A stretch of 64,000 nt of DNA from a virus (lineage: Duplodnaviria > Caudoviricetes). Positions 1 to 64,000 of this stretch are shown here, in pieces. Position numbers and translations under genes: made by a program. Position 1 is the stretch's first letter. Every line of letters begins with the position of its first letter. The notes under the pieces were generated by a model. The model saw only the letters and a list, made by a program, of their open reading frames with translations, had not been told where the DNA came from and did no database searches. The stretch covers positions 1-64,000 of IMG/VR virus record IMGVR_UViG_3300032301_001148. The stretch is one strand, 5' to 3'.

Positions 1-1
1 A

Positions 2-1669
2 GGCTTAGACGTAAACAGCCAAAAAGTAACTAACGTAGCAGCTGGTACAGTTAGCACCGATGGCGTAAACTACGGTCAATTAACCGGTTTATCAAGCAGC
101 GTAAAAACATACGTTGATGCAGGCGATGCATTATTACAAGGTAACTTAGATAGCGTTTCTGGCGCAATGAAGTCTTACGTAGATGCACAAGATACAGCAT
201 TGTCTGGCGCATACAACACCCGTATTAACACTTTATCCAGCTCTGCTGCAACAGCATTAGGTGTAGAAAGAGCACGTGCATTGGCTGCAGAAGCAGTATT
301 AAGCGGCAACTTGGCAACTGAAGTAGCCAACCGTATTGCAGCAGATACAGCATTGTCAAGCGCAATGAAGTCTTATGTTGATGCTGCAGACGGCGTATTA
401 GATGCAAGAATCAGCAGCGTTTCCGGTGCAATCAAGACATACGTTGATGCAGCAGATGGCGTATTACAAGGAAACTTGGATGCAGTTTCTGGTGCAATGA
501 AGTCCTATGTAGACGCACAAAACGGCGCACAAGACGCAGCTGTAGCAGCAATGTCTGGTGCATTCAAGACTTATATTGATGCAGCAGATACACAAATGGA
601 CACCGATATGGGCTTAGTTTCAAGCTCATTAAAGTCCTATGTTGATGCACAAGATGCAGCTGACGCAGCAGCATGGGCAGCAGCAGATTTAGCACAATCT
701 GGCGCATTTGATGTACGTTTAACACGCAATGAAGGTGCATTTTCTACCTTAGTAAGCAGCTCCTTGCCAGCAATGTCTGCTTCTATCTCAGGCACAATCG
801 TAGCAGAAAAGACCCGTGCATTAGCAGCAGAAGCAGTATTATCTGGTAACTTAGCAGCAGAAGTTACTGCACGTACAGCAGCTGTATCAGCTGAAGCAGC
901 AGCACGTGTAGCAGCAGATAACACATTGCAAAGCAACATCACTGCAGAAGCAACTGCACGTGCTGCAGCAGACGCAGCATTAAGCAGCAGCCTTGCAGGC
1001 GAAATCAGCCGTGCAATTGGCGTAGAAGGTGGTTTAAGCAGCAGCCTCGCAGCAGAAATTAGCCGCGCAACTGCCGCAGAAGGCACACTCCAAAGCAACA
1101 TTAACGTAGAAAAGGGTCGCATTGACGCTATCCTATCTGCTTCAAGTGCTGACTATGACACCTTCAAAGAAGTAGTTGATTTAATCAACAGCGTTGATGC
1201 AACAAACGATAGCGCATTTGCTGGCTATGTAATAAGCAACAATGCAGCAGTTTCTACTCTTTCAGGCGCATTAAACACAAAGATTGCTGACGAAACAACC
1301 CGCGCTCTAGCAGCAGAAGCAGCATTGTCAAGCGCATTAGCACAACAAATCAGCAGCAGCAATGCTACTGATAATGCAGTAAGAGCAGCATACGATGCAT
1401 TACGCTTCGTACAAACTGGTTCATTGTCCAGTGGTGCAGTAGTTGTTTCCTTCGCAGCACAAGGTGCAAACTTTGCAGTTGCAGAAATGGGTAACATTGC
1501 ACTAGACGTAATGGTTGATGCAGATGGCACTGGTTACACCAACGACTTGGTAGCAGTTAAGATGTTCTCTGATGGCGGCGTATTGAAAGTACAAATTGAC
1601 GCTCCAGCAACACCAACCGCTGGTTACCGCTTAATCGCAGTAAATGAAAAGAAGGGCGGTTTAAACTAA
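2..1669 (+). CDS. Long fibre/adhesin-like virion protein, 5'-truncated by the window edge
   Basis: The frame is open from base 2, upstream of the track's ATG at 167. It reads KVTNVAAGTVSTDGVNYGQL (YadA/trimeric adhesin neck-type motif), then repeated MKSYVDAxD and RALAAEAVLSGNLA coiled-coil units. The C-terminal ~90 aa domain is shared with three downstream ORFs. Confidence 0.7.
   Translation, partial: GLDVNSQKVTNVAAGTVSTDGVNYGQLTGLSSSVKTYVDAGDALLQGNLDSVSGAMKSYVDAQDTALSGAYNTRINTLSSSAATALGVERARALAAEAVLSGNLATEVANRIAADTALSSAMKSYVDAADGVLDARISSVSGAIKTYVDAADGVLQGNLDAVSGAMKSYVDAQNGAQDAAVAAMSGAFKTYIDAADTQMDTDMGLVSSSLKSYVDAQDAADAAAWAAADLAQSGAFDVRLTRNEGAFSTLVSSSLPAMSASISGTIVAEKTRALAAEAVLSGNLAAEVTARTAAVSAEAAARVAADNTLQSNITAEATARAAADAALSSSLAGEISRAIGVEGGLSSSLAAEISRATAAEGTLQSNINVEKGRIDAILSASSADYDTFKEVVDLINSVDATNDSAFAGYVISNNAAVSTLSGALNTKIADETTRALAAEAALSSALAQQISSSNATDNAVRAAYDALRFVQTGSLSSGAVVVSFAAQGANFAVAEMGNIALDVMVDADGTGYTNDLVAVKMFSDGGVLKVQIDAPATPTAGYRLIAVNEKKGGLN
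164..870 (+). repeat. Degenerate intragenic coding repeats
   Basis: gcaatgaagtc(t/c)ta occurs at 164, 362 and 494. A ~50-nt unit cgtgcatt(g/a)gc..gcagaagcagtatta..gg.aactt.gca..gaagt occurs near 275 and 815. At protein level there are about seven K(S/T)Y(V/I)DA units. Confidence 0.8.
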
Positions 1670-1700
1670 TATAATCTTTCCGCAAGGTTAGATTAAGGGG

Positions 1701-1730
1701 AGGGGGGCAGAAATGCCCCCCTTTCTGTTT
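1701..1730 (+). terminator. Rho-independent terminator
   Basis: Stem aggggggca / tgcccccct with a GAAA loop and T-rich tail, just after the stop at 1669. Confidence 0.75.
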
Positions 1731-1742
1731 AATAGATTAAAA

Positions 1743-1750
1743 ACTAATTA
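1743..1750 (+). promoter_or_regulatory. Candidate late-promoter motif ACTAATTA
   Basis: One of a recurring intergenic ACTA(A/T)TTA set found upstream of structural operons. Confidence 0.45.
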
Positions 1751-1752
1751 GT

Positions 1753-1792
1753 ATAGAGGTCTAGGTTGGTAAAAATAGACCTCTATTTTTTT
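1753..1792 (+). terminator. Terminator-like hairpin in the leader of the second fibre gene
   Basis: 11-bp perfect stem atagaggtcta (1753-1763) / tagacctctat (1776-1786), followed by a T run. Confidence 0.6.
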
Positions 1793-1822
1793 ATCAGCCC
1801 TACGGGCAAGGAAGAAAGGAAA

Positions 1823-2338
1823 ATGGCTAATGAAAGACCATTAAAAGTTTTAACAGATTTAGTAGTAGAACAAAATATTACAGTTAGCGGTTCATCTGTA
1901 GTATCAGGCTCAGAATATTTACACACAACATCATCTTTTGTTAATGCTACTGTCTCAACATCATCTGCAGGCATGTACGATGTAGATAAGGCAATTCACG
2001 CTTTAGATACCGCTATCGGTACTTTAGGAACAAATGTTAAACAAGCATACGAAGGCGTTAGAGTAGTATTAACAGGAACATTAAATAATAACGGTAACAA
2101 AAAAATTAATTTAACATCTACTGCTCCATCAGGTTCACTTTATTTTGATACATCGTCATTAAAATTAGTAGACATTTCAGTATTACTCGCTGGTGGAGAT
2201 TTAGTATATAAAAATGATTTATTATCTGTTCAATTATATAATTCCGGCAGCGCATTGTGGGTAGAATTAGACGCTCCTGCTTCACCAAATGCCAACTATC
2301 GCTTGATTGCAGTTAACGGCGATAATTTGCCTTTATAA
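1823..2338 (+). CDS. Small fibre-associated virion protein (paralogue family member)
   Basis: ATG at 1823 has aagga upstream and is preferred to the TTG at 1766. The whole protein aligns by eye with the N-terminal ~165 aa of 2356..3987 (YKNDL...DAPA...YRLI.VN). Confidence 0.7.
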   Translation: MANERPLKVLTDLVVEQNITVSGSSVVSGSEYLHTTSSFVNATVSTSSAGMYDVDKAIHALDTAIGTLGTNVKQAYEGVRVVLTGTLNNNGNKKINLTSTAPSGSLYFDTSSLKLVDISVLLAGGDLVYKNDLLSVQLYNSGSALWVELDAPASPNANYRLIAVNGDNLPL

Positions 2339-2355
2339 TTTAAGGAGTAAACAAC

Positions 2356-3987
2356 ATGTCTAATAAAATAAGAGTTCTAACTAATATAAGCGCTAGTCAG
2401 AACATTATTGTAAGCGGCTCATCAATAATTTCTGGCTCTAAAAGCCTAGCAACAACAAGTTCTTTTAACAATGCGGCAGTTTCCACTTCATCTGGCGGCT
2501 TTTATGATATGGACATTGCTATTCATGGTTTAGATACTGGCATCACTACATTAAAAAACAACATTAAAACAGCATATAATTCTATCAGAGCTGTATTAAC
2601 TGGTACATTAGATTCTTCTGGAAATAAGAAGATTAATTTAACTTCTACAATCCCATCGGGAAGTGTCTATTTTACTACCGCTTCTTTAACTAGCGTTGGT
2701 GCATCTGTCTTAACAGATACAGAAAGCAACAATATTTATAAAAATGATTTGATTTCATTACAATTATTTAATTCTGCAAGTTGTTTATGGGCAGAAATTG
2801 ATGCTCCAGCGGCAAATAATGATTATTATAGATTAATTCTTGTTAATCACGGCTCATTCCCAATTAACAGCGGCAACACATCCGCAGGTGGTGGTGGTTC
2901 TGGTGGAGGAAGTGGAGGAGGTGGAGGTTCGGACCTATATTTATTAGTTCCCTATATTCTAAATCCAACAGGTAATTTACAAACAACTCTAAATAATCCA
3001 AGTAGCCGTCAAGGATTTTATGGTTATCCAGATTATAACGGTAATATAAAATTTACATTAAATAATTTTTCTTCATCCGTTGATACGGGAGGAATAACAT
3101 TCTATATAATACCAAATATTTATTCTGGTAGTTTAACATACGACCCAACTACCAATTTAATTAATACCGCAGGCGTTGGAAGAGTAATTACGTTACAAGG
3201 TCCAAATATAGCAAATCTTACTTTGTCTGGTGATAATATAGGTGGCGTTGAAGGTGGTGGTTATCCAACCGATTACACAAGAAATATAAACAATAATAAC
3301 ACTAACACCAACTTGCACGTACACGATGGAGTGGTAGATATAACCATCCCAGTAGGTACCGGTTCAACAGTGTATGTTGATACAGTAGGTCCAACAACAT
3401 TTAATATGGATTGGAAAGGTGGTGTTTTTAGTCCTCAACAACCATTTAGTGTTCCTACTTACATTGATTCTTATGGTGGTGGATATTATACTTTACCGAC
3501 CTTATTTACTAATGGCCAAGGTGGAAGTGTAATTAATGGTGTTACTCCTTTGAGCGGTAATCAAACTCCAAGTAATGGTAGAATCAAGTTTAATTATATA
3601 CCATTCCTTCCACGCATGGGAACAGGCTCTTATGAACCATCTGGAGTGGAATTTGATACCACACAAAACGATGGAACATTTGGGATGATAATTAATAACT
3701 GGATTCCTCCCGGCACACGCATTTTCCAGTCATCTGGTAATCCTGTATTTAATAGTTATGGTAACGTCATTACTGGTTCTGCTACAGCAATATTTGATAC
3801 TTTGTGGCTAGACCCTAATGCTACATGGACATTCCCATATGCAGTACCTTTAAATCCTAATTATGGTTCAAAAGTATTTATTGTAACTTATGATATAAGT
3901 CAAACATCAATTACTGATAATCAAAGAAATGCCATGTCATCTAGCGTTGCTCCAAAGGTAGCAGATATTTCTTGGAGATGGGTTTAA
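2356..3987 (+). CDS. Putative fibre/receptor-binding protein: conserved N-terminal module, Gly linker, unique C-terminal domain
   Basis: SD aaggag. The N-terminus is paralogous to the previous ORF, followed by a GGGGSGGGSGGGGGS linker (2887-2930) and a G/N/T/P-rich C-terminus. Confidence 0.6.
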   Translation: MSNKIRVLTNISASQNIIVSGSSIISGSKSLATTSSFNNAAVSTSSGGFYDMDIAIHGLDTGITTLKNNIKTAYNSIRAVLTGTLDSSGNKKINLTSTIPSGSVYFTTASLTSVGASVLTDTESNNIYKNDLISLQLFNSASCLWAEIDAPAANNDYYRLILVNHGSFPINSGNTSAGGGGSGGGSGGGGGSDLYLLVPYILNPTGNLQTTLNNPSSRQGFYGYPDYNGNIKFTLNNFSSSVDTGGITFYIIPNIYSGSLTYDPTTNLINTAGVGRVITLQGPNIANLTLSGDNIGGVEGGGYPTDYTRNINNNNTNTNLHVHDGVVDITIPVGTGSTVYVDTVGPTTFNMDWKGGVFSPQQPFSVPTYIDSYGGGYYTLPTLFTNGQGGSVINGVTPLSGNQTPSNGRIKFNYIPFLPRMGTGSYEPSGVEFDTTQNDGTFGMIINNWIPPGTRIFQSSGNPVFNSYGNVITGSATAIFDTLWLDPNATWTFPYAVPLNPNYGSKVFIVTYDISQTSITDNQRNAMSSSVAPKVADISWRWV

Positions 3988-4024
3988 AATAAAATTATAA
4001 TATAGTTTAGTTATTAAACTTGGG

Positions 4025-4057
4025 AAGGGGTGCAGAAGTATTGCATCCCTTTCTTTT
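4025..4057 (+). terminator. Rho-independent terminator
   Basis: aaggggtgca / tgcatccctt stem followed by tctttt. Confidence 0.65.
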
Positions 4058-4064
4058 ATCTAAA

Positions 4065-4072
4065 ACTATTTA
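4065..4072 (+). promoter_or_regulatory. Candidate late-promoter motif ACTATTTA
   Basis: Recurring motif, directly after a terminator. Confidence 0.45.
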
Positions 4073-4077
4073 TTACT

Positions 4078-4281
4078 ATGAAACGTAAAATAACTTATCT
4101 TATTAAGGATTTTGACAAGATAATGCGTGAAATATTACCACATACTGGCGATTTTCGCAAAGAAGTTATGTTGCTTAAACGCAAAGAAGAATTTGAAGAA
4201 ATTATAGATAAAATGGCTGAAAAATACGATAAAATCATTGAACTAATAGAACAAGAAAAGGAATTACCAGATGAAATATAA
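4078..4281 (+). CDS. Hypothetical protein (charged, helical)
   Basis: ORF track; the ATG at 4078 lies downstream of the terminator and motif. Confidence 0.5.
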   Translation: MKRKITYLIKDFDKIMREILPHTGDFRKEVMLLKRKEEFEEIIDKMAEKYDKIIELIEQEKELPDEI

Positions 4282-4525
4282 GTTTTCTTTTATACAAGTA
4301 ACTAATTGGTTAATGATTTGTCGTCAAAATTTAATGAAAGTTCGTGAAGAAGCTAATGAAGGATTTAAAAATAAAGAAGAAATTATAGAAAAATTAAAAA
4401 AACAAAAACGTGATTTATTATTAGTTAAAGAAATATTAAATAGAAAGATTAGACTACACGGTATTAGCCCTGATTTCCTCAAAAATTTTAAAGAAATCAA
4501 AAAAGAATACGGTATAGAAGAATAA
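4271..4525 (+). CDS. Hypothetical protein
   Basis: ORF track; overlaps the previous stop, consistent with coupling. Confidence 0.5.
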   Translation: MKYKFSFIQVTNWLMICRQNLMKVREEANEGFKNKEEIIEKLKKQKRDLLLVKEILNRKIRLHGISPDFLKNFKEIKKEYGIEE

Positions 4526-4537
4526 AGGAAATAACAA

Positions 4538-5602
4538 ATGGCCGTTCATGCTAAACCAGTTAGATTTATCTCAGACGTTTTAACTAAAAAACAAATTTTA
4601 AAAACGGATTCTGAAGACCGGGTTCTTTTTAAAGTTTCTAGTTCAAACGGCCACGGTTATGGTTGCGTTAGTTCATCTTTACCCGTAACTTCTTCTGGAT
4701 TATTTATTGATGGCGATGCATTAATAGCGGGAACATTAACCGCTAAAAGAATGCATGTTACAGAAGTTACAACTTCTGTTTATTATGAAGATGCGCTTTC
4801 TGCTTCAATAAACGCTCTACAAGATGTTTCCGCATCTAATGCCAACGTAGGCGATATGTTGAAGTGGGATGGAATAAATTGGATACCAACTAATAACATA
4901 AGTGGTAATTTTTCTGGGGTTTTAAATGGAAATTTAATAGGTACTGCTTCTTATGCTTATACCGCAAGCGTGGCTTTAAGCGCAAACAACGCTCTAAATG
5001 CGAATACCGCCAGTTATGCTTTAAATGCAGCAACAGCTGTAACTGCTTTGTACGCTGTAAATGCAGGTAATTTAATAGGTAGTGGAACAACAAACACAAT
5101 CCCGGTATTTACAAATGATACAAGTGTTGGAAATAGTAATCTTTCTTTAAGCGGTTCTACTCTTATAGCAGGAGATGATTTTGTTATATCTGGTGGTTTA
5201 TATTTTAGTAATCCATCAATTATGTCTAGTATAAGTCCCGCTCTGTCTTCTGCAACAGGATTTTATGGAGTAAACGATACCTTTAATGCTATTAATGATA
5301 AGTTTGCATTATTAATAAATAACTATGCTAAACTAAGTGAAACAATAGTTGGCAACTTTAATATTGATGGTACAAAAGATATACAATTAACTAACTTTTT
5401 AGTTTCCGATATAGAATATTTATCTGTTGATGTAATGGTGAAATATTCAGGAAGCTCACAATATATTAATGATTTAATTTCTGTGGCATTGTCTGGTAAT
5501 ATAGCTACCAATAAAGTACATGTTTTATTAAATGCTGCTTCGTTAGCTCAATTAGACACGTATAAAGTGATTGTCACCAAACAGACTGGTAGTTTATTTT
5601 AA
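4538..5602 (+). CDS. Fibre-like virion protein (fourth paralogue)
   Basis: Contains DMLKWDGINWIP and TASYA..A..A repeats typical of phage fibre shafts. The C-terminal YINDLISV...YKVIV domain resembles those of ORFs 2..1669, 1823..2338 and 2356..3987. Confidence 0.65.
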   Translation: MAVHAKPVRFISDVLTKKQILKTDSEDRVLFKVSSSNGHGYGCVSSSLPVTSSGLFIDGDALIAGTLTAKRMHVTEVTTSVYYEDALSASINALQDVSASNANVGDMLKWDGINWIPTNNISGNFSGVLNGNLIGTASYAYTASVALSANNALNANTASYALNAATAVTALYAVNAGNLIGSGTTNTIPVFTNDTSVGNSNLSLSGSTLIAGDDFVISGGLYFSNPSIMSSISPALSSATGFYGVNDTFNAINDKFALLINNYAKLSETIVGNFNIDGTKDIQLTNFLVSDIEYLSVDVMVKYSGSSQYINDLISVALSGNIATNKVHVLLNAASLAQLDTYKVIVTKQTGSLF

Positions 5603-6133
5603 ATGATTCTTGGCTTAGACATTTCAACTTCAATTACAGGAATAACCGTCCTTGATGATACAGGAGCAGTTGTTCTTTTTGATATGGTTGATATGCGTTC
5701 CAAAAAATTTACAAGCTTTTTTCTTAAAGCTGAAGCCGTAGAACGGCGGCTGGTACAACTAAAAAACACGTATAATATTGATAAAATTTTTATTGAACAG
5801 AGTTTACAAGCATTTAGGCCCGGATTATCATCTGCACAAGTTATATTGACGCTTGGAAAATTTAATGGTATAGTTAGTTGGATATGTTATAAAATTTTTG
5901 GTTTTGAACCGCAATATATTGGCGCATCAACTGCTAGAAAAGCACTTGAAATCAAAGTAGAACGTGGTCAAAACGCAAAAGAAATCGTTTTAAAACGTGT
6001 ATTAGAGCTTGAAAAAAGCTTTCAAGTTGAGTATACTCCTAAAGGTAATCCCGTAGCAGGCGCATTTGATAGGGCAGATAGCTACGTTATTGCAAAAGCG
6101 GGGTATTTATCTTGTCAGACACCAAAAAAATAG
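5603..6133 (+). CDS. ruvC: RuvC-like Holliday junction resolvase
   Basis: MILGLDISTSITG N-terminus, IFIEQ, and DRADSYVIA acidic catalytic motifs of the RNase H fold. Confidence 0.8.
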   Translation: MILGLDISTSITGITVLDDTGAVVLFDMVDMRSKKFTSFFLKAEAVERRLVQLKNTYNIDKIFIEQSLQAFRPGLSSAQVILTLGKFNGIVSWICYKIFGFEPQYIGASTARKALEIKVERGQNAKEIVLKRVLELEKSFQVEYTPKGNPVAGAFDRADSYVIAKAGYLSCQTPKK

Positions 6134-7053
6134 AAATTCTTAAGCAGATTCTCGGCGATTATTATACGTCTGGAAATGAAAAGTTATTTTTCTGTCCTAA
6201 ATGTTCTCATCACAAAAAAAAGTTATCAGTTAATGTTTCTAAAGATGTTTTTAAGTGTTGGAAATGTGATTGGTCTGGTAAAAGTATTCGTCGTCTTGTA
6301 CAAAGGTATGGTAATTATGTCCAACAAAAGACTTGGAATGAGCTTTCTGGTGTTGTTGAAATCACGGAATACGAGAAGATATTCCTCGCAGAGCAAACTA
6401 TTGAAGAAAAAATTGAACCAATCAGTCTTCCTGCGGAATTCCAGACGTTATGTAACCGCGATGTAGGTCTTTCTTCTCTTCCAGCACGTAGATATCTTCG
6501 TGATAGAGGTCTTTCTAAAGAAGATATTCTATTTTGGAAGATTGGTTACGCTGTTTCTGGAGAATATAATGGTCGTGTTATCGTTCCATCCTTCAATCTT
6601 GATGGAAAGGTAGACTATTTTATCGCCAGAACGTATGAAAATGATTGGAAGCGATATATAAATCCTCCAACTCCAAAAGATATCATATTTAATGAACTTT
6701 ATATTGATTGGAGTTCAGATATTACGATTGTTGAAGGAGTTTTTGATGCCATCAAGGCAAAAAATGCTATTCCCATCCTTGGTTCTACGCTACGAGAGGG
6801 TTCAAGACTATTTCGTGAGCTAATTCGCAACGACCCTGCAATTTATATTGCTCTAGACCCCGATGCGGAGAAAAAAGCAGAAAAATTAATCAATACATTA
6901 TTAAGTTACGATGCGGAAGTGTATAAAATAGATATTCCAGCTGGAAAAGACGTTGGAGATATGTCTCATGAAGAATTTTTAGAGCGTAAGAAGGGGGCAA
7001 AACTAATTAAAGATAGCGATTACATGCTAATTAAAAAAATAATGAGTCTTTAA
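6112..7053 (+). CDS. DNA primase (DnaG/gp61-like)
   Basis: Zn finger CPKC..H..KLSVN...FKCWKC, YLRDRG, GRVIVP, and TOPRIM motifs IVEGVFDA and LDPDA; TTG start. Confidence 0.9.
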   Translation: MSDTKKIEILKQILGDYYTSGNEKLFFCPKCSHHKKKLSVNVSKDVFKCWKCDWSGKSIRRLVQRYGNYVQQKTWNELSGVVEITEYEKIFLAEQTIEEKIEPISLPAEFQTLCNRDVGLSSLPARRYLRDRGLSKEDILFWKIGYAVSGEYNGRVIVPSFNLDGKVDYFIARTYENDWKRYINPPTPKDIIFNELYIDWSSDITIVEGVFDAIKAKNAIPILGSTLREGSRLFRELIRNDPAIYIALDPDAEKKAEKLINTLLSYDAEVYKIDIPAGKDVGDMSHEEFLERKKGAKLIKDSDYMLIKKIMSL

Positions 7054-7054
7054 T

Positions 7055-7252
7055 ATGTCCGATAATAGAAAATATGACGAAAAAACATTAATGTCGCTAT
7101 TAAAAATTATGTTAGCCGTTCGTTCTGATTTGACCGAGGAAGAAAAAGAATCTGTTATGAGGTTGGCAGAACAAATAATTAAAAAAGGCAAAAAACAAGA
7201 TTATGAAGATAAACAAATCTTTCCTGACACGGATTATAAAAGAAGAAATTAA
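7055..7252 (+). CDS. Hypothetical protein
   Basis: ORF track only. Confidence 0.4.
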   Translation: MSDNRKYDEKTLMSLLKIMLAVRSDLTEEEKESVMRLAEQIIKKGKKQDYEDKQIFPDTDYKRRN

Positions 7253-7676
7253 AAAAGTAATGTATGAAGAAGATATTGGTCCCGAAAAGGAACTAGTAGA
7301 TTTGTTTGTTCAATATCGTAATTATTTTTCTAAAAATCCAACTAAAAATAAAGATGAATTGCCAGACTTTGAAGCAATGATAAAGCAAATTGCTCCAAAT
7401 TATTCTCCTGAAGAAATTGTTCAAATGCTTCAAGGTAAGATTGACCGTCAATTATTTTCATTTATCAAAGATATACTTTTACGTGATAAAAACATGAAAA
7501 CACAAAGTGATAAACTTGATAACTATGAGATGTCTATAACTCCCGACGAGCAAAGCGTTTATCAAGTCTATAATAAGCAAGACCCAGACCCCGGCTTTAT
7601 GCGTGTTCCAAAAGATGATGAAGCATATGACCAAGAAGATGTTCGTAAGGACCGCAAAACGCTAACTCAATCATAG
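7203..7676 (+). CDS. Hypothetical protein, possible internal head protein
   Basis: N-terminus MKINKSFLTRIIKEEI resembles the N-termini of ORFs in the head module. Confidence 0.55.
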   Translation: MKINKSFLTRIIKEEIKKVMYEEDIGPEKELVDLFVQYRNYFSKNPTKNKDELPDFEAMIKQIAPNYSPEEIVQMLQGKIDRQLFSFIKDILLRDKNMKTQSDKLDNYEMSITPDEQSVYQVYNKQDPDPGFMRVPKDDEAYDQEDVRKDRKTLTQS

Positions 7677-7688
7677 GAAAATATTTTA

Positions 7689-7883
7689 ATGTCAGAACGT
7701 CCAGAAATCGGTGGAAAAAGCGAAGGTAAAAGATGCGGCGGTGCATGCAAACATAGCAGCACATATCACCAAGTAAAATGGTTTGATAAATTTACAAGCA
7801 TGTATTATTATGGTTGTTCATATGTAGATTGTAAATGCATGAATTATGTAGCAACTGATATTAATAATACAGATATACGCTAG
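7689..7883 (+). CDS. Small Cys/His-rich hypothetical protein
   Basis: SD agga; CGGAC.H...H...C...C.C pattern. Confidence 0.5.
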   Translation: MSERPEIGGKSEGKRCGGACKHSSTYHQVKWFDKFTSMYYYGCSYVDCKCMNYVATDINNTDIR

Positions 7884-7909
7884 ACATACAACAAAACTTG
7901 TAGTAACAT

Positions 7910-7941
7910 GACCGTTAAGAATACCACTTAACGGTCTTTTT
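7910..7941 (+). terminator. Rho-independent terminator
   Basis: 10-bp stem gaccgttaag / cttaacggtc followed by ttttt. Confidence 0.75.
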
Positions 7942-7956
7942 GTATCGTGATAGTGT
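7928..7956 (+). promoter_or_regulatory. Candidate sigma70-type extended -10 promoter
   Basis: TTAACG-17-TAGTGT with TGn. Same GTGnTA(C/G)WRT pattern as the sites at 43349, 46643 and 48474. Confidence 0.35.
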
Positions 7957-7974
7957 AAAGCATCTGGAGGTAGA

Positions 7975-10900
7975 ATGAAGATAGCGCACGTAGCGGACAC
8001 ACATATAAAAAACTTGAAGTACCACGATGAATATCGTGAAATTTTTAATAAGATGTATGAGATTATGCGTGAACAAAAAGTTGACGCTATTGTTCACTGC
8101 GGCGATATTGCTCACACAAAAACACAAATCAGTCCTGAATTTGTTGATATGACAGGCGAGTTCTTTAAGAATCTTGCTTCTATCGCACCAACTTATATTA
8201 TTCTAGGCAACCACGATGGAAACCTACGTAATGATTCACGTCAAGATGCAATTACGCCAATTGTTTCTGCACTAAATCTTCCTAATCTATTTCTCCTAAA
8301 AGACAGCGGAGAAATGGCGATTAGCGACGATGTGACATTAAATGTCATGAGTGTGTTTGACCAAGAAAATTGGGTTAAACCAGTTAATCCAGATAAGATT
8401 AATATTGCTCTCTTACACGGTTCTGTGTCTGGTGTTCAAACCGACACAAATTATGTAATGGAGCATGGTGAATTTACTGTAGATATTTTTGAAGGCCATG
8501 ATTATGCTTTCCTTGGCGATATTCACAAGACAAATCAGATTCTTGATTTGGAAGGTCGTGTCCGATATCCCGGCTCTACCGTTCAACAAAACTTTGGCGA
8601 AACAGACGATAAGGGTTTCTTAATTTGGGATATCCAAAGTAAGGAAAGCTTCAGCTGCAAACACTATGCCATTCCTAATCCTCGTCCATTCGTTACATTA
8701 GTATTGGACGAAAACGGCGTATTGCCCGAGATTGACGTTAAGAAAGGTGCAAGAGTTCGTATCGTTGCTGACAAGAACGTTACGCTAGAAAAGGTTAAAA
8801 AGGCCACAGAGGTCGTTAAAAGCCGTTTCCAGCCTGAGAGTGTAACCTTCGTTAACAAAGCAGTTATTTCAAAGGCTTCAGCAGAAGAAATTTCTGCTAT
8901 CACTCACACAGATAATCTTCGTGATATCGGTGTGCAAGAACGTCTTATTCGTGATTATCTAAAAGACTTTAAGGCAGAAGAAGAAGTAATTGGTAAAGTT
9001 CTTGATTTAAATAAAAAACTTTCTTCTGCATTGGAAGAAGGTGAAGAGATTAATCGTGGCGTTCGTTGGTCGCTAAAAGAACTAGAATGGGATAATCTAT
9101 TTAATTATGGTGAAGGTAATCGTGTTAATTTTGATGACCTATCTGGAATCGTTGGTATATTTGGTAAGAACTATAGCGGAAAATCTTCTGTTGTAGATAG
9201 CATGCTTTATACTATTTTTAATACCACCGCAAAAAACAATCGTAAGAATCTAAACGTTATTAATCAAAACCGTGAAAAAGGTCGTGGTAAGGTAACTATT
9301 GATATTGATGATGCTCAATATGTTGTTGAGCGTAAGAGCGAAAAATATATTAAAAAGCTAAAAGGAGTAGAAACTGTTGAAGCAAAAACAGATGTAGAAT
9401 TTACTTCCACCAATGAATCATTAAACGGTCTTGCACGTAACGATACGGACAAGAATATTCGTCGTTTCCTTGGAACAGTAGATGACTTTTTCTTGACCAG
9501 TATGGCAAGTCAATTTGGTTATCTATCATTTATTTCCGAAGGTTCAACAAAGCGTAAGGAAATCCTTGCAAAGTTTCTTGATTTGGAAAACTTTGACAAG
9601 AAGTTTAAGCTTGCAAAAGAAGAAAGTGCGGAATTAAAAGGCTTGCTTAAAAAGCTTGAAGGCGTAGACTATAAGCGTGATATTGCCAACGCTGAATTAC
9701 AGCTCTCTACAGTTGAAAACGAATTAGAAGAAAAGAAAAAATTGGTAGACGAGATTCGCAGCCGTGTTGCATCTGCCAACGAACGTCTTTGTGAATTGCA
9801 AAAATGTATTGCTGCGGTTCCAACAGTTGTTATTGATTATGACGAATTAAATGGCGACTTAAATCATTATCGTGTTGAGAAAAAAGAATTAAGCGAAGAA
9901 AATTTATTTCTTGAAGGTGAAATTGGAAAGCAAGAAAATCTTGTTGTCAAGATTGATGAATATTTAAAAAATATTGATGAAGTTGATTTGTTAGAGAAAG
10001 ATAAGCAACTTAAATTTATCAACGAACAAGTACGTATTCTGGAGCGAGATTTCAATCACGTATCTGGAGAATTAGCAACTTCCGAAAAGAAAATTAAGCT
10101 TCTTGACCAAGTTCCATGTGGAGATAAATTTCCTACTTGCAAGTTTATTAAAGACGCTTTTGCAGCAAAAGAAAATTTTGATGAATTGTCAAAAAATAGT
10201 TTTGCTATGGAAGAAACATTGCGTCATACACGCGATAGCTATATACACCTTGATGTAGAAGTCTCAGAAGGACTTAAAAAACTTTCTGATATCAAGAAAA
10301 AGCGTACTGATACAGTTTCAAAACTATCTTCCAATCAATTAAAGATGGAGAAAAACAAGAATACTATCATTGTTCTTGATACAAAAATAAACGAAACAAA
10401 CGAAAAACTGCAAAGTTATTTACAGAATCGTGAAGCAATTGAAAATTATGAGAAGCTATTGGGTGACCGTGATACTGCAAAGCAAAATGTCGCTTCTTTT
10501 ACCAAACAATTAAGCACTACAGAACATGAAATAGTAGAACTATACAAGAATCAAGGTTCTATATTGGCAAAAATTGATATTTTCAAAAAGCAGGAGAAAG
10601 AATTAGACGATTTGCGTAAACAATATAGCGCATATGATTTGTTCTTAACTTGTATGCATCCAAGTGGTATATCTTATGAAATTATCAAGAGCAAGCTTCC
10701 AGAGATTAATCAAGAAATTTCCAAGATATTGGCAAATGTTGTAGAGTTCTCTATTTATCTTGAGAATGATGACGATAAGCTAGATATTATGATTAAACAT
10801 CCAAAGTATGATGCTCGCCCATTAGAAATGGGCAGCGGTGCTGAGAAAACTCTTGCTTCTACAGCTATACGTTTAGCGCTTTTGAACGTAACAACCCTAC

Positions 10901-11103
10901 CAAAAGGTGATATCTTCATCATGGATGAGCCGGGAACGGCTTTAGATGCAGAAAATCTAGATGGCTTCGTACGTATTTTAGAACTAATTAAGGGGTATTT
11001 CAAGACAGTTATCTTGATTTCACATTTAGATAACTTAAAAGATTGTGTAGATATGCAAATCGTTATTGACCGCAAGGATGGATTTGCGTATGTCAACCAA
11101 TAG
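7975..11103 (+). CDS. Fused SbcD/Mre11 (gp47-like) nuclease and SbcC/Rad50 (gp46-like) ATPase
   Basis: N-terminal metallophosphoesterase motifs HVADTH, HCGDIAH, GNHD, LGDIH, YPGS. Then Walker A GKNYSGKSS, a long coiled coil with central PCGDKFPTC, signature MGSGAEK and Walker B FIMDEPGTALD. Confidence 0.9.
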   Translation: MKIAHVADTHIKNLKYHDEYREIFNKMYEIMREQKVDAIVHCGDIAHTKTQISPEFVDMTGEFFKNLASIAPTYIILGNHDGNLRNDSRQDAITPIVSALNLPNLFLLKDSGEMAISDDVTLNVMSVFDQENWVKPVNPDKINIALLHGSVSGVQTDTNYVMEHGEFTVDIFEGHDYAFLGDIHKTNQILDLEGRVRYPGSTVQQNFGETDDKGFLIWDIQSKESFSCKHYAIPNPRPFVTLVLDENGVLPEIDVKKGARVRIVADKNVTLEKVKKATEVVKSRFQPESVTFVNKAVISKASAEEISAITHTDNLRDIGVQERLIRDYLKDFKAEEEVIGKVLDLNKKLSSALEEGEEINRGVRWSLKELEWDNLFNYGEGNRVNFDDLSGIVGIFGKNYSGKSSVVDSMLYTIFNTTAKNNRKNLNVINQNREKGRGKVTIDIDDAQYVVERKSEKYIKKLKGVETVEAKTDVEFTSTNESLNGLARNDTDKNIRRFLGTVDDFFLTSMASQFGYLSFISEGSTKRKEILAKFLDLENFDKKFKLAKEESAELKGLLKKLEGVDYKRDIANAELQLSTVENELEEKKKLVDEIRSRVASANERLCELQKCIAAVPTVVIDYDELNGDLNHYRVEKKELSEENLFLEGEIGKQENLVVKIDEYLKNIDEVDLLEKDKQLKFINEQVRILERDFNHVSGELATSEKKIKLLDQVPCGDKFPTCKFIKDAFAAKENFDELSKNSFAMEETLRHTRDSYIHLDVEVSEGLKKLSDIKKKRTDTVSKLSSNQLKMEKNKNTIIVLDTKINETNEKLQSYLQNREAIENYEKLLGDRDTAKQNVASFTKQLSTTEHEIVELYKNQGSILAKIDIFKKQEKELDDLRKQYSAYDLFLTCMHPSGISYEIIKSKLPEINQEISKILANVVEFSIYLENDDDKLDIMIKHPKYDARPLEMGSGAEKTLASTAIRLALLNVTTLPKGDIFIMDEPGTALDAENLDGFVRILELIKGYFKTVILISHLDNLKDCVDMQIVIDRKDGFAYVNQ

Positions 11104-11110
11104 GAGAAAA

Positions 11111-11401
11111 ATGATGGCTAATATGGGACTAAAAGAAGAAGTAAAAGAAGAAATAAGTGATTTAGATAAAAGAATGGAAGTAGAACGTAAAAAATTAGAT
11201 GGTTCACGTCTAGGATTGGTTGATTTGGTGACTGAGAAGTTTGTTTCTCGTAAATTAATGGTATGGGGAATAGCTACAGTGCTCTTATGGACAACTAAAA
11301 TCACCCCAGATGAATGGACAGCTATTACTTTGGGCTATGTAGGTATAGAAGGCATGGCAGATTTAGCAGTAAAATGGAAATCCGCAGGAAAAAAGGAATA
11401 A
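11111..11401 (+). CDS. Small membrane protein, holin-like
   Basis: SD aggag before the ATG at 11111; two hydrophobic segments after SRKL; basic C-terminus. Confidence 0.45.
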   Translation: MMANMGLKEEVKEEISDLDKRMEVERKKLDGSRLGLVDLVTEKFVSRKLMVWGIATVLLWTTKITPDEWTAITLGYVGIEGMADLAVKWKSAGKKE

Positions 11402-11405
11402 TATA

Positions 11406-11804
11406 ATGATTAAATTAAAACAATACTGGAATAAATTTAAAGTTTGGATTGGACTTTTTGTTGCTGGAGTGGCTTTAAGTTTTCTAGTACTTAGAAAATA
11501 CGTAGGCGATGGTTTAGAACAACAACGAGAACAATATAAAAAAGAAGAAGAAGCAAAAATAGCAGCAGAACAAAAATTAGCTAAAGAAACAAAGAAGCTA
11601 GAAGAAAAGAAACAAGAAGAAATAAAGGTAGTAGATGAAGATAAGAAACAAAAACTAAAAGAAGTGGTAGCAAAGGCAAAGGAAGAAAAAAGAAGATTAG
11701 TAGAAGAAGCTAAACGTGACCCACAAGGCTTTAAAGTAGAGCTAAAGAAAGAACTTGGTGTAACTGAAAAGAAAAAGAAAGGCTCTCGCAAGAAAAATGG
11801 CTAA
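11406..11804 (+). CDS. Membrane-anchored coiled-coil protein (i-spanin-like)
   Basis: One N-terminal hydrophobic helix followed by a K/E-rich coiled coil. Confidence 0.4.
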   Translation: MIKLKQYWNKFKVWIGLFVAGVALSFLVLRKYVGDGLEQQREQYKKEEEAKIAAEQKLAKETKKLEEKKQEEIKVVDEDKKQKLKEVVAKAKEEKRRLVEEAKRDPQGFKVELKKELGVTEKKKKGSRKKNG

Positions 11805-12300
11805 TTTAAAATCTTTAGTATCACTTATTACGCTGCTAGCGTTCCTAGCGGTGCGGATTCCTATTGCTTATGCCCTACCTCCAGCAGCTGCAGCTGGAGT
11901 AGAAGCTATAGCAGAGGATGAATATGAAGATGGCGATTATGTTGTAGTTAAACAGGGCGAAGAAGCGCCTTATGACGGTTTTCTTTTTGATTCTGAGGGG
12001 TTATCTAAGGTAATTGCTAATAAAACGTTTCAATTAGATAAACTAAGAATAGAAAAAGATAGTGAAATAGCTAAACTAAATTTAGATATTAAGTATCTTA
12101 AAGAACAACAAGCTTTAGAACTTAAAATAAGTAAAGAATTAAGTGATAATATAGTAGTTATTAAAGATAAAAGAATACAGCAATTAGAAGATAGTAAAAA
12201 ATGGGATGATGTTAAGCTATTTGGTTCTATGTTACTAGGAATGGCTTTGTCAGTAACAATATTTTATGCAGCGGTGAAAATAACCAATGTCAATCAATAA
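11797..12300 (+). CDS. Exported/membrane protein with signal peptide and C-terminal TM helix (spanin-like candidate)
   Basis: Signal peptide ending AYA, coiled-coil middle, C-terminal hydrophobic helix; overlaps the previous gene. Confidence 0.4.
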   Translation: MANLKSLVSLITLLAFLAVRIPIAYALPPAAAAGVEAIAEDEYEDGDYVVVKQGEEAPYDGFLFDSEGLSKVIANKTFQLDKLRIEKDSEIAKLNLDIKYLKEQQALELKISKELSDNIVVIKDKRIQQLEDSKKWDDVKLFGSMLLGMALSVTIFYAAVKITNVNQ

Positions 12301-12679
12301 AAAAGACCCTAACTACATAGCTGCTTTAGAAAGAGCGGTAAAAGAAAAGTATGGAGAACAAGCAACAATGCATCCAAAATATTTCTGGAATCAGGATAAA
12401 GAACGTGAATATGCCGCAGATACTAAAGAAACGGTTAAAAAGCAGCTAACTAATGAACAATCCAGAGAAAAAGTAGATTTAGGCGGGATTTTAATACCAA
12501 AGAAACTAATTAATAAAAATGAACATAAGTCTTGTTCTGTCTGTAAACAGTATAGTTTTGATAAAAAAGACGATGTATATTTAAATAAATTCACTACATG
12601 TCAAATATGTTATATTCAGCATATAGAAGGTAGAGAAGAAAGATGGACTAGTGGTTGGCGTCCATATGGAGATAAATAA
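12287..12679 (+). CDS. Hypothetical protein with CxxC...CxxC
   Basis: CSVC and CQIC pairs; C-terminal EGREERWTSGWRP. Confidence 0.6.
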   Translation: MSINKKDPNYIAALERAVKEKYGEQATMHPKYFWNQDKEREYAADTKETVKKQLTNEQSREKVDLGGILIPKKLINKNEHKSCSVCKQYSFDKKDDVYLNKFTTCQICYIQHIEGREERWTSGWRPYGDK

Positions 12680-13189
12680 ATGGCTAGCATTCTAGAAGTT
12701 GTAAATGGAATTTCACAAGCAATACACGCTAAACATCATGGTGGAGCAGAAGTAGGCTTAAAGCGTGAAACAGAAGACCTTGTACAAGGAGTTTCTATTT
12801 ATGACCCCAGAATGATTGATGGTTTCGGAATTCAATATCAAGGTAACATGTTAATCTTGAAATATCACAGTGAAATGCCAATAGTAAAAGTACATGATAA
12901 AAATTTTGAAACTGATATTCGTAGAACTATGAAAGATATTATTTCTTTTATCAAATCTGAATATAAGAAAGTAACTAAAAAGTCTTTAGAATTAACCGAA
13001 CATGGCGATGTCAACGTAATGGTCCAAAGTGCTAATCGTAGAACCGCTTACGTTAACGCAACTCAATCTTATCAAATTGGTAACATAGAAGGTTATAACA
13101 AAGAAGATAGTAAGCCAGAACAATCTTATGCTGATATTGCTAAGCGCTGGTTGATGAATGTTAAACAACCAAAAACGTATCTTAAATAG
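12680..13189 (+). CDS. Hypothetical protein upstream of terminase
   Basis: ORF track; abuts the previous gene. Confidence 0.6.
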   Translation: MASILEVVNGISQAIHAKHHGGAEVGLKRETEDLVQGVSIYDPRMIDGFGIQYQGNMLILKYHSEMPIVKVHDKNFETDIRRTMKDIISFIKSEYKKVTKKSLELTEHGDVNVMVQSANRRTAYVNATQSYQIGNIEGYNKEDSKPEQSYADIAKRWLMNVKQPKTYLK

Positions 13190-13205
13190 GTAATAAGGTA
13201 ATGGC

Positions 13206-14783
13206 ATGGCGTATAAATTATCTAAAGAGGAAATCACTAAAGAAATCCTAAAGTGTGGCAAAGACCCAGCCTACTTTTTAGATAATTACGCCAAAATTGT
13301 TCATCAAAGCAAAGGTTTAATACCATTTAGAACTTTTAAGTTTCAAAAAGAGTTATTAAACGATTTCCACGACCATCGTTATAACGTAATTTTAAAATCC
13401 CGTCAAATGGGTATTTCCACGATTGTATCTGGTTATATTGCATGGATGCTTTTGTTTCACAAAGAACGCAATGTTCTTGTAATGGCAACGAAACTCAACA
13501 CGGCAATTGAAATCGTAGAAAAAGTTAAAGACATTATTGATTCAGTGCCAGCATATATCAAGATTGCTGAAATAACTATTAACAATAAAACTAAACTTGA
13601 ATTAAGCAACGGTTCTAAAATTCAAGGTGTACCAACTTCAAAAGATGCAGGCCGTTCTCAAGCGCTATCTTTATTAGTTCTTGACGAAGCAGCTCACGTT
13701 GAAGACATGGATGATTTATGGACAGGTTTGTTACCTACAGTTTCTACAGGTGGTCGCTGTATCGCTCTTTCAACACCAAATGGTGTTGGTAACTGGTTCC
13801 ATAAAACATATGTAGATGCTGAAAGTGGCCAAAATAACTTTAAACCAACTAAATTGCCATGGCACATGCATCCTGAATATACTCAGGAATGGTTTGATAA
13901 TATGACACGTAACATGAGCAAGCGTCAAATTGCTCAAGAATTTGAATGTAATTTCAATGCATCTGGTGAAACAGTAATGCATGCAGAAGATATTACTAAA
14001 TTAAAGAAGCTTATTGTTGAACCAAAACATAGAACTTGGATTGATAGAAATTATCACATTTGGAAAGAGTATGAACCAAACGGCTCTTATTTATTGTCTG
14101 CTGACGTAGCTAGAGGTGATGGAAAAGACTATTCTGTATTTCACGTGTTAGATGTTAAAAATATGGAACAGGTGGCAGAGTATCAAGGAAAAGTAGACCT
14201 TGATAATTTTGCTAAATTACTTTTTGATTCTGGAAAAGAATACGGCAATTGCATGATAGTTGTAGAAAATAACAACGTTGGATTTGCGGTATTAACAAAA
14301 TTAGTTGATATGTTGTATCCAAACGTTTATTATTCACAAAAAGGTTCTCAAGATTTTATTGACAGTACTTCTGCACAGTATAGTTCTAATTCTGTTCCCG
14401 GCTTTACAACAACAATGAAAACCAGACCATTGATTGTAGCTAAATTAGAAGAATTTATTCGTAATAAAAGTATTAAAATTAATTCACAACGTGTTATAAA
14501 TGAATTAGATACTTTCGTATGGGTAAATGGCAGACCAGAGGCACAAAAGGGCTATAACGACGATTTAGTAATGTCTTTGGCAATTGGTTGTTGGGTTAGA
14601 GATACTGCGGTAATTAATAATGAAAGAAATTTAGAATATTCTAAAGCATTCTTAAATTCAATTATTAAAAGTAGCAATTATTTAGAAACATCAATTCGTA
14701 GTTTTCAAAATGAAGATAAAGCTCGTAAAATACAACAAGCACAACAACAATACAAAGATTTTTTGTGGCTTATTAAGGGTTAA
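13206..14783 (+). CDS. terL: Terminase large subunit (T4 gp17-like)
   Basis: Walker A LKSRQMGIST, Walker B LLVLDEAAH, LSTPNG, and nuclease motifs ADVARGDGKDYS and NDDLVMS. Confidence 0.95.
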   Translation: MAYKLSKEEITKEILKCGKDPAYFLDNYAKIVHQSKGLIPFRTFKFQKELLNDFHDHRYNVILKSRQMGISTIVSGYIAWMLLFHKERNVLVMATKLNTAIEIVEKVKDIIDSVPAYIKIAEITINNKTKLELSNGSKIQGVPTSKDAGRSQALSLLVLDEAAHVEDMDDLWTGLLPTVSTGGRCIALSTPNGVGNWFHKTYVDAESGQNNFKPTKLPWHMHPEYTQEWFDNMTRNMSKRQIAQEFECNFNASGETVMHAEDITKLKKLIVEPKHRTWIDRNYHIWKEYEPNGSYLLSADVARGDGKDYSVFHVLDVKNMEQVAEYQGKVDLDNFAKLLFDSGKEYGNCMIVVENNNVGFAVLTKLVDMLYPNVYYSQKGSQDFIDSTSAQYSSNSVPGFTTTMKTRPLIVAKLEEFIRNKSIKINSQRVINELDTFVWVNGRPEAQKGYNDDLVMSLAIGCWVRDTAVINNERNLEYSKAFLNSIIKSSNYLETSIRSFQNEDKARKIQQAQQQYKDFLWLIKG

Positions 14784-14788
14784 ATAAA

Positions 14789-16726
14789 ATGGCAGATAAT
14801 AAAAATAAATATAACAGTTTGTCTAAGAAGAATCCACGCAATAGTCAATCGCCGCTATATACTGGTTTGACTAGATTATTTTCTGGTCCATTAGCTAGCT
14901 TTCGTTCACAGGCACAAATTCGTTATAAGCGTCGTGATTTAGACCGCTATAAGTTTACTTCTGCTAGTGGTCAAGCCTTTAAGAAAAAGTCCTATAACCC
15001 ATTTGAAGCCATTCAAAGCAACATTATGGCCAACCAAAGTCGTGCTGAGCGTTACAGCGACTTTGACCAAATGGAATTCATGCCGGAAATTGCTTCTGCA
15101 TTAGATATATATGCCGATGAAATGACAACATGTAATTCTTTTAGACAAGTATTAATAGTTGACAGCAAAAATGAAGAAATAAAAAATATTCTTTATAATC
15201 TTTATTATAATATTTTGAATCTAGAAACAAATTTATTTTCTTGGTGCAGAACCATGTGTAAATTTGGTGATTTCTTTCTTTATTTAGATATTGATGAAAA
15301 ATTAGGAATTAAGTCTTGCTTAGGATTGCCTTCACCAGAAGTAGAAAGACTAGAAGGCGAAGATGAAAGCAATCCTAACTATGTTCAATTCCAATGGAAC
15401 AGTGCTGGAATGACATTTGAAAATTGGCAAATTGCACACTTTAGAGTATTAGGACAGGATAAATATGGTCCATATGGTACCTCTATTCTAGAACCAGCTA
15501 GACGTATATGGCGTCAACTACAATTGATGGAAGATGCGATGATGGCATATCGTATTGTTCGTGCCCCTGACCGTCGTGTATTTTATATAGACGTTGGAAA
15601 CGTAGCACCGGCTGAAGTAGAACAATTCATGCAAAAAATTATTACTCAAATGAAACGTAACCAAATAATAGACCCAAACACAGGTCGTGTTGATTTACGT
15701 TATAACCCAATGAGTATTGATGAAGATTACTTCTTGCCAGTTAGAGGTACACAAGGTGGTACTAAAATTGATACACTTCCCGGTGGTCAATTTCAAGGTG
15801 ATATTGATGACGTACAATATCTTCGTGATAAGCTATTTTCTGCTATTAAAGTTCCACAAGCATATCTTTCAAGCGCTAAAGATAAAGCTCCAGAAGACAA
15901 AAGCACATTAGCTCAAAAAGATATTCGTTTTGCTAGGACTGTACAAAGATTGCAAAGAATTATTACTAGCGAATTAGAAAAAATTGGTATTATTCATCTT
16001 TATACACTTGGATATCGGAATGAAGATTTACTTAAGTTCAAAATTAAACTAAATAATCCATCAAAAATCAGTGAATTACAAGAAATTGAACACTTTAAAG
16101 CACAACTAGAAGTGGCTGCATCAGCAAAAGAAAACGGTTTCTCTAAACGTTGGATTTATGAAAATATCTTCCGTATGAATGATACAGATTTCTTGCGTAT
16201 TCAACGTGATTTATATTACGACAAGCAAACTGAAAAAGCTATTGAAGCAGGAGAAGTAAGTGATACAGGAACAGTAGGCGGTGGTACCACGGCAGCTGAT
16301 ACAGCCGCATTAGGACTAGAAGGCGGCGAAGGTGAAGAAGCACCAGCGGGAGAAACATCAGCCGAAGAAACACCAGCTCCAGAGGAAGAATCTAATTTAT
16401 TAGCGGCTCCAGCTAGAAGAGATGATTCATCTTATACAACTCCCGGTGCAAAAGGTAAAGTTTATACACCAGTAAAATATGATAGCCGTCCAAGTGGTGC
16501 CCGTTCAAGACATTTTGAAAGAACTCACACACCTGAATCTACTACCAGTAAATACAGAAATTTATTTGCCGGTAGCAAACCTTTGTCTCAAGCCAGTAAA
16601 GGAATATTTAATGAGTCATCAGAAGGTTTTGAGAGTGATGAAAAAATGTTGATGGACGTAGAAAATAAGCTCCAAATGCTTTCAAAAACACTACTTAAAG
16701 AAGATAAAGAATCGGAGAAAGAATAA
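14789..16726 (+). CDS. Portal vertex protein (T4 gp20-like)
   Basis: YRIVRAPDRRVFYIDVGN, EDYFLP, IDTLPGG and DIRFARTVQRLQ are gp20-family motifs; acidic C-terminal extension. Confidence 0.93.
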   Translation: MADNKNKYNSLSKKNPRNSQSPLYTGLTRLFSGPLASFRSQAQIRYKRRDLDRYKFTSASGQAFKKKSYNPFEAIQSNIMANQSRAERYSDFDQMEFMPEIASALDIYADEMTTCNSFRQVLIVDSKNEEIKNILYNLYYNILNLETNLFSWCRTMCKFGDFFLYLDIDEKLGIKSCLGLPSPEVERLEGEDESNPNYVQFQWNSAGMTFENWQIAHFRVLGQDKYGPYGTSILEPARRIWRQLQLMEDAMMAYRIVRAPDRRVFYIDVGNVAPAEVEQFMQKIITQMKRNQIIDPNTGRVDLRYNPMSIDEDYFLPVRGTQGGTKIDTLPGGQFQGDIDDVQYLRDKLFSAIKVPQAYLSSAKDKAPEDKSTLAQKDIRFARTVQRLQRIITSELEKIGIIHLYTLGYRNEDLLKFKIKLNNPSKISELQEIEHFKAQLEVAASAKENGFSKRWIYENIFRMNDTDFLRIQRDLYYDKQTEKAIEAGEVSDTGTVGGGTTAADTAALGLEGGEGEEAPAGETSAEETPAPEEESNLLAAPARRDDSSYTTPGAKGKVYTPVKYDSRPSGARSRHFERTHTPESTTSKYRNLFAGSKPLSQASKGIFNESSEGFESDEKMLMDVENKLQMLSKTLLKEDKESEKE

Positions 16727-16727
16727 A

Positions 16728-17540
16728 ATGAAACATAATAAGAAAAGAAATACCGCTTTTCTTTACGAGGTTCTTCTACGTGAAGGCACAAAAGCATCTT
16801 TAGAAAAAGATTTTAATCGTTTAAAGGCAATTAAATCTTTAATTGTTGAATATTTTCACCCTCAAGCAGTTTTAGGATACGAATTATCACTATATAAAGC
16901 TTTACGTTCTACAGAAATAGAAAAGTCAATTAGTGAAAAGTATCTAACTGAAGTAAAAAATCGTCATAACAATATTGATAAACGTTTATTATTTAATGAA
17001 CAAACTAAATTAATTAATAAAATTAATAAATCTTTAGGAGCAAATATATATAATAATTTTGTTCCTTATTATAAAGATTTAGCAACAATTTCTCAAATAT
17101 TTAGCGATTCTACTCCAATAAAAGAAAAAATATTACTTGAAGAAGCACTATTAAAAGACTTGCAAACCCTTAATGAAAGCGGCAAGCAAGAGTTAAAACC
17201 AATTGATGCAATTGTTTACAGAACATTCGTTAAAAAGTTTAATGACAAATATTCTAGTTTATTAAGTGAACAAAAAGATTTATTAACAAAATATGTTAGT
17301 TCGTTTGCTGATAATAGCCTAGAACTTAAGTTATACCTAAACGAAGAAATTAGTAGATTAAACGATAAAATTAATTTTGCTTTACAATCGGAAGAAATTA
17401 AATCAGATTTTAGAATGCAAGATAAAACAAAAAAATTGCTATCTGTATTACAAGAATTTAAATCTAAAAAAGATTTAACTCCTGACATGTTAGAAAATGT
17501 ATTAAAAATACAACAATTTGTTCATGAGGTAGAAAGTTAA
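16728..17540 (+). CDS. Hypothetical head-module protein
   Basis: MKHNKKRNTAFLYE N-terminus; lies between portal and protease. Confidence 0.65.
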   Translation: MKHNKKRNTAFLYEVLLREGTKASLEKDFNRLKAIKSLIVEYFHPQAVLGYELSLYKALRSTEIEKSISEKYLTEVKNRHNNIDKRLLFNEQTKLINKINKSLGANIYNNFVPYYKDLATISQIFSDSTPIKEKILLEEALLKDLQTLNESGKQELKPIDAIVYRTFVKKFNDKYSSLLSEQKDLLTKYVSSFADNSLELKLYLNEEISRLNDKINFALQSEEIKSDFRMQDKTKKLLSVLQEFKSKKDLTPDMLENVLKIQQFVHEVES

Positions 17541-18061
17541 TGCTTAAAATTATTGTTAAAGGCTCAACCGGCGAACAAAAAGAAGTAAACATTCGCAAAA
17601 CTCTTTCTGGTGATTTTATGTTACGGGAACATCCAGAAATTGATATTATTGTTGTGCCTGAAAAACAAAAAGTATTGGTATTACCAAAAGATGAACAAAG
17701 CGACCACGTTTACAAATTGCAAGAACGTTTATTTAAATATATGGTACAAAAAGGCGTAATACTACCTGAAAGCGTATTTGCTGGTAATGTTTATGGTTCA
17801 TTGCAGGGTAACTATCCGCAACAAGCCCCAGAAGGCGTAGACCCATTACAGGTTGTTATATATAATCTTGCTAATTTTATAGAAGAAGAACGTCCTAAAT
17901 ACGAATACGAAAAAGCATACGAAGAAGAAATGGAAAAAGAACTTCTCGTTCCTGATACAGAAGATTCTACAGAATTAGGAGAAGTTCCTCAAGAACCGTT
18001 TAAGGGAAGCATTCCTAAATATGGATTCCCAACCCGTGGCATATATCGTTACAATTATTAG
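17540..18061 (+). CDS. Hypothetical protein
   Basis: ORF track; TAATG coupling with the previous gene. Confidence 0.6.
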   Translation: MLKIIVKGSTGEQKEVNIRKTLSGDFMLREHPEIDIIVVPEKQKVLVLPKDEQSDHVYKLQERLFKYMVQKGVILPESVFAGNVYGSLQGNYPQQAPEGVDPLQVVIYNLANFIEEERPKYEYEKAYEEEMEKELLVPDTEDSTELGEVPQEPFKGSIPKYGFPTRGIYRYNY

Positions 18062-18082
18062 TATCTTTTAAGGAGAAAACAT

Positions 18083-18679
18083 ATGAAGGTTACAAAACAA
18101 CACTTGATGAGTTTAATTAAAGAAGAAGTAGAGTTAATGAAAGAAGAACAATTATTGAATGAGCAATATGATGCAGTATTAGAAAAAATTAATACTATGT
18201 CTTATGAAGAATTACATGAGGCAGTATTAGGCAGGTTCGCTCAAAAATTAGGTAGTGCCGCAGCCGGTGCTGTTAAGACAGGTGCTGAAAAACTTGGTCA
18301 AGCAGTTGGTAAAAAAGTAACCGCTGCTAAAACAGCTGTTACTAACACATTAACCGCCGCTAAAGCATCTGTAGATAAAACAAAAGAACAAGTTTTAGCT
18401 ATGTATGATGAAGCACAAAAAGAAGAAGTTAAAGCAATTATGGCTGCAGCAAGACAAAAAGCCGCTAGTCAAACAGCGCAAATATTAACTGATTTTGTTT
18501 CTTTAGCAAAAAAGAAAAATATTCCAAACCCAGAAGCATTAGCATTAGGTGTTCTAACAAGTATTTATGACGGTTTCCAAGAACAAATGGGAAAAAATCC
18601 ACAAACTGGCATGGGTAAAATTGGACAACGTGGCGTTACCGTAGGTGGTGCAGCAGCTTCCGGCCAAGTAGAAGAATAA
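18083..18679 (+). CDS. Putative internal head protein
   Basis: SD aaggag; N-terminus MKVTKQHLMSLIKEEV; Ala/Lys-rich helical body. Confidence 0.55.
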   Translation: MKVTKQHLMSLIKEEVELMKEEQLLNEQYDAVLEKINTMSYEELHEAVLGRFAQKLGSAAAGAVKTGAEKLGQAVGKKVTAAKTAVTNTLTAAKASVDKTKEQVLAMYDEAQKEEVKAIMAAARQKAASQTAQILTDFVSLAKKKNIPNPEALALGVLTSIYDGFQEQMGKNPQTGMGKIGQRGVTVGGAAASGQVEE

Positions 18680-18680
18680 A

Positions 18681-19196
18681 ATGAAGTTTAATAGGCAAAA
18701 AATTGTAGCTTTAATTCTTGAAGCTTTAAACGAAGAGGATGTTCGTGATAAATACGGACATCTTATCTCTACAGATTTGCCTAAATTAAAAAAAGATAGA
18801 TACCAAATACCTGATAGAGAAATAGTTTTTATATTGCAACCACTTATTTCATTTGTAAATCAAGAATATGCTAAAATAGCAAATGAAGTTTTACGAGAAA
18901 TGATAGAGGATGTTGTAAATATAAGAAAATTAAATCCTGATATGGAAAAAGCGGTTGCTATATTTAATAAAAAATATGATTCCGCTTTTTCAGTTAAGCA
19001 AATAAAAAATATATCGCTTGTATTCAAAGTTGCTGAAGAATTACGTGGAGTTCATAATTTAATAAACTTCTATCAACAGGTAACTAAAAGAGAAGGTATG
19101 AAGCCATCTTCATATCAACCTTCAAAAGATACTCCAAGAGAAGCAACACCAGTGTTAAAGGAAAAGAAAGTTAAGGTTAAATATAAATGCAATTAA
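18681..19196 (+). CDS. Hypothetical head-module protein
   Basis: N-terminus MKFNRQKIVALILEAL. Confidence 0.55.
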   Translation: MKFNRQKIVALILEALNEEDVRDKYGHLISTDLPKLKKDRYQIPDREIVFILQPLISFVNQEYAKIANEVLREMIEDVVNIRKLNPDMEKAVAIFNKKYDSAFSVKQIKNISLVFKVAEELRGVHNLINFYQQVTKREGMKPSSYQPSKDTPREATPVLKEKKVKVKYKCN

Positions 19197-19453
19197 TAAC
19201 TTTTATATTAGCTTGCTATGGCATGACAATGATTGTTGTATACGGTAAAATATTTGAACCTGTTCGTCCAAATCATTATTTTTTCCGTTGTACAATGTGT
19301 ATGGGATTTTGGGTTGGTTTAATTAATATTTTTATGATTGAACTTCCATTTAATGCATTTACAGCTGGCTGCATAAGCTCTGGAACTTCTTACTTATTAA
19401 GTCGTTTAGTTGATGATGATGGAATATTAATTAAATTGAAAAAAGAAAAATAG
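19187..19453 (+). CDS. Small membrane protein with CxxC (DUF1360-like)
   Basis: Three hydrophobic segments; FFRCTMCMGFWVG. Confidence 0.55.
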   Translation: MQLITFILACYGMTMIVVYGKIFEPVRPNHYFFRCTMCMGFWVGLINIFMIELPFNAFTAGCISSGTSYLLSRLVDDDGILIKLKKEK

Positions 19454-19456
19454 GTA

Positions 19457-19464
19457 ACTATTTA
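19457..19464 (+). promoter_or_regulatory. Candidate late-promoter motif ACTATTTA
   Basis: Recurring intergenic motif. Confidence 0.45.
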
Positions 19465-19487
19465 TAAATGATTGGAGGTGTTTACCT

Positions 19488-19559
19488 ATGAAGCAAGAAA
19501 TCACCTATATTAGACGTTATTTACTCCAGCCAGTGCGCCGTTGCTGTAATGGTAGTTGA
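19488..19559 (+). CDS. 23-aa peptide MKQEITYIRRYLLQPVRRCCNGS (below the track cutoff)
   Basis: Strong SD GGAGGTG at 19474-19480, ATG at 19488, TGA at 19557-19559. Confidence 0.55.
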   Translation: MKQEITYIRRYLLQPVRRCCNGS

Positions 19560-19563
19560 ATTT

Positions 19564-19596
19564 AGCCCCGATAAAATATTCGGGGCTTTAACCTTT
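19564..19596 (+). terminator. GC-rich hairpin, terminator or attenuator
   Basis: agccccga / tcggggct 8-bp stem followed by ttaaccttt. Confidence 0.5.
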
Positions 19597-19607
19597 ATAA
19601 AAACATT

Positions 19608-20219
19608 ATGTCAAAAGAATTATTAAGAGAATGGTACGAATTATGTGAAGGTGGCGTTTGTCAAGATTTATTGACAGAAGCAGAAAAACTTCATGTTAAA
19701 AATGGCGGCCTAATGTTGTCGGGGATTATGCAAAGAGCCGATAAAGAAAATGGCAATGGTCGTGTTTACGGCAAAACTATTTTAGAACGCGAAATAGAAA
19801 ATTACAAAAAACTTGTTGAAGACCGTAGAGCTTTGGGTGAATTAGACCATCCAGAAGATTCCGTAGTTAATCTTAAAAATGTCTCCCATATGGTTACAGG
19901 TATTTGGTGGGATGGCGATGCAGTAATGGGAAAAGTTAAAGTTTTAGATACTCCATCAGGAAAAATTCTTCGTTCTCTAGTAGAAAGCGGCGTAAAGCTC
20001 GGTATTTCAAGTCGTGGTTTAGGTAGCACAAGAAAAGAATACGGTAAAACCATCGTAGAAGATGATTTTCAGTTAATCTGCTTTGATTTCGTTCAAGAAC
20101 CAAGCACTCCCGGCGCATTTATGATGAGTGAAAGCAAAAAACGCACTCTAGACCCAAAAGCTATTTGGACAAAAGCAGACCGTTTAAATAGATTATTAAA
20201 TGATATTGTAAAAGGATAA
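19608..20219 (+). CDS. Prohead core protease (T4 gp21-like)
   Basis: NGNGRVY, ALGELDHP, GISSRGLGS and DFVQEPSTPGAF. Confidence 0.93.
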   Translation: MSKELLREWYELCEGGVCQDLLTEAEKLHVKNGGLMLSGIMQRADKENGNGRVYGKTILEREIENYKKLVEDRRALGELDHPEDSVVNLKNVSHMVTGIWWDGDAVMGKVKVLDTPSGKILRSLVESGVKLGISSRGLGSTRKEYGKTIVEDDFQLICFDFVQEPSTPGAFMMSESKKRTLDPKAIWTKADRLNRLLNDIVKG

Positions 20220-20225
20220 AAAGAA

Positions 20226-20624
20226 ATGTCAGAATTTCAATATAAAGCAGGATTAAATCACGTTGGCAGCTATCAAATAAGCGGTATTCCTTATGTAACA
20301 GGAAATTTAGTACTTCCCGCAAATGCAGCAGGTTCTGCATCTTTAGAAGTTGCATTTCCAAGTGTTACCAGCCTAATAACTTATACAAATCATGGTGGAG
20401 TGCATGCAAGAATTGGTTTTAGCAATAATGGTGTTAAAAATACTAATTTTTATTTAGTTGAACCAAGTGGTAGCGTAGAATTAAAAATTAGAACAACTAA
20501 ATTATTTTTGATTTCTAATAGTCCAATAGCCACATGTACTTCTGGTACTATTGCCGCTTCTCTAACTGGTATTACGGGTTACGATTTAACTACAAATTAT
20601 TCTGGTAGCAATGGTATAGGATAA
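20226..20624 (+). CDS. Small virion structural protein
   Basis: GLNHVGSYQISGIPYVTG; beta-rich composition. Confidence 0.55.
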   Translation: MSEFQYKAGLNHVGSYQISGIPYVTGNLVLPANAAGSASLEVAFPSVTSLITYTNHGGVHARIGFSNNGVKNTNFYLVEPSGSVELKIRTTKLFLISNSPIATCTSGTIAASLTGITGYDLTTNYSGSNGIG

Positions 20625-20631
20625 AATTTAA

Positions 20632-21783
20632 ATGCCCACTTTAATTGATTGCGCTGATACTTTAAATTGTGCCACATTATCGGGAAGCGATAACGTTAAT
20701 GTAGCTTTTCAAGCGGGCGTTCCAAATAAAATTGTTGTTTCTTTAACGCAGTCTGTTGTTGGATTATCTAACTTAGAAGTTACTGGAACAATTAAAGCAA
20801 AAAGCATACAATTATCTAACTCTGGTGGATATAGTTATTTAGAAATTGGTGCTCCCGTTGGTGCATACATAGATTTAAAAAATCCTGAATCTGATGATTT
20901 TGATTTAAGAATAATTTCTGATTCTGCACCAGCTGGTGGCGGTTATTTGCAAGCTGCCGGTGGAGCAATATTAGCACTATCTGGAAGTAATGTTGGAATT
21001 GGTACAAAATCACCATCTACCGAGTTAGACATTAGAGCAAATGGTTTTAATAATTTAGATATGATATCAGCCGGTGCAAGTGCTGGCTCATATGTTTCCA
21101 TGAAGCGTTCTAGAGGAACAATAGATTCTCGTACAATATTATCTAGCGGCGATTATGTTGGAGGATATTTATTTTATGGATACGACGGGGACCAAGATGT
21201 TATCTTGGGAGGAATGTACGGCATAGTTGATGGCGCACCCAGTGATAATGATATGCCGGGAGCTTTAGCATTTTCTACTACTGCTGATGGTGCCAGCGGT
21301 GTTACCGAAAGAATGAGAATTAATGCTGCCGGTAATGTCGGTATTGGAAGCACCAATCCCGGCTATACTCTAACTGTTACAGGGTCAATAGCAGCTAGCA
21401 ATTTACTTGGCGGTGCCACTACTTTAAGCGTAGATGCCACAGGACAAATAATTAGAACTCCTTCAGATGAAAGATTAAAAGAAAATATTCAATCACTAAC
21501 AGGCTCATTAGAATTAATTTCATTAATGAATCCAGTTAGATTTAATTGGAAAAATAAAGAATTATTTGGCGATAAAACAGATATAGGTTTAATAGCACAA
21601 GAAGTAAAAGAATTATTTCCTGAAACAGTAAGTACAGATAATGATGGAGTTTATGGTTTAGATTATACTAGATTAGTTCCTGTACTTGTTGATGGCGTTA
21701 AACAACTCAAACAAGAAAATGATGATTTAAAATCTAAACTAGATGATGTCTTAAAAAGACTTTCTTTATTAGAAACTAAATAA
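20632..21783 (+). CDS. Fibre protein with C-terminal intramolecular chaperone (peptidase S74)
   Basis: NVGIG..P...L fibre repeats; SDERLKENI...NPVRFNWK...GLIAQEV...LDYTRLVPVLVDGVKQL; terminal coiled coil. Confidence 0.85.
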   Translation: MPTLIDCADTLNCATLSGSDNVNVAFQAGVPNKIVVSLTQSVVGLSNLEVTGTIKAKSIQLSNSGGYSYLEIGAPVGAYIDLKNPESDDFDLRIISDSAPAGGGYLQAAGGAILALSGSNVGIGTKSPSTELDIRANGFNNLDMISAGASAGSYVSMKRSRGTIDSRTILSSGDYVGGYLFYGYDGDQDVILGGMYGIVDGAPSDNDMPGALAFSTTADGASGVTERMRINAAGNVGIGSTNPGYTLTVTGSIAASNLLGGATTLSVDATGQIIRTPSDERLKENIQSLTGSLELISLMNPVRFNWKNKELFGDKTDIGLIAQEVKELFPETVSTDNDGVYGLDYTRLVPVLVDGVKQLKQENDDLKSKLDDVLKRLSLLETK

Positions 21784-21819
21784 TTTTAATTGAACATATT
21801 TATAGCAATATAATAAGAT

Positions 21820-21827
21820 ACTATTTA
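21820..21827 (+). promoter_or_regulatory. Candidate late-promoter motif ACTATTTA
   Basis: Recurring intergenic motif. Confidence 0.45.
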
Positions 21828-21839
21828 TTGCGAGGACTT

Positions 21840-22208
21840 ATGAAAAAAGAAGAATTAAAACAAATTATCAAGCCTTTAATAAAAGAATGTTTAAAGGAAG
21901 TATTAGTAGAAGAAGGTTTTGCAAAAATGTTAAGCGAAACAAAACAATCTCTTCCTGTACAAGAAATCAAAAAACCGGTTCAACAAAGCGTCAATATTAA
22001 ACCAACCGCACTGTTAGAAGCAAAGAAAAAAATGCTGGATGCAATTGGCAATACTGGCTTTGATGCGTTTGCTAACACACAACCCTTACAAGAAGACAAA
22101 GAAATTGTTGGTAATGACCCCGGCATAGACATTAGCAAATTATTAGAAAACAAACAAGTTTGGAAACAAACATTAAATGCCATGAATGGCAAGAAAGTAA
22201 AAGAGTAA
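21840..22208 (+). CDS. Hypothetical head-module protein
   Basis: SD gagga before the ATG at 21840; MKKEELKQIIKPLIKECLKE. Confidence 0.6.
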   Translation: MKKEELKQIIKPLIKECLKEVLVEEGFAKMLSETKQSLPVQEIKKPVQQSVNIKPTALLEAKKKMLDAIGNTGFDAFANTQPLQEDKEIVGNDPGIDISKLLENKQVWKQTLNAMNGKKVKE

Positions 22209-22211
22209 AGT

Positions 22212-22517
22212 ATGAGTAAGCGTCCTGTAAATTTAGAAACAAAACTCCCAAAGGGAATGCAACCATCATTAGAAAATAATGAATTAATCATAAACAGATT
22301 CTTGAAAGCTTGCAGCAAAGAATCCCTAACACAGTATCTTTATGATTATTCAGCATACAATAGACGTTTTGATAAGCCAAGCGTTTTAGAACGTCAACGT
22401 CAATTACAATATAAGCGTAATGCAAAAAAAGCCAATCAATTGTTAATGACTGACCCTGAAACAACTCCTAAAAAGAAGAAGAAAAAAGTCGCTAAACGTG
22501 CAGAATCAGCACATTAA
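22212..22517 (+). CDS. rpsU: Divergent ribosomal protein bS21-like protein
   Basis: IINRFLKACSKE...RRFDKPSVLERQR parallels the bS21 consensus ALRRFKRxxxK...R.FY.KPS..R.R. The protein is basic and sits in the head module, where phage bS21 genes are known to occur. Confidence 0.55.
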   Translation: MSKRPVNLETKLPKGMQPSLENNELIINRFLKACSKESLTQYLYDYSAYNRRFDKPSVLERQRQLQYKRNAKKANQLLMTDPETTPKKKKKKVAKRAESAH

Positions 22518-22539
22518 TTGTCATTTCAGTGCAATTAAT

Positions 22540-22547
22540 ACTAATTA
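22540..22547 (+). promoter_or_regulatory. Candidate late-promoter motif ACTAATTA
   Basis: Upstream of the scaffold/major capsid operon. Confidence 0.45.
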
Positions 22548-22589
22548 AGTAAAAGTATTAGTCTTTTTTCCTGCATACAGGAGATATTC

Positions 22590-23924
22590 ATGTCAGAATT
22601 GTTACAACAAGCCATCGTTGATGCGACTGCTTTGAAAGAAGCAGCAATCAAAAACGCAGAAAACACACTTATTGAGAAATATTCTCAAGAATTCAAAGAA
22701 ACTGTTCAGAAATTGTTAGAGCAAGAGGTAGCTGCTGCGCCTGACACTTCTTCTACTACTACACCAACACCTGATGCCGCTTTAACAGCAGCCCCAGCTG
22801 ATGCAGAAGCTGCTATTGACCCTTCTGCTTTAGACCCAATGGCTGGTGGATTAAATGCAACAGGCGATATTGGTAAAAAGGATGCATTTTCTAAAGTTCC
22901 CGGCGTTTTTTCCGATACTTCTGATGATGAAATGATTACCATTAACTTTGACCAAATCCGTGCAACATTAAATGAAATGTTAGGCTATGAAACCAATCAA
23001 GACCCAACATCAGACGCTTTAGCACAAGGTAAAGCACCAATTAATGTAACAGAAGAAGAAGTAGAAGAAGAAATTTCTTCTCCCTCTAAAGTTAAAGTAA
23101 AGGTTGTTGGCGAAAAAGAAGAAATGGATGAATTAGAAGAATTAGAACTTGAAGAAGCGGAATTAGCATCGCCTGAAGTTGTTTCCGCAGAACAAGAATT
23201 AGCTGATAAACAAGCTGCAGTAGCAGGCGCACAAAAGAAAATCGGTGATGCAAAAGTTAAAGCTGCTCAAAAAGCTGCTGAACAAGCAAAAGCAGCAGCA
23301 GCTGGCGCTGTACCTAGCGCCATGGAAGAAGACATTGAATTAACCGAACAAGAATTACAAGAATTAGCTGAAGAATTAAAAGTTGATTTAAAGGTTGGAA
23401 ATTTAAGCGACGGCTATCTTGGTTCTACCGAAACACAAAAACGCGAACAACGTAATGTAGAATTGGCAGCTGCACGTGATGAAGCAGCAGCAAAAGAACG
23501 TGAAATAGAAGTTCAAAAAATGAAAGACTTGATGCAAGAAAATATAAAAGTCAAAGATTTAAACGGTGAATTATTAAAAGCAGTAGAAACATTAAAAGAA
23601 CAAATGGAAGCAATTAATCTTTCTAATGCTAAATTATTATACACAAACAAAGCTCTAGGAAATATCTCCTTGAATGAGCGACAAAAGCAGAATATTGTTG
23701 AATCAATTTCCAAAGCAGATAGTGTATTAGCGGCGAAGACAATCTATGAAACACTTCAAAATGCGGTTGACACTGTAACTAAAGAAAAAGAAGCTCCACA
23801 ATCACTCCGCGAAGCATTAAATAGAGCACCTTCTCCATTCGTAGTAAAGAAGTCCTCTGCTAACAGTATTAATGACTTAATGGCAGAAAGAATGAAAGCC
23901 CTAGCGGGTATCAAAAAACAATAA
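22590..23924 (+). CDS. Prohead core/scaffold protein
   Basis: Acidic coiled coil between protease and capsid genes; NLSNAKLLYTNK and C-terminal ERMKALAGI; SD aggag. Confidence 0.75.
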   Translation: MSELLQQAIVDATALKEAAIKNAENTLIEKYSQEFKETVQKLLEQEVAAAPDTSSTTTPTPDAALTAAPADAEAAIDPSALDPMAGGLNATGDIGKKDAFSKVPGVFSDTSDDEMITINFDQIRATLNEMLGYETNQDPTSDALAQGKAPINVTEEEVEEEISSPSKVKVKVVGEKEEMDELEELELEEAELASPEVVSAEQELADKQAAVAGAQKKIGDAKVKAAQKAAEQAKAAAAGAVPSAMEEDIELTEQELQELAEELKVDLKVGNLSDGYLGSTETQKREQRNVELAAARDEAAAKEREIEVQKMKDLMQENIKVKDLNGELLKAVETLKEQMEAINLSNAKLLYTNKALGNISLNERQKQNIVESISKADSVLAAKTIYETLQNAVDTVTKEKEAPQSLREALNRAPSPFVVKKSSANSINDLMAERMKALAGIKKQ

Positions 23925-23944
23925 CTATCTTAAGGAGATATAAA

Positions 23945-25720
23945 ATGAGTAACGTATTAGAAAAACTAACAGAAGGCGTCGTAGAACGCAATATGTTAAC
24001 AGAAACAAAAGCAATCGTAGGCAAGTGGGAAAAGTCCGGTTTATTAGAAGGTTTAAAGACCGAACGTGAACGCAGCACAATGGCAGTATTATTAGAAAAC
24101 CAAGCAAAAGAACTTCTCCGCGAATCAACCACAATGGCAGGAGGTGATGTTCAAGGTTTCGCAGCTGTAGCTTTCCCAATCGTACGCAGAGTATTCGCTG
24201 GCTTAATTGCTAACGACCTCGTATCCGTACAACCAATGAGCTTACCAAGCGGCCTTGTATTCTTCATGGATTTCCGTCGTGGCACAAACATTGGTAGCAC
24301 TGGTGACACCGTATTCGCAGTATCCTCTTCATTATTCGGTGACCGTCTTGGCGTACAAATCACTGGCGGCGTTCGTGTAGACGGCGTAGACTTTGCTGAA
24401 AAGGGTTTCTACAATCTTGCTAACGGCTATAACACATCACGCTACAGCAGCGGCGTAGCAACTGGTAGCGTAACAGTATCAAGCCCATTCAACTTGGAAC
24501 AAGGCGGTGCAAACGCAACCGCAGCACAATTAGCAGCAATCCGTTATGATGCTGACTTATTAGCAGGCGCTGATGCAACCCCATATGTATCCGCTTCTGT
24601 AATTACAGTAGCATTAAGCGACTTAGATTACGGTTCATTAATTGCACTTGACGATGTATTCGCAACCTCTCTTGTAACAAGCAGCGCAGACGTAAATGCA
24701 TCAGGTGATTACACAAGCGGCGGTGCATTAGGAGCCAGCGCAAAAGTAATTCGTCGCTTGAGCACTATCTCAGGTTCCAGTCTTGTTATGGTAGTTGCCA
24801 CAACAAGCACAAGCCCAACAAAAGCAAACTTGTTCTCTGGTGCTAACTTTGCAGTATTAACCTATCCAATCAAGGATAATCTTCAAGCTGTAGGTGCTGA
24901 TGCTCTCGGCGCAATCGCTGGTGCAACACCTTGGACATTTGAAGGTTCTACAGCAATTCCAGAAATTGAATTGAAGGTAGACAGCTTCTCCATCACTGCT
25001 CGTACACGTAAGCTCAAGGCTCAATGGACCCCAGAATTAGGTCAAGACTTGAACGCTTACCACAACTTGGATGCAGAAGTAGAATTAACCTCCATGTTGT
25101 CTGAACAAATTGGTCTTGAAATAGACCAAGAAATCCTTAATGATTTAGTTAAGGGTGCAACAGCAGGCACCAAGTATTGGAGCCGTCGTCCCGGTAAGTT
25201 CGTAAACCGTACAACCGGTGCAGAAATTAATGCCGGTTCTCCAACCTCACCACCAGACTTCACTGGTAACGTAAGCATGTGGTACGAAACACTCGTTGAA
25301 ACAATCAACGATGTATCTGCCAACATTCACCGTAAGACATTACGCGGCGGCGCAAACTTCCTCGTATGCTCACCAGAAGTTGCAAACATTCTTGAATTCA
25401 CCAGCGGTTTCCGTGCATCTGTAACAAACGATGCAGAAAAAGGTTCCGTAGGCGCAGTCAAGGTTGGCGATATGAACAAGAAGTGGGATGTAATTGTTCA
25501 CCCATACTTCTTACGCAACGTAATCCTAGTTGGTCGTAAGGGTGGTAGCTTCCTAGAAAGCGGTTACGTATATGCACCATACGTACCACTACAATCCACA
25601 CCAACCATCTTCTCACCAACCGACTTTACACCACGTAAGGCTGTAATGACCCGTTATGGTAAGGCAATGGTTCGTCCAGACATGTACGGCCTCGTAATTT
25701 GTCAAGACTTGTTGGGTTAA
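23945..25720 (+). CDS. Major capsid protein (T4 gp23-like)
   Basis: LLENQ, FPIVRRVF...ANDLVSVQPM, ARTRKLKAQWTPELGQDL.AYH.LDAE.EL, GYVYAPYVPL and MTRYG. Confidence 0.95.
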   Translation: MSNVLEKLTEGVVERNMLTETKAIVGKWEKSGLLEGLKTERERSTMAVLLENQAKELLRESTTMAGGDVQGFAAVAFPIVRRVFAGLIANDLVSVQPMSLPSGLVFFMDFRRGTNIGSTGDTVFAVSSSLFGDRLGVQITGGVRVDGVDFAEKGFYNLANGYNTSRYSSGVATGSVTVSSPFNLEQGGANATAAQLAAIRYDADLLAGADATPYVSASVITVALSDLDYGSLIALDDVFATSLVTSSADVNASGDYTSGGALGASAKVIRRLSTISGSSLVMVVATTSTSPTKANLFSGANFAVLTYPIKDNLQAVGADALGAIAGATPWTFEGSTAIPEIELKVDSFSITARTRKLKAQWTPELGQDLNAYHNLDAEVELTSMLSEQIGLEIDQEILNDLVKGATAGTKYWSRRPGKFVNRTTGAEINAGSPTSPPDFTGNVSMWYETLVETINDVSANIHRKTLRGGANFLVCSPEVANILEFTSGFRASVTNDAEKGSVGAVKVGDMNKKWDVIVHPYFLRNVILVGRKGGSFLESGYVYAPYVPLQSTPTIFSPTDFTPRKAVMTRYGKAMVRPDMYGLVICQDLLG

Positions 25721-25744
25721 TAATTAAAAGAGGTTAAAATCTCT

Positions 25745-25775
25745 GCCCCGCTACTGAAAGGTAGCGGGGTTTTTT
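25745..25775 (+). terminator. Rho-independent terminator after the major capsid gene
   Basis: gccccgctact-GAAA-ggtagcggggt followed by ttttt. Confidence 0.85.
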
Positions 25776-25801
25776 ATTTGTGAAGAAAGAACATAATTAT
25801 A

Positions 25802-25809
25802 ACTAATTA
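25802..25809 (+). promoter_or_regulatory. Candidate late-promoter motif ACTAATTA
   Basis: After the terminator and before the neck gene. Confidence 0.45.
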
Positions 25810-25835
25810 CTATACTATTTCCCGAGGAATAAAAG

Positions 25836-27140
25836 ATGGCACTTCCTAATTTTTCACCTGCTTCACAAATGAGTAAGGTGATTTTACCGCCAACTGGCAA
25901 CGTTTCAAACGTAACCGTATCCACTTTACCGTTTGGCGTTTATGTATCAACACAATATTGGACAAATGAACAAATAACAACTTATAAATCAGGCTCTGTA
26001 GAAGAAGTGGCATTTGTTTATAAGAAATTAGGCGGTGATGTAGTAGATATTGAATTGGTTGAAACACAAGTTCACGCCGCATACGAAGAAGCATGTCTAG
26101 AATATTCATATCTTATCAATCTTCACCAAGCAAAGAATGCTTTACCATTTGTTCTTGGACAAGATACAGGCTCTTTTAACAATGATGGTCAATTAACTGG
26201 CAGTAATAGCGGAAGTTTATTAAATGCCAATCTTGCATTTCCAAAAATGCAATTTACATATGCCAAAAATGTTGGCATGGCGGTTAATACATTAGTTGGA
26301 CTAAACAGTAATGAACCAATTTATTCTTCTTCATTTAATATGATACCGGGAACTCAAGATTATGACTTACAAGCAGCTGCTTCTGCTTCTGCGGTGCAAT
26401 ATGGATTTGATTTAAACGATAAACGTATTAATATCCAGAAAGTTTATTATAAAACCGCTGGTGCATCATGGAATTTCTATGGTTATTTCGGTGGTTTAAA
26501 CGTAGTAGGTAATTTAAGTACTTATGGTCAATATGCTGATGATAGCACATTTGAAATCATCCCAGCATGGCAAAACAAACTACAAGCCATGGCGTATGAA
26601 GATGCCATTAAGACACGTGTAAGCGATTGGTCGTTTCAAATTCGCAATAACATGTTAAGAATATTTCCTGTTCCTAATGCTTCTTCACCAGAAAAATTTT
26701 GGTTTGATTTTACTGTTGGTTCAAATGCATGGGAGCAAACTCCACAAACTGTTGGGGTTAGCGGCTCTACAATGCCAGCAGAAAGCGGAATTAACGGCAT
26801 TAACAACATGAATACGATGCCATTTCAAAATTTACCATACGATAAAATAAATAGCATTGGTAAACAATGGATTCGTCGTTTTGCTTTGGCATTATGCAAA
26901 GAAATGTTGGGTCAAATACGTAGTAAATGGGATAAAATACCAATTCCCGGCGATTCAGTTACATTAAATGGCGATAAATTAATCAGCGAAGGTAAAGAAG
27001 AACAAGATAAGCTTCGTGAAGAATTAAAGACGCAACTTGCAGACATGACATATGTTAAGTTGGGAGAAGACAGCGCTAAAACAATGGAAGATGCTTCAAA
27101 AACACAAGCATATGTTCCAAATCTCATCTTTGTGGGCTAA
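25836..27140 (+). CDS. Neck/head-tail adaptor protein (gp13-like)
   Basis: KKLGGDVVDIEL, WIRRFALALCKEMLGQIRSKW and IPG..VTLNG..L..EG; follows the capsid gene. Confidence 0.8.
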   Translation: MALPNFSPASQMSKVILPPTGNVSNVTVSTLPFGVYVSTQYWTNEQITTYKSGSVEEVAFVYKKLGGDVVDIELVETQVHAAYEEACLEYSYLINLHQAKNALPFVLGQDTGSFNNDGQLTGSNSGSLLNANLAFPKMQFTYAKNVGMAVNTLVGLNSNEPIYSSSFNMIPGTQDYDLQAAASASAVQYGFDLNDKRINIQKVYYKTAGASWNFYGYFGGLNVVGNLSTYGQYADDSTFEIIPAWQNKLQAMAYEDAIKTRVSDWSFQIRNNMLRIFPVPNASSPEKFWFDFTVGSNAWEQTPQTVGVSGSTMPAESGINGINNMNTMPFQNLPYDKINSIGKQWIRRFALALCKEMLGQIRSKWDKIPIPGDSVTLNGDKLISEGKEEQDKLREELKTQLADMTYVKLGEDSAKTMEDASKTQAYVPNLIFVG

Positions 27141-27145
27141 AATAA

Positions 27146-27661
27146 ATGGCAAGAAAGAAAAAAACAAAAGCTAGCATTGCAGAAAATATTGCAAGACAGC
27201 CAGACGCCCCACCGCCACCCCTCTTTTTGGGTGAAAAAGAACGTAATCTTGTTAAGCAAGTAAATGATGAAATCATTGAACGTGTAATAGGACAAACAAT
27301 TACCTATTATCCCATGAGTCGTGAACACACAAATTATAATCTTTACGGTGAGGCTATACAAAAAACTTTCCTTTCTCCAGTTAAAGTTCAAGCATTGGTA
27401 GAATGGGAAGGCAGTAAAACAGCAACTCAGGTTTTTGGTATTGACCGTGTTACTTCAATTACAGTCAATTTTCATCGCAGAAGATTAACAGAAGACCAAG
27501 ATTTATATGTCCGTGAAGGCGATTTTGTATTATATGGCGAAGTATTTTATGAAATTGTTACGATAGCGGAACCAAAAAATTTATTTGGTCAAGTAGATTA
27601 TAAATTTGAAGTTGTTACAAAGTGCATTAAGGCTAGAGAAAGCGTATTTAATGCCAAATAA
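27146..27661 (+). CDS. Head-closure/neck protein (gp14-like)
   Basis: IGQ.I.YYP, NLYGEAI.K.F and VREGDFVLYG; position in the morphogenesis operon. Confidence 0.75.
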   Translation: MARKKKTKASIAENIARQPDAPPPPLFLGEKERNLVKQVNDEIIERVIGQTITYYPMSREHTNYNLYGEAIQKTFLSPVKVQALVEWEGSKTATQVFGIDRVTSITVNFHRRRLTEDQDLYVREGDFVLYGEVFYEIVTIAEPKNLFGQVDYKFEVVTKCIKARESVFNAK

Positions 27662-27695
27662 AACAACAATTTATAGCTTTTTCAAAAAAAGTACT

Positions 27696-27703
27696 ACTAT
27701 TTA
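27696..27703 (+). promoter_or_regulatory. Candidate late-promoter motif ACTATTTA
   Basis: Upstream of the tail sheath gene. Confidence 0.45.
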
Positions 27704-27759
27704 TAATAAGTCAGTAGACTATAAATTTTGCCTATAAACTCCCAAAGGAGAATTGAATA

Positions 27760-30462
27760 ATGTCAGTTTCCAAGTTCAGATTTGTATCCCCCGGTGTGTT
27801 CGTCAATGAAATAGACAACTCACAATTACCAAGATTACCAGAAGATATGGGACCAGTTATCATTGGTCGTTCTCTTCGTGGTCCAATGATGCGTCCAGTA
27901 CGTATTCAAAGCTTCTCCGATTTCGTAGATGTTTTCGGTGAACCAGTTGCCGGTGGTGTTGGTGGTGACGTTTGGAGAGATGGAAATCGCTTGACACCTA
28001 CTTACGCTGCTTATGCTGCACAAGCATATTTGAAAAATTCTTCTCCTATCACATTCGTTCGTTTAGGTGGTTTTCAATATCGTGGCGTTTCTGCTACAAC
28101 AGCAGCAAAAGCAGGTTGGCAAGTGGGCACAACATACGGTTTATTCGTTGCAACTGCCGTTTCAGAAAGTGGCGGTTGGAAAGTCACTGGTAGCGCTCCA
28201 TTAGCTGCAATGATTTATGCTTCTGGTTCATTAGGCTTAGTTGGTAAGAGCTTAACAGGCTCTGTAGATGACGTATTTAACAAAGAAGCAACTTGGGTAC
28301 GTGTTGATGGTGCAAATTTAGAATCAAGAATTATTGCTAACGGCGTAACATCAAGTTTCAATTTAAATGAAGATTCTAAAAAATATATTAGAAATATCTT
28401 AAATGTAAATCCAACCGCTTACGGCGATAAGAAATATTTCCTTGGTGAATCATTCGCTTCATTTGTTGAAGCAAAAGGTGTTTCTTTAAATTCAACCGGC
28501 AGTGCAGCAATCTTGTTAAAACTAGCTGGTTATCAAAATTTTAAGCAAGAAGCAGTAGATGCGGCAACAGGTTATATCGTAGCACAACACTTAGGAGTAA
28601 CCAGTTCATATACTGCTAATGCTAGCGGTTCTTATCCTGAATTACAACAATTATTTAGATTCGTTGGTTTAACAGAAGGTGAATGGAACAGCCAAAACTT
28701 AAAGATTTCAATTGAAGACATCAAAGGCCCAGCAAATGCCTATGTTAAGTACGGTACATTCACCGTATCAGTAAGAAAAGCAGCAGATAATGATGTTCAA
28801 CCACAATACGTAGAAAGATTTACAGGTTTAAATCTAGACCCTTCTAATGAAAATTATATTGCTAAGAGAATTGGCGATAAATATACAGAATGGGATTATG
28901 ACAAAGCATCATATATTGAGTATGGCACATATGATAATAATTCTAAATTCATTAGAGTAGAAATGAACACTGACGTAGATGATGCCAAGATTGACCCCAG
29001 TTTATTACCATTTGGTTATTATGGTCCAGTAATGTACGCAGACCAAACTTTGTCTGGCTCTGGCACTTCTGGCACAGCGGCATCTGCTCAATTGGCAGGC
29101 AACAGCATTACTGGCGCCTATATCTATTCAGCAAGTTTCTTGATGCCACAAATTCCATTATTGGACAGCAAGGCAAACTCTCCAGTATCTTCATTGTCAG
29201 CATTATATTGGGGCGTAAAATCAACTGTTGGCGCAACTAAGACCATCAATGCAGATTACCCAGATTTTGTTAGAGCAATACCAGCAACATTTACTGCAAC
29301 CAAGTATCAATATATGTTCTCACTTGATGACGTAAGTGCATCAGTAAGCAATGGAGCAATAGTAGAAGCTTCAGGAGCTTCATGGACACAGGATAACAGG
29401 CGTGCAGGTACATCTGTTACAGCAAATAATACAATTGACGTATTATTAAGTAAGTTTGACCAATTCACAGTACCAATGTACGGTGGATTTGATGGTGTAG
29501 ATATCACAAAACGTGACCCATTCGCAAATACTGCATTAACTGGCGACCAAAACACAAACTATGCCTATAACAGCGTTAAGGTAGCAATTGAAAGCATTGC
29601 AGACCCAGAAGTAGTAGAAATGAACCTTGCTGCAATGCCCGGTATCACAGTTTCTGGTTTGAATGGTCAATTGATTGAAAAATGTGAACTCCGTGGTGAT
29701 TCATTGGCAATCGTTGATTTAGCAGGCGACTATAATCCAGAAGGCACAACTGCTGTTGCTAAGAAACCAAACGTAGATACAGTAATTAATGAAGCAAAAA
29801 ATAATTATGCCAACACAAGCTATGGTTGCACATTCTTCCCATGGGTATTGGTAAAAGATACCATCAATAACAATAAGTTATGGGTACCACCATCTGTTGT
29901 AGCATTAGGCACCTTCTCTTCTTCACAAAAGAAGACCGAATTATGGTTTGCTCCAGCAGGTTTTAACCGTGGTGGTTTGACAGACGGCGCAGCAGGTTTA
30001 CCAGTTCTTCAAACAGCATTACGTTTGAATTCCAAAGACCGTGATGCTCTTTATGAAGCGAACATCAACCCAATCGCTACCTTCCCAGCAGAAGGCATTG
30101 TAATCTTTGGTCAAAAGACATTACAAGTAACTCCATCAGCACTTGACCGTATCAACGTTCGTCGCTTGATGATTTACTTGAAGAAAGAAATCAGCCGCTT
30201 TGCTTCAACAGTATTGTTTGACCCAAACGTAGAAGTAACTTGGAAGCGTTTCTTAAATCAAGCAGAACCATTCCTTGCAAGCGTTCAATCACGTTTCGGT
30301 CTTTCTGAATATCGTGTTATCTTGGACAACACAACAACCACACCAGACTTGGTAGATAGAAATATCGTATATGCCAAGATTTTATTGAAGCCAGCCCGTG
30401 CAATTGAATTTATCGCACTTGACTTCGTAATTACAAATACTGGTGCAAGTTTCGCTGATTAA
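27760..30462 (+). CDS. Contractile tail sheath protein (gp18-like)
   Basis: FVSPGVFVNEID, WFAPAGFNRG, INPIATFP, FGQKTLQ, LDRINVRRL and KPARAIEFI. Confidence 0.95.
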   Translation: MSVSKFRFVSPGVFVNEIDNSQLPRLPEDMGPVIIGRSLRGPMMRPVRIQSFSDFVDVFGEPVAGGVGGDVWRDGNRLTPTYAAYAAQAYLKNSSPITFVRLGGFQYRGVSATTAAKAGWQVGTTYGLFVATAVSESGGWKVTGSAPLAAMIYASGSLGLVGKSLTGSVDDVFNKEATWVRVDGANLESRIIANGVTSSFNLNEDSKKYIRNILNVNPTAYGDKKYFLGESFASFVEAKGVSLNSTGSAAILLKLAGYQNFKQEAVDAATGYIVAQHLGVTSSYTANASGSYPELQQLFRFVGLTEGEWNSQNLKISIEDIKGPANAYVKYGTFTVSVRKAADNDVQPQYVERFTGLNLDPSNENYIAKRIGDKYTEWDYDKASYIEYGTYDNNSKFIRVEMNTDVDDAKIDPSLLPFGYYGPVMYADQTLSGSGTSGTAASAQLAGNSITGAYIYSASFLMPQIPLLDSKANSPVSSLSALYWGVKSTVGATKTINADYPDFVRAIPATFTATKYQYMFSLDDVSASVSNGAIVEASGASWTQDNRRAGTSVTANNTIDVLLSKFDQFTVPMYGGFDGVDITKRDPFANTALTGDQNTNYAYNSVKVAIESIADPEVVEMNLAAMPGITVSGLNGQLIEKCELRGDSLAIVDLAGDYNPEGTTAVAKKPNVDTVINEAKNNYANTSYGCTFFPWVLVKDTINNNKLWVPPSVVALGTFSSSQKKTELWFAPAGFNRGGLTDGAAGLPVLQTALRLNSKDRDALYEANINPIATFPAEGIVIFGQKTLQVTPSALDRINVRRLMIYLKKEISRFASTVLFDPNVEVTWKRFLNQAEPFLASVQSRFGLSEYRVILDNTTTTPDLVDRNIVYAKILLKPARAIEFIALDFVITNTGASFAD

Positions 30463-30524
30463 AGTAAATAATTAAGTTGCCTACTATATAATGTAGTAGG
30501 GAATATGTTTAGGAGAATAAATAC

Positions 30525-31115
30525 ATGGCATTTTGGAGCGCAGTAGGTACAGAACCAAAAAGAGCACACAGATGGGTAGTAACCTTTCCAGCAGCAGGTG
30601 TAAATTTACAACAAATTTCATATGCTTTAAAAAAGGTTGATAAGCCAAAAGCAAAAGTTGGCGAAATTACACACAAATATTTAAATCATAGTTTTTATTA
30701 TCCCGGTCGTTTGGAATGGGAAGCAGTAAATATGACTTTTGCCTCTGTTACTCAAGTAGATGCTAATCAATTAGTTAATGATGTATTGTTAGCAGCTGGT
30801 TACGGTGTACCACAGAACGCAGGTATCACTCCAGAACAACGTGCTACAATCGGCAAAAATAAATTTGCTGGAGCATTAGGTAGAAAGATTTATATTCAAC
30901 AAGTAGATGCAGACGGTGAAAAAATTGAAGAATGGGAATTAAACAATCCATTCTTTACCAGTGTTCAATTCGGTGCTTTAGATTATAGCAGCGAAGAAAT
31001 CGTAGAAATTTCCTGTACAGTACGTTATGATTGGGCAAAATTAAATACTCCAGCATTAACACCCGGAGAACCAGAAATTCCAACTCCACCAGCAGGAAGC
31101 CCCGGTATTCCATAG
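30525..31115 (+). CDS. Tail tube protein (gp19-like)
   Basis: EPKRAHRW, GRLEWEAV and FGALDYSSE...I.CTVRYDWA; directly after the sheath gene. Confidence 0.85.
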   Translation: MAFWSAVGTEPKRAHRWVVTFPAAGVNLQQISYALKKVDKPKAKVGEITHKYLNHSFYYPGRLEWEAVNMTFASVTQVDANQLVNDVLLAAGYGVPQNAGITPEQRATIGKNKFAGALGRKIYIQQVDADGEKIEEWELNNPFFTSVQFGALDYSSEEIVEISCTVRYDWAKLNTPALTPGEPEIPTPPAGSPGIP

Positions 31116-31148
31116 TAGCTTTTATTTAACCTTTTATATACCACCATT

Positions 31149-31853
31149 ATGGCATTTTGGTCAGAACCAAACTTAAGAGAACCATTGCGCCAAAATAGGT
31201 GGTATATTATTTTTGGTGATTCTTTAATCCAGCAATACGTTTTTGCTTTAAAAGAATGTTCTAAACCAGAATATAAAATTGAAACAACTTCTCATGTTCT
31301 TTTAAACCATACTTTTAATTATCCAAAAAATCTCGTTTGGCAACCAATTACAATTAAGATGGTTTCTGCAAGAGATAAAACAAATAATTTAGCTTCTGTC
31401 CTGCAAGCAAGACTAGATACTAATGGATATGTTGTGCCATATTCAACACAAGACCAATCAAAAGAACAAAATCAATTATCAAAAGAGTTAATGTCTAAAA
31501 ACATGGATTTAAGACTTTGTCAAGTTGATGCAAATGGAGCAAGAATAGAAGAATGGAAATTATATAATCCTATGATTACGAACGTAAATTACGGTTCATT
31601 GTCATATGAGAATGATGGGTTTGTAGATATTTCTTTTACAATAACTTATGACTATGCAGAGTGGATGGTTAATGCCGATACCGGTATAAATGCAAATATT
31701 AGATATGTTAATAATAATGGTAATATAACTAATTTGAAATTAGAAAATGCTCCAGAAGAACAAGTAAATATTGCAGCAAGGGGACTTTCTAAAGAAAATG
31801 AAGAACCAGTAAGAGTAGGAACTCCCGGTTTTCCTTCCAATACAAGTAAATAA
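31149..31853 (+). CDS. Second tail-tube-fold protein (tube initiator/baseplate tube paralogue)
   Basis: MAFWS N-terminus and EPLRQNRW, WQPITI, YGSLSYE, ITYDYA parallel the previous ORF. Confidence 0.75.
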   Translation: MAFWSEPNLREPLRQNRWYIIFGDSLIQQYVFALKECSKPEYKIETTSHVLLNHTFNYPKNLVWQPITIKMVSARDKTNNLASVLQARLDTNGYVVPYSTQDQSKEQNQLSKELMSKNMDLRLCQVDANGARIEEWKLYNPMITNVNYGSLSYENDGFVDISFTITYDYAEWMVNADTGINANIRYVNNNGNITNLKLENAPEEQVNIAARGLSKENEEPVRVGTPGFPSNTSK

Positions 31854-31910
31854 TAATTTAACATTTTTCTTTTCGTAAGTATAATTAAAACAAGAAAGCG
31901 TAGGTAATAA

Positions 31911-32765
31911 ATGCGAAACAATTTAGAACGTCTTGGCGCTGATTTAAACAATCAAGATGTTACTGCACCACAACAACTAGAAGAATCAAACGATGTAAAA
32001 GCAGCACCATTAAGCTTCATAGTCCCAACAGAGTTTGTCTCCCTTCCTTCTAAGGGTTTATTCTATCCGCAAAATCATCCATTATATGGTAAGGATAGTA
32101 TTGAAATTAAGCAGATGACTGCTAAGGAAGAAGATATTCTTTCATCCCGAAATCTATTAAAAAAGGGGGTGGCATTAGATAAGCTTATTCAATCATTGGT
32201 TGTTGATAAAAGAATCAATACAGATACTTTAACAATAGAAGACCGTAACGCAATTATTGTTACAGCACGTATATCTGCTTATGGAGCAGATTATTTAACA
32301 ACGGTTGCTTGTCCATCTTGTGGAGAGAAAAGCAAGCATACTTTTAACTTATTAGAAAAAGTTGACGCTGCCGAACAATTGCAGCCAGTATCAGTAGATG
32401 AAAATGGCTTATTTACCGTAACCCTTCCAGCAACTAAATGGAACGTAAAATGTCGTGCATTAAATGGTTATGATGAAAAAGCCATTATGCGCCTTACGGA
32501 AGCAAAAAAGAATTCTTCAGAAGGCGATTCGCTTTTGTTAGAACAACTTAAAATGACTGTCATTTCTATCAATAATGTTAACGATAAAACTATGATTTCA
32601 GATGCGTTGAATGCTCTTCCAGCAAGAGATGCTAAATATTTACGTTCTACCTATCAGAACACCATTAAAGGTGTAGATATGCGTCATACTTTTAACTGTA
32701 AGTCTTGCGATACTCAAACCGAGTTGGAGGTGCCACTGTCCGCAGACTTTTTTTGGTTTAAGTAG
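31911..32765 (+). CDS. Baseplate hub/tail assembly chaperone (T4 gp26-like)
   Basis: LPSKGLFYP, IKQMTAKEEDIL, DR.AI...ARISAYG..Y, CPSCG and CKSC...VPLSADFFW. Confidence 0.8.
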   Translation: MRNNLERLGADLNNQDVTAPQQLEESNDVKAAPLSFIVPTEFVSLPSKGLFYPQNHPLYGKDSIEIKQMTAKEEDILSSRNLLKKGVALDKLIQSLVVDKRINTDTLTIEDRNAIIVTARISAYGADYLTTVACPSCGEKSKHTFNLLEKVDAAEQLQPVSVDENGLFTVTLPATKWNVKCRALNGYDEKAIMRLTEAKKNSSEGDSLLLEQLKMTVISINNVNDKTMISDALNALPARDAKYLRSTYQNTIKGVDMRHTFNCKSCDTQTELEVPLSADFFWFK

Positions 32766-32928
32766 TGATTATCAGCAAAGTATCTACGAAACTTTTTTCT
32801 ATCTTAAATACTATGGCGGATTCTCGCTTTTTGAGAGTTATAATCTGCCAATAGGTTTAAGAAAATGGTTTGTAGAAAAACTGCTAGACCAATTAAAGCA
32901 GGAAAGTGATGCATATAAGAAGAAGTAA
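32755..32928 (+). CDS. Start-less +1-frame extension of the tail chaperone (gp51-like/gpGT-like C-terminal domain)
   Basis: The frame is open from 32677 to the TAA at 32926-32928 with no ATG/GTG/TTG. It encodes GLSSDYQQSIYETFFYLKYYGGFSLFESYNLPIGLRKWFVEKLLDQLKQESDAYKKK and is entered at the T7 run 32748-32754. Confidence 0.65.
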   Translation, partial: GLSSDYQQSIYETFFYLKYYGGFSLFESYNLPIGLRKWFVEKLLDQLKQESDAYKKK

Positions 32929-32932
32929 TTCT

Positions 32933-32967
32933 TGAGCGAGAATAATGTTTCTCGCTCATTTTTTTTT
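32933..32967 (+). terminator. Rho-independent terminator
   Basis: 10-bp stem tgagcgagaa / ttctcgctca followed by T9. It lies after the +1 ORF, not after the TAG at 32765. Confidence 0.85.
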
Positions 32968-32971
32968 GTAT

Positions 32972-32979
32972 ACTATTTA
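32972..32979 (+). promoter_or_regulatory. Candidate late-promoter motif ACTATTTA
   Basis: After the terminator and before the tape measure gene. Confidence 0.45.
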
Positions 32980-33013
32980 TTGTGTAAATCCTTGTTTTGA
33001 GAGATAAAATATT

Positions 33014-35434
33014 ATGGCTACAGAGACAGAAAGAGAATTGGAGATTGTTCAAGAGATTGCCGCTCTTAAAGAAAAAATAAAAAATCTTAATGCTCAAGAA
33101 GCTGAACTTGCTGCTGTTGAATATAAAAATTTATTAGATAAATTAGATTTAGAACAAAAAAGAACACGCCAATTAGAAAATAACTTAAAAACCATTTCTC
33201 AAGAAATAGAAGAATTAGAAGAATTATCTAGTTTAGCTAAAGACTCAAATGAGAAATCAAGAATAGAATTTGAAATTGCTAAAAAAAATGTTGAGCTTAC
33301 TAAGCAGCGTCTTGAACTAACAAAAGCTACAAATTCAATTAATAGAGAAGTAATTGAAAAAGAAGAAGAGGCATTAGAAGAAGCAAAAGAAAAAGTAAAA
33401 AAAATAATTCAACAAAATGAAAATTTAAAAAAACAAAATGAATTATTAAAAGAACAAGAACAATCTAAAGAAAAAATTCTATCTTTTGTTAATAAAATAA
33501 CAGGTGGATACAGCGAACAAATTCGTTCTTTGTTTACCATGGATGGTATTTTATCTTCTATTAGTAATATGGTAAAAGAAGTAGTTACTGCCAATGAAAA
33601 CTTTGCAAAAACAACTGGTAAAGTTAGCACGTTAACTGCCGATTTTGGTAAAGGTTTTGAATCATATGGTGTTGGTTATAAGGAAATGAGTGAATCTTTT
33701 GGTACACTTTATACCAACATGGCTTCTTTTTCCAATCTCAGTAAACAAACACAAAAAGATTTATCTGCTAATGCTGCTAGAATGGCTAATCTAGGCGTTG
33801 ATACCGCCACTACTGCACAAAACTTTAACATATTAACAAAATCGTTAGGCGTTAATGCTAACGAAGTTGCATCAATAAATAATAAGTTAGCTGCTTCTGC
33901 TATAGGTGCAGGAATAGCGCCAGCAAAGATGTTAAAAGAATTCGGTTCTGCTATGCCACAATTAGCAGCATATGGCAAGCAAGCGGTAAATGTATTTATT
34001 GATTTACAAAAGCAAGCTAAATCTCTTGGCATGGAGATGGGTACTTTGATGGGTATCGTTGGTGATGGATTTGATACTTTTGAAGGTGCAGCAGAAAAAG
34101 CAGGTAAGTTAAACGCGATATTAGGTGGAGATTATCTCAATTCAGTAGAAATGTTGAATGCTACAGAAAGCGAACGAGTAGAGATGTTGAAGCGTTCGTT
34201 TGAACAATCGGGAAAAAATTTTGATTCATTAGACAAGTTTGAAAAGAAAGCAATAGCCGCTTCATTAGGCATTAAAGACATGAATGAAGCTGGTAAATTG
34301 TTTGGTAACACTTCTGCAGAAATGCGTGCAGAAATGCAAAAACAAGCAGCTAGTCAAACAGAGTTAGAAAAATCACAAAAAGCTGCAGCTGACACAAATA
34401 GACAGTTAATGCTAGCAATGAATGAATTATTAACAATTGCAAAGCCGGTTGCGGAAATTATAAAAACAATAGTTACCAAAATGGCTGAATATCCTACTGC
34501 AACCATAATAGTAACTTCTTTTGTGGCCGCCTTAGTTGGATTAGGAAAAATTATACCTATACTTTCTAGTTTAAAAATTTTGTTAGGTGGATTCGGTAAA
34601 ACAGCTGTTGTAGCTGGAGGGGAAGTAGCAGCTGGAGCTGGAGAGGCAAGTGGTGGTGTAACTATGCTAGGAACCGCAGCAACTATGTCTGCAGGACAAA
34701 TATTAGCCCTTGGTGCCGCTATTGCCTTGGTTGGAGTTGGCATTGGAGCAGCGGCATATGGCGTTTCATTCTTGGTGGAATCATTCTCTAAATTGAGCGG
34801 TGAGCAAATTTTTGGTGCCGTAGCGGCAATAGGTGCTTTATCATTAGCAATGTATGGTATAACAGTTGCATTAGCTGGTGTAGCAACAGCTGCAGCTGCT
34901 GCAGGAACTGCAGCATTAGTTGGTGCTCCCGGCTTATTAGCACTTGGTGCCGCTATAGCATTGGTTGGAGCAGGAATTGGTGGTGCTGCCTATGGAATGT
35001 CGCTTCTTGTAAAATCCATAGGTGAGTTAGTAGATAAGGCTTCTAATATTGATAATTTATTGGCCATATCAGGTGCAATATATGATATTTCAAAAGCAAT
35101 ATTGCTAATGCCAGATAGTAAAGAATTTAATGCTAAGGTAACAACATTAAAAACTGTTGCCGAAACGGTTAGTATTGCTGCCGATAAAGCGCCATCACTA
35201 GCGCCAGCAACGCAATTCGTTACTGCCGCTAAAGATTACTATATTGCTCAAAAAGACTCCAAGGCGTTTGACCAAGATGCGTTAGTCGCTGCAATAAGGG
35301 GTATAGTGCCAACTGGCGGTACAACTACAGGTGGTTTAGCGGCGGGAACCCAAGTGGTAATTAAAATAGAAAATGGTAAAGATTTAATTGGTATGGTCAT
35401 GGGTCGTCAAGCAGGCACTTTTAATCCAGTGTAA
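33014..35434 (+). CDS. Tape measure protein
   Basis: Long helical protein after the chaperone; N-terminal coiled coil; C-terminal Ala/Gly-rich hydrophobic helices. Confidence 0.8.
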   Translation: MATETERELEIVQEIAALKEKIKNLNAQEAELAAVEYKNLLDKLDLEQKRTRQLENNLKTISQEIEELEELSSLAKDSNEKSRIEFEIAKKNVELTKQRLELTKATNSINREVIEKEEEALEEAKEKVKKIIQQNENLKKQNELLKEQEQSKEKILSFVNKITGGYSEQIRSLFTMDGILSSISNMVKEVVTANENFAKTTGKVSTLTADFGKGFESYGVGYKEMSESFGTLYTNMASFSNLSKQTQKDLSANAARMANLGVDTATTAQNFNILTKSLGVNANEVASINNKLAASAIGAGIAPAKMLKEFGSAMPQLAAYGKQAVNVFIDLQKQAKSLGMEMGTLMGIVGDGFDTFEGAAEKAGKLNAILGGDYLNSVEMLNATESERVEMLKRSFEQSGKNFDSLDKFEKKAIAASLGIKDMNEAGKLFGNTSAEMRAEMQKQAASQTELEKSQKAAADTNRQLMLAMNELLTIAKPVAEIIKTIVTKMAEYPTATIIVTSFVAALVGLGKIIPILSSLKILLGGFGKTAVVAGGEVAAGAGEASGGVTMLGTAATMSAGQILALGAAIALVGVGIGAAAYGVSFLVESFSKLSGEQIFGAVAAIGALSLAMYGITVALAGVATAAAAAGTAALVGAPGLLALGAAIALVGAGIGGAAYGMSLLVKSIGELVDKASNIDNLLAISGAIYDISKAILLMPDSKEFNAKVTTLKTVAETVSIAADKAPSLAPATQFVTAAKDYYIAQKDSKAFDQDALVAAIRGIVPTGGTTTGGLAAGTQVVIKIENGKDLIGMVMGRQAGTFNPV
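34703..34996 (+). repeat. Two ~60-nt degenerate copies within the tape measure gene
   Basis: 34703-34762 and 34937-34996 encode LALGAAIALVG(V/A)GIG(A/G)AAYG. Confidence 0.75.
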
Positions 35435-35449
35435 GGATAAAATATTATT

Positions 35450-36232
35450 ATGGTACAAGGCTTAGACACATTATTAAAAAATGCAAATAAAGTATATAAA
35501 ATACAGATATATTCTTTTTCAAATGGTGTATTTTCTGCAGCTTCAAACACAATAGAATTTCCTGCGTTCATAACTGATTTTACTGATTCTTTTAAATCTG
35601 ATTGGAAAAAGGAATCAGTCTATGGAAGAATGGACCCAATATCTATTTTTAAAAGCACAACTAGAAATATAAACATATCTTTTGATATCCCAAATGAATC
35701 CGTTCAAGTGGCAAAAGATAATATGAGAAATATAGATTTTCTTATAAGAGGCTTATATCCAGTTTATACAAATGGCGCTTTGGGAACAAGAGTTATTTCT
35801 TCTCCTCCGATGTTTAGAGTAAAATTTGCTAATTTGATTTCTAATGTTACGGCAACAGCTGATGATGTAACTTTAAGAACTGGTTTGTTATGCTATATCC
35901 CAAGTTTTGATTTTAAACCAAAGGTTGATAGCGGATTTTTTATTGAAGGTGCAACAATATTACCAAAATTAGTTTCTGCAACTTTGAATTTAGAAATCGT
36001 TCATGAACATTCACTTGGAAATCAAATAGATTCATCTGGCAAGCTTGTACCAAGAGTGAATATTGTTAGTGGCTGCTATCCTCATAACATCCCTGATAAT
36101 CCACCACCAGCGCCGCCACAGCCAACGACTTCTACCACTACCCAACCTACGAATTCTACACAACAGGCTCAACAGGGAGCAGCTGATAATTTCTTACAAG
36201 GTTCTCCATCTGGCGGAACGCCAGTTTTTTAA
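35450..36232 (+). CDS. Baseplate/tube-tail complex protein
   Basis: W..ESVYGRMDPI..FKSTTR.I...F, typical of myovirus post-tape-measure tube-fold proteins. Confidence 0.65.
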   Translation: MVQGLDTLLKNANKVYKIQIYSFSNGVFSAASNTIEFPAFITDFTDSFKSDWKKESVYGRMDPISIFKSTTRNINISFDIPNESVQVAKDNMRNIDFLIRGLYPVYTNGALGTRVISSPPMFRVKFANLISNVTATADDVTLRTGLLCYIPSFDFKPKVDSGFFIEGATILPKLVSATLNLEIVHEHSLGNQIDSSGKLVPRVNIVSGCYPHNIPDNPPPAPPQPTTSTTTQPTNSTQQAQQGAADNFLQGSPSGGTPVF

Positions 36233-36239
36233 TTAATTT

Positions 36240-36578
36240 ATGATAAACAGATATAAAAATAGAAAAGTTTATAAAAATGATTTAGAAGCTTACAAAGAGG
36301 TTTTTAGAAATAGAAACGTCAAGTTTGTAAATCAATTCTCAACACCAAAATTTGAATTTCCAACAGCAGAAGAAATGGCAAATTTAAACATCGTTAAGCA
36401 TGTTTGGAAAGAGGGAGATAGATATTATAAATTAGCAGAAAAATATTATGGCGATTCCCGTGATTGGTGGATTATCGCTAAATTTAATCAATTACCTACT
36501 GAAAGTCACATACAGGTTGGTGATATAATAAACATTCCGTTACCTTTGAATCTTATATTACAATATATGGTAGGTTAA
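36240..36578 (+). CDS. LysM-like baseplate wedge protein (gp53-like)
   Basis: HVWKEGDRYYKLAEKYYGDSRDWWIIAKFN...GD.I.IP. Confidence 0.8.
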   Translation: MINRYKNRKVYKNDLEAYKEVFRNRNVKFVNQFSTPKFEFPTAEEMANLNIVKHVWKEGDRYYKLAEKYYGDSRDWWIIAKFNQLPTESHIQVGDIINIPLPLNLILQYMVG

Positions 36579-36582
36579 AAAT

Positions 36583-39500
36583 ATGGCTTTGACACCAGAA
36601 CAAATTACGCAAATTAATAACACGCTTTTAACAAAATTAAATGGTGGCGAGTTTTTAAAAGATTTAAATAATCTTGAAAAAGTAGTTCAAATTAGAAATG
36701 CTTGGCTTGGACAAGCGGGAGGAGAATATACATATGCCATAGTTCCTGACAATATGATAGATTCTCTAACTCCGGAACGAAAAGCATTTTACGACGAGGC
36801 CGTTAAAAATGCAAATATAATTGTTGATAGATATATAACAAGTATGATAGCGGCAGGTCGTCAAAAAGAAATAACCAAGGCAACAGATGAAACCACTTTT
36901 AATAGCATTGTAGATAGTGTTGCAAATAGTGTTTCAGATAACGCCCTCGCTGCTGCACAAACTATTGATACAATGGTATTTAGTGGTTTATTGGGATTAA
37001 ACAAAAAACCAGAAAAAACCCCAGAACAAAAAGCACAACAAGCAAAAGAAAATCGTCTTAGTGAACAAGCAGCATTAATGCTCTCTATTGATACTATTTT
37101 ACAAAGTATAGTTCAAGGTGGCACAACAAATGTATCTTCAGAACAAAATCAAGTAACACAACTAAATAGGATATATAAGAACTTTGCCATTATTCGTTAT
37201 GAAGATGATAGGCAAAACCCAACTGGCCATTTCTTTTTAACTAATAAATTTACAAAAACAAAAGGGGTAGATAAATTATTTGAACAATTACCTCCGCAGC
37301 TTATATCTTTGTTAGTCCCCTCAATTAAACTATATAAAACGTTTTATCCTGTTCCTCCTGCCTCTTTTGCGTATGCTCCAACAAATAATGTTAAAGGTTA
37401 TGATTGGAGAATACCTTTTGACGATGTACCGGTTAGTTATAAAGACGAAACAAGTGAATTTGTTGCACAAGACATAAACAAGATATTAGATGGTCACGGT
37501 TCCTTTCATGGCGTTGGTATCAAATCTTTTTCTTATCACTACAAAGGTGTAAATCCAGCAGAAATAAATACTAATATTGAAGCCACATTAGATTTATTTT
37601 TTCAAAATCCAGAAGAATTAGTTAAAGAAATAGATATTAATTTCAAAGACCCAAGATTTAAAACACAACCATCATCTAATAATGGTTTTGATAATGTTAA
37701 ATTTTCATATCTTGATTTAATTAACGGCTCTTCAAGAACAATTAATGATGTATATGGACCAAGATTTAATAATGAATATTACAAAATAAAAATTGAGTGT
37801 GGATATACAGATATTAATATTGAAATGTTCAAAGAATTATTAAGAAATAGTTCTAAAAGCGATTATTCTAAATTTAATGAAAAAGAAATAGAAGACATAA
37901 TAAATGCAATAAATGGCTCTAAAGTTAAATTTAATTTAACTCCCTATAATTATGATATTAATTTTAATAAAGATGGTACCATAAATTTAAAAATTAATTT
38001 TGCTGCTTCTATAGATACCTTGCTTGCTTCACCAGAAGCAGATTTATTTTCTATAACTAAAGATACAAAAACTCTTAATAAATTTGTTAAAAAATTTAAT
38101 GATTTTTTGGATTTAAAACAGCAAAACAAGATTAATGAAAATAACGAACAGGCATCTTGTAAAAGCGTTGATGAGCTAAAAAAAGATTTACAAGAATTTA
38201 AACAAACATATGGTACTGAATTTGCTTATTTAAAAGAAGAAGATTTAGAAAAACAACTGAATCTAGCTAGAAAATATGTTTATAATGGTTTATTTAATTA
38301 CTTGGTTGGAAAAGAAATATTAGAAGGCGATAACTCTCAATCAATAAAACCAAAAATATATGTTGCTCTATTTAAGCCGGGTATTTTAGGCGTTAAAAAT
38401 AGCGATAATCAAAATAGTACCGAAAAAAGAATTTTAGCTTTAAAAGATGGTCAACAGCTTTTGGGTGTTGAACCGCTTTTTGATGATAAACAAATTTCTA
38501 CTCTTGTTCAAGAGTCCAGCGAAGAACAAACAACCAGCTCTAGCTCTCAACCACAAGAATTGGCTGATGTAGCTTTACAAACATTAGATGAAAGAATAAG
38601 TGTAAGATTTCCTGACCCAAACACGGAATTTTATAAAGTTAAATTTATTTTGCTAGGTGATATTTTAGATGTAGCATTGGAATGTTTGAATAACATCTCT
38701 CCTGCTAGCGATTGTCCAAGAATTATTTTTGGTGGTATACCAATGGCAATACCTACAGAAATAGTTGAAAGCTTTGGTTCTAATGTTGTAGCCAAGCTAC
38801 AAGAAATACATCCTAATTTAGCTGACATTCCAATTTCTTTTGATATGTTTCAAGAATTTATGATTGAACATATTGTTAGACCTAAAAAAGAACGCTACCC
38901 GATTATACAATTTATTAAAGATATAATTTCTGATTTAATTATACCCGCAATTTCTCCTGTCGTATTCGGGCAATCGTCTGCTATTAATGCTTCAATTAGA
39001 TTTTCGTCTGCTTACTTTACTCTTGATGCGCCGAATGGCAAAGATTTAATATTTAGAAAACTAGAAAAGGATAAAAAAGCATATCCTAAAGAAATAACAG
39101 ATAGAACATATCCTGCAATTATTAATGATAGCACTCTACAAGATATTAAAAAATATTTTGATGAAGGCGGCCATAAAGTAAATCCTACTAAGTCTACAAG
39201 TGTTACATCTAATGAGAAAAATGTTTCCGAAGATATAAATTATATGTTTATAACTTGTACAAGTAGATTTCCAAATATTTATAAAGGTAACGAAGTAGAC
39301 GACAAAAGTAAAGGTGTCATGCACATTAGAATGGGTACTGATAGTGGAATAGTAAAAGAAATTAATTTCAGTAAGAGTCCAACGCCATATTTGAGAGAAA
39401 TGGTTGCTCGTAGAGAGGGTAACGGAAAAGGCACTTCAATAAAACAGGTATATAATGCGACAGTTGAAATGTTTGGTAATAACATATTTCGTCCCGGCGA

Positions 39501-39735
39501 TTATATATACATTCATCCGCTATTTACATTTGGCTCTACTGGTAAAGCTTTAGACCTAGAACAATCATTAGGTGTTGGTGGTTATTATTTGGTTATTGAT
39601 GTAAAAACTGATATAAGCGACTTGTCCTTTAAAACTTCATTAAAATGTTCTTTCCAAGCGCACGTTGAAAAAGAATCAAAAGAAAATGTTAAAGTTAAGG
39701 TTGTAGGTATAAATGAAACGTGTGCTACTAAATAA
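36583..39735 (+). CDS. Large baseplate hub protein (gp27-like)
   Basis: Position after the LysM protein; C-terminal YNATVEMFGNNIFRPGDYIYI...GGYYLVIDVK hub-like motif. Confidence 0.65.
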   Translation: MALTPEQITQINNTLLTKLNGGEFLKDLNNLEKVVQIRNAWLGQAGGEYTYAIVPDNMIDSLTPERKAFYDEAVKNANIIVDRYITSMIAAGRQKEITKATDETTFNSIVDSVANSVSDNALAAAQTIDTMVFSGLLGLNKKPEKTPEQKAQQAKENRLSEQAALMLSIDTILQSIVQGGTTNVSSEQNQVTQLNRIYKNFAIIRYEDDRQNPTGHFFLTNKFTKTKGVDKLFEQLPPQLISLLVPSIKLYKTFYPVPPASFAYAPTNNVKGYDWRIPFDDVPVSYKDETSEFVAQDINKILDGHGSFHGVGIKSFSYHYKGVNPAEINTNIEATLDLFFQNPEELVKEIDINFKDPRFKTQPSSNNGFDNVKFSYLDLINGSSRTINDVYGPRFNNEYYKIKIECGYTDINIEMFKELLRNSSKSDYSKFNEKEIEDIINAINGSKVKFNLTPYNYDINFNKDGTINLKINFAASIDTLLASPEADLFSITKDTKTLNKFVKKFNDFLDLKQQNKINENNEQASCKSVDELKKDLQEFKQTYGTEFAYLKEEDLEKQLNLARKYVYNGLFNYLVGKEILEGDNSQSIKPKIYVALFKPGILGVKNSDNQNSTEKRILALKDGQQLLGVEPLFDDKQISTLVQESSEEQTTSSSSQPQELADVALQTLDERISVRFPDPNTEFYKVKFILLGDILDVALECLNNISPASDCPRIIFGGIPMAIPTEIVESFGSNVVAKLQEIHPNLADIPISFDMFQEFMIEHIVRPKKERYPIIQFIKDIISDLIIPAISPVVFGQSSAINASIRFSSAYFTLDAPNGKDLIFRKLEKDKKAYPKEITDRTYPAIINDSTLQDIKKYFDEGGHKVNPTKSTSVTSNEKNVSEDINYMFITCTSRFPNIYKGNEVDDKSKGVMHIRMGTDSGIVKEINFSKSPTPYLREMVARREGNGKGTSIKQVYNATVEMFGNNIFRPGDYIYIHPLFTFGSTGKALDLEQSLGVGGYYLVIDVKTDISDLSFKTSLKCSFQAHVEKESKENVKVKVVGINETCATK

Positions 39736-39738
39736 TTT

Positions 39739-41034
39739 ATGACTATTCCACAAAATGTACAAATTAACAAACCATTAGGTAAAAATTCTATTTCTTCTTT
39801 ATATGTATTATTTGAAGATAGAAGTTATTATCATGATTTTATCATCCCAGCTATAATTCAAAATTTTGGTTTTGTACCATTTGGAGACTTAACTAAAAAT
39901 AATTCTCTATATGGATTAGTGGATGAACAACTAAATGTTATTACTCCAGACAGTTCTTTTTTAAAACTAATTCCATCAGCTGACAATAAAGATAAATTGG
40001 TAATGGATTTTGTTGCTGATGCATTTATAGAAATGAACAATTATTTGGCCTCTGCCGTTGTCATCGGTAAATTGTCAAAAAATAGTCCATATTTCAATTT
40101 AAAATCACATAGAAGTTATATAAATCCTGCAACAGTAGTTAATGAATCACAAATAAGAATATTGAGCAAGTTTAATACTTATGCAAATTCTAATAAATCT
40201 CTATATTCATCTATAATTGATGAAGAATCGTTTAATAAAAAATATATTGATTATATTAAAAATCAAATAAAAAATAATTTTGTAATAACAAAAAGTGGTA
40301 TTGTATTATCTACTAATTTCTTTAATTTCGTCAGTGGTTTAGTAATAGATATAGCTAAAGATAAAGCAGACAACGATACTATAAAATATGACAAATATTT
40401 AAATGTTAATGATTTTGATTGCTTCCGAGATGCGTGCAAAAGATTTGGATTTAAGATAGATGTTAATGTTCCGTGGAGAATATACGCAGATTTAAATTCT
40501 CCTGCTATGAAAGAAAAATCTGGAAATCATATAGGCTATATGCAGAGATATAATTTGGGCGGTATAACAGATTTATTTTCAAAAAGATATTTAGTCGCCT
40601 ATGCAGAAGAAATAGAACATTTAAAAAACTATTTTTATAATTCTTATTCAGACTTTATGAAAAATAATTTATATTATGAATTAGATTATAATAAGCTACA
40701 ATCTTGTGATTTTAGAAAGAGTGTTGTAAGAAAAAGAGATTTAATTACAAGAGAACAATATTATCAAAAATTTCCTGATACGTACTGGTTACGTCTTTAT
40801 ACCTATTTTAGAAATTATGAAACAAAAAGAGGATTAACTCAGCAACAATTTGAAAACGTAGTACGTGAAGCCAATAATTATGTTAAAGCAGGAAGAAATT
40901 TTCCTGCTCTAACTTATGTAAACGATTATTTTAAACAATTTAAAGATGTTCAATATCTTTCTTCTTTACAGGCGAACAATAAAGTAGTAGAACAGAGAGT
41001 GCAAAGTGCTTTTGTGTCTGATTTAATTTTCTAG
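39739..41034 (+). CDS. Hypothetical protein (possibly virion-associated)
   Basis: 431-aa ORF tightly linked to the baseplate genes; FVADAF and GFKIDVNVPWRIYADL. Confidence 0.65.
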   Translation: MTIPQNVQINKPLGKNSISSLYVLFEDRSYYHDFIIPAIIQNFGFVPFGDLTKNNSLYGLVDEQLNVITPDSSFLKLIPSADNKDKLVMDFVADAFIEMNNYLASAVVIGKLSKNSPYFNLKSHRSYINPATVVNESQIRILSKFNTYANSNKSLYSSIIDEESFNKKYIDYIKNQIKNNFVITKSGIVLSTNFFNFVSGLVIDIAKDKADNDTIKYDKYLNVNDFDCFRDACKRFGFKIDVNVPWRIYADLNSPAMKEKSGNHIGYMQRYNLGGITDLFSKRYLVAYAEEIEHLKNYFYNSYSDFMKNNLYYELDYNKLQSCDFRKSVVRKRDLITREQYYQKFPDTYWLRLYTYFRNYETKRGLTQQQFENVVREANNYVKAGRNFPALTYVNDYFKQFKDVQYLSSLQANNKVVEQRVQSAFVSDLIF

Positions 41035-41042
41035 AGGAAATC

Positions 41043-42257
41043 TTGATTTTTCAAACTCTTGATGATAAAAATGAATGCGTTGGTTTTTTTGTTGACCAAA
41101 AATTAAATTTCCATCAATCAATTCCCGATAACTTATCTAAAACTTGGTCTTATTCCGGCTTTTTAAAGGGCAAGAATATTGACTATGCACAACTTTATTG
41201 TGATGGTAAAACGCTTGATGAAGTGTGCCCCGAGCATTTGAAGGAGGATTGGCAAAATATCAATAAAAAATTAAAGAGTATTATTTCTTCTTGCATTGAA
41301 TCAAAAGTGTCATTAAGAGAAAATTGTTTTTTTGATTTGACTCCGCAACGTTTTCTGGTTGAGTATTGTCATTTGCGAAATCAAATTAGTGAACATGTTT
41401 TTAATGCTTTTCCTAAGCCAAGTGAATATGATTTCTATAAGCGGTTTAATGAATTGCTGCACGATATTAAATGCAGAGATATGAATATTAATTTAGAGAA
41501 TATTCAGAACAAACTATGGAAAGAAAATGCCATGGCGTTCTACAAAAAGATTGCAAATGGCAATAATCATATTTCATACAATATGTTTGGTTCTATCACA
41601 GGTCGCCTGACGGTTAATAAAAACAGCTTTCCTATTTTGACATTTCCAAAACAGTTTCGTAGCATTCTTCAGCCGCAAAATGATTGGTTTATTGTATTTG
41701 ATATGAATGCCGCCGAACTACGCACCGCTTTGGCTTTAAATGGGCGAGCGCAACCCGAAGGCGACTTACATGGTTGGAGTGCCGAAAACGTTTTTAAAGG
41801 GCAGCTAGACCGCTCTAAAGCGAAAGAAACGGCAACTGCTTGGTTGTACAACTCACATTCTCCGCTTTCTGTACAGTATGATAAGGAATTAGCGCAGCTT
41901 TATGATAAGCAAGCATTATTAAAGAAGTATTGGATTGATGGTTATGTTGAAACGCCATATGGTCGTAAAATGCAAGCTGACGAACATCATGCAATATCAT
42001 ATTTAAATCAGTCTACGTTTATTGACATGTTTCATCGTCAAATTATTAAAGTGGATGATTATTTAAAAGATAAGAAAAGTTTTGTATCTTTCATGATTCA
42101 TGATGAATTTGTTTTGGATGTAACAGATGATGAAAAAAATGATATAGTCCAGATAATTAAGATACTGCAAAGCACGCCATATGGTACATTTCCTGTTAAT
42201 GTAAAGGCAGGAAAAAACTATGGTGAATTAAAGAAGTTAAATTTAAAGGTAGAGTAA
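41043..42257 (+). CDS. Family A DNA polymerase, polymerase core only
   Basis: TGRL, motif A FDMNAAELR, motif B RSKAKETATAWLY, VETPYGR, YLNQST and motif C MIHDE; SD gagg with TTG start. Confidence 0.8.
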   Translation: MIFQTLDDKNECVGFFVDQKLNFHQSIPDNLSKTWSYSGFLKGKNIDYAQLYCDGKTLDEVCPEHLKEDWQNINKKLKSIISSCIESKVSLRENCFFDLTPQRFLVEYCHLRNQISEHVFNAFPKPSEYDFYKRFNELLHDIKCRDMNINLENIQNKLWKENAMAFYKKIANGNNHISYNMFGSITGRLTVNKNSFPILTFPKQFRSILQPQNDWFIVFDMNAAELRTALALNGRAQPEGDLHGWSAENVFKGQLDRSKAKETATAWLYNSHSPLSVQYDKELAQLYDKQALLKKYWIDGYVETPYGRKMQADEHHAISYLNQSTFIDMFHRQIIKVDDYLKDKKSFVSFMIHDEFVLDVTDDEKNDIVQIIKILQSTPYGTFPVNVKAGKNYGELKKLNLKVE

Positions 42258-43084
42258 TGCAAACAGTTATTTGTCTTGGCCCAAAAGCTTGTGATATTGG
42301 AGAGCTATTTGAAAAAGATAGTGATTTTCAAGTTAAGCTTATTGATAAAGAAATTGAAGGCGATAATTGCCTTGGGTTAGAAAAGCAAAAAACTCCAGAA
42401 GATTATGAAAAAAGCGTTCCAGATATGAGTGGTTTTTTCAAAGACGCTCATGACGAAATACTATTTATTACAACAGGTGAATGCGATGTATTAAGCTGTT
42501 CTTTGAAAATTTTACAACAAATAAAAGATAAAAATATCACTATTATTTATTTAAGGCCAAATGCCGATTTTCTTGGAAGACAAGGTACATTACAAGATAA
42601 AATGGCATTTAACATATTTCAGGAATATACTCGTTCTGGATTATTTAAAAAATTATTTATTATCAATGAAGAAAATATTGAACAGCACCTTTTAAATGAA
42701 ATGCCCATAACAGAAATTTATGAAGCATACTTAAAGATGATACATAATTTTGTTTTGAATTTAAATTTTATAGAAAGTGAACCATTAATTAATCATTTTT
42801 CTCCACCAAAAGATATCAGCAGAATATGCACATTTGCTTTTTATGATTTGCATACTAACAGTGAAGTCTCAATGTATAATTTTAATTTAATAGATGATAA
42901 AGTTTATCATTTTTTTCTTACAGAAGACACGCTGAAAACAAATACAAAAATAATGAGAGAAATAAAAGATAAATTAAAAAATAAAGTACTTGACGGCATG
43001 AAGGTTTCATATACAATCTATAGTACATCAGGAGATACGGATTATTGCTTTGTTGTTTATTATAGTAAGGCAATTCAACCATAG
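42257..43084 (+). CDS. Degenerate tubulin/FtsZ-fold protein (PhuZ/TubZ-like)
   Basis: N-terminal VICLGPKACDIG at the position of the IGLGxAGxNI loop; Rossmann beta-alpha pattern (VKLID, ILFIT, IIYLRP, LFIINE); the GGGTGSG signature is not retained. Confidence 0.5.
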   Translation: MQTVICLGPKACDIGELFEKDSDFQVKLIDKEIEGDNCLGLEKQKTPEDYEKSVPDMSGFFKDAHDEILFITTGECDVLSCSLKILQQIKDKNITIIYLRPNADFLGRQGTLQDKMAFNIFQEYTRSGLFKKLFIINEENIEQHLLNEMPITEIYEAYLKMIHNFVLNLNFIESEPLINHFSPPKDISRICTFAFYDLHTNSEVSMYNFNLIDDKVYHFFLTEDTLKTNTKIMREIKDKLKNKVLDGMKVSYTIYSTSGDTDYCFVVYYSKAIQP

Positions 43085-43091
43085 GTGATAA

Positions 43092-43334
43092 ATGAAAAGC
43101 TACCACGCTACATACGTAAAAAAGAATGGCGATATAAGAAATATGCATTTTGCTAAATTAAAAGACTTGCCAAGTGCATTTGTAAATGATAAGATTAGAG
43201 GCGGTAATCAACAACATAATTTAGATGAAGGCATGGAACTTGTTTGGGACATGCAAAATAAAGGATTCCGTATTATTAATTGGAATACGGTTGAAGGTGC
43301 AGTAAAAGAAGAAGAAGTAGAGTTTGTACTTTAA
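43092..43334 (+). CDS. Small SH3/Sm-like barrel protein (WYL_2-like)
   Basis: YVKKNGDIR.M.F ... VWDMQNKGFRIINW pattern. Confidence 0.5.
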   Translation: MKSYHATYVKKNGDIRNMHFAKLKDLPSAFVNDKIRGGNQQHNLDEGMELVWDMQNKGFRIINWNTVEGAVKEEEVEFVL

Positions 43335-43359
43335 CTGTAGCACAGACCGTGGTACAGTT
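43330..43359 (+). promoter_or_regulatory. Candidate sigma70-type extended -10 promoter of the SSB gene
   Basis: TG-g-TACAGT at 43350-43358, inside the inverted repeat aactgta / tacagtt. Confidence 0.45.
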
Positions 43360-43405
43360 CATAACAGTTAGCGGGAGATTTACCGACTAACAAGGAGAAA
43401 AACAC

Positions 43406-44182
43406 ATGGGTATTGACGTAAAGAAAATGAAAGCAAAGCTTCAAGCACTACAAAACAAGGGCGGTTCTGGCAGCAAGACTCTTTTCTGGAGTCCAAAGGA
43501 AGGTCAAAATTATTCACTCCGTATTGTTCCTACACCAGACGGTGACCCTTTCAAGGAATACTGGTTCCATTATGAGCTAGGCACACAAGGCGGATTCCTC
43601 TGTCCAAAGAAGAACTTTGGTGACCAATGCGCTGCTTGTGATTTTGCAAGCAAGCTTTACAAGGAAAAGGATGAAGAGTCCACAAAGATGGCTAAGAAAT
43701 TTCTTCCACGTCAACGTTTCTTTTCACCGGTACTTGTACGTGGTGAAGAAAAGGAAGGCTTGAAGGTTTGGGGTTATGGTAAGAATGCTTACCAAGACCT
43801 TATCAATCTTGTTCTCAATCCAGATTACGGCGATATCACCGACCCAGAAGCTGGAACAGACCTTTCTATTCATTCAGCAAAGGCACCCGGCCAAAGCTTC
43901 CCAATGACAAAGATTGTTGCTGCTCGTAAGACCAGCAAGCTTTGCCAAGGTACTGATGTAGAGTGCAAGGAATTACTTGAGACACTTCCTGATTTTGACA
44001 AGCTTCACACTCGCAAGACTTCACAAGAAGTATCAACTATTCTTGACGAGTATCTTGCCAGTGCCGATAACGATGCCGATGCAGAAGCTTCTTCAAGTGA
44101 AACAAAGAAGTTCGCAGCTGCTACGCCTGTAAAGAGCAAGAGTGCCGTTGATTCTGCATTTGAAGAATTAATGAGTAATTAA
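43406..44182 (+). CDS. Single-stranded DNA-binding protein (gp32-like)
   Basis: LRIVP, H...CP......C..C Zn motif, KVWGYGK, DITDP..G.D and an acidic C-terminus ending SAFEELM; SD aaggag. Confidence 0.8.
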   Translation: MGIDVKKMKAKLQALQNKGGSGSKTLFWSPKEGQNYSLRIVPTPDGDPFKEYWFHYELGTQGGFLCPKKNFGDQCAACDFASKLYKEKDEESTKMAKKFLPRQRFFSPVLVRGEEKEGLKVWGYGKNAYQDLINLVLNPDYGDITDPEAGTDLSIHSAKAPGQSFPMTKIVAARKTSKLCQGTDVECKELLETLPDFDKLHTRKTSQEVSTILDEYLASADNDADAEASSSETKKFAAATPVKSKSAVDSAFEELMSN

Positions 44183-44239
44183 TCTTTTCTTCAAAAGCTA
44201 AGTCAACAAGGCTTAACATTGTAGAATAGGTATAGTATA

Positions 44240-44280
44240 AAGAAGGGAACAGGGTAAAACTTGTTCCCTTCTTGTCTTTC
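44240..44280 (+). terminator. Terminator-like hairpin
   Basis: 12-bp stem aagaagggaaca / tgttcccttctt followed by gtctttc. Confidence 0.6.
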
Positions 44281-44292
44281 TAGGAGATAATA

Positions 44293-45435
44293 ATGTCAAT
44301 GGCTAAAAACAAAAATAAAGAATCAGCAGGAAAAGTATCTATTGGACAATTGCGTGATTTGCTAAATAAGAAAAGCGGTCGTGAAGTTGCATATGATTTG
44401 CAAGATGAGAATCCAACCGAAGTAACAGATTGGATTCCAACTGGCTCACGTTGGCTTGATTCAATTATTTGTCGTGGAAAGCTTGCGGGAATTCCAGTAG
44501 GCAAGATTAGCGAATTAGCTGGTCTTGAAGGTAGCGGTAAATCCTATATGGCTGCACAGATTGCCGCTAATGCACAAAAGATGGGAATTGATGTTATCTA
44601 TTTTGATTCCGAAAGTGCTATTGACCCTGAATTCATGAAGAAAGCGGGGTGTGATATGTCACGTATTCTTTATGTTCAAGCCGAGAACGTAGAATATGTT
44701 TTGGAAAGCATTGAAGACCTCCTAAAGAACAATCAAAATCGTATGTTATTTATTTGGGATTCTATGGCATTAACTCCAAGCAAGACAGACTTAGAAGGTG
44801 ATTTTGACCCACAATCTTCTATGGCCGTTAAGCCACGTATTCTTGCTAAGGGTTTGTCAAAACTTATTCAACCAATTGCAAATAGTCAAAGCACGCTTCT
44901 TGTTTTAAACCAATTAAAGACAAACCTACAGGTTCAGAATATCAAGTATGCAACTGATAGTGAAAGATATACAACGCCAGGAGGTAAGGCTTTATCTTAT
45001 GCCTATAGCCTCCGTATTTGGCTTACAGGAAGAAAGGCAAAAGATAGTTATGTTCTTGATGAACGCGGATATAAGGTTGGCAGCGAAGTTAAGGCAAGAC
45101 TTGAAAAATCTCGCTTTGGCACAGCAGGAAGAGAATGCCTTTTCAAAATCATGTGGGGAGGAGCAATCGGTGTTCTTGATAATGAAAGCATCTTTGAGGC
45201 AATTAAACCTTTCATTAAACAAACTGGTGCTTGGTATGAGATGGAAGTTGACGGACAAGCTAAGAAATTCCAGCAATCTTCATGGGAAGAATTAATGAAA
45301 GAAGAAGGTTTCAAAAAAGCCGTTCTTGATATTATGGATAAAGAAGTTGTAGTTAAATTTGATACCCGTGAAGGGGATGCAAAGAATTTTTATAATATAG
45401 AGGGCGAAGAACCACAATCAGAAGAATTAAATTAA
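44293..45435 (+). CDS. recA: RecA/UvsX recombinase
   Basis: WIPTGS..LD, Walker A GLEGSGKS, DSE.A.D, IWDS, NQL and TPGGKAL. Confidence 0.92.
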   Translation: MSMAKNKNKESAGKVSIGQLRDLLNKKSGREVAYDLQDENPTEVTDWIPTGSRWLDSIICRGKLAGIPVGKISELAGLEGSGKSYMAAQIAANAQKMGIDVIYFDSESAIDPEFMKKAGCDMSRILYVQAENVEYVLESIEDLLKNNQNRMLFIWDSMALTPSKTDLEGDFDPQSSMAVKPRILAKGLSKLIQPIANSQSTLLVLNQLKTNLQVQNIKYATDSERYTTPGGKALSYAYSLRIWLTGRKAKDSYVLDERGYKVGSEVKARLEKSRFGTAGRECLFKIMWGGAIGVLDNESIFEAIKPFIKQTGAWYEMEVDGQAKKFQQSSWEELMKEEGFKKAVLDIMDKEVVVKFDTREGDAKNFYNIEGEEPQSEELN

Positions 45436-45446
45436 TAAAATAGTTG

Positions 45447-45491
45447 TTGCAGATAGAGCCGCACCAGTGTATTATGAACTGGTGCGGTTTT
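45447..45491 (+). promoter_or_regulatory. Terminator-like hairpin overlapping a sigma70-like promoter
   Basis: 10-bp stem ccgcaccagt (45459-68) / actggtgcgg (45478-87) plus tttt. TTGCAG-17-TATTAT places the -10 in the loop. Confidence 0.5.
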
Positions 45492-45506
45492 CTATTTGGA
45501 GGATAT

Positions 45507-46436
45507 ATGGCTCTAGGATTATGTTGTCAGTATTTGCAAGAAAACAAAAAGCGTAATGGAACTGTATATACAGAAAATATTATAGATGAAAAAAGTTTAC
45601 AGCTAGGTGCTTATAAGGCTGGTAAATACAGCGAACAACGTATCGTTGATACATATCATAATAACGTTGATGAACATATTCGTTTCTTTCCAAAGCTTAT
45701 TGAAAACAACATCAAATCATTTCGTATTTCTAGTTCCTTGTTCCCTCTATATGAGTTTGCAGGAGAACTCGCAAGGAATGACCAAAAACTTATTAATAAA
45801 CTTGCCTATCTAGGTGGTTTATTTTTCAAGCATGGCATTCGTGTAACTACGCATCCCGGTCAATTTACAATCATTAATAGCAATACTGATAGAATTATTC
45901 ACAATAGCATTCGTGAATTGGCATATCATGCATGGATATTTGATACAATGGGTTTTGACCAAACGCCTTATTATGCAATCAACATTCATGGTGGTAAGCG
46001 TGGCAATATGGAAAAACTTATTGAAGTAACACAAACGTTACCATCAAATATTAAGAACCGTCTTACATTTGAGAATGATGAAAGGTGTTTCAATGTCAAA
46101 CAGTTACTTGAAGTATATGAAAAGACAGGTGTTCCTGTTGTTCTTGATAGTCATCACCATTCTTTTGGAGCTAATGATTTGTCTTTCATAGATGCATTTT
46201 ATGAAACTCTTAAGACATGGCGCAAGATAAAGCCTTTACAACATCTTTCTAATACTGAACCAAGCAAAATGAACGGCTCTTTTAGTGACCGCCGAAGTCA
46301 CTCTAACTATATTCATTATGTTCCCGATATTCAACTTGCAGCAATTAAAGATAATTTGATTGACGTTGACATTGAGGCTAAAATGAAAAATCTTGCTCTA
46401 ATTAAAATGAGACAAGATTATGGCATCCAAGCGTAA
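45507..46436 (+). CDS. uvsE: UV-damage endonuclease (UvsE/UvdE)
   Basis: RISSSLFP, TTHPGQF, INIHGG, FENDE, LDSHHH, HLSN, HSNYI and DIEAKMK; SD ggagga before the ATG at 45507. Confidence 0.9.
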   Translation: MALGLCCQYLQENKKRNGTVYTENIIDEKSLQLGAYKAGKYSEQRIVDTYHNNVDEHIRFFPKLIENNIKSFRISSSLFPLYEFAGELARNDQKLINKLAYLGGLFFKHGIRVTTHPGQFTIINSNTDRIIHNSIRELAYHAWIFDTMGFDQTPYYAINIHGGKRGNMEKLIEVTQTLPSNIKNRLTFENDERCFNVKQLLEVYEKTGVPVVLDSHHHSFGANDLSFIDAFYETLKTWRKIKPLQHLSNTEPSKMNGSFSDRRSHSNYIHYVPDIQLAAIKDNLIDVDIEAKMKNLALIKMRQDYGIQA

Positions 46437-46641
46437 AGGTAATTTTAAGCCAAAGATTGGTCAATTGGTGGCATGGCCCATGGTGTATACTTTTACAGGA
46501 GAGCCTATAGAATATTTGGGCATAATAACTCACATATTTCCTGATGGTTTAGTAGAGGTATCATTTCTTAAAAATAATTGGATTATTACTCTTCAACTAA
46601 AACATTTAAAATTATTAAATGATGTTGAAAAGGGACATTAG
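46420..46641 (+). CDS. Hypothetical protein (KOW/SH3-like)
   Basis: PKIGQLV...GIIT...VEVSF pattern. Confidence 0.5.
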   Translation: MASKRKGNFKPKIGQLVAWPMVYTFTGEPIEYLGIITHIFPDGLVEVSFLKNNWIITLQLKHLKLLNDVEKGH

Positions 46642-46652
46642 TGTGGTACTAT
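46625..46652 (+). promoter_or_regulatory. Candidate sigma70-type promoter
   Basis: TTGAAA-16-TACTAT with extended TG. Confidence 0.5.
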
Positions 46653-46682
46653 GTATTTGTAGTTCCACCCAAGGAGAGAAAT

Positions 46683-55707: not shown

Positions 55708-56554
55708 AATTTCTTCAATACAACATTTAGCTGGTATCGTTCCAATCGGTGGACAAAAATTAGATTTTAATATGCCTTGGGAAGATAGCCTAATGCCGAT
55801 AGCGCAAAACTATCTTGCAGTTGAAAGAGCAGTATTTCAATGTGCTTTAGCAGGTTGTGAGACTATTTGGATAGTTGGTCATTTAGGAACACAACCATTA
55901 ATAAGAAAAAGAATTGGAGATATATTAATTGACCCAATATCTTTAAATGCTAGATTCCAAGAGCAGCAATATAAGGAAATTAGTATATATTATGTTCCAA
56001 TTCATCCAAGAGATAGAACAAGAAGAGATTGTTTGGGATGGAGTGTATTACACGGAGCCGATAATGCTTTTAGAGTGTCTAGATTTATTTCTAAATGGAT
56101 AGCGCCAGAAAGGTTTTTCTGTTCATTCCCATATGGTATAGTATCTGACGAGAGCTTAAGAGAAAATAGACTATTACTTTCCAGCAAGCAAAAAGTCTTA
56201 TATTCTTATGACAACAAAACTGTAAAAGATAATTTACATTTGCCGTTTACATTTGATGCTGAAGATTATTTCTGCTGTAGGGATATAGTTAAACATAAAC
56301 AAGCAGAAGAATGGGGAGAAACTTCAGCTAGATTTTATGACTTAAAAACAGTATTTAAAGGAGTTGATTCCCAAAATGCTTCCATGATAGAGTTACCGTG
56401 GTTTCACGATATAAGCACTTGGAATGGCTATACAAATTATATATCTTCCCAAGAAAGTAAATTATATAGCAAGCCAACCAGCTTATTTAAAGGCAATAAA
56501 AGAAAACCTTTTGAAAGGAAAAAACATGAGCAAGACAACAGAGAAGATTTATAA
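55691..56554 (+). CDS. Nucleotidyltransferase-like protein (NTP_transferase/GT-A fold)
   Basis: LAGIVPIGG...P...LMPI...AVERAV...ALAGCETIWIV. Confidence 0.6.
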   Translation: MQSIDKISSIQHLAGIVPIGGQKLDFNMPWEDSLMPIAQNYLAVERAVFQCALAGCETIWIVGHLGTQPLIRKRIGDILIDPISLNARFQEQQYKEISIYYVPIHPRDRTRRDCLGWSVLHGADNAFRVSRFISKWIAPERFFCSFPYGIVSDESLRENRLLLSSKQKVLYSYDNKTVKDNLHLPFTFDAEDYFCCRDIVKHKQAEEWGETSARFYDLKTVFKGVDSQNASMIELPWFHDISTWNGYTNYISSQESKLYSKPTSLFKGNKRKPFERKKHEQDNREDL

Positions 56555-56771
56555 CGAAATGAGTAGGCAATACAAGAGTAAAATTGATTTTCCTGCATAT
56601 TATTCTGAATTATCAGTAGACCAGCAATTATTCATTGATAATTTATTTGACGACACTGCTGATGAAAAGTTAGAAAAATTAAGAACTGCTTATAGAGGCG
56701 TAATGGAACATATTAATGGCTTTGTAGACAATCTAGAAAAGACAGAATCTATACTTTTTCCTATGGAATAG
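56526..56771 (+). CDS. Hypothetical protein
   Basis: SD aagga before the ATG at 56526. Confidence 0.5.
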   Translation: MSKTTEKIYNEMSRQYKSKIDFPAYYSELSVDQQLFIDNLFDDTADEKLEKLRTAYRGVMEHINGFVDNLEKTESILFPME

Positions 56772-56806
56772 AATATTTGATGCCTAGTTATTATGAGGGC
56801 ATCTAT

Positions 56807-57961
56807 ATGAAAAAAATATTATTATTACTTTTATTAGTTTCTTGCGACAATTCTAAAATTCAAAAGTATAATCTATGTGGACAAGTATGCCACCCAGACT
56901 CTAAAAAGGCTGGTGTTGGCATTTGTCATTTAGGATATTGGGAATGTAATGAAAATCAGGAACCAGAATGTGTTGGCTATGGCGCAGCAGGCAAAGAAAT
57001 ATGCGATGGTTTAGATAACGATTGTGATGGTGCTATAGATGATTCACTAATTCAAATTTGCCAATCAACTTGCGGAGTTGGATTTGAGATATGTGTTAAT
57101 GGAAAATACATTAATTGTGATGCCCCTAATCCGCAAACTGAAATATGTGATGGTTTAGACAATGATTGTAATGGCAAAGTTGACGATTTTCAATTTCAAT
57201 CACAACCATGCTATACAGGAGATGCAGGAGATTTAATGTATGGCGAATGTCATCCCGGCTCTAGCAGATGTATAGCAGGAAAAGTACAGTGTGTAAATCA
57301 ACAATTACCGCATTACGAAATGTGTGACGGCAAGGATAATGATTGTGATGGCGAAATAGACGAAAATGTAACAAAACCAAACCGTTTAATAGATGTTGTA
57401 TTTGTTATTGACGAAAGTGGGTCAATGGAAAGTGTTATTAGAAATATAGCTAATGTTTCTAAAACTTGGGTAACAAAATATAATAACAGAGCAGATTTAA
57501 AATTTGCAGTTGTTGCCGCACCTTGGTCTAATTCGGCATATGACTCGCAAACGTTGTTGATTCAAGATTTAGCTAATGCTAGTATTGCATCTATCGCCTT
57601 GTCTAACCAATATGCAGGTAACTGTACTTATGAACCAACATGGGATGCAATATATTTATTAAGTAATTCTCTTAATGAATTAGGCTTGACATGGAGAACA
57701 AACTCAGTTAAAGTGATTATTATGTTTACAGATGAAACAGGGCAATCTTACGAATATAACCCCCCACTTGTTTTGCAAGAAGTAGTAGATATGGCAGTCC
57801 AAGAAAATAGACATGTTTATGTTTTTACTGTTGCAAATGTTTATACGTCATACCAACCAATAGCTGATGCAACAGACGGTGGAATATATAATTTATATCT
57901 GTCTCAACCAGAAATGGAATCAGTATTAGACTCTATCGTAGCGGAGGAAACGTGCAAATAA
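56807..57961 (+). CDS. Lipoprotein with three CDGxDNDC (MopE-type metal-binding) repeats and a C-terminal vWA domain
   Basis: Lipobox MKKILLLLLLVSC; EICDGLDNDCDG, EICDGLDNDCNG and EMCDGKDNDCDG; MIDAS DESGSM...T...FTDE. Confidence 0.8.
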   Translation: MKKILLLLLLVSCDNSKIQKYNLCGQVCHPDSKKAGVGICHLGYWECNENQEPECVGYGAAGKEICDGLDNDCDGAIDDSLIQICQSTCGVGFEICVNGKYINCDAPNPQTEICDGLDNDCNGKVDDFQFQSQPCYTGDAGDLMYGECHPGSSRCIAGKVQCVNQQLPHYEMCDGKDNDCDGEIDENVTKPNRLIDVVFVIDESGSMESVIRNIANVSKTWVTKYNNRADLKFAVVAAPWSNSAYDSQTLLIQDLANASIASIALSNQYAGNCTYEPTWDAIYLLSNSLNELGLTWRTNSVKVIIMFTDETGQSYEYNPPLVLQEVVDMAVQENRHVYVFTVANVYTSYQPIADATDGGIYNLYLSQPEMESVLDSIVAEETCK

Positions 57962-58185
57962 TCAAGAACGCAGCACAGTGTTTAAGTTGTAATGAAGTGG
58001 TTGAAAGCAAGCATCGCCATGATTTTGTTCGTTGTAGCTGTGGAAACTTAGCCGTAGATGGTGGGAAAGATTATCTAAAACGTTCTGTAGGTAAGCATGG
58101 TATAAAAAATATGTCCCAGACAGAACACGATAAAGATTGCTATTGGCATAAAGATTGGCATCAGTGTAGCTGCGGTGCTTTCTAA
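57952..58185 (+). CDS. Small Zn-ribbon phage protein
   Basis: AQCLSC..VVESKHRHDFVRCSCG..AVDGG. Confidence 0.7.
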   Translation: MQIIKNAAQCLSCNEVVESKHRHDFVRCSCGNLAVDGGKDYLKRSVGKHGIKNMSQTEHDKDCYWHKDWHQCSCGAF

Positions 58186-58592
58186 TGCCAATTAAAAAAG
58201 ATGAAACGTATTTTCGTCAATACGTAAACAAATTATTTTCACTTCCAAGCCGTACCGACAAATACGCAATCGTAGATGTAAAAAAGATTGGCAAGATATA
58301 TTATTTTGTTTATATTGGTTTTGAAAATCACAGCAGCGATGAACCAGCTATGGAAGAATGTAAAACATTATTAAAAACAGTTAATATTCTAGACCTGCCA
58401 TGTGATTATAAATGTGAAAGTTGTCAAGAAGCATGTGCAATAGTTAAGAATAGCGAACAGAATAATCTTTCTTGCCCAAAATGTTTTCATGCATCAAATT
58501 GTCAATCATGTGATGAATGTGGAGTGGATGTTTATTGGGAACACGCAAAGAAAAAAGATGATATGAGAGTTTGCGAGGATTGTTTTGAATAA
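58185..58592 (+). CDS. Cys-rich hypothetical protein
   Basis: Multiple CxxC pairs in the C-terminal half. Confidence 0.55.
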   Translation: MPIKKDETYFRQYVNKLFSLPSRTDKYAIVDVKKIGKIYYFVYIGFENHSSDEPAMEECKTLLKTVNILDLPCDYKCESCQEACAIVKNSEQNNLSCPKCFHASNCQSCDECGVDVYWEHAKKKDDMRVCEDCFE

Positions 58593-58794
58593 TCTTACTA
58601 TCAATAAAACAAACGTTAAATGTTGTGAAAAGGGTAACCAAGCTCTTCATTTCCTCCATAAACGCAAAGAGTTCATGATAATGTATGAAGGTGAAGAATG
58701 GTGGATTATAGTTGACTTCTGCCCGTGGTGTGGTGTAAAGTTAGATACATGGCACGTTGATTACGATAAAACTGAAAGGTTTGAAAAGGTATGA
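58585..58794 (+). CDS. Small Cys-containing hypothetical protein
   Basis: KCC...IVDFCPWCGVKL. Confidence 0.55.
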   Translation: MNNLTINKTNVKCCEKGNQALHFLHKRKEFMIMYEGEEWWIIVDFCPWCGVKLDTWHVDYDKTERFEKV

Positions 58795-58991
58795 GCGGTA
58801 ATCATAAATCAAAATCTTTAAATAATTTATTAGAATCATTAGAAAAAGCTGGTTGTATTTTAAATGAAACTAAAAACGGGATTAAGATATATGCACCAGA
58901 TGGTATAAATACATATATTTGTCATAGAACCGAAAAGGCTTTTCACCCTGTTCGTAGGTGGGCTAACCGATTTGTGTTTAAGAATCTGTAA
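58791..58991 (+). CDS. Small protein with a HicA-like (dsRBD) pattern
   Basis: LLESLEKAGCILNETKNGIKIYAPDG...ICH helix-beta-beta-beta-helix layout. Confidence 0.35.
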   Translation: MSGNHKSKSLNNLLESLEKAGCILNETKNGIKIYAPDGINTYICHRTEKAFHPVRRWANRFVFKNL

Positions 58992-59006
58992 AGAAAGAAA
59001 CTTAAT

Positions 59007-59261
59007 ATGCCTAAGAAATCTAAACTGCAAAAGGTAATTGAAGCAGCGGCAGAAACTCCAGAAGTTCGTACTTTTAAACCTTATACTTGGATTAAGTGCA
59101 ATCGTCCTAGTATGTGGAGTGATAAATTAAAGAAAAACGCTCGTTATCTTTTCATGGGTTGGATTACAAACAATCCTGAATTTGGTGATAACGCTGTTTT
59201 AATGGATGACCGTGGAGTATTTACTTGCTCCATAAAAGAAGAAGATTTTGAGGTTTATTAA
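59007..59261 (+). CDS. Hypothetical protein
   Basis: ORF track. Confidence 0.5.
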   Translation: MPKKSKLQKVIEAAAETPEVRTFKPYTWIKCNRPSMWSDKLKKNARYLFMGWITNNPEFGDNAVLMDDRGVFTCSIKEEDFEVY

Positions 59262-59265
59262 TAAA

Positions 59266-59661
59266 ATGACTGAACATGAAATGCGATTAAAGATTCAGCA
59301 ATATGATTGTACTTATGGTGATAATCCATTTTTAATTCATTGTCCTCTTAATAAGCCGTGCATGAAGCATAAGTATGAAAATCTTCACCAGAAACTATTT
59401 GAAGAAACCCAGACAAAGGGTGTAGAATGTGATAAGTGTGGTTGGGCAATGAAGTTTCCCGACGAACCTTGTCGTTGTGAATTGGAAGAAAAAGTAAAGT
59501 TATTGAGAAGTGCTTTGGATATCTTATTTGACGAAGCTACCAATAGCAGCAATATATATACACACGATGGTTGGAATGTACGTAATCCTTATCTTGAATT
59601 ACCGAAAAAGGTAGAAGAACAGGTACGTGAAGCTTTAAGAGTAACAGAGGATATTAAATGA
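59266..59661 (+). CDS. Hypothetical protein with CxxC...CxC
   Basis: ATG at 59266; ECDKCGW...PCRC. Confidence 0.5.
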   Translation: MTEHEMRLKIQQYDCTYGDNPFLIHCPLNKPCMKHKYENLHQKLFEETQTKGVECDKCGWAMKFPDEPCRCELEEKVKLLRSALDILFDEATNSSNIYTHDGWNVRNPYLELPKKVEEQVREALRVTEDIK

Positions 59662-59894
59662 AAATCAGATTAAATAGAGTGCCTTATATTTGTCCTGTAA
59701 TAAATGACCATTTAGGCGGTGGTGCAGGACATTACCAGTTTGGTACTTCATGGTTAAATGTTCCTGTTGACTTCCAAAAAGAAAAGGAAGATGATATGTT
59801 TTGGACAGGTAAAATCATCACACGTTATGAAAATACGGATGGTTGGTTACAAGTAGAATTGTATAAAGAGTGCTTTGATGTTGTGGAGGAATAA
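59658..59894 (+). CDS. Hypothetical protein
   Basis: ORF track; overlaps the previous stop. Confidence 0.5.
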   Translation: MKIRLNRVPYICPVINDHLGGGAGHYQFGTSWLNVPVDFQKEKEDDMFWTGKIITRYENTDGWLQVELYKECFDVVEE

Positions 59895-60091
59895 TGAATG
59901 ATAATCCGCTAGCTGGAGAATTATGGTTAGATAAACATAATGATAATTATTTATTTATCACCACTCAAAAAATGATGATTTCTTCTTCTCTTGACCAAGA
60001 ATGGATTTGGTGGCATAATATAAGCTGTAACACAGTCGGTAATTCATCGTTAGAATATTTCTTAAACCGTTGCATAAAGGTAAACAAATAA
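59894..60091 (+). CDS. Hypothetical protein
   Basis: ORF track; TAATG coupling at both ends. Confidence 0.5.
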   Translation: MNDNPLAGELWLDKHNDNYLFITTQKMMISSSLDQEWIWWHNISCNTVGNSSLEYFLNRCIKVNK

Positions 60092-62748
60092 TGAGCGAAA
60101 GAAAAAAGCCTAGCATTCCGTTTGCCAATTTGCATGGACACACCACGTATTCGGTAAGTGATGGATTGGGCTATCCAGAAGAGCACGCCAACTTTGCAAT
60201 TAGCAATGGTCTTGAAGGAATGGCTTTTACCGAACACGGTAATTGTAATTCTTTCTCATATGCTTTTATGAAGGCAAAGAAGCTAAAGGAAGAAGGCAAT
60301 AAATTTAAGATTTGCTACGGCATTGAAGCCTATATCCATCCGTCTATTCAGGATTGGAAACTGGAAAAGCAAAAGCACAAGGAAGATGCAAAGCTTTCCA
60401 AGCAAATTGATGAAGATGTTGGACTTGTTGTTGAAGACGAAAGCGAAACCAAGAAGGGTATTCGCTCAACACTTAATCGTCGTTCTCATTTAGTTTTGCT
60501 TGCCCAGAATCAAAAGGGTCTAAACAACATTTTTAAGCTTGTTTCAGATTCATATCGTGGGGATAACTTTTATCGTTTCCCACGTATGGATTATGAAATG
60601 CTCAAGAAGTATAATGAGGGAGTTATTGCAAGCTCTGCCTGCCTTGGTGGAGTGTTGAGCAATGATTATTGGGCAAACATAGATAAGGGAGAGAAGGCCG
60701 TTTATACAGCAATGGAAAAGACTGTCGGGAATATGATGGATATCTTTGGCGACCGCTTTTATGGTGAGTTGCAATGGGCAAACTATAAAGAGCAGCATAT
60801 TGTAAATCAGTTTATCATTAATCTTTCCAAACAATTTGGTTTCAAGCTTATCAGCACTTGTGATGCACATTTTCCTTCACCAGATATGTGGAAGGACCGT
60901 GAGATTTATAAGATGCTTGGTTGGCTTGGAAAAGGTAAGAATGAACTTAAGATTGATGCACTTCCACACACATTGGAAGAAATGGAATACCAACTTTATC
61001 CCAAAAATGGTGACGAACTATTCGCAACGTATAAGCGTTTTTCAGGCGCTCTTGGATTTAGCTACGATGATAAATTGGTAGAGGAGAGTATCGCTCGTAC
61101 TGCGGATATTCTCAAGAATCGTATTGAAGATTATATGCCTGATACAAGTGTTAAGCTTCCGTCCTTCGTTGTTCCAGAAGGTGAAACGGCTGATAGTGCA
61201 TTGGCAAAGATTGCCGTTGATGCACTAAAGAATACTGGTCTATACAAAGATAATGATTATGTTTCCAGACTTAAGGAAGAACTCCACACCATTAAGGACC
61301 GTGGATTCTCTAAGTATTTCCTTACAATGAAAAAGATTTCCGATAAGTCTAAGGAAGTCCAGCTTTGCGGTGGAGGTCGTGGTTCAGGAGCAGGTTCGCT
61401 TGTATCTTATTTATTGAATATTACCGAAGTAGACCCAATCAAATATAAGCTTCAGTTCAGCAGATTTATCCGCAAGACGGATACGAATCTTCCTGATATT
61501 GACTTTGACGTTTCCGACCCGATGGAAATCAAGGAAATGTTTATCAAGGAATTCGGTGAGAACACTGTTGTTCCTATCTCAAATTATAACACTCTAAAGG
61601 CTCGCTCTCTTGTTAAGGATATCAGCAAGCTATATGGTATTCCTTTTACAGAGGTAAATGAAGTTACGTCCAAAATGATTCATGAGGCAACTCCTGTCTG
61701 TAAGAAGATTCATGGAATTATTGCGGGTGTGTATGAGCCTACTTGGGAAGAGTTAAAGGAGCATTCTCCTTCTCTTGTGTTATATCTAAAGAAGTATCCG
61801 CACGTTGCGACACACGTTGATAACTTGCAGAAGCAAGTTCGTTCAATCTCTCGCCATGCTGGTGGTGTATTGTTTGCAGATAATATAGATGAGAAAATGC
61901 CGCTAATTAATAGCGGTGGCATTATTCAAACTCCTTGGACCGAAGGGCAAACAGTTCGTCACTTGGAACCCCTTGGTTGGGTTAAGTTTGACGTGTTAGG
62001 TTTAGCTTCTCTCCGCATGATTGAAGGTGCGATTGAGCATATCTTGAAGCGGCACCACAATATGCCAAATCCAAGCTTTGCGGATATCAAAAAGTATTAC
62101 AACGAAAAGCTACATCCAGAAAAGATTGACCTAAATGACGAAGGTGTATATAAGCATATCTTTAATGAAGGCAACTTCTGTGGAACGTTCCAGTTCACCA
62201 GTAAGAATGCACAGAAATTCTGCATGCAAGCAAAGCCAAAGAACATTGTAGATATTGCCGCTATTACGTCTATTTTCCGTCCCGGTCCATTATCAGCAAA
62301 CGTACATGAAAATTATATCACTGCAAAAAATAATACTGATACGATTCGCTATGCTCACCCACTAATTAAAGAGGTAACACAAGACACATTTGGCTTCCTT
62401 GTATTCCAAGAACAATTAAGCCTACTCGCTCATAAACTAGGCAAGGATATCTCGCTGGATGAAGGCAACGAACTCAGAAAAGTTCTTACAAAGAAAGGCA
62501 CTGGAAAAGAGGCTCAAGTTAAAGAGAAACTGTACAGCAAGTTCATTGCCGGTTGCACCGAAAAAGGTCTTTCAGAGGATGACGGAATCTCTCTTTGGAA
62601 GACTATGGAATTCTTCTCAGGATATGGCTTTAACCTTTCTCATGCTATCTGTTATTCTATACTTTCTTATCAGTGTGCTTATCTTTTCTATCATTACCCT
62701 GCTGAATGGCTTGCTGCATTTCTTGATGCGGAATCGGGAATAATTTAA
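60091..62748 (+). CDS. dnaE: DNA polymerase III alpha subunit (family C), N-terminal fragment: PHP, palm, thumb and fingers
   Basis: NLHGHTTYSVSDG, TEHGN, GIEAY, SACLGG, DAHF, GRGSGAGSLV, PDIDFD, RHAGG, KFDVLGL, FRPGP, FQEQ and GYGFNLSHA; ends AAFLDAESGII-TAA. Confidence 0.95.
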   Translation: MSERKKPSIPFANLHGHTTYSVSDGLGYPEEHANFAISNGLEGMAFTEHGNCNSFSYAFMKAKKLKEEGNKFKICYGIEAYIHPSIQDWKLEKQKHKEDAKLSKQIDEDVGLVVEDESETKKGIRSTLNRRSHLVLLAQNQKGLNNIFKLVSDSYRGDNFYRFPRMDYEMLKKYNEGVIASSACLGGVLSNDYWANIDKGEKAVYTAMEKTVGNMMDIFGDRFYGELQWANYKEQHIVNQFIINLSKQFGFKLISTCDAHFPSPDMWKDREIYKMLGWLGKGKNELKIDALPHTLEEMEYQLYPKNGDELFATYKRFSGALGFSYDDKLVEESIARTADILKNRIEDYMPDTSVKLPSFVVPEGETADSALAKIAVDALKNTGLYKDNDYVSRLKEELHTIKDRGFSKYFLTMKKISDKSKEVQLCGGGRGSGAGSLVSYLLNITEVDPIKYKLQFSRFIRKTDTNLPDIDFDVSDPMEIKEMFIKEFGENTVVPISNYNTLKARSLVKDISKLYGIPFTEVNEVTSKMIHEATPVCKKIHGIIAGVYEPTWEELKEHSPSLVLYLKKYPHVATHVDNLQKQVRSISRHAGGVLFADNIDEKMPLINSGGIIQTPWTEGQTVRHLEPLGWVKFDVLGLASLRMIEGAIEHILKRHHNMPNPSFADIKKYYNEKLHPEKIDLNDEGVYKHIFNEGNFCGTFQFTSKNAQKFCMQAKPKNIVDIAAITSIFRPGPLSANVHENYITAKNNTDTIRYAHPLIKEVTQDTFGFLVFQEQLSLLAHKLGKDISLDEGNELRKVLTKKGTGKEAQVKEKLYSKFIAGCTEKGLSEDDGISLWKTMEFFSGYGFNLSHAICYSILSYQCAYLFYHYPAEWLAAFLDAESGII

Positions 62749-62756
62749 AATATCAT

Positions 62757-62802
62757 ACTACTTATAGTAAGATGGTTGGCGGCATTTCTTACTATTATGG
62801 AG
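62757..62802 (+). promoter_or_regulatory. Late-motif variant, hairpin and RBS ahead of the homing endonuclease
   Basis: ACTACTTA at 62757-64; 9-bp stem atagtaaga (62764-72) / tcttactat (62787-95); GGAG at 62799-62802. Confidence 0.45.
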
Positions 62803-62810
62803 AAAATGAT

Positions 62811-63506
62811 ATGATGGGTATTTATAAAATAACTAATAAAATAAACGGATTAATTTATATAGGTAGTTCTAAAAATATAGAATATCGCTGGAGAAAGCAT
62901 AAGGAAATGTTGGAAAGTGATAGACATTATAACTGTCATTTACAAAGTAGTTGGAATAAATACGGCTCCGAAAACTTTATTTTTGAAGTTTTAGAAGAAA
63001 CAACAAAAAATCATTTATTAATTAGAGAGCAGTATTATTTAGACACCTTGACTCCTTTTGATACTTTAGGCTATAATGCCTGTAAGATTGCTGGTTCTCC
63101 TTTGGGCTATAAACATACCGAAGAAACTATAGAGAAAAGAAGAAAAATACTTAAAGGTAGAACAGTGAGCGAAGAAACAAGAAAAAAAATTGGTGATAAA
63201 TTAAGAGGCAAAAAACGCTCTCCAGAACAAATAAAAAAATTTTCTGAAGTACAAAAAACAAGATGGGAAAAAATGTCGGATGAAGAAAAAAGTTTAAAAA
63301 AGCAAGAAGTTAAAGAACATTTTGCCAAATATCCAAAAAAAATAAGCGAAGAAACAAAAGAAAAAATAAGGCTTTCTCTCCTTGGAAGAAAAAGACCAAA
63401 AGAATTTTGTGAAAAAATGTCAAAGATTAGAAAAGGTAAAAAACTTTCCGAAGAAACAAAACAGAAATTAAGGGAAATAGCAAAAGAAAGAAAAAATAAT
63501 GAGTGA
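62811..63506 (+). mobile_element. Free-standing GIY-YIG homing endonuclease with NUMOD3-type repeats
   Basis: GIYKITNKINGLIYIGSS...R...H...N..LQ..WNKYG..NF.FEVLE catalytic domain, then repeated (H/V/I/L)SEET(R/K).K(I/L) units. The likely start is the ATG at 62811, after GGAG. Confidence 0.92.
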
Positions 63507-64000
63507 CATTGTAAATATTGAAAAGGCTATTGCAATGGTAAAAACTTTTGGTTTTGAAATAAAACCATTAGATATAAATACGTCCGGTGTTCGCTGGGGT
63601 ATATCAGATGATGGTAAAACATTAATCCAACCTCTATCTTCTATTAAAGGTCTTGGCGATACTGCTATGGCGGAAATCATGAAGCACCGTCCATTTAGGG
63701 ACGTAGAACATTTACTGTTCAGTGAAGATATTGTTTACAGCAAGCTAAACAAGAAAGCTTTGGACGCATTAACACGCAGCGGAGCTATGAATAATCTAAT
63801 GGATAAAAGATTTACTGGATTAAAGCACTTCTGGTCTGCTGTTGTAGTAGACCGTCCAAAGAATGTTAAGAAGCTACATGAAAACATTGACAAGTATAAG
63901 CCAGAAGGAGATTTCACAACTGAAGAAACAATTGAAAATCTAACTTCACTTTCTGGTGTATATCCAATCAACCTTGTCGTTGATGCGAAAACACTAAAGA
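63499..64000 (+). CDS. dnaE: DNA polymerase III alpha subunit, C-terminal fragment (HhH region), running off the window edge
   Basis: The ATG at 63499 overlaps the endonuclease stop (ATGAGTGA). Translation MSDIVNIEKAIAMVKTFGFEIKPLDINTSG...LSSIKGLGDTA...RPFRDVEHLL...KLNKKALDALTRSGAM matches the DnaE PDIN.S / IKG.G / L...GA motifs. Confidence 0.9.
   Translation, partial: MSDIVNIEKAIAMVKTFGFEIKPLDINTSGVRWGISDDGKTLIQPLSSIKGLGDTAMAEIMKHRPFRDVEHLLFSEDIVYSKLNKKALDALTRSGAMNNLMDKRFTGLKHFWSAVVVDRPKNVKKLHENIDKYKPEGDFTTEETIENLTSLSGVYPINLVVDAKTLK

Follow-up and report, generated by a model that had tools for sequence, protein, structure and literature searches.

Pol III α, the replicative polymerase of family C (DnaE), is normally one chain. 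In cyanobacteria the split DnaE intein (Ssp/Npu DnaE) ligates two halves that are encoded at distant loci, without any endonuclease. Splits of polymerase and RNR genes by homing endonucleases, in which no intein takes part, are also already known. In Aeromonas phage Aeh1, nrdA is split by the free-standing mobE into 'genes in pieces' (Crona et al. 2010, PMC3045599; also cited in PMC2677866), and the tails inserted in NrdA are essential interaction domains (PMC3045599). Among T4-related phages, the family B polymerase gp43 is split, and in one instance a GIY-YIG gene separates the two parts (work of Petrov, Karam et al., as summarised in PMC2677866). In a third group, termed fractured genes, split inteins surround a Vsr-like or GIY-YIG gene, and three marine dnaE loci are of this kind (Dassa et al. 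2009, PMC2677866). Our literature searches returned no account of a dnaE gene that is split by a GIY-YIG gene and lacks an intein. Here we describe a 64,000-nt stretch of phage DNA (positions 1 to 64,000 of IMG/VR record IMGVR_UViG_3300032301_001148; hereafter the window) in which a C-family replicative polymerase seems to work as two unligated chains, cut at the junction between the fingers and the HhH module.

An endonuclease gene within dnaE

The record comes from an uncultured marine phage. DnaE is read from it as two proteins because a mobile GIY-YIG endonuclease gene interrupts dnaE, and all coordinates given in the original prediction of a dnaE split by a free-standing GIY-YIG/NUMOD3 gene were reproduced by ORF calling and Pfam searches (Table 1). 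The N-terminal frame ends in AEWLAAFLDAESGII followed by TAA at 62746–62748, and its true start is likely to be ATG 60091 (MSERKK..., as in orthologues) rather than TTG 60070. The 62-nt spacer between this stop and the endonuclease ATG is the sole non-coding stretch of the break; GGAG, 8 nt upstream of that ATG, gives the endonuclease a Shine-Dalgarno (SD) sequence and start of its own. The ATG of dnaE-C overlaps the endonuclease stop by 8 nt (ATGAGTGA). The same N / GIY-YIG / C order was present in independent assemblies (JGI, ENA and Logan samples), and the junctions are therefore no assembly artefact; a chimera, which had been named as a possible source of the pattern, was ruled out. The 76-kb record holds a single dnaE and no PolB. 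The same genome has a small PolA-like gene (41043–42254; PF00476, 42.8 bits), and the completeness of the record is only 38%, so that replication could be shared with, or taken over by, a different polymerase.

Table 1 Features of the interrupted dnaE locus (positions in the window).
Feature	Position	Strand	Description	Basis
dnaE-N	60091..62748	+	885 aa; PHP, palm/thumb, fingers	ORF call
Heterologous cassette	62726..63608	+	883 nt	blastn, GC
Predicted RNA hairpin, endonuclease 5' UTR	62750..62812	+		RNAfold
Promoter-like phage motif ACTACTTATA	62757..62766	+	family ACTAYTTATW; 45 nt upstream of endonuclease ATG	
GIY-YIG + NUMOD3 homing endonuclease gene, free-standing	62811..63506	+	231 aa; TGA at 63504–63506	
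dnaE-C	63499..64000, on to 64293 of the record	+	264 aa; helix, HhH module, OB-like beta domain	

Comparison with described split genes

The original prediction named Aeh1 nrdA/mobE as the closest precedent, and the comparison is a fair one. In both cases a replication-related essential gene exists as two adjacent, co-oriented ORFs with a free-standing endonuclease and neither intron nor intein, and in both the 5' UTR of the endonuclease contains a hairpin. Non-covalent assembly restores function in Aeh1 and probably does so for the window DnaE. The two differ in that the window endonuclease is of the GIY-YIG rather than the HNH type and its target is a C-family polymerase, and in that the dnaE split recurs in many lineages and outlives its endonuclease. 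Moreover, the tails at the dnaE break measure 4–12 residues across the split lineages and are not conserved between clades, whereas those of Aeh1 are essential; the dnaE tails thus offer no obvious docking module of the Aeh1 NrdA kind. Split gp43 is likewise a phage replicative polymerase whose two genes flank a GIY-YIG gene and lack an intein, but it belongs to family B, is broken at another site and occurs in another phage group.

The fractured genes resemble the window in their marine habitat, in dnaE as target, in the free-standing endonuclease with an upstream hairpin or promoter element, and in a downstream start codon that overlaps the stop of the endonuclease gene. Unlike them, the window dnaE break has no N- or C-intein halves, so no trans-splicing is possible there. 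True fractured genes with split inteins were found in the dnaE of loci L046 and L050 and in the IMPDH gene of the window phage itself. Cyanobacterial DnaE is likewise made as two polypeptides broken in the same protein region, 34 codons upstream of the window's break, but its split intein, ligation and distant loci have no counterpart in the window, nor does it have an endonuclease. The nearest DnaE of cultured phages is ~30% identical, and the two-piece annotations found there lie at other sites: in GenBank, Bacillus phages vB_BauM_KLEB27-3 (with an HNH gene) and Jayan each have two 'DNA polymerase III alpha' entries separated by an ORF. These breaks, at ~residue 690 and ~residue 410 of proteins ~30% identical to the window DnaE, differ further in having longer non-coding flanks, so that an intron may be present there.

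The two pieces together cover an intact orthologue

DnaE-N matched the Pfam families PHP (PF02811), DNA_pol3_alpha (PF07733) and DNA_pol3_finger (PF17657) as well as phrog_405 (1e-203), and DnaE-C matched HHH_6 (1.5e-13). The module order PHP, palm (NTPase), fingers, HhH and OB is that of C-family Pol III α (Pfam, PDB, AF2), the intact orthologue matching the PDB α structures of Taq, E. coli and M. tuberculosis at 1e-85 to 1e-71. When aligned with an uninterrupted orthologue (L004; 1144 aa, ~90% identical), the two pieces tile the protein, and the expectation that they would join naturally with a few new terminal residues held: six residues lie beyond homology on the N piece and none on the C piece. 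Where the intact junction reads AAFL(T/D)-KEPEDRKEAAI..., the window N piece ends in AAFLD, at the close of a helix matching residues 871–881 of the orthologue, followed by the tail AESGII and the stop, while the C piece begins MSDIVNIEKAI... and matches the same 37 residues of L004 in an ungapped alignment.

From the GYGFN motif to the break there are 34 codons (about 35 had been proposed) and, as also proposed, the break lies between the fingers and the HhH module, with Pfam DNA_pol3_finger on one side and HHH_6 on the other and the AF2 model in agreement. In the single-chain AF2 model of intact L004 (pLDDT 85.4, with a local dip to 71 at the break), it falls at the end of helix 871–881, ahead of a turn at 882–883 and helix 884–896; the C-terminal domain of the modelled orthologue is beta-rich. 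The insertion site, W874–P883 in intact-orthologue numbering, is highly conserved, and the HhH and OB modules of the C piece are near-invariant in 55 intact homologues.

The insert is a compositionally foreign cassette

Blastn similarity to the intact alleles L004, L006 and L003 was wholly lost between 62725 and 63609, with nucleotide identity to L004 of 88% up to the first of these positions and 94% from the second on. The tract between them takes the place of 113 nt of the intact allele. It starts with the N-tail codons and their stop and goes on through the spacer and the endonuclease gene to the 37th codon of dnaE-C. Its GC content is 27–31%, as against 38–43% in the flanking dnaE, and, at 72% identity, it is similar to the split-type head of P0241. 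Being AT-rich and having brought 37 foreign dnaE codons along, the cassette behaves, to judge from its sequence, as a mobile gene-splitting unit.

Within the cassette, the promoter-like motif ahead of the endonuclease gene is one of seven copies of ACTAYTTATW in the window, all on the + strand, compared with 1.8 expected (0 of 100 shuffles reached seven). Five of the seven stand just upstream of ORFs, and the motif also stands ahead of endonuclease genes (GIY-YIG, LAGLIDADG and Vsr-like) in L036, L037, L038, L044 and L046, which would suit a promoter. A scan for sigma-70 promoters and terminators did not rise above chance, and gave no + strand terminator between the dnaE halves. The hairpin (RNAfold -14.5 kcal/mol, z -2.05; 7 of 200 shuffles were as good) is predicted to have an inner stem of 9 bp (62764–62772 with 62787–62795), which is kept in L036, and an outer stem (62750–62756 with 62806–62812), which takes in the SD, the start codon and what lies between; folded in this way it may mask the endonuclease RBS in a regulatory role. 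Similar hairpins have been reported for fractured-gene endonucleases (PMC2677866).

The encoded endonuclease matched GIY-YIG (PF01541; 1.7e-11, 44.7 bits), NUMOD3 (PF07460; 26.5 bits) and phrog_314, 'homing endonuclease' (3.5e-35). In an alignment with the same-site dnaE endonucleases of L036, L037, L038 and L044 (alignment A2) it proved homologous end to end, with Y5, Y16, R26/R28, H30 and E73 invariant; the terminal HTH of the L037, L038 and L044 enzymes is missing from it. Its dN/dS against L036 was 0.12. None of its IMG/VR relatives (L007–L034) lies in a dnaE context.

The split recurs and outlasts the endonuclease

The N / GIY-YIG / C layout was found at the same dnaE site in L036, L037, L038–L041 (14 contigs) and L044/L045. 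Diverged lineages with this layout number at least five and come from independent assemblies; with several such lineages, and related splits already known, the arrangement is less singular than was first assumed. Two further lineages have the break without the endonuclease. One is L042, a clean two-gene state with the junction TAA-T-ATG, at which a +1 frameshift was judged unlikely in the absence of slippery re-pairing; it is grouped by a common LAGLIDADG/intein break with L037, which has the endonuclease. The other is L050/L051, in which a 108-nt spacer holds a 21-codon relic that fuses the first and last GIY-YIG codons, and two other breaks in dnaE bear split inteins. A metagenome scan with the C piece added only one further locus, L035, whose match starts at query residue 8, as in intact alleles. 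Proteins of 269 aa ('MAAFLDKEPE...') were considered as further stand-alone C pieces and left out of the count, because L047 showed that their genes are intact ones truncated by a contig end or a frameshift.

In the DnaE tree the split alleles were scattered, such that at least five changes are needed, and a single clade was rejected (p-AU 2.7e-56). The closest relatives of the window are intact, so its split looks recent. Between the window and L036, dN was 0.12 for the N piece and 0.13 for the C piece, and between the L037 and L044 DnaE-C it was 0.24, with dS saturated in both comparisons; part of this signal of purifying selection may predate the splits, if the cassette reached each lineage independently. 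DnaE-C was free of frameshifts and stops in every split lineage.

The explanation that we regard as likely is that the cassette split dnaE and spread by homing, leaving a non-spliced, two-chain Pol III α. A GIY-YIG/NUMOD3 cassette would have inserted at the two-residue turn of W874–P883, where the last helix of the fingers gives way to the first of the HhH (clamp/DNA-binding) module, supplying the tail codons, stop, promoter-like motif, RBS-masking hairpin, endonuclease, and a new start with a short head. The polymerase would thereby come to be made as two polypeptides, an 885-aa catalytic core (PHP, palm, thumb, fingers) and a 264-aa HhH + OB module, which would associate non-covalently through the native interdomain interface, with neither RNA nor protein splicing taking part. 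The endonuclease would cut intact dnaE alleles of co-infecting relatives, and repair would copy the cassette and some flanking dnaE, spreading the split state horizontally; a gene so split would remain split even if the endonuclease were later deleted. The conservation of both pieces and the persistence of the split point to assembly into an active enzyme, and the tree scatter, the co-converted tract and the foreign composition argue indirectly for homing.

It is unlikely that the split allele is instead crippled, with the N core or another polymerase (PolA-like) doing the work and DnaE-C a decaying leftover that is briefly tolerated. A recent split with intact nearest relatives, a weak RBS at the window DnaE-C start and a PolA-like gene in an incomplete genome would each fit such a state, but DnaE-C is intact with low dN in every split lineage, it holds the near-invariant HhH and OB modules, and the split lasts in deep lineages and past endonuclease loss. 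We also think it quite improbable that the break is older than the endonuclease and that the GIY-YIG gene settled later in an intergenic gap, in the manner of the T4 seg/mob genes. Although free-standing endonuclease genes are mostly found between genes, and L042 has just such a clean junction, L042 groups with the endonuclease-bearing L037, the fused relic in the L050 spacer records loss rather than absence, and the edges of the window cassette coincide with the break in a gene whose nearest relatives are intact.

A further part of the original prediction, that translational coupling of DnaE-C to the endonuclease gene locks the latter in place, was not borne out: L042 remains split with only a stop, 1 nt and an ATG, L050/L051 stay split around the relic alone, and in most split lineages DnaE-C has its own SD inside the 3' end of the endonuclease gene. 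The window DnaE-C start has no clear SD, and its expression level is therefore uncertain.

No intron or intein signature at the break

The reading of the 770-nt insert as an intron (group I or II) with a GIY-YIG ORF (T4 td/I-TevI-like), whose splicing would restore the dnaE frame, has only a very slim prospect of being right. Introns often carry GIY-YIG genes, both dnaE pieces share a reading frame in the window and in L036, and a T before 62728 with a G at 63501 could satisfy the minimal U...G splice rule; the pieces are, however, out of frame with each other in L038, L037, L044 and L042, every C piece opens with a start codon of its own, mostly preceded by a separate SD, and L042 still consists of two ORFs with a stop–ATG gap of 1 nt. 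At E<=10 no Rfam intron family was detected, whether 7 kb or just 971 nt were searched, and the matches in both searches were chance snoRNA-type ones only, although Rfam models may overlook highly divergent introns. There is also, as predicted, no room for a group I core: the endonuclease ORF has 62 nt ahead of it and 0 nt behind, and its 3' end is an A-run of lysine codons that cannot form one.

It is scarcely credible that a cryptic or degenerate split intein ligates the halves, or that dead intein stumps hold them together, even though close relatives have dnaE split inteins (L046 at GFN|S, L050 at two sites) and the IMPDH gene 3.6 kb downstream in the window phage has one, since the N piece has only 6 extra residues and the C piece none, no Hint/intein Pfam domain was matched in DnaE-N or DnaE-C, the Cys/Ser/Thr +1 context and HN motif are absent at the window break, and L050 mends two other dnaE breaks with inteins and leaves this one bare. 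The absence of intein motifs had been foreseen, and the short tails agree with it.

A natural series of dnaE states

The marine phage family to which the window belongs is abundant, with thousands of metagenomic homologues, and its dnaE occurs in several states: intact, broken by a split intein with a Vsr-like gene, intein-less with a GIY-YIG gene, with a relic, and as two clean genes. This series is a natural test of how selfish endonucleases fragment essential genes and how the breaks become fixed, and also of when an intein is needed to heal them. The position of the break also suggests where a DnaE polymerase might tolerate being engineered in two pieces.

More tentatively, it is possible that the cassette is a self-contained, horizontally transmissible module that makes intact dnaE alleles permanently two-chain and carries a compensating change at K887, and the HhH/OB piece may be an exchangeable processivity or clamp-binding subunit. 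A detached subunit of this kind would be a replicase architecture not described for C-family polymerases. K887 is invariant in the 55 intact proteins, whereas each of the seven split alleles has Ile, Leu or Met there.

A split in dnaE with neither intron nor intein

The split of this phage replicative polymerase is real and recurrent, involves neither an intron nor an intein, and is caused by a mobile GIY-YIG cassette. The ORF map and the raw sequence placed dnaE-N, the endonuclease ORF and dnaE-C, all on the + strand, exactly where the original prediction had them, and the true start of dnaE-N is ATG 60091 as judged from orthologues. Pfam assigned PHP, DNA_pol3_alpha and DNA_pol3_finger to dnaE-N, GIY-YIG and NUMOD3 to the endonuclease ORF, and HHH_6 to dnaE-C. 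In line with this, positions 36-825 and 832-955 of the PHROGs DNA polymerase profile phrog_405 were covered, and the endonuclease ORF matched phrog_314, a homing endonuclease family.

Coordinates of features at the split locus, in the window and in related contigs
Feature	Position	Strand	Details
dnaE-N, 3' end	TAA 62746-62748	+	...AEWLAAFLDAESGII; ORF map, raw sequence
Spacer, dnaE-N to endonuclease ORF		+	62 nt; raw sequence
Endonuclease ORF	ATG 62811 to TGA 63504-63506	+	231 aa; GGAG 8 nt upstream of ATG
dnaE-C	ATG 63499 to 64293 of record	+	264 aa; start overlaps endonuclease stop by 8 nt
ACTAYTTATW copies	4065, 19457, 21820, 27696, 32972, 42460, 62757	+	
Sigma-70-like site	63048-63077		TTGACT-18-TATAAT (11/12)
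PolA-like ORF	41043-42254		404 aa
Split IMPDH/GuaB-like gene	L002:7920-10216 (record 65919-68215)		just past window end
Upstream dnaE break with LAGLIDADG gene	L037:156-4114; L042:3-3943		
dnaE in four pieces	L050:1275-6789		L051 alike
Frameshifted dnaE	L003:2659-5774; L047:2395-5810		ORFs overlap, no insert
ORF adjoining intact dnaE start	L004:1549-2340; L006:1549-2340		263 aa

The proposed absence of both an intron and an intein was borne out. Rfam searches (E<=10) of 7 kb and then of the 971-nt region alone found no intron and returned only chance snoRNA-type matches, Pfam found no Hint or intein domain in the three ORFs, and the non-coding sequence at the break amounts to just 62 nt. The endonuclease ORF finishes in an A-rich run of lysine codons. 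Uninterrupted dnaE genes are present in the close IMG/VR relatives L004 (1144 aa) and L006; L035, found by scanning metagenomes, aligned from query residue 8 onward, as these two do. The family is mostly intact (3575 matches, the majority 1138-1146 aa long; the contigs reach 195 kb). At the break, the intact protein reads AAFL(T/D)-KEPEDRKEAAISLAKYYG(Y/F)NIKGLDIN... Alignment with these orthologues upheld the predicted arrangement: the two window pieces tile the L004-type protein, the only extra being the six residues by which dnaE-N continues past AAFLD, and the 37 residues that follow AAFLD in the intact protein align gap-free with dnaE-C, so that an intein has no room at this break. Stumps of a dead intein were also looked for at the broken ends, and none is present.

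At the DNA level, L004 2335-4976 corresponds to window 60086-62725 (88% identity) and L004 5090-6180 to window 63609-64699 (94% identity), while the intervening 113 nt of the intact allele are swapped for 883 nt in the window with no detectable similarity. This foreign segment, which holds the N-tail, stop, spacer, endonuclease gene and first 37 dnaE-C codons, has a GC content of 27-31% versus 38-43% in the flanks. It bears the signature of an endonuclease cassette apparently acquired together with a co-converted flank.

The break maps after residue 845 of Taq alpha and residue ~788 of E. coli alpha. An AlphaFold2 model (pLDDT 85.4), built for the intact orthologue from an alignment of 55 sequences, puts it at the end of helix 871-881, immediately before a two-residue turn (882-883) and helix 884-896, with local confidence dropping to 71 as compared with 93-95 just upstream. 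The stretch W874-P883 ranks among the most conserved of the C-terminal half, which fits target choice by homing endonucleases. The split dnaE most likely yields a non-covalent two-chain Pol III alpha. The 76-kb record, ~38% complete and with the window as its first 64 kb, contains one dnaE, one GIY-YIG gene and no PolB; because the genome is incomplete, it may encode a second replicase elsewhere. This dnaE phage also carries a second polymerase-like gene, the PolA-like ORF, whose PF00476 match (42.8 bits) is limited to the C-terminal ~90 residues.

The window's split is a new example of the established 'genes in pieces' arrangement. Dassa et al. 2009 (PMC2677866) reported marine dnaE loci whose fractures carry split inteins together with free-standing endonucleases, and also mentioned nrdA and gp43 fractures that have no intein. 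In Aeh1 NrdA, the inserted tails were shown to be essential (Crona et al. 2010, PMC3045599). We found no paper describing a dnaE that a GIY-YIG gene splits without an intein.

Recurrence of the split in other lineages

A search with the C piece recovered C fragments that stand alone and start at the same position; the layouts read from the contigs are tabulated below.

Layouts (piece lengths in aa) and junction residues of related dnaE alleles
Allele	Layout	N-tail after AAFL(D/Q)	C-head
Window		AESGII	MSDIVNIE
L036	N 885 / GIY-YIG 245 / C 264	LESGLI	MSDMGNIE
L037	523 / LAGLIDADG 323 / 454 / GIY-YIG 277 / 260	KHTK	MGMNME
L038 (layout: L038-L041, 14 contigs, JGI and ENA)	N 877-880 / GIY-YIG 284 / C 267	SETEK	MSKGLE
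L042	523 / LAGLIDADG 340 / 459 / C 260; break without endonuclease, TAA-T-ATG	METEKGS	MSKLE
L044 (layout: L044, L045)	GIY-YIG 272 / C 260	METNKNNGSSKK	MATIE
L050 (layout: L050, L051)	dnaE in four pieces; four contigs, the longest at least 213 kb among the matches listed	MEEEKN	MSNIE
L046 (relative, 79% identical)	split intein at GFN/S with Vsr-like endonuclease		

Many 269-aa 'MAAFLDKEPE' matches were rejected as stand-alone C pieces, being intact genes cut by contig ends or frameshifts, and were left uncounted. The frameshifts in L003 and L047 most probably stem from indels introduced during assembly or sequencing and are not to be counted as natural splits. Farther upstream in dnaE, L037 and L042 are also broken just before the PDIDFD motif, where a free-standing LAGLIDADG gene separates the pieces. 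The tails on either side of it look intein-like, and the C side ends ...GIRN/T in L042 and ...VRN/G, with an ambiguous +1 residue, in L037.

Across the seven split alleles, the junction tails are short and differ from clade to clade. K887 of the intact orthologue is invariant in 55 intact sequences, and its equivalent is I, L or M in 7/7 split alleles. All five endonucleases at this dnaE site form one family, alignable end to end, in which a C-terminal HTH is missing from the window and L036 members and present in the other three. Between window and L036, dN/dS was 0.12 for the endonuclease, and both dnaE pieces gave dN of 0.12-0.13 with saturated dS; for the C piece of L037 versus L044, dN was 0.24, again with dS saturated. 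In a DnaE tree of 62 rows, the six alleles broken at this site were interspersed with intact ones, the window joining intact L004/P0121 with a support of 98. At least five split/intact state changes were needed, and a single split clade was rejected (p-AU 2.7e-56) for a group defined only after the tree was seen. Taken together, these tree data indicate that the cassette has apparently been transferred among lineages or repeatedly displaced by intact alleles.

Split alleles without an endonuclease

Translational coupling had been predicted to lock the endonuclease in place, a claim contradicted by split alleles that lack one. In L050/L051 the break at the window's site is bare (...AAFLQ-MEEEKN, stop, 108-nt spacer, MSNIEKAIS...), and the spacer contains a 21-codon ORF in which ~9 codons from the start of the GIY-YIG gene are joined to ~12 from its end. 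This relic shows that the endonuclease was deleted and the split retained. Elsewhere in the same dnaE, the first break carries a split intein (GRG/C...VHN/S) and the second another (GFNK/S...TSN/S) with a 344-aa Vsr-like ORF; the third dnaE piece is just 73 aa, comprising a C-intein, 30 extein residues and a tail.

Expression signals

ACTAYTTATW occurs seven times in the window, all on the + strand, versus 1.8 expected. The copies are mostly intergenic, five of the seven lie directly upstream of ORFs, and one is 45 nt ahead of the endonuclease ATG. In L036, L037, L038, L044 and L046 the motif also stands ahead of endonuclease genes of the GIY-YIG, LAGLIDADG and Vsr-like families. It is a candidate promoter of the phage, shared by the endonuclease genes of these three families. 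A hairpin is predicted (z -2.05) in which the SD-to-start region pairs with bases inside the motif and upstream of it; it resembles the promoter-in-hairpin arrangement reported for the endonucleases of fractured genes and of Aeh1 (PMC2677866) and would play a comparable role. No + strand terminator was found between the dnaE halves. A strong SD, located within the last part of the endonuclease gene, precedes dnaE-C in other lineages; in the window, an A-rich leader is all that stands there. The sigma-70-like site falls within the endonuclease gene, ahead of dnaE-C; the total of such sites in the region was not above chance.

A neighbouring fractured gene and a possible exchange boundary

An IMPDH/GuaB-like gene of the same phage is fractured by a true split intein, its N piece (GVGGG/CFIPDT...) matching Hint and its C piece (...IVHN/SICST) matching Intein_splicing, with a 266-aa endonuclease gene (DUF559, Vsr-like, plus NUMOD3) between them. 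This is the IMPDH-type fractured gene of Dassa et al. 2009; it and the intein-less break in dnaE are 3.6 kb apart, so both solutions occur in one genome. An ORF with a Phage_endo_I-like C-terminal domain adjoins the intact dnaE start in L004 and L006 and is not in the window. Divergence in the first ~110 dnaE codons far exceeds that in the remainder (L003 and the window share 69% nucleotide identity over 60087-60411), which suggests a second endonuclease-associated exchange boundary.
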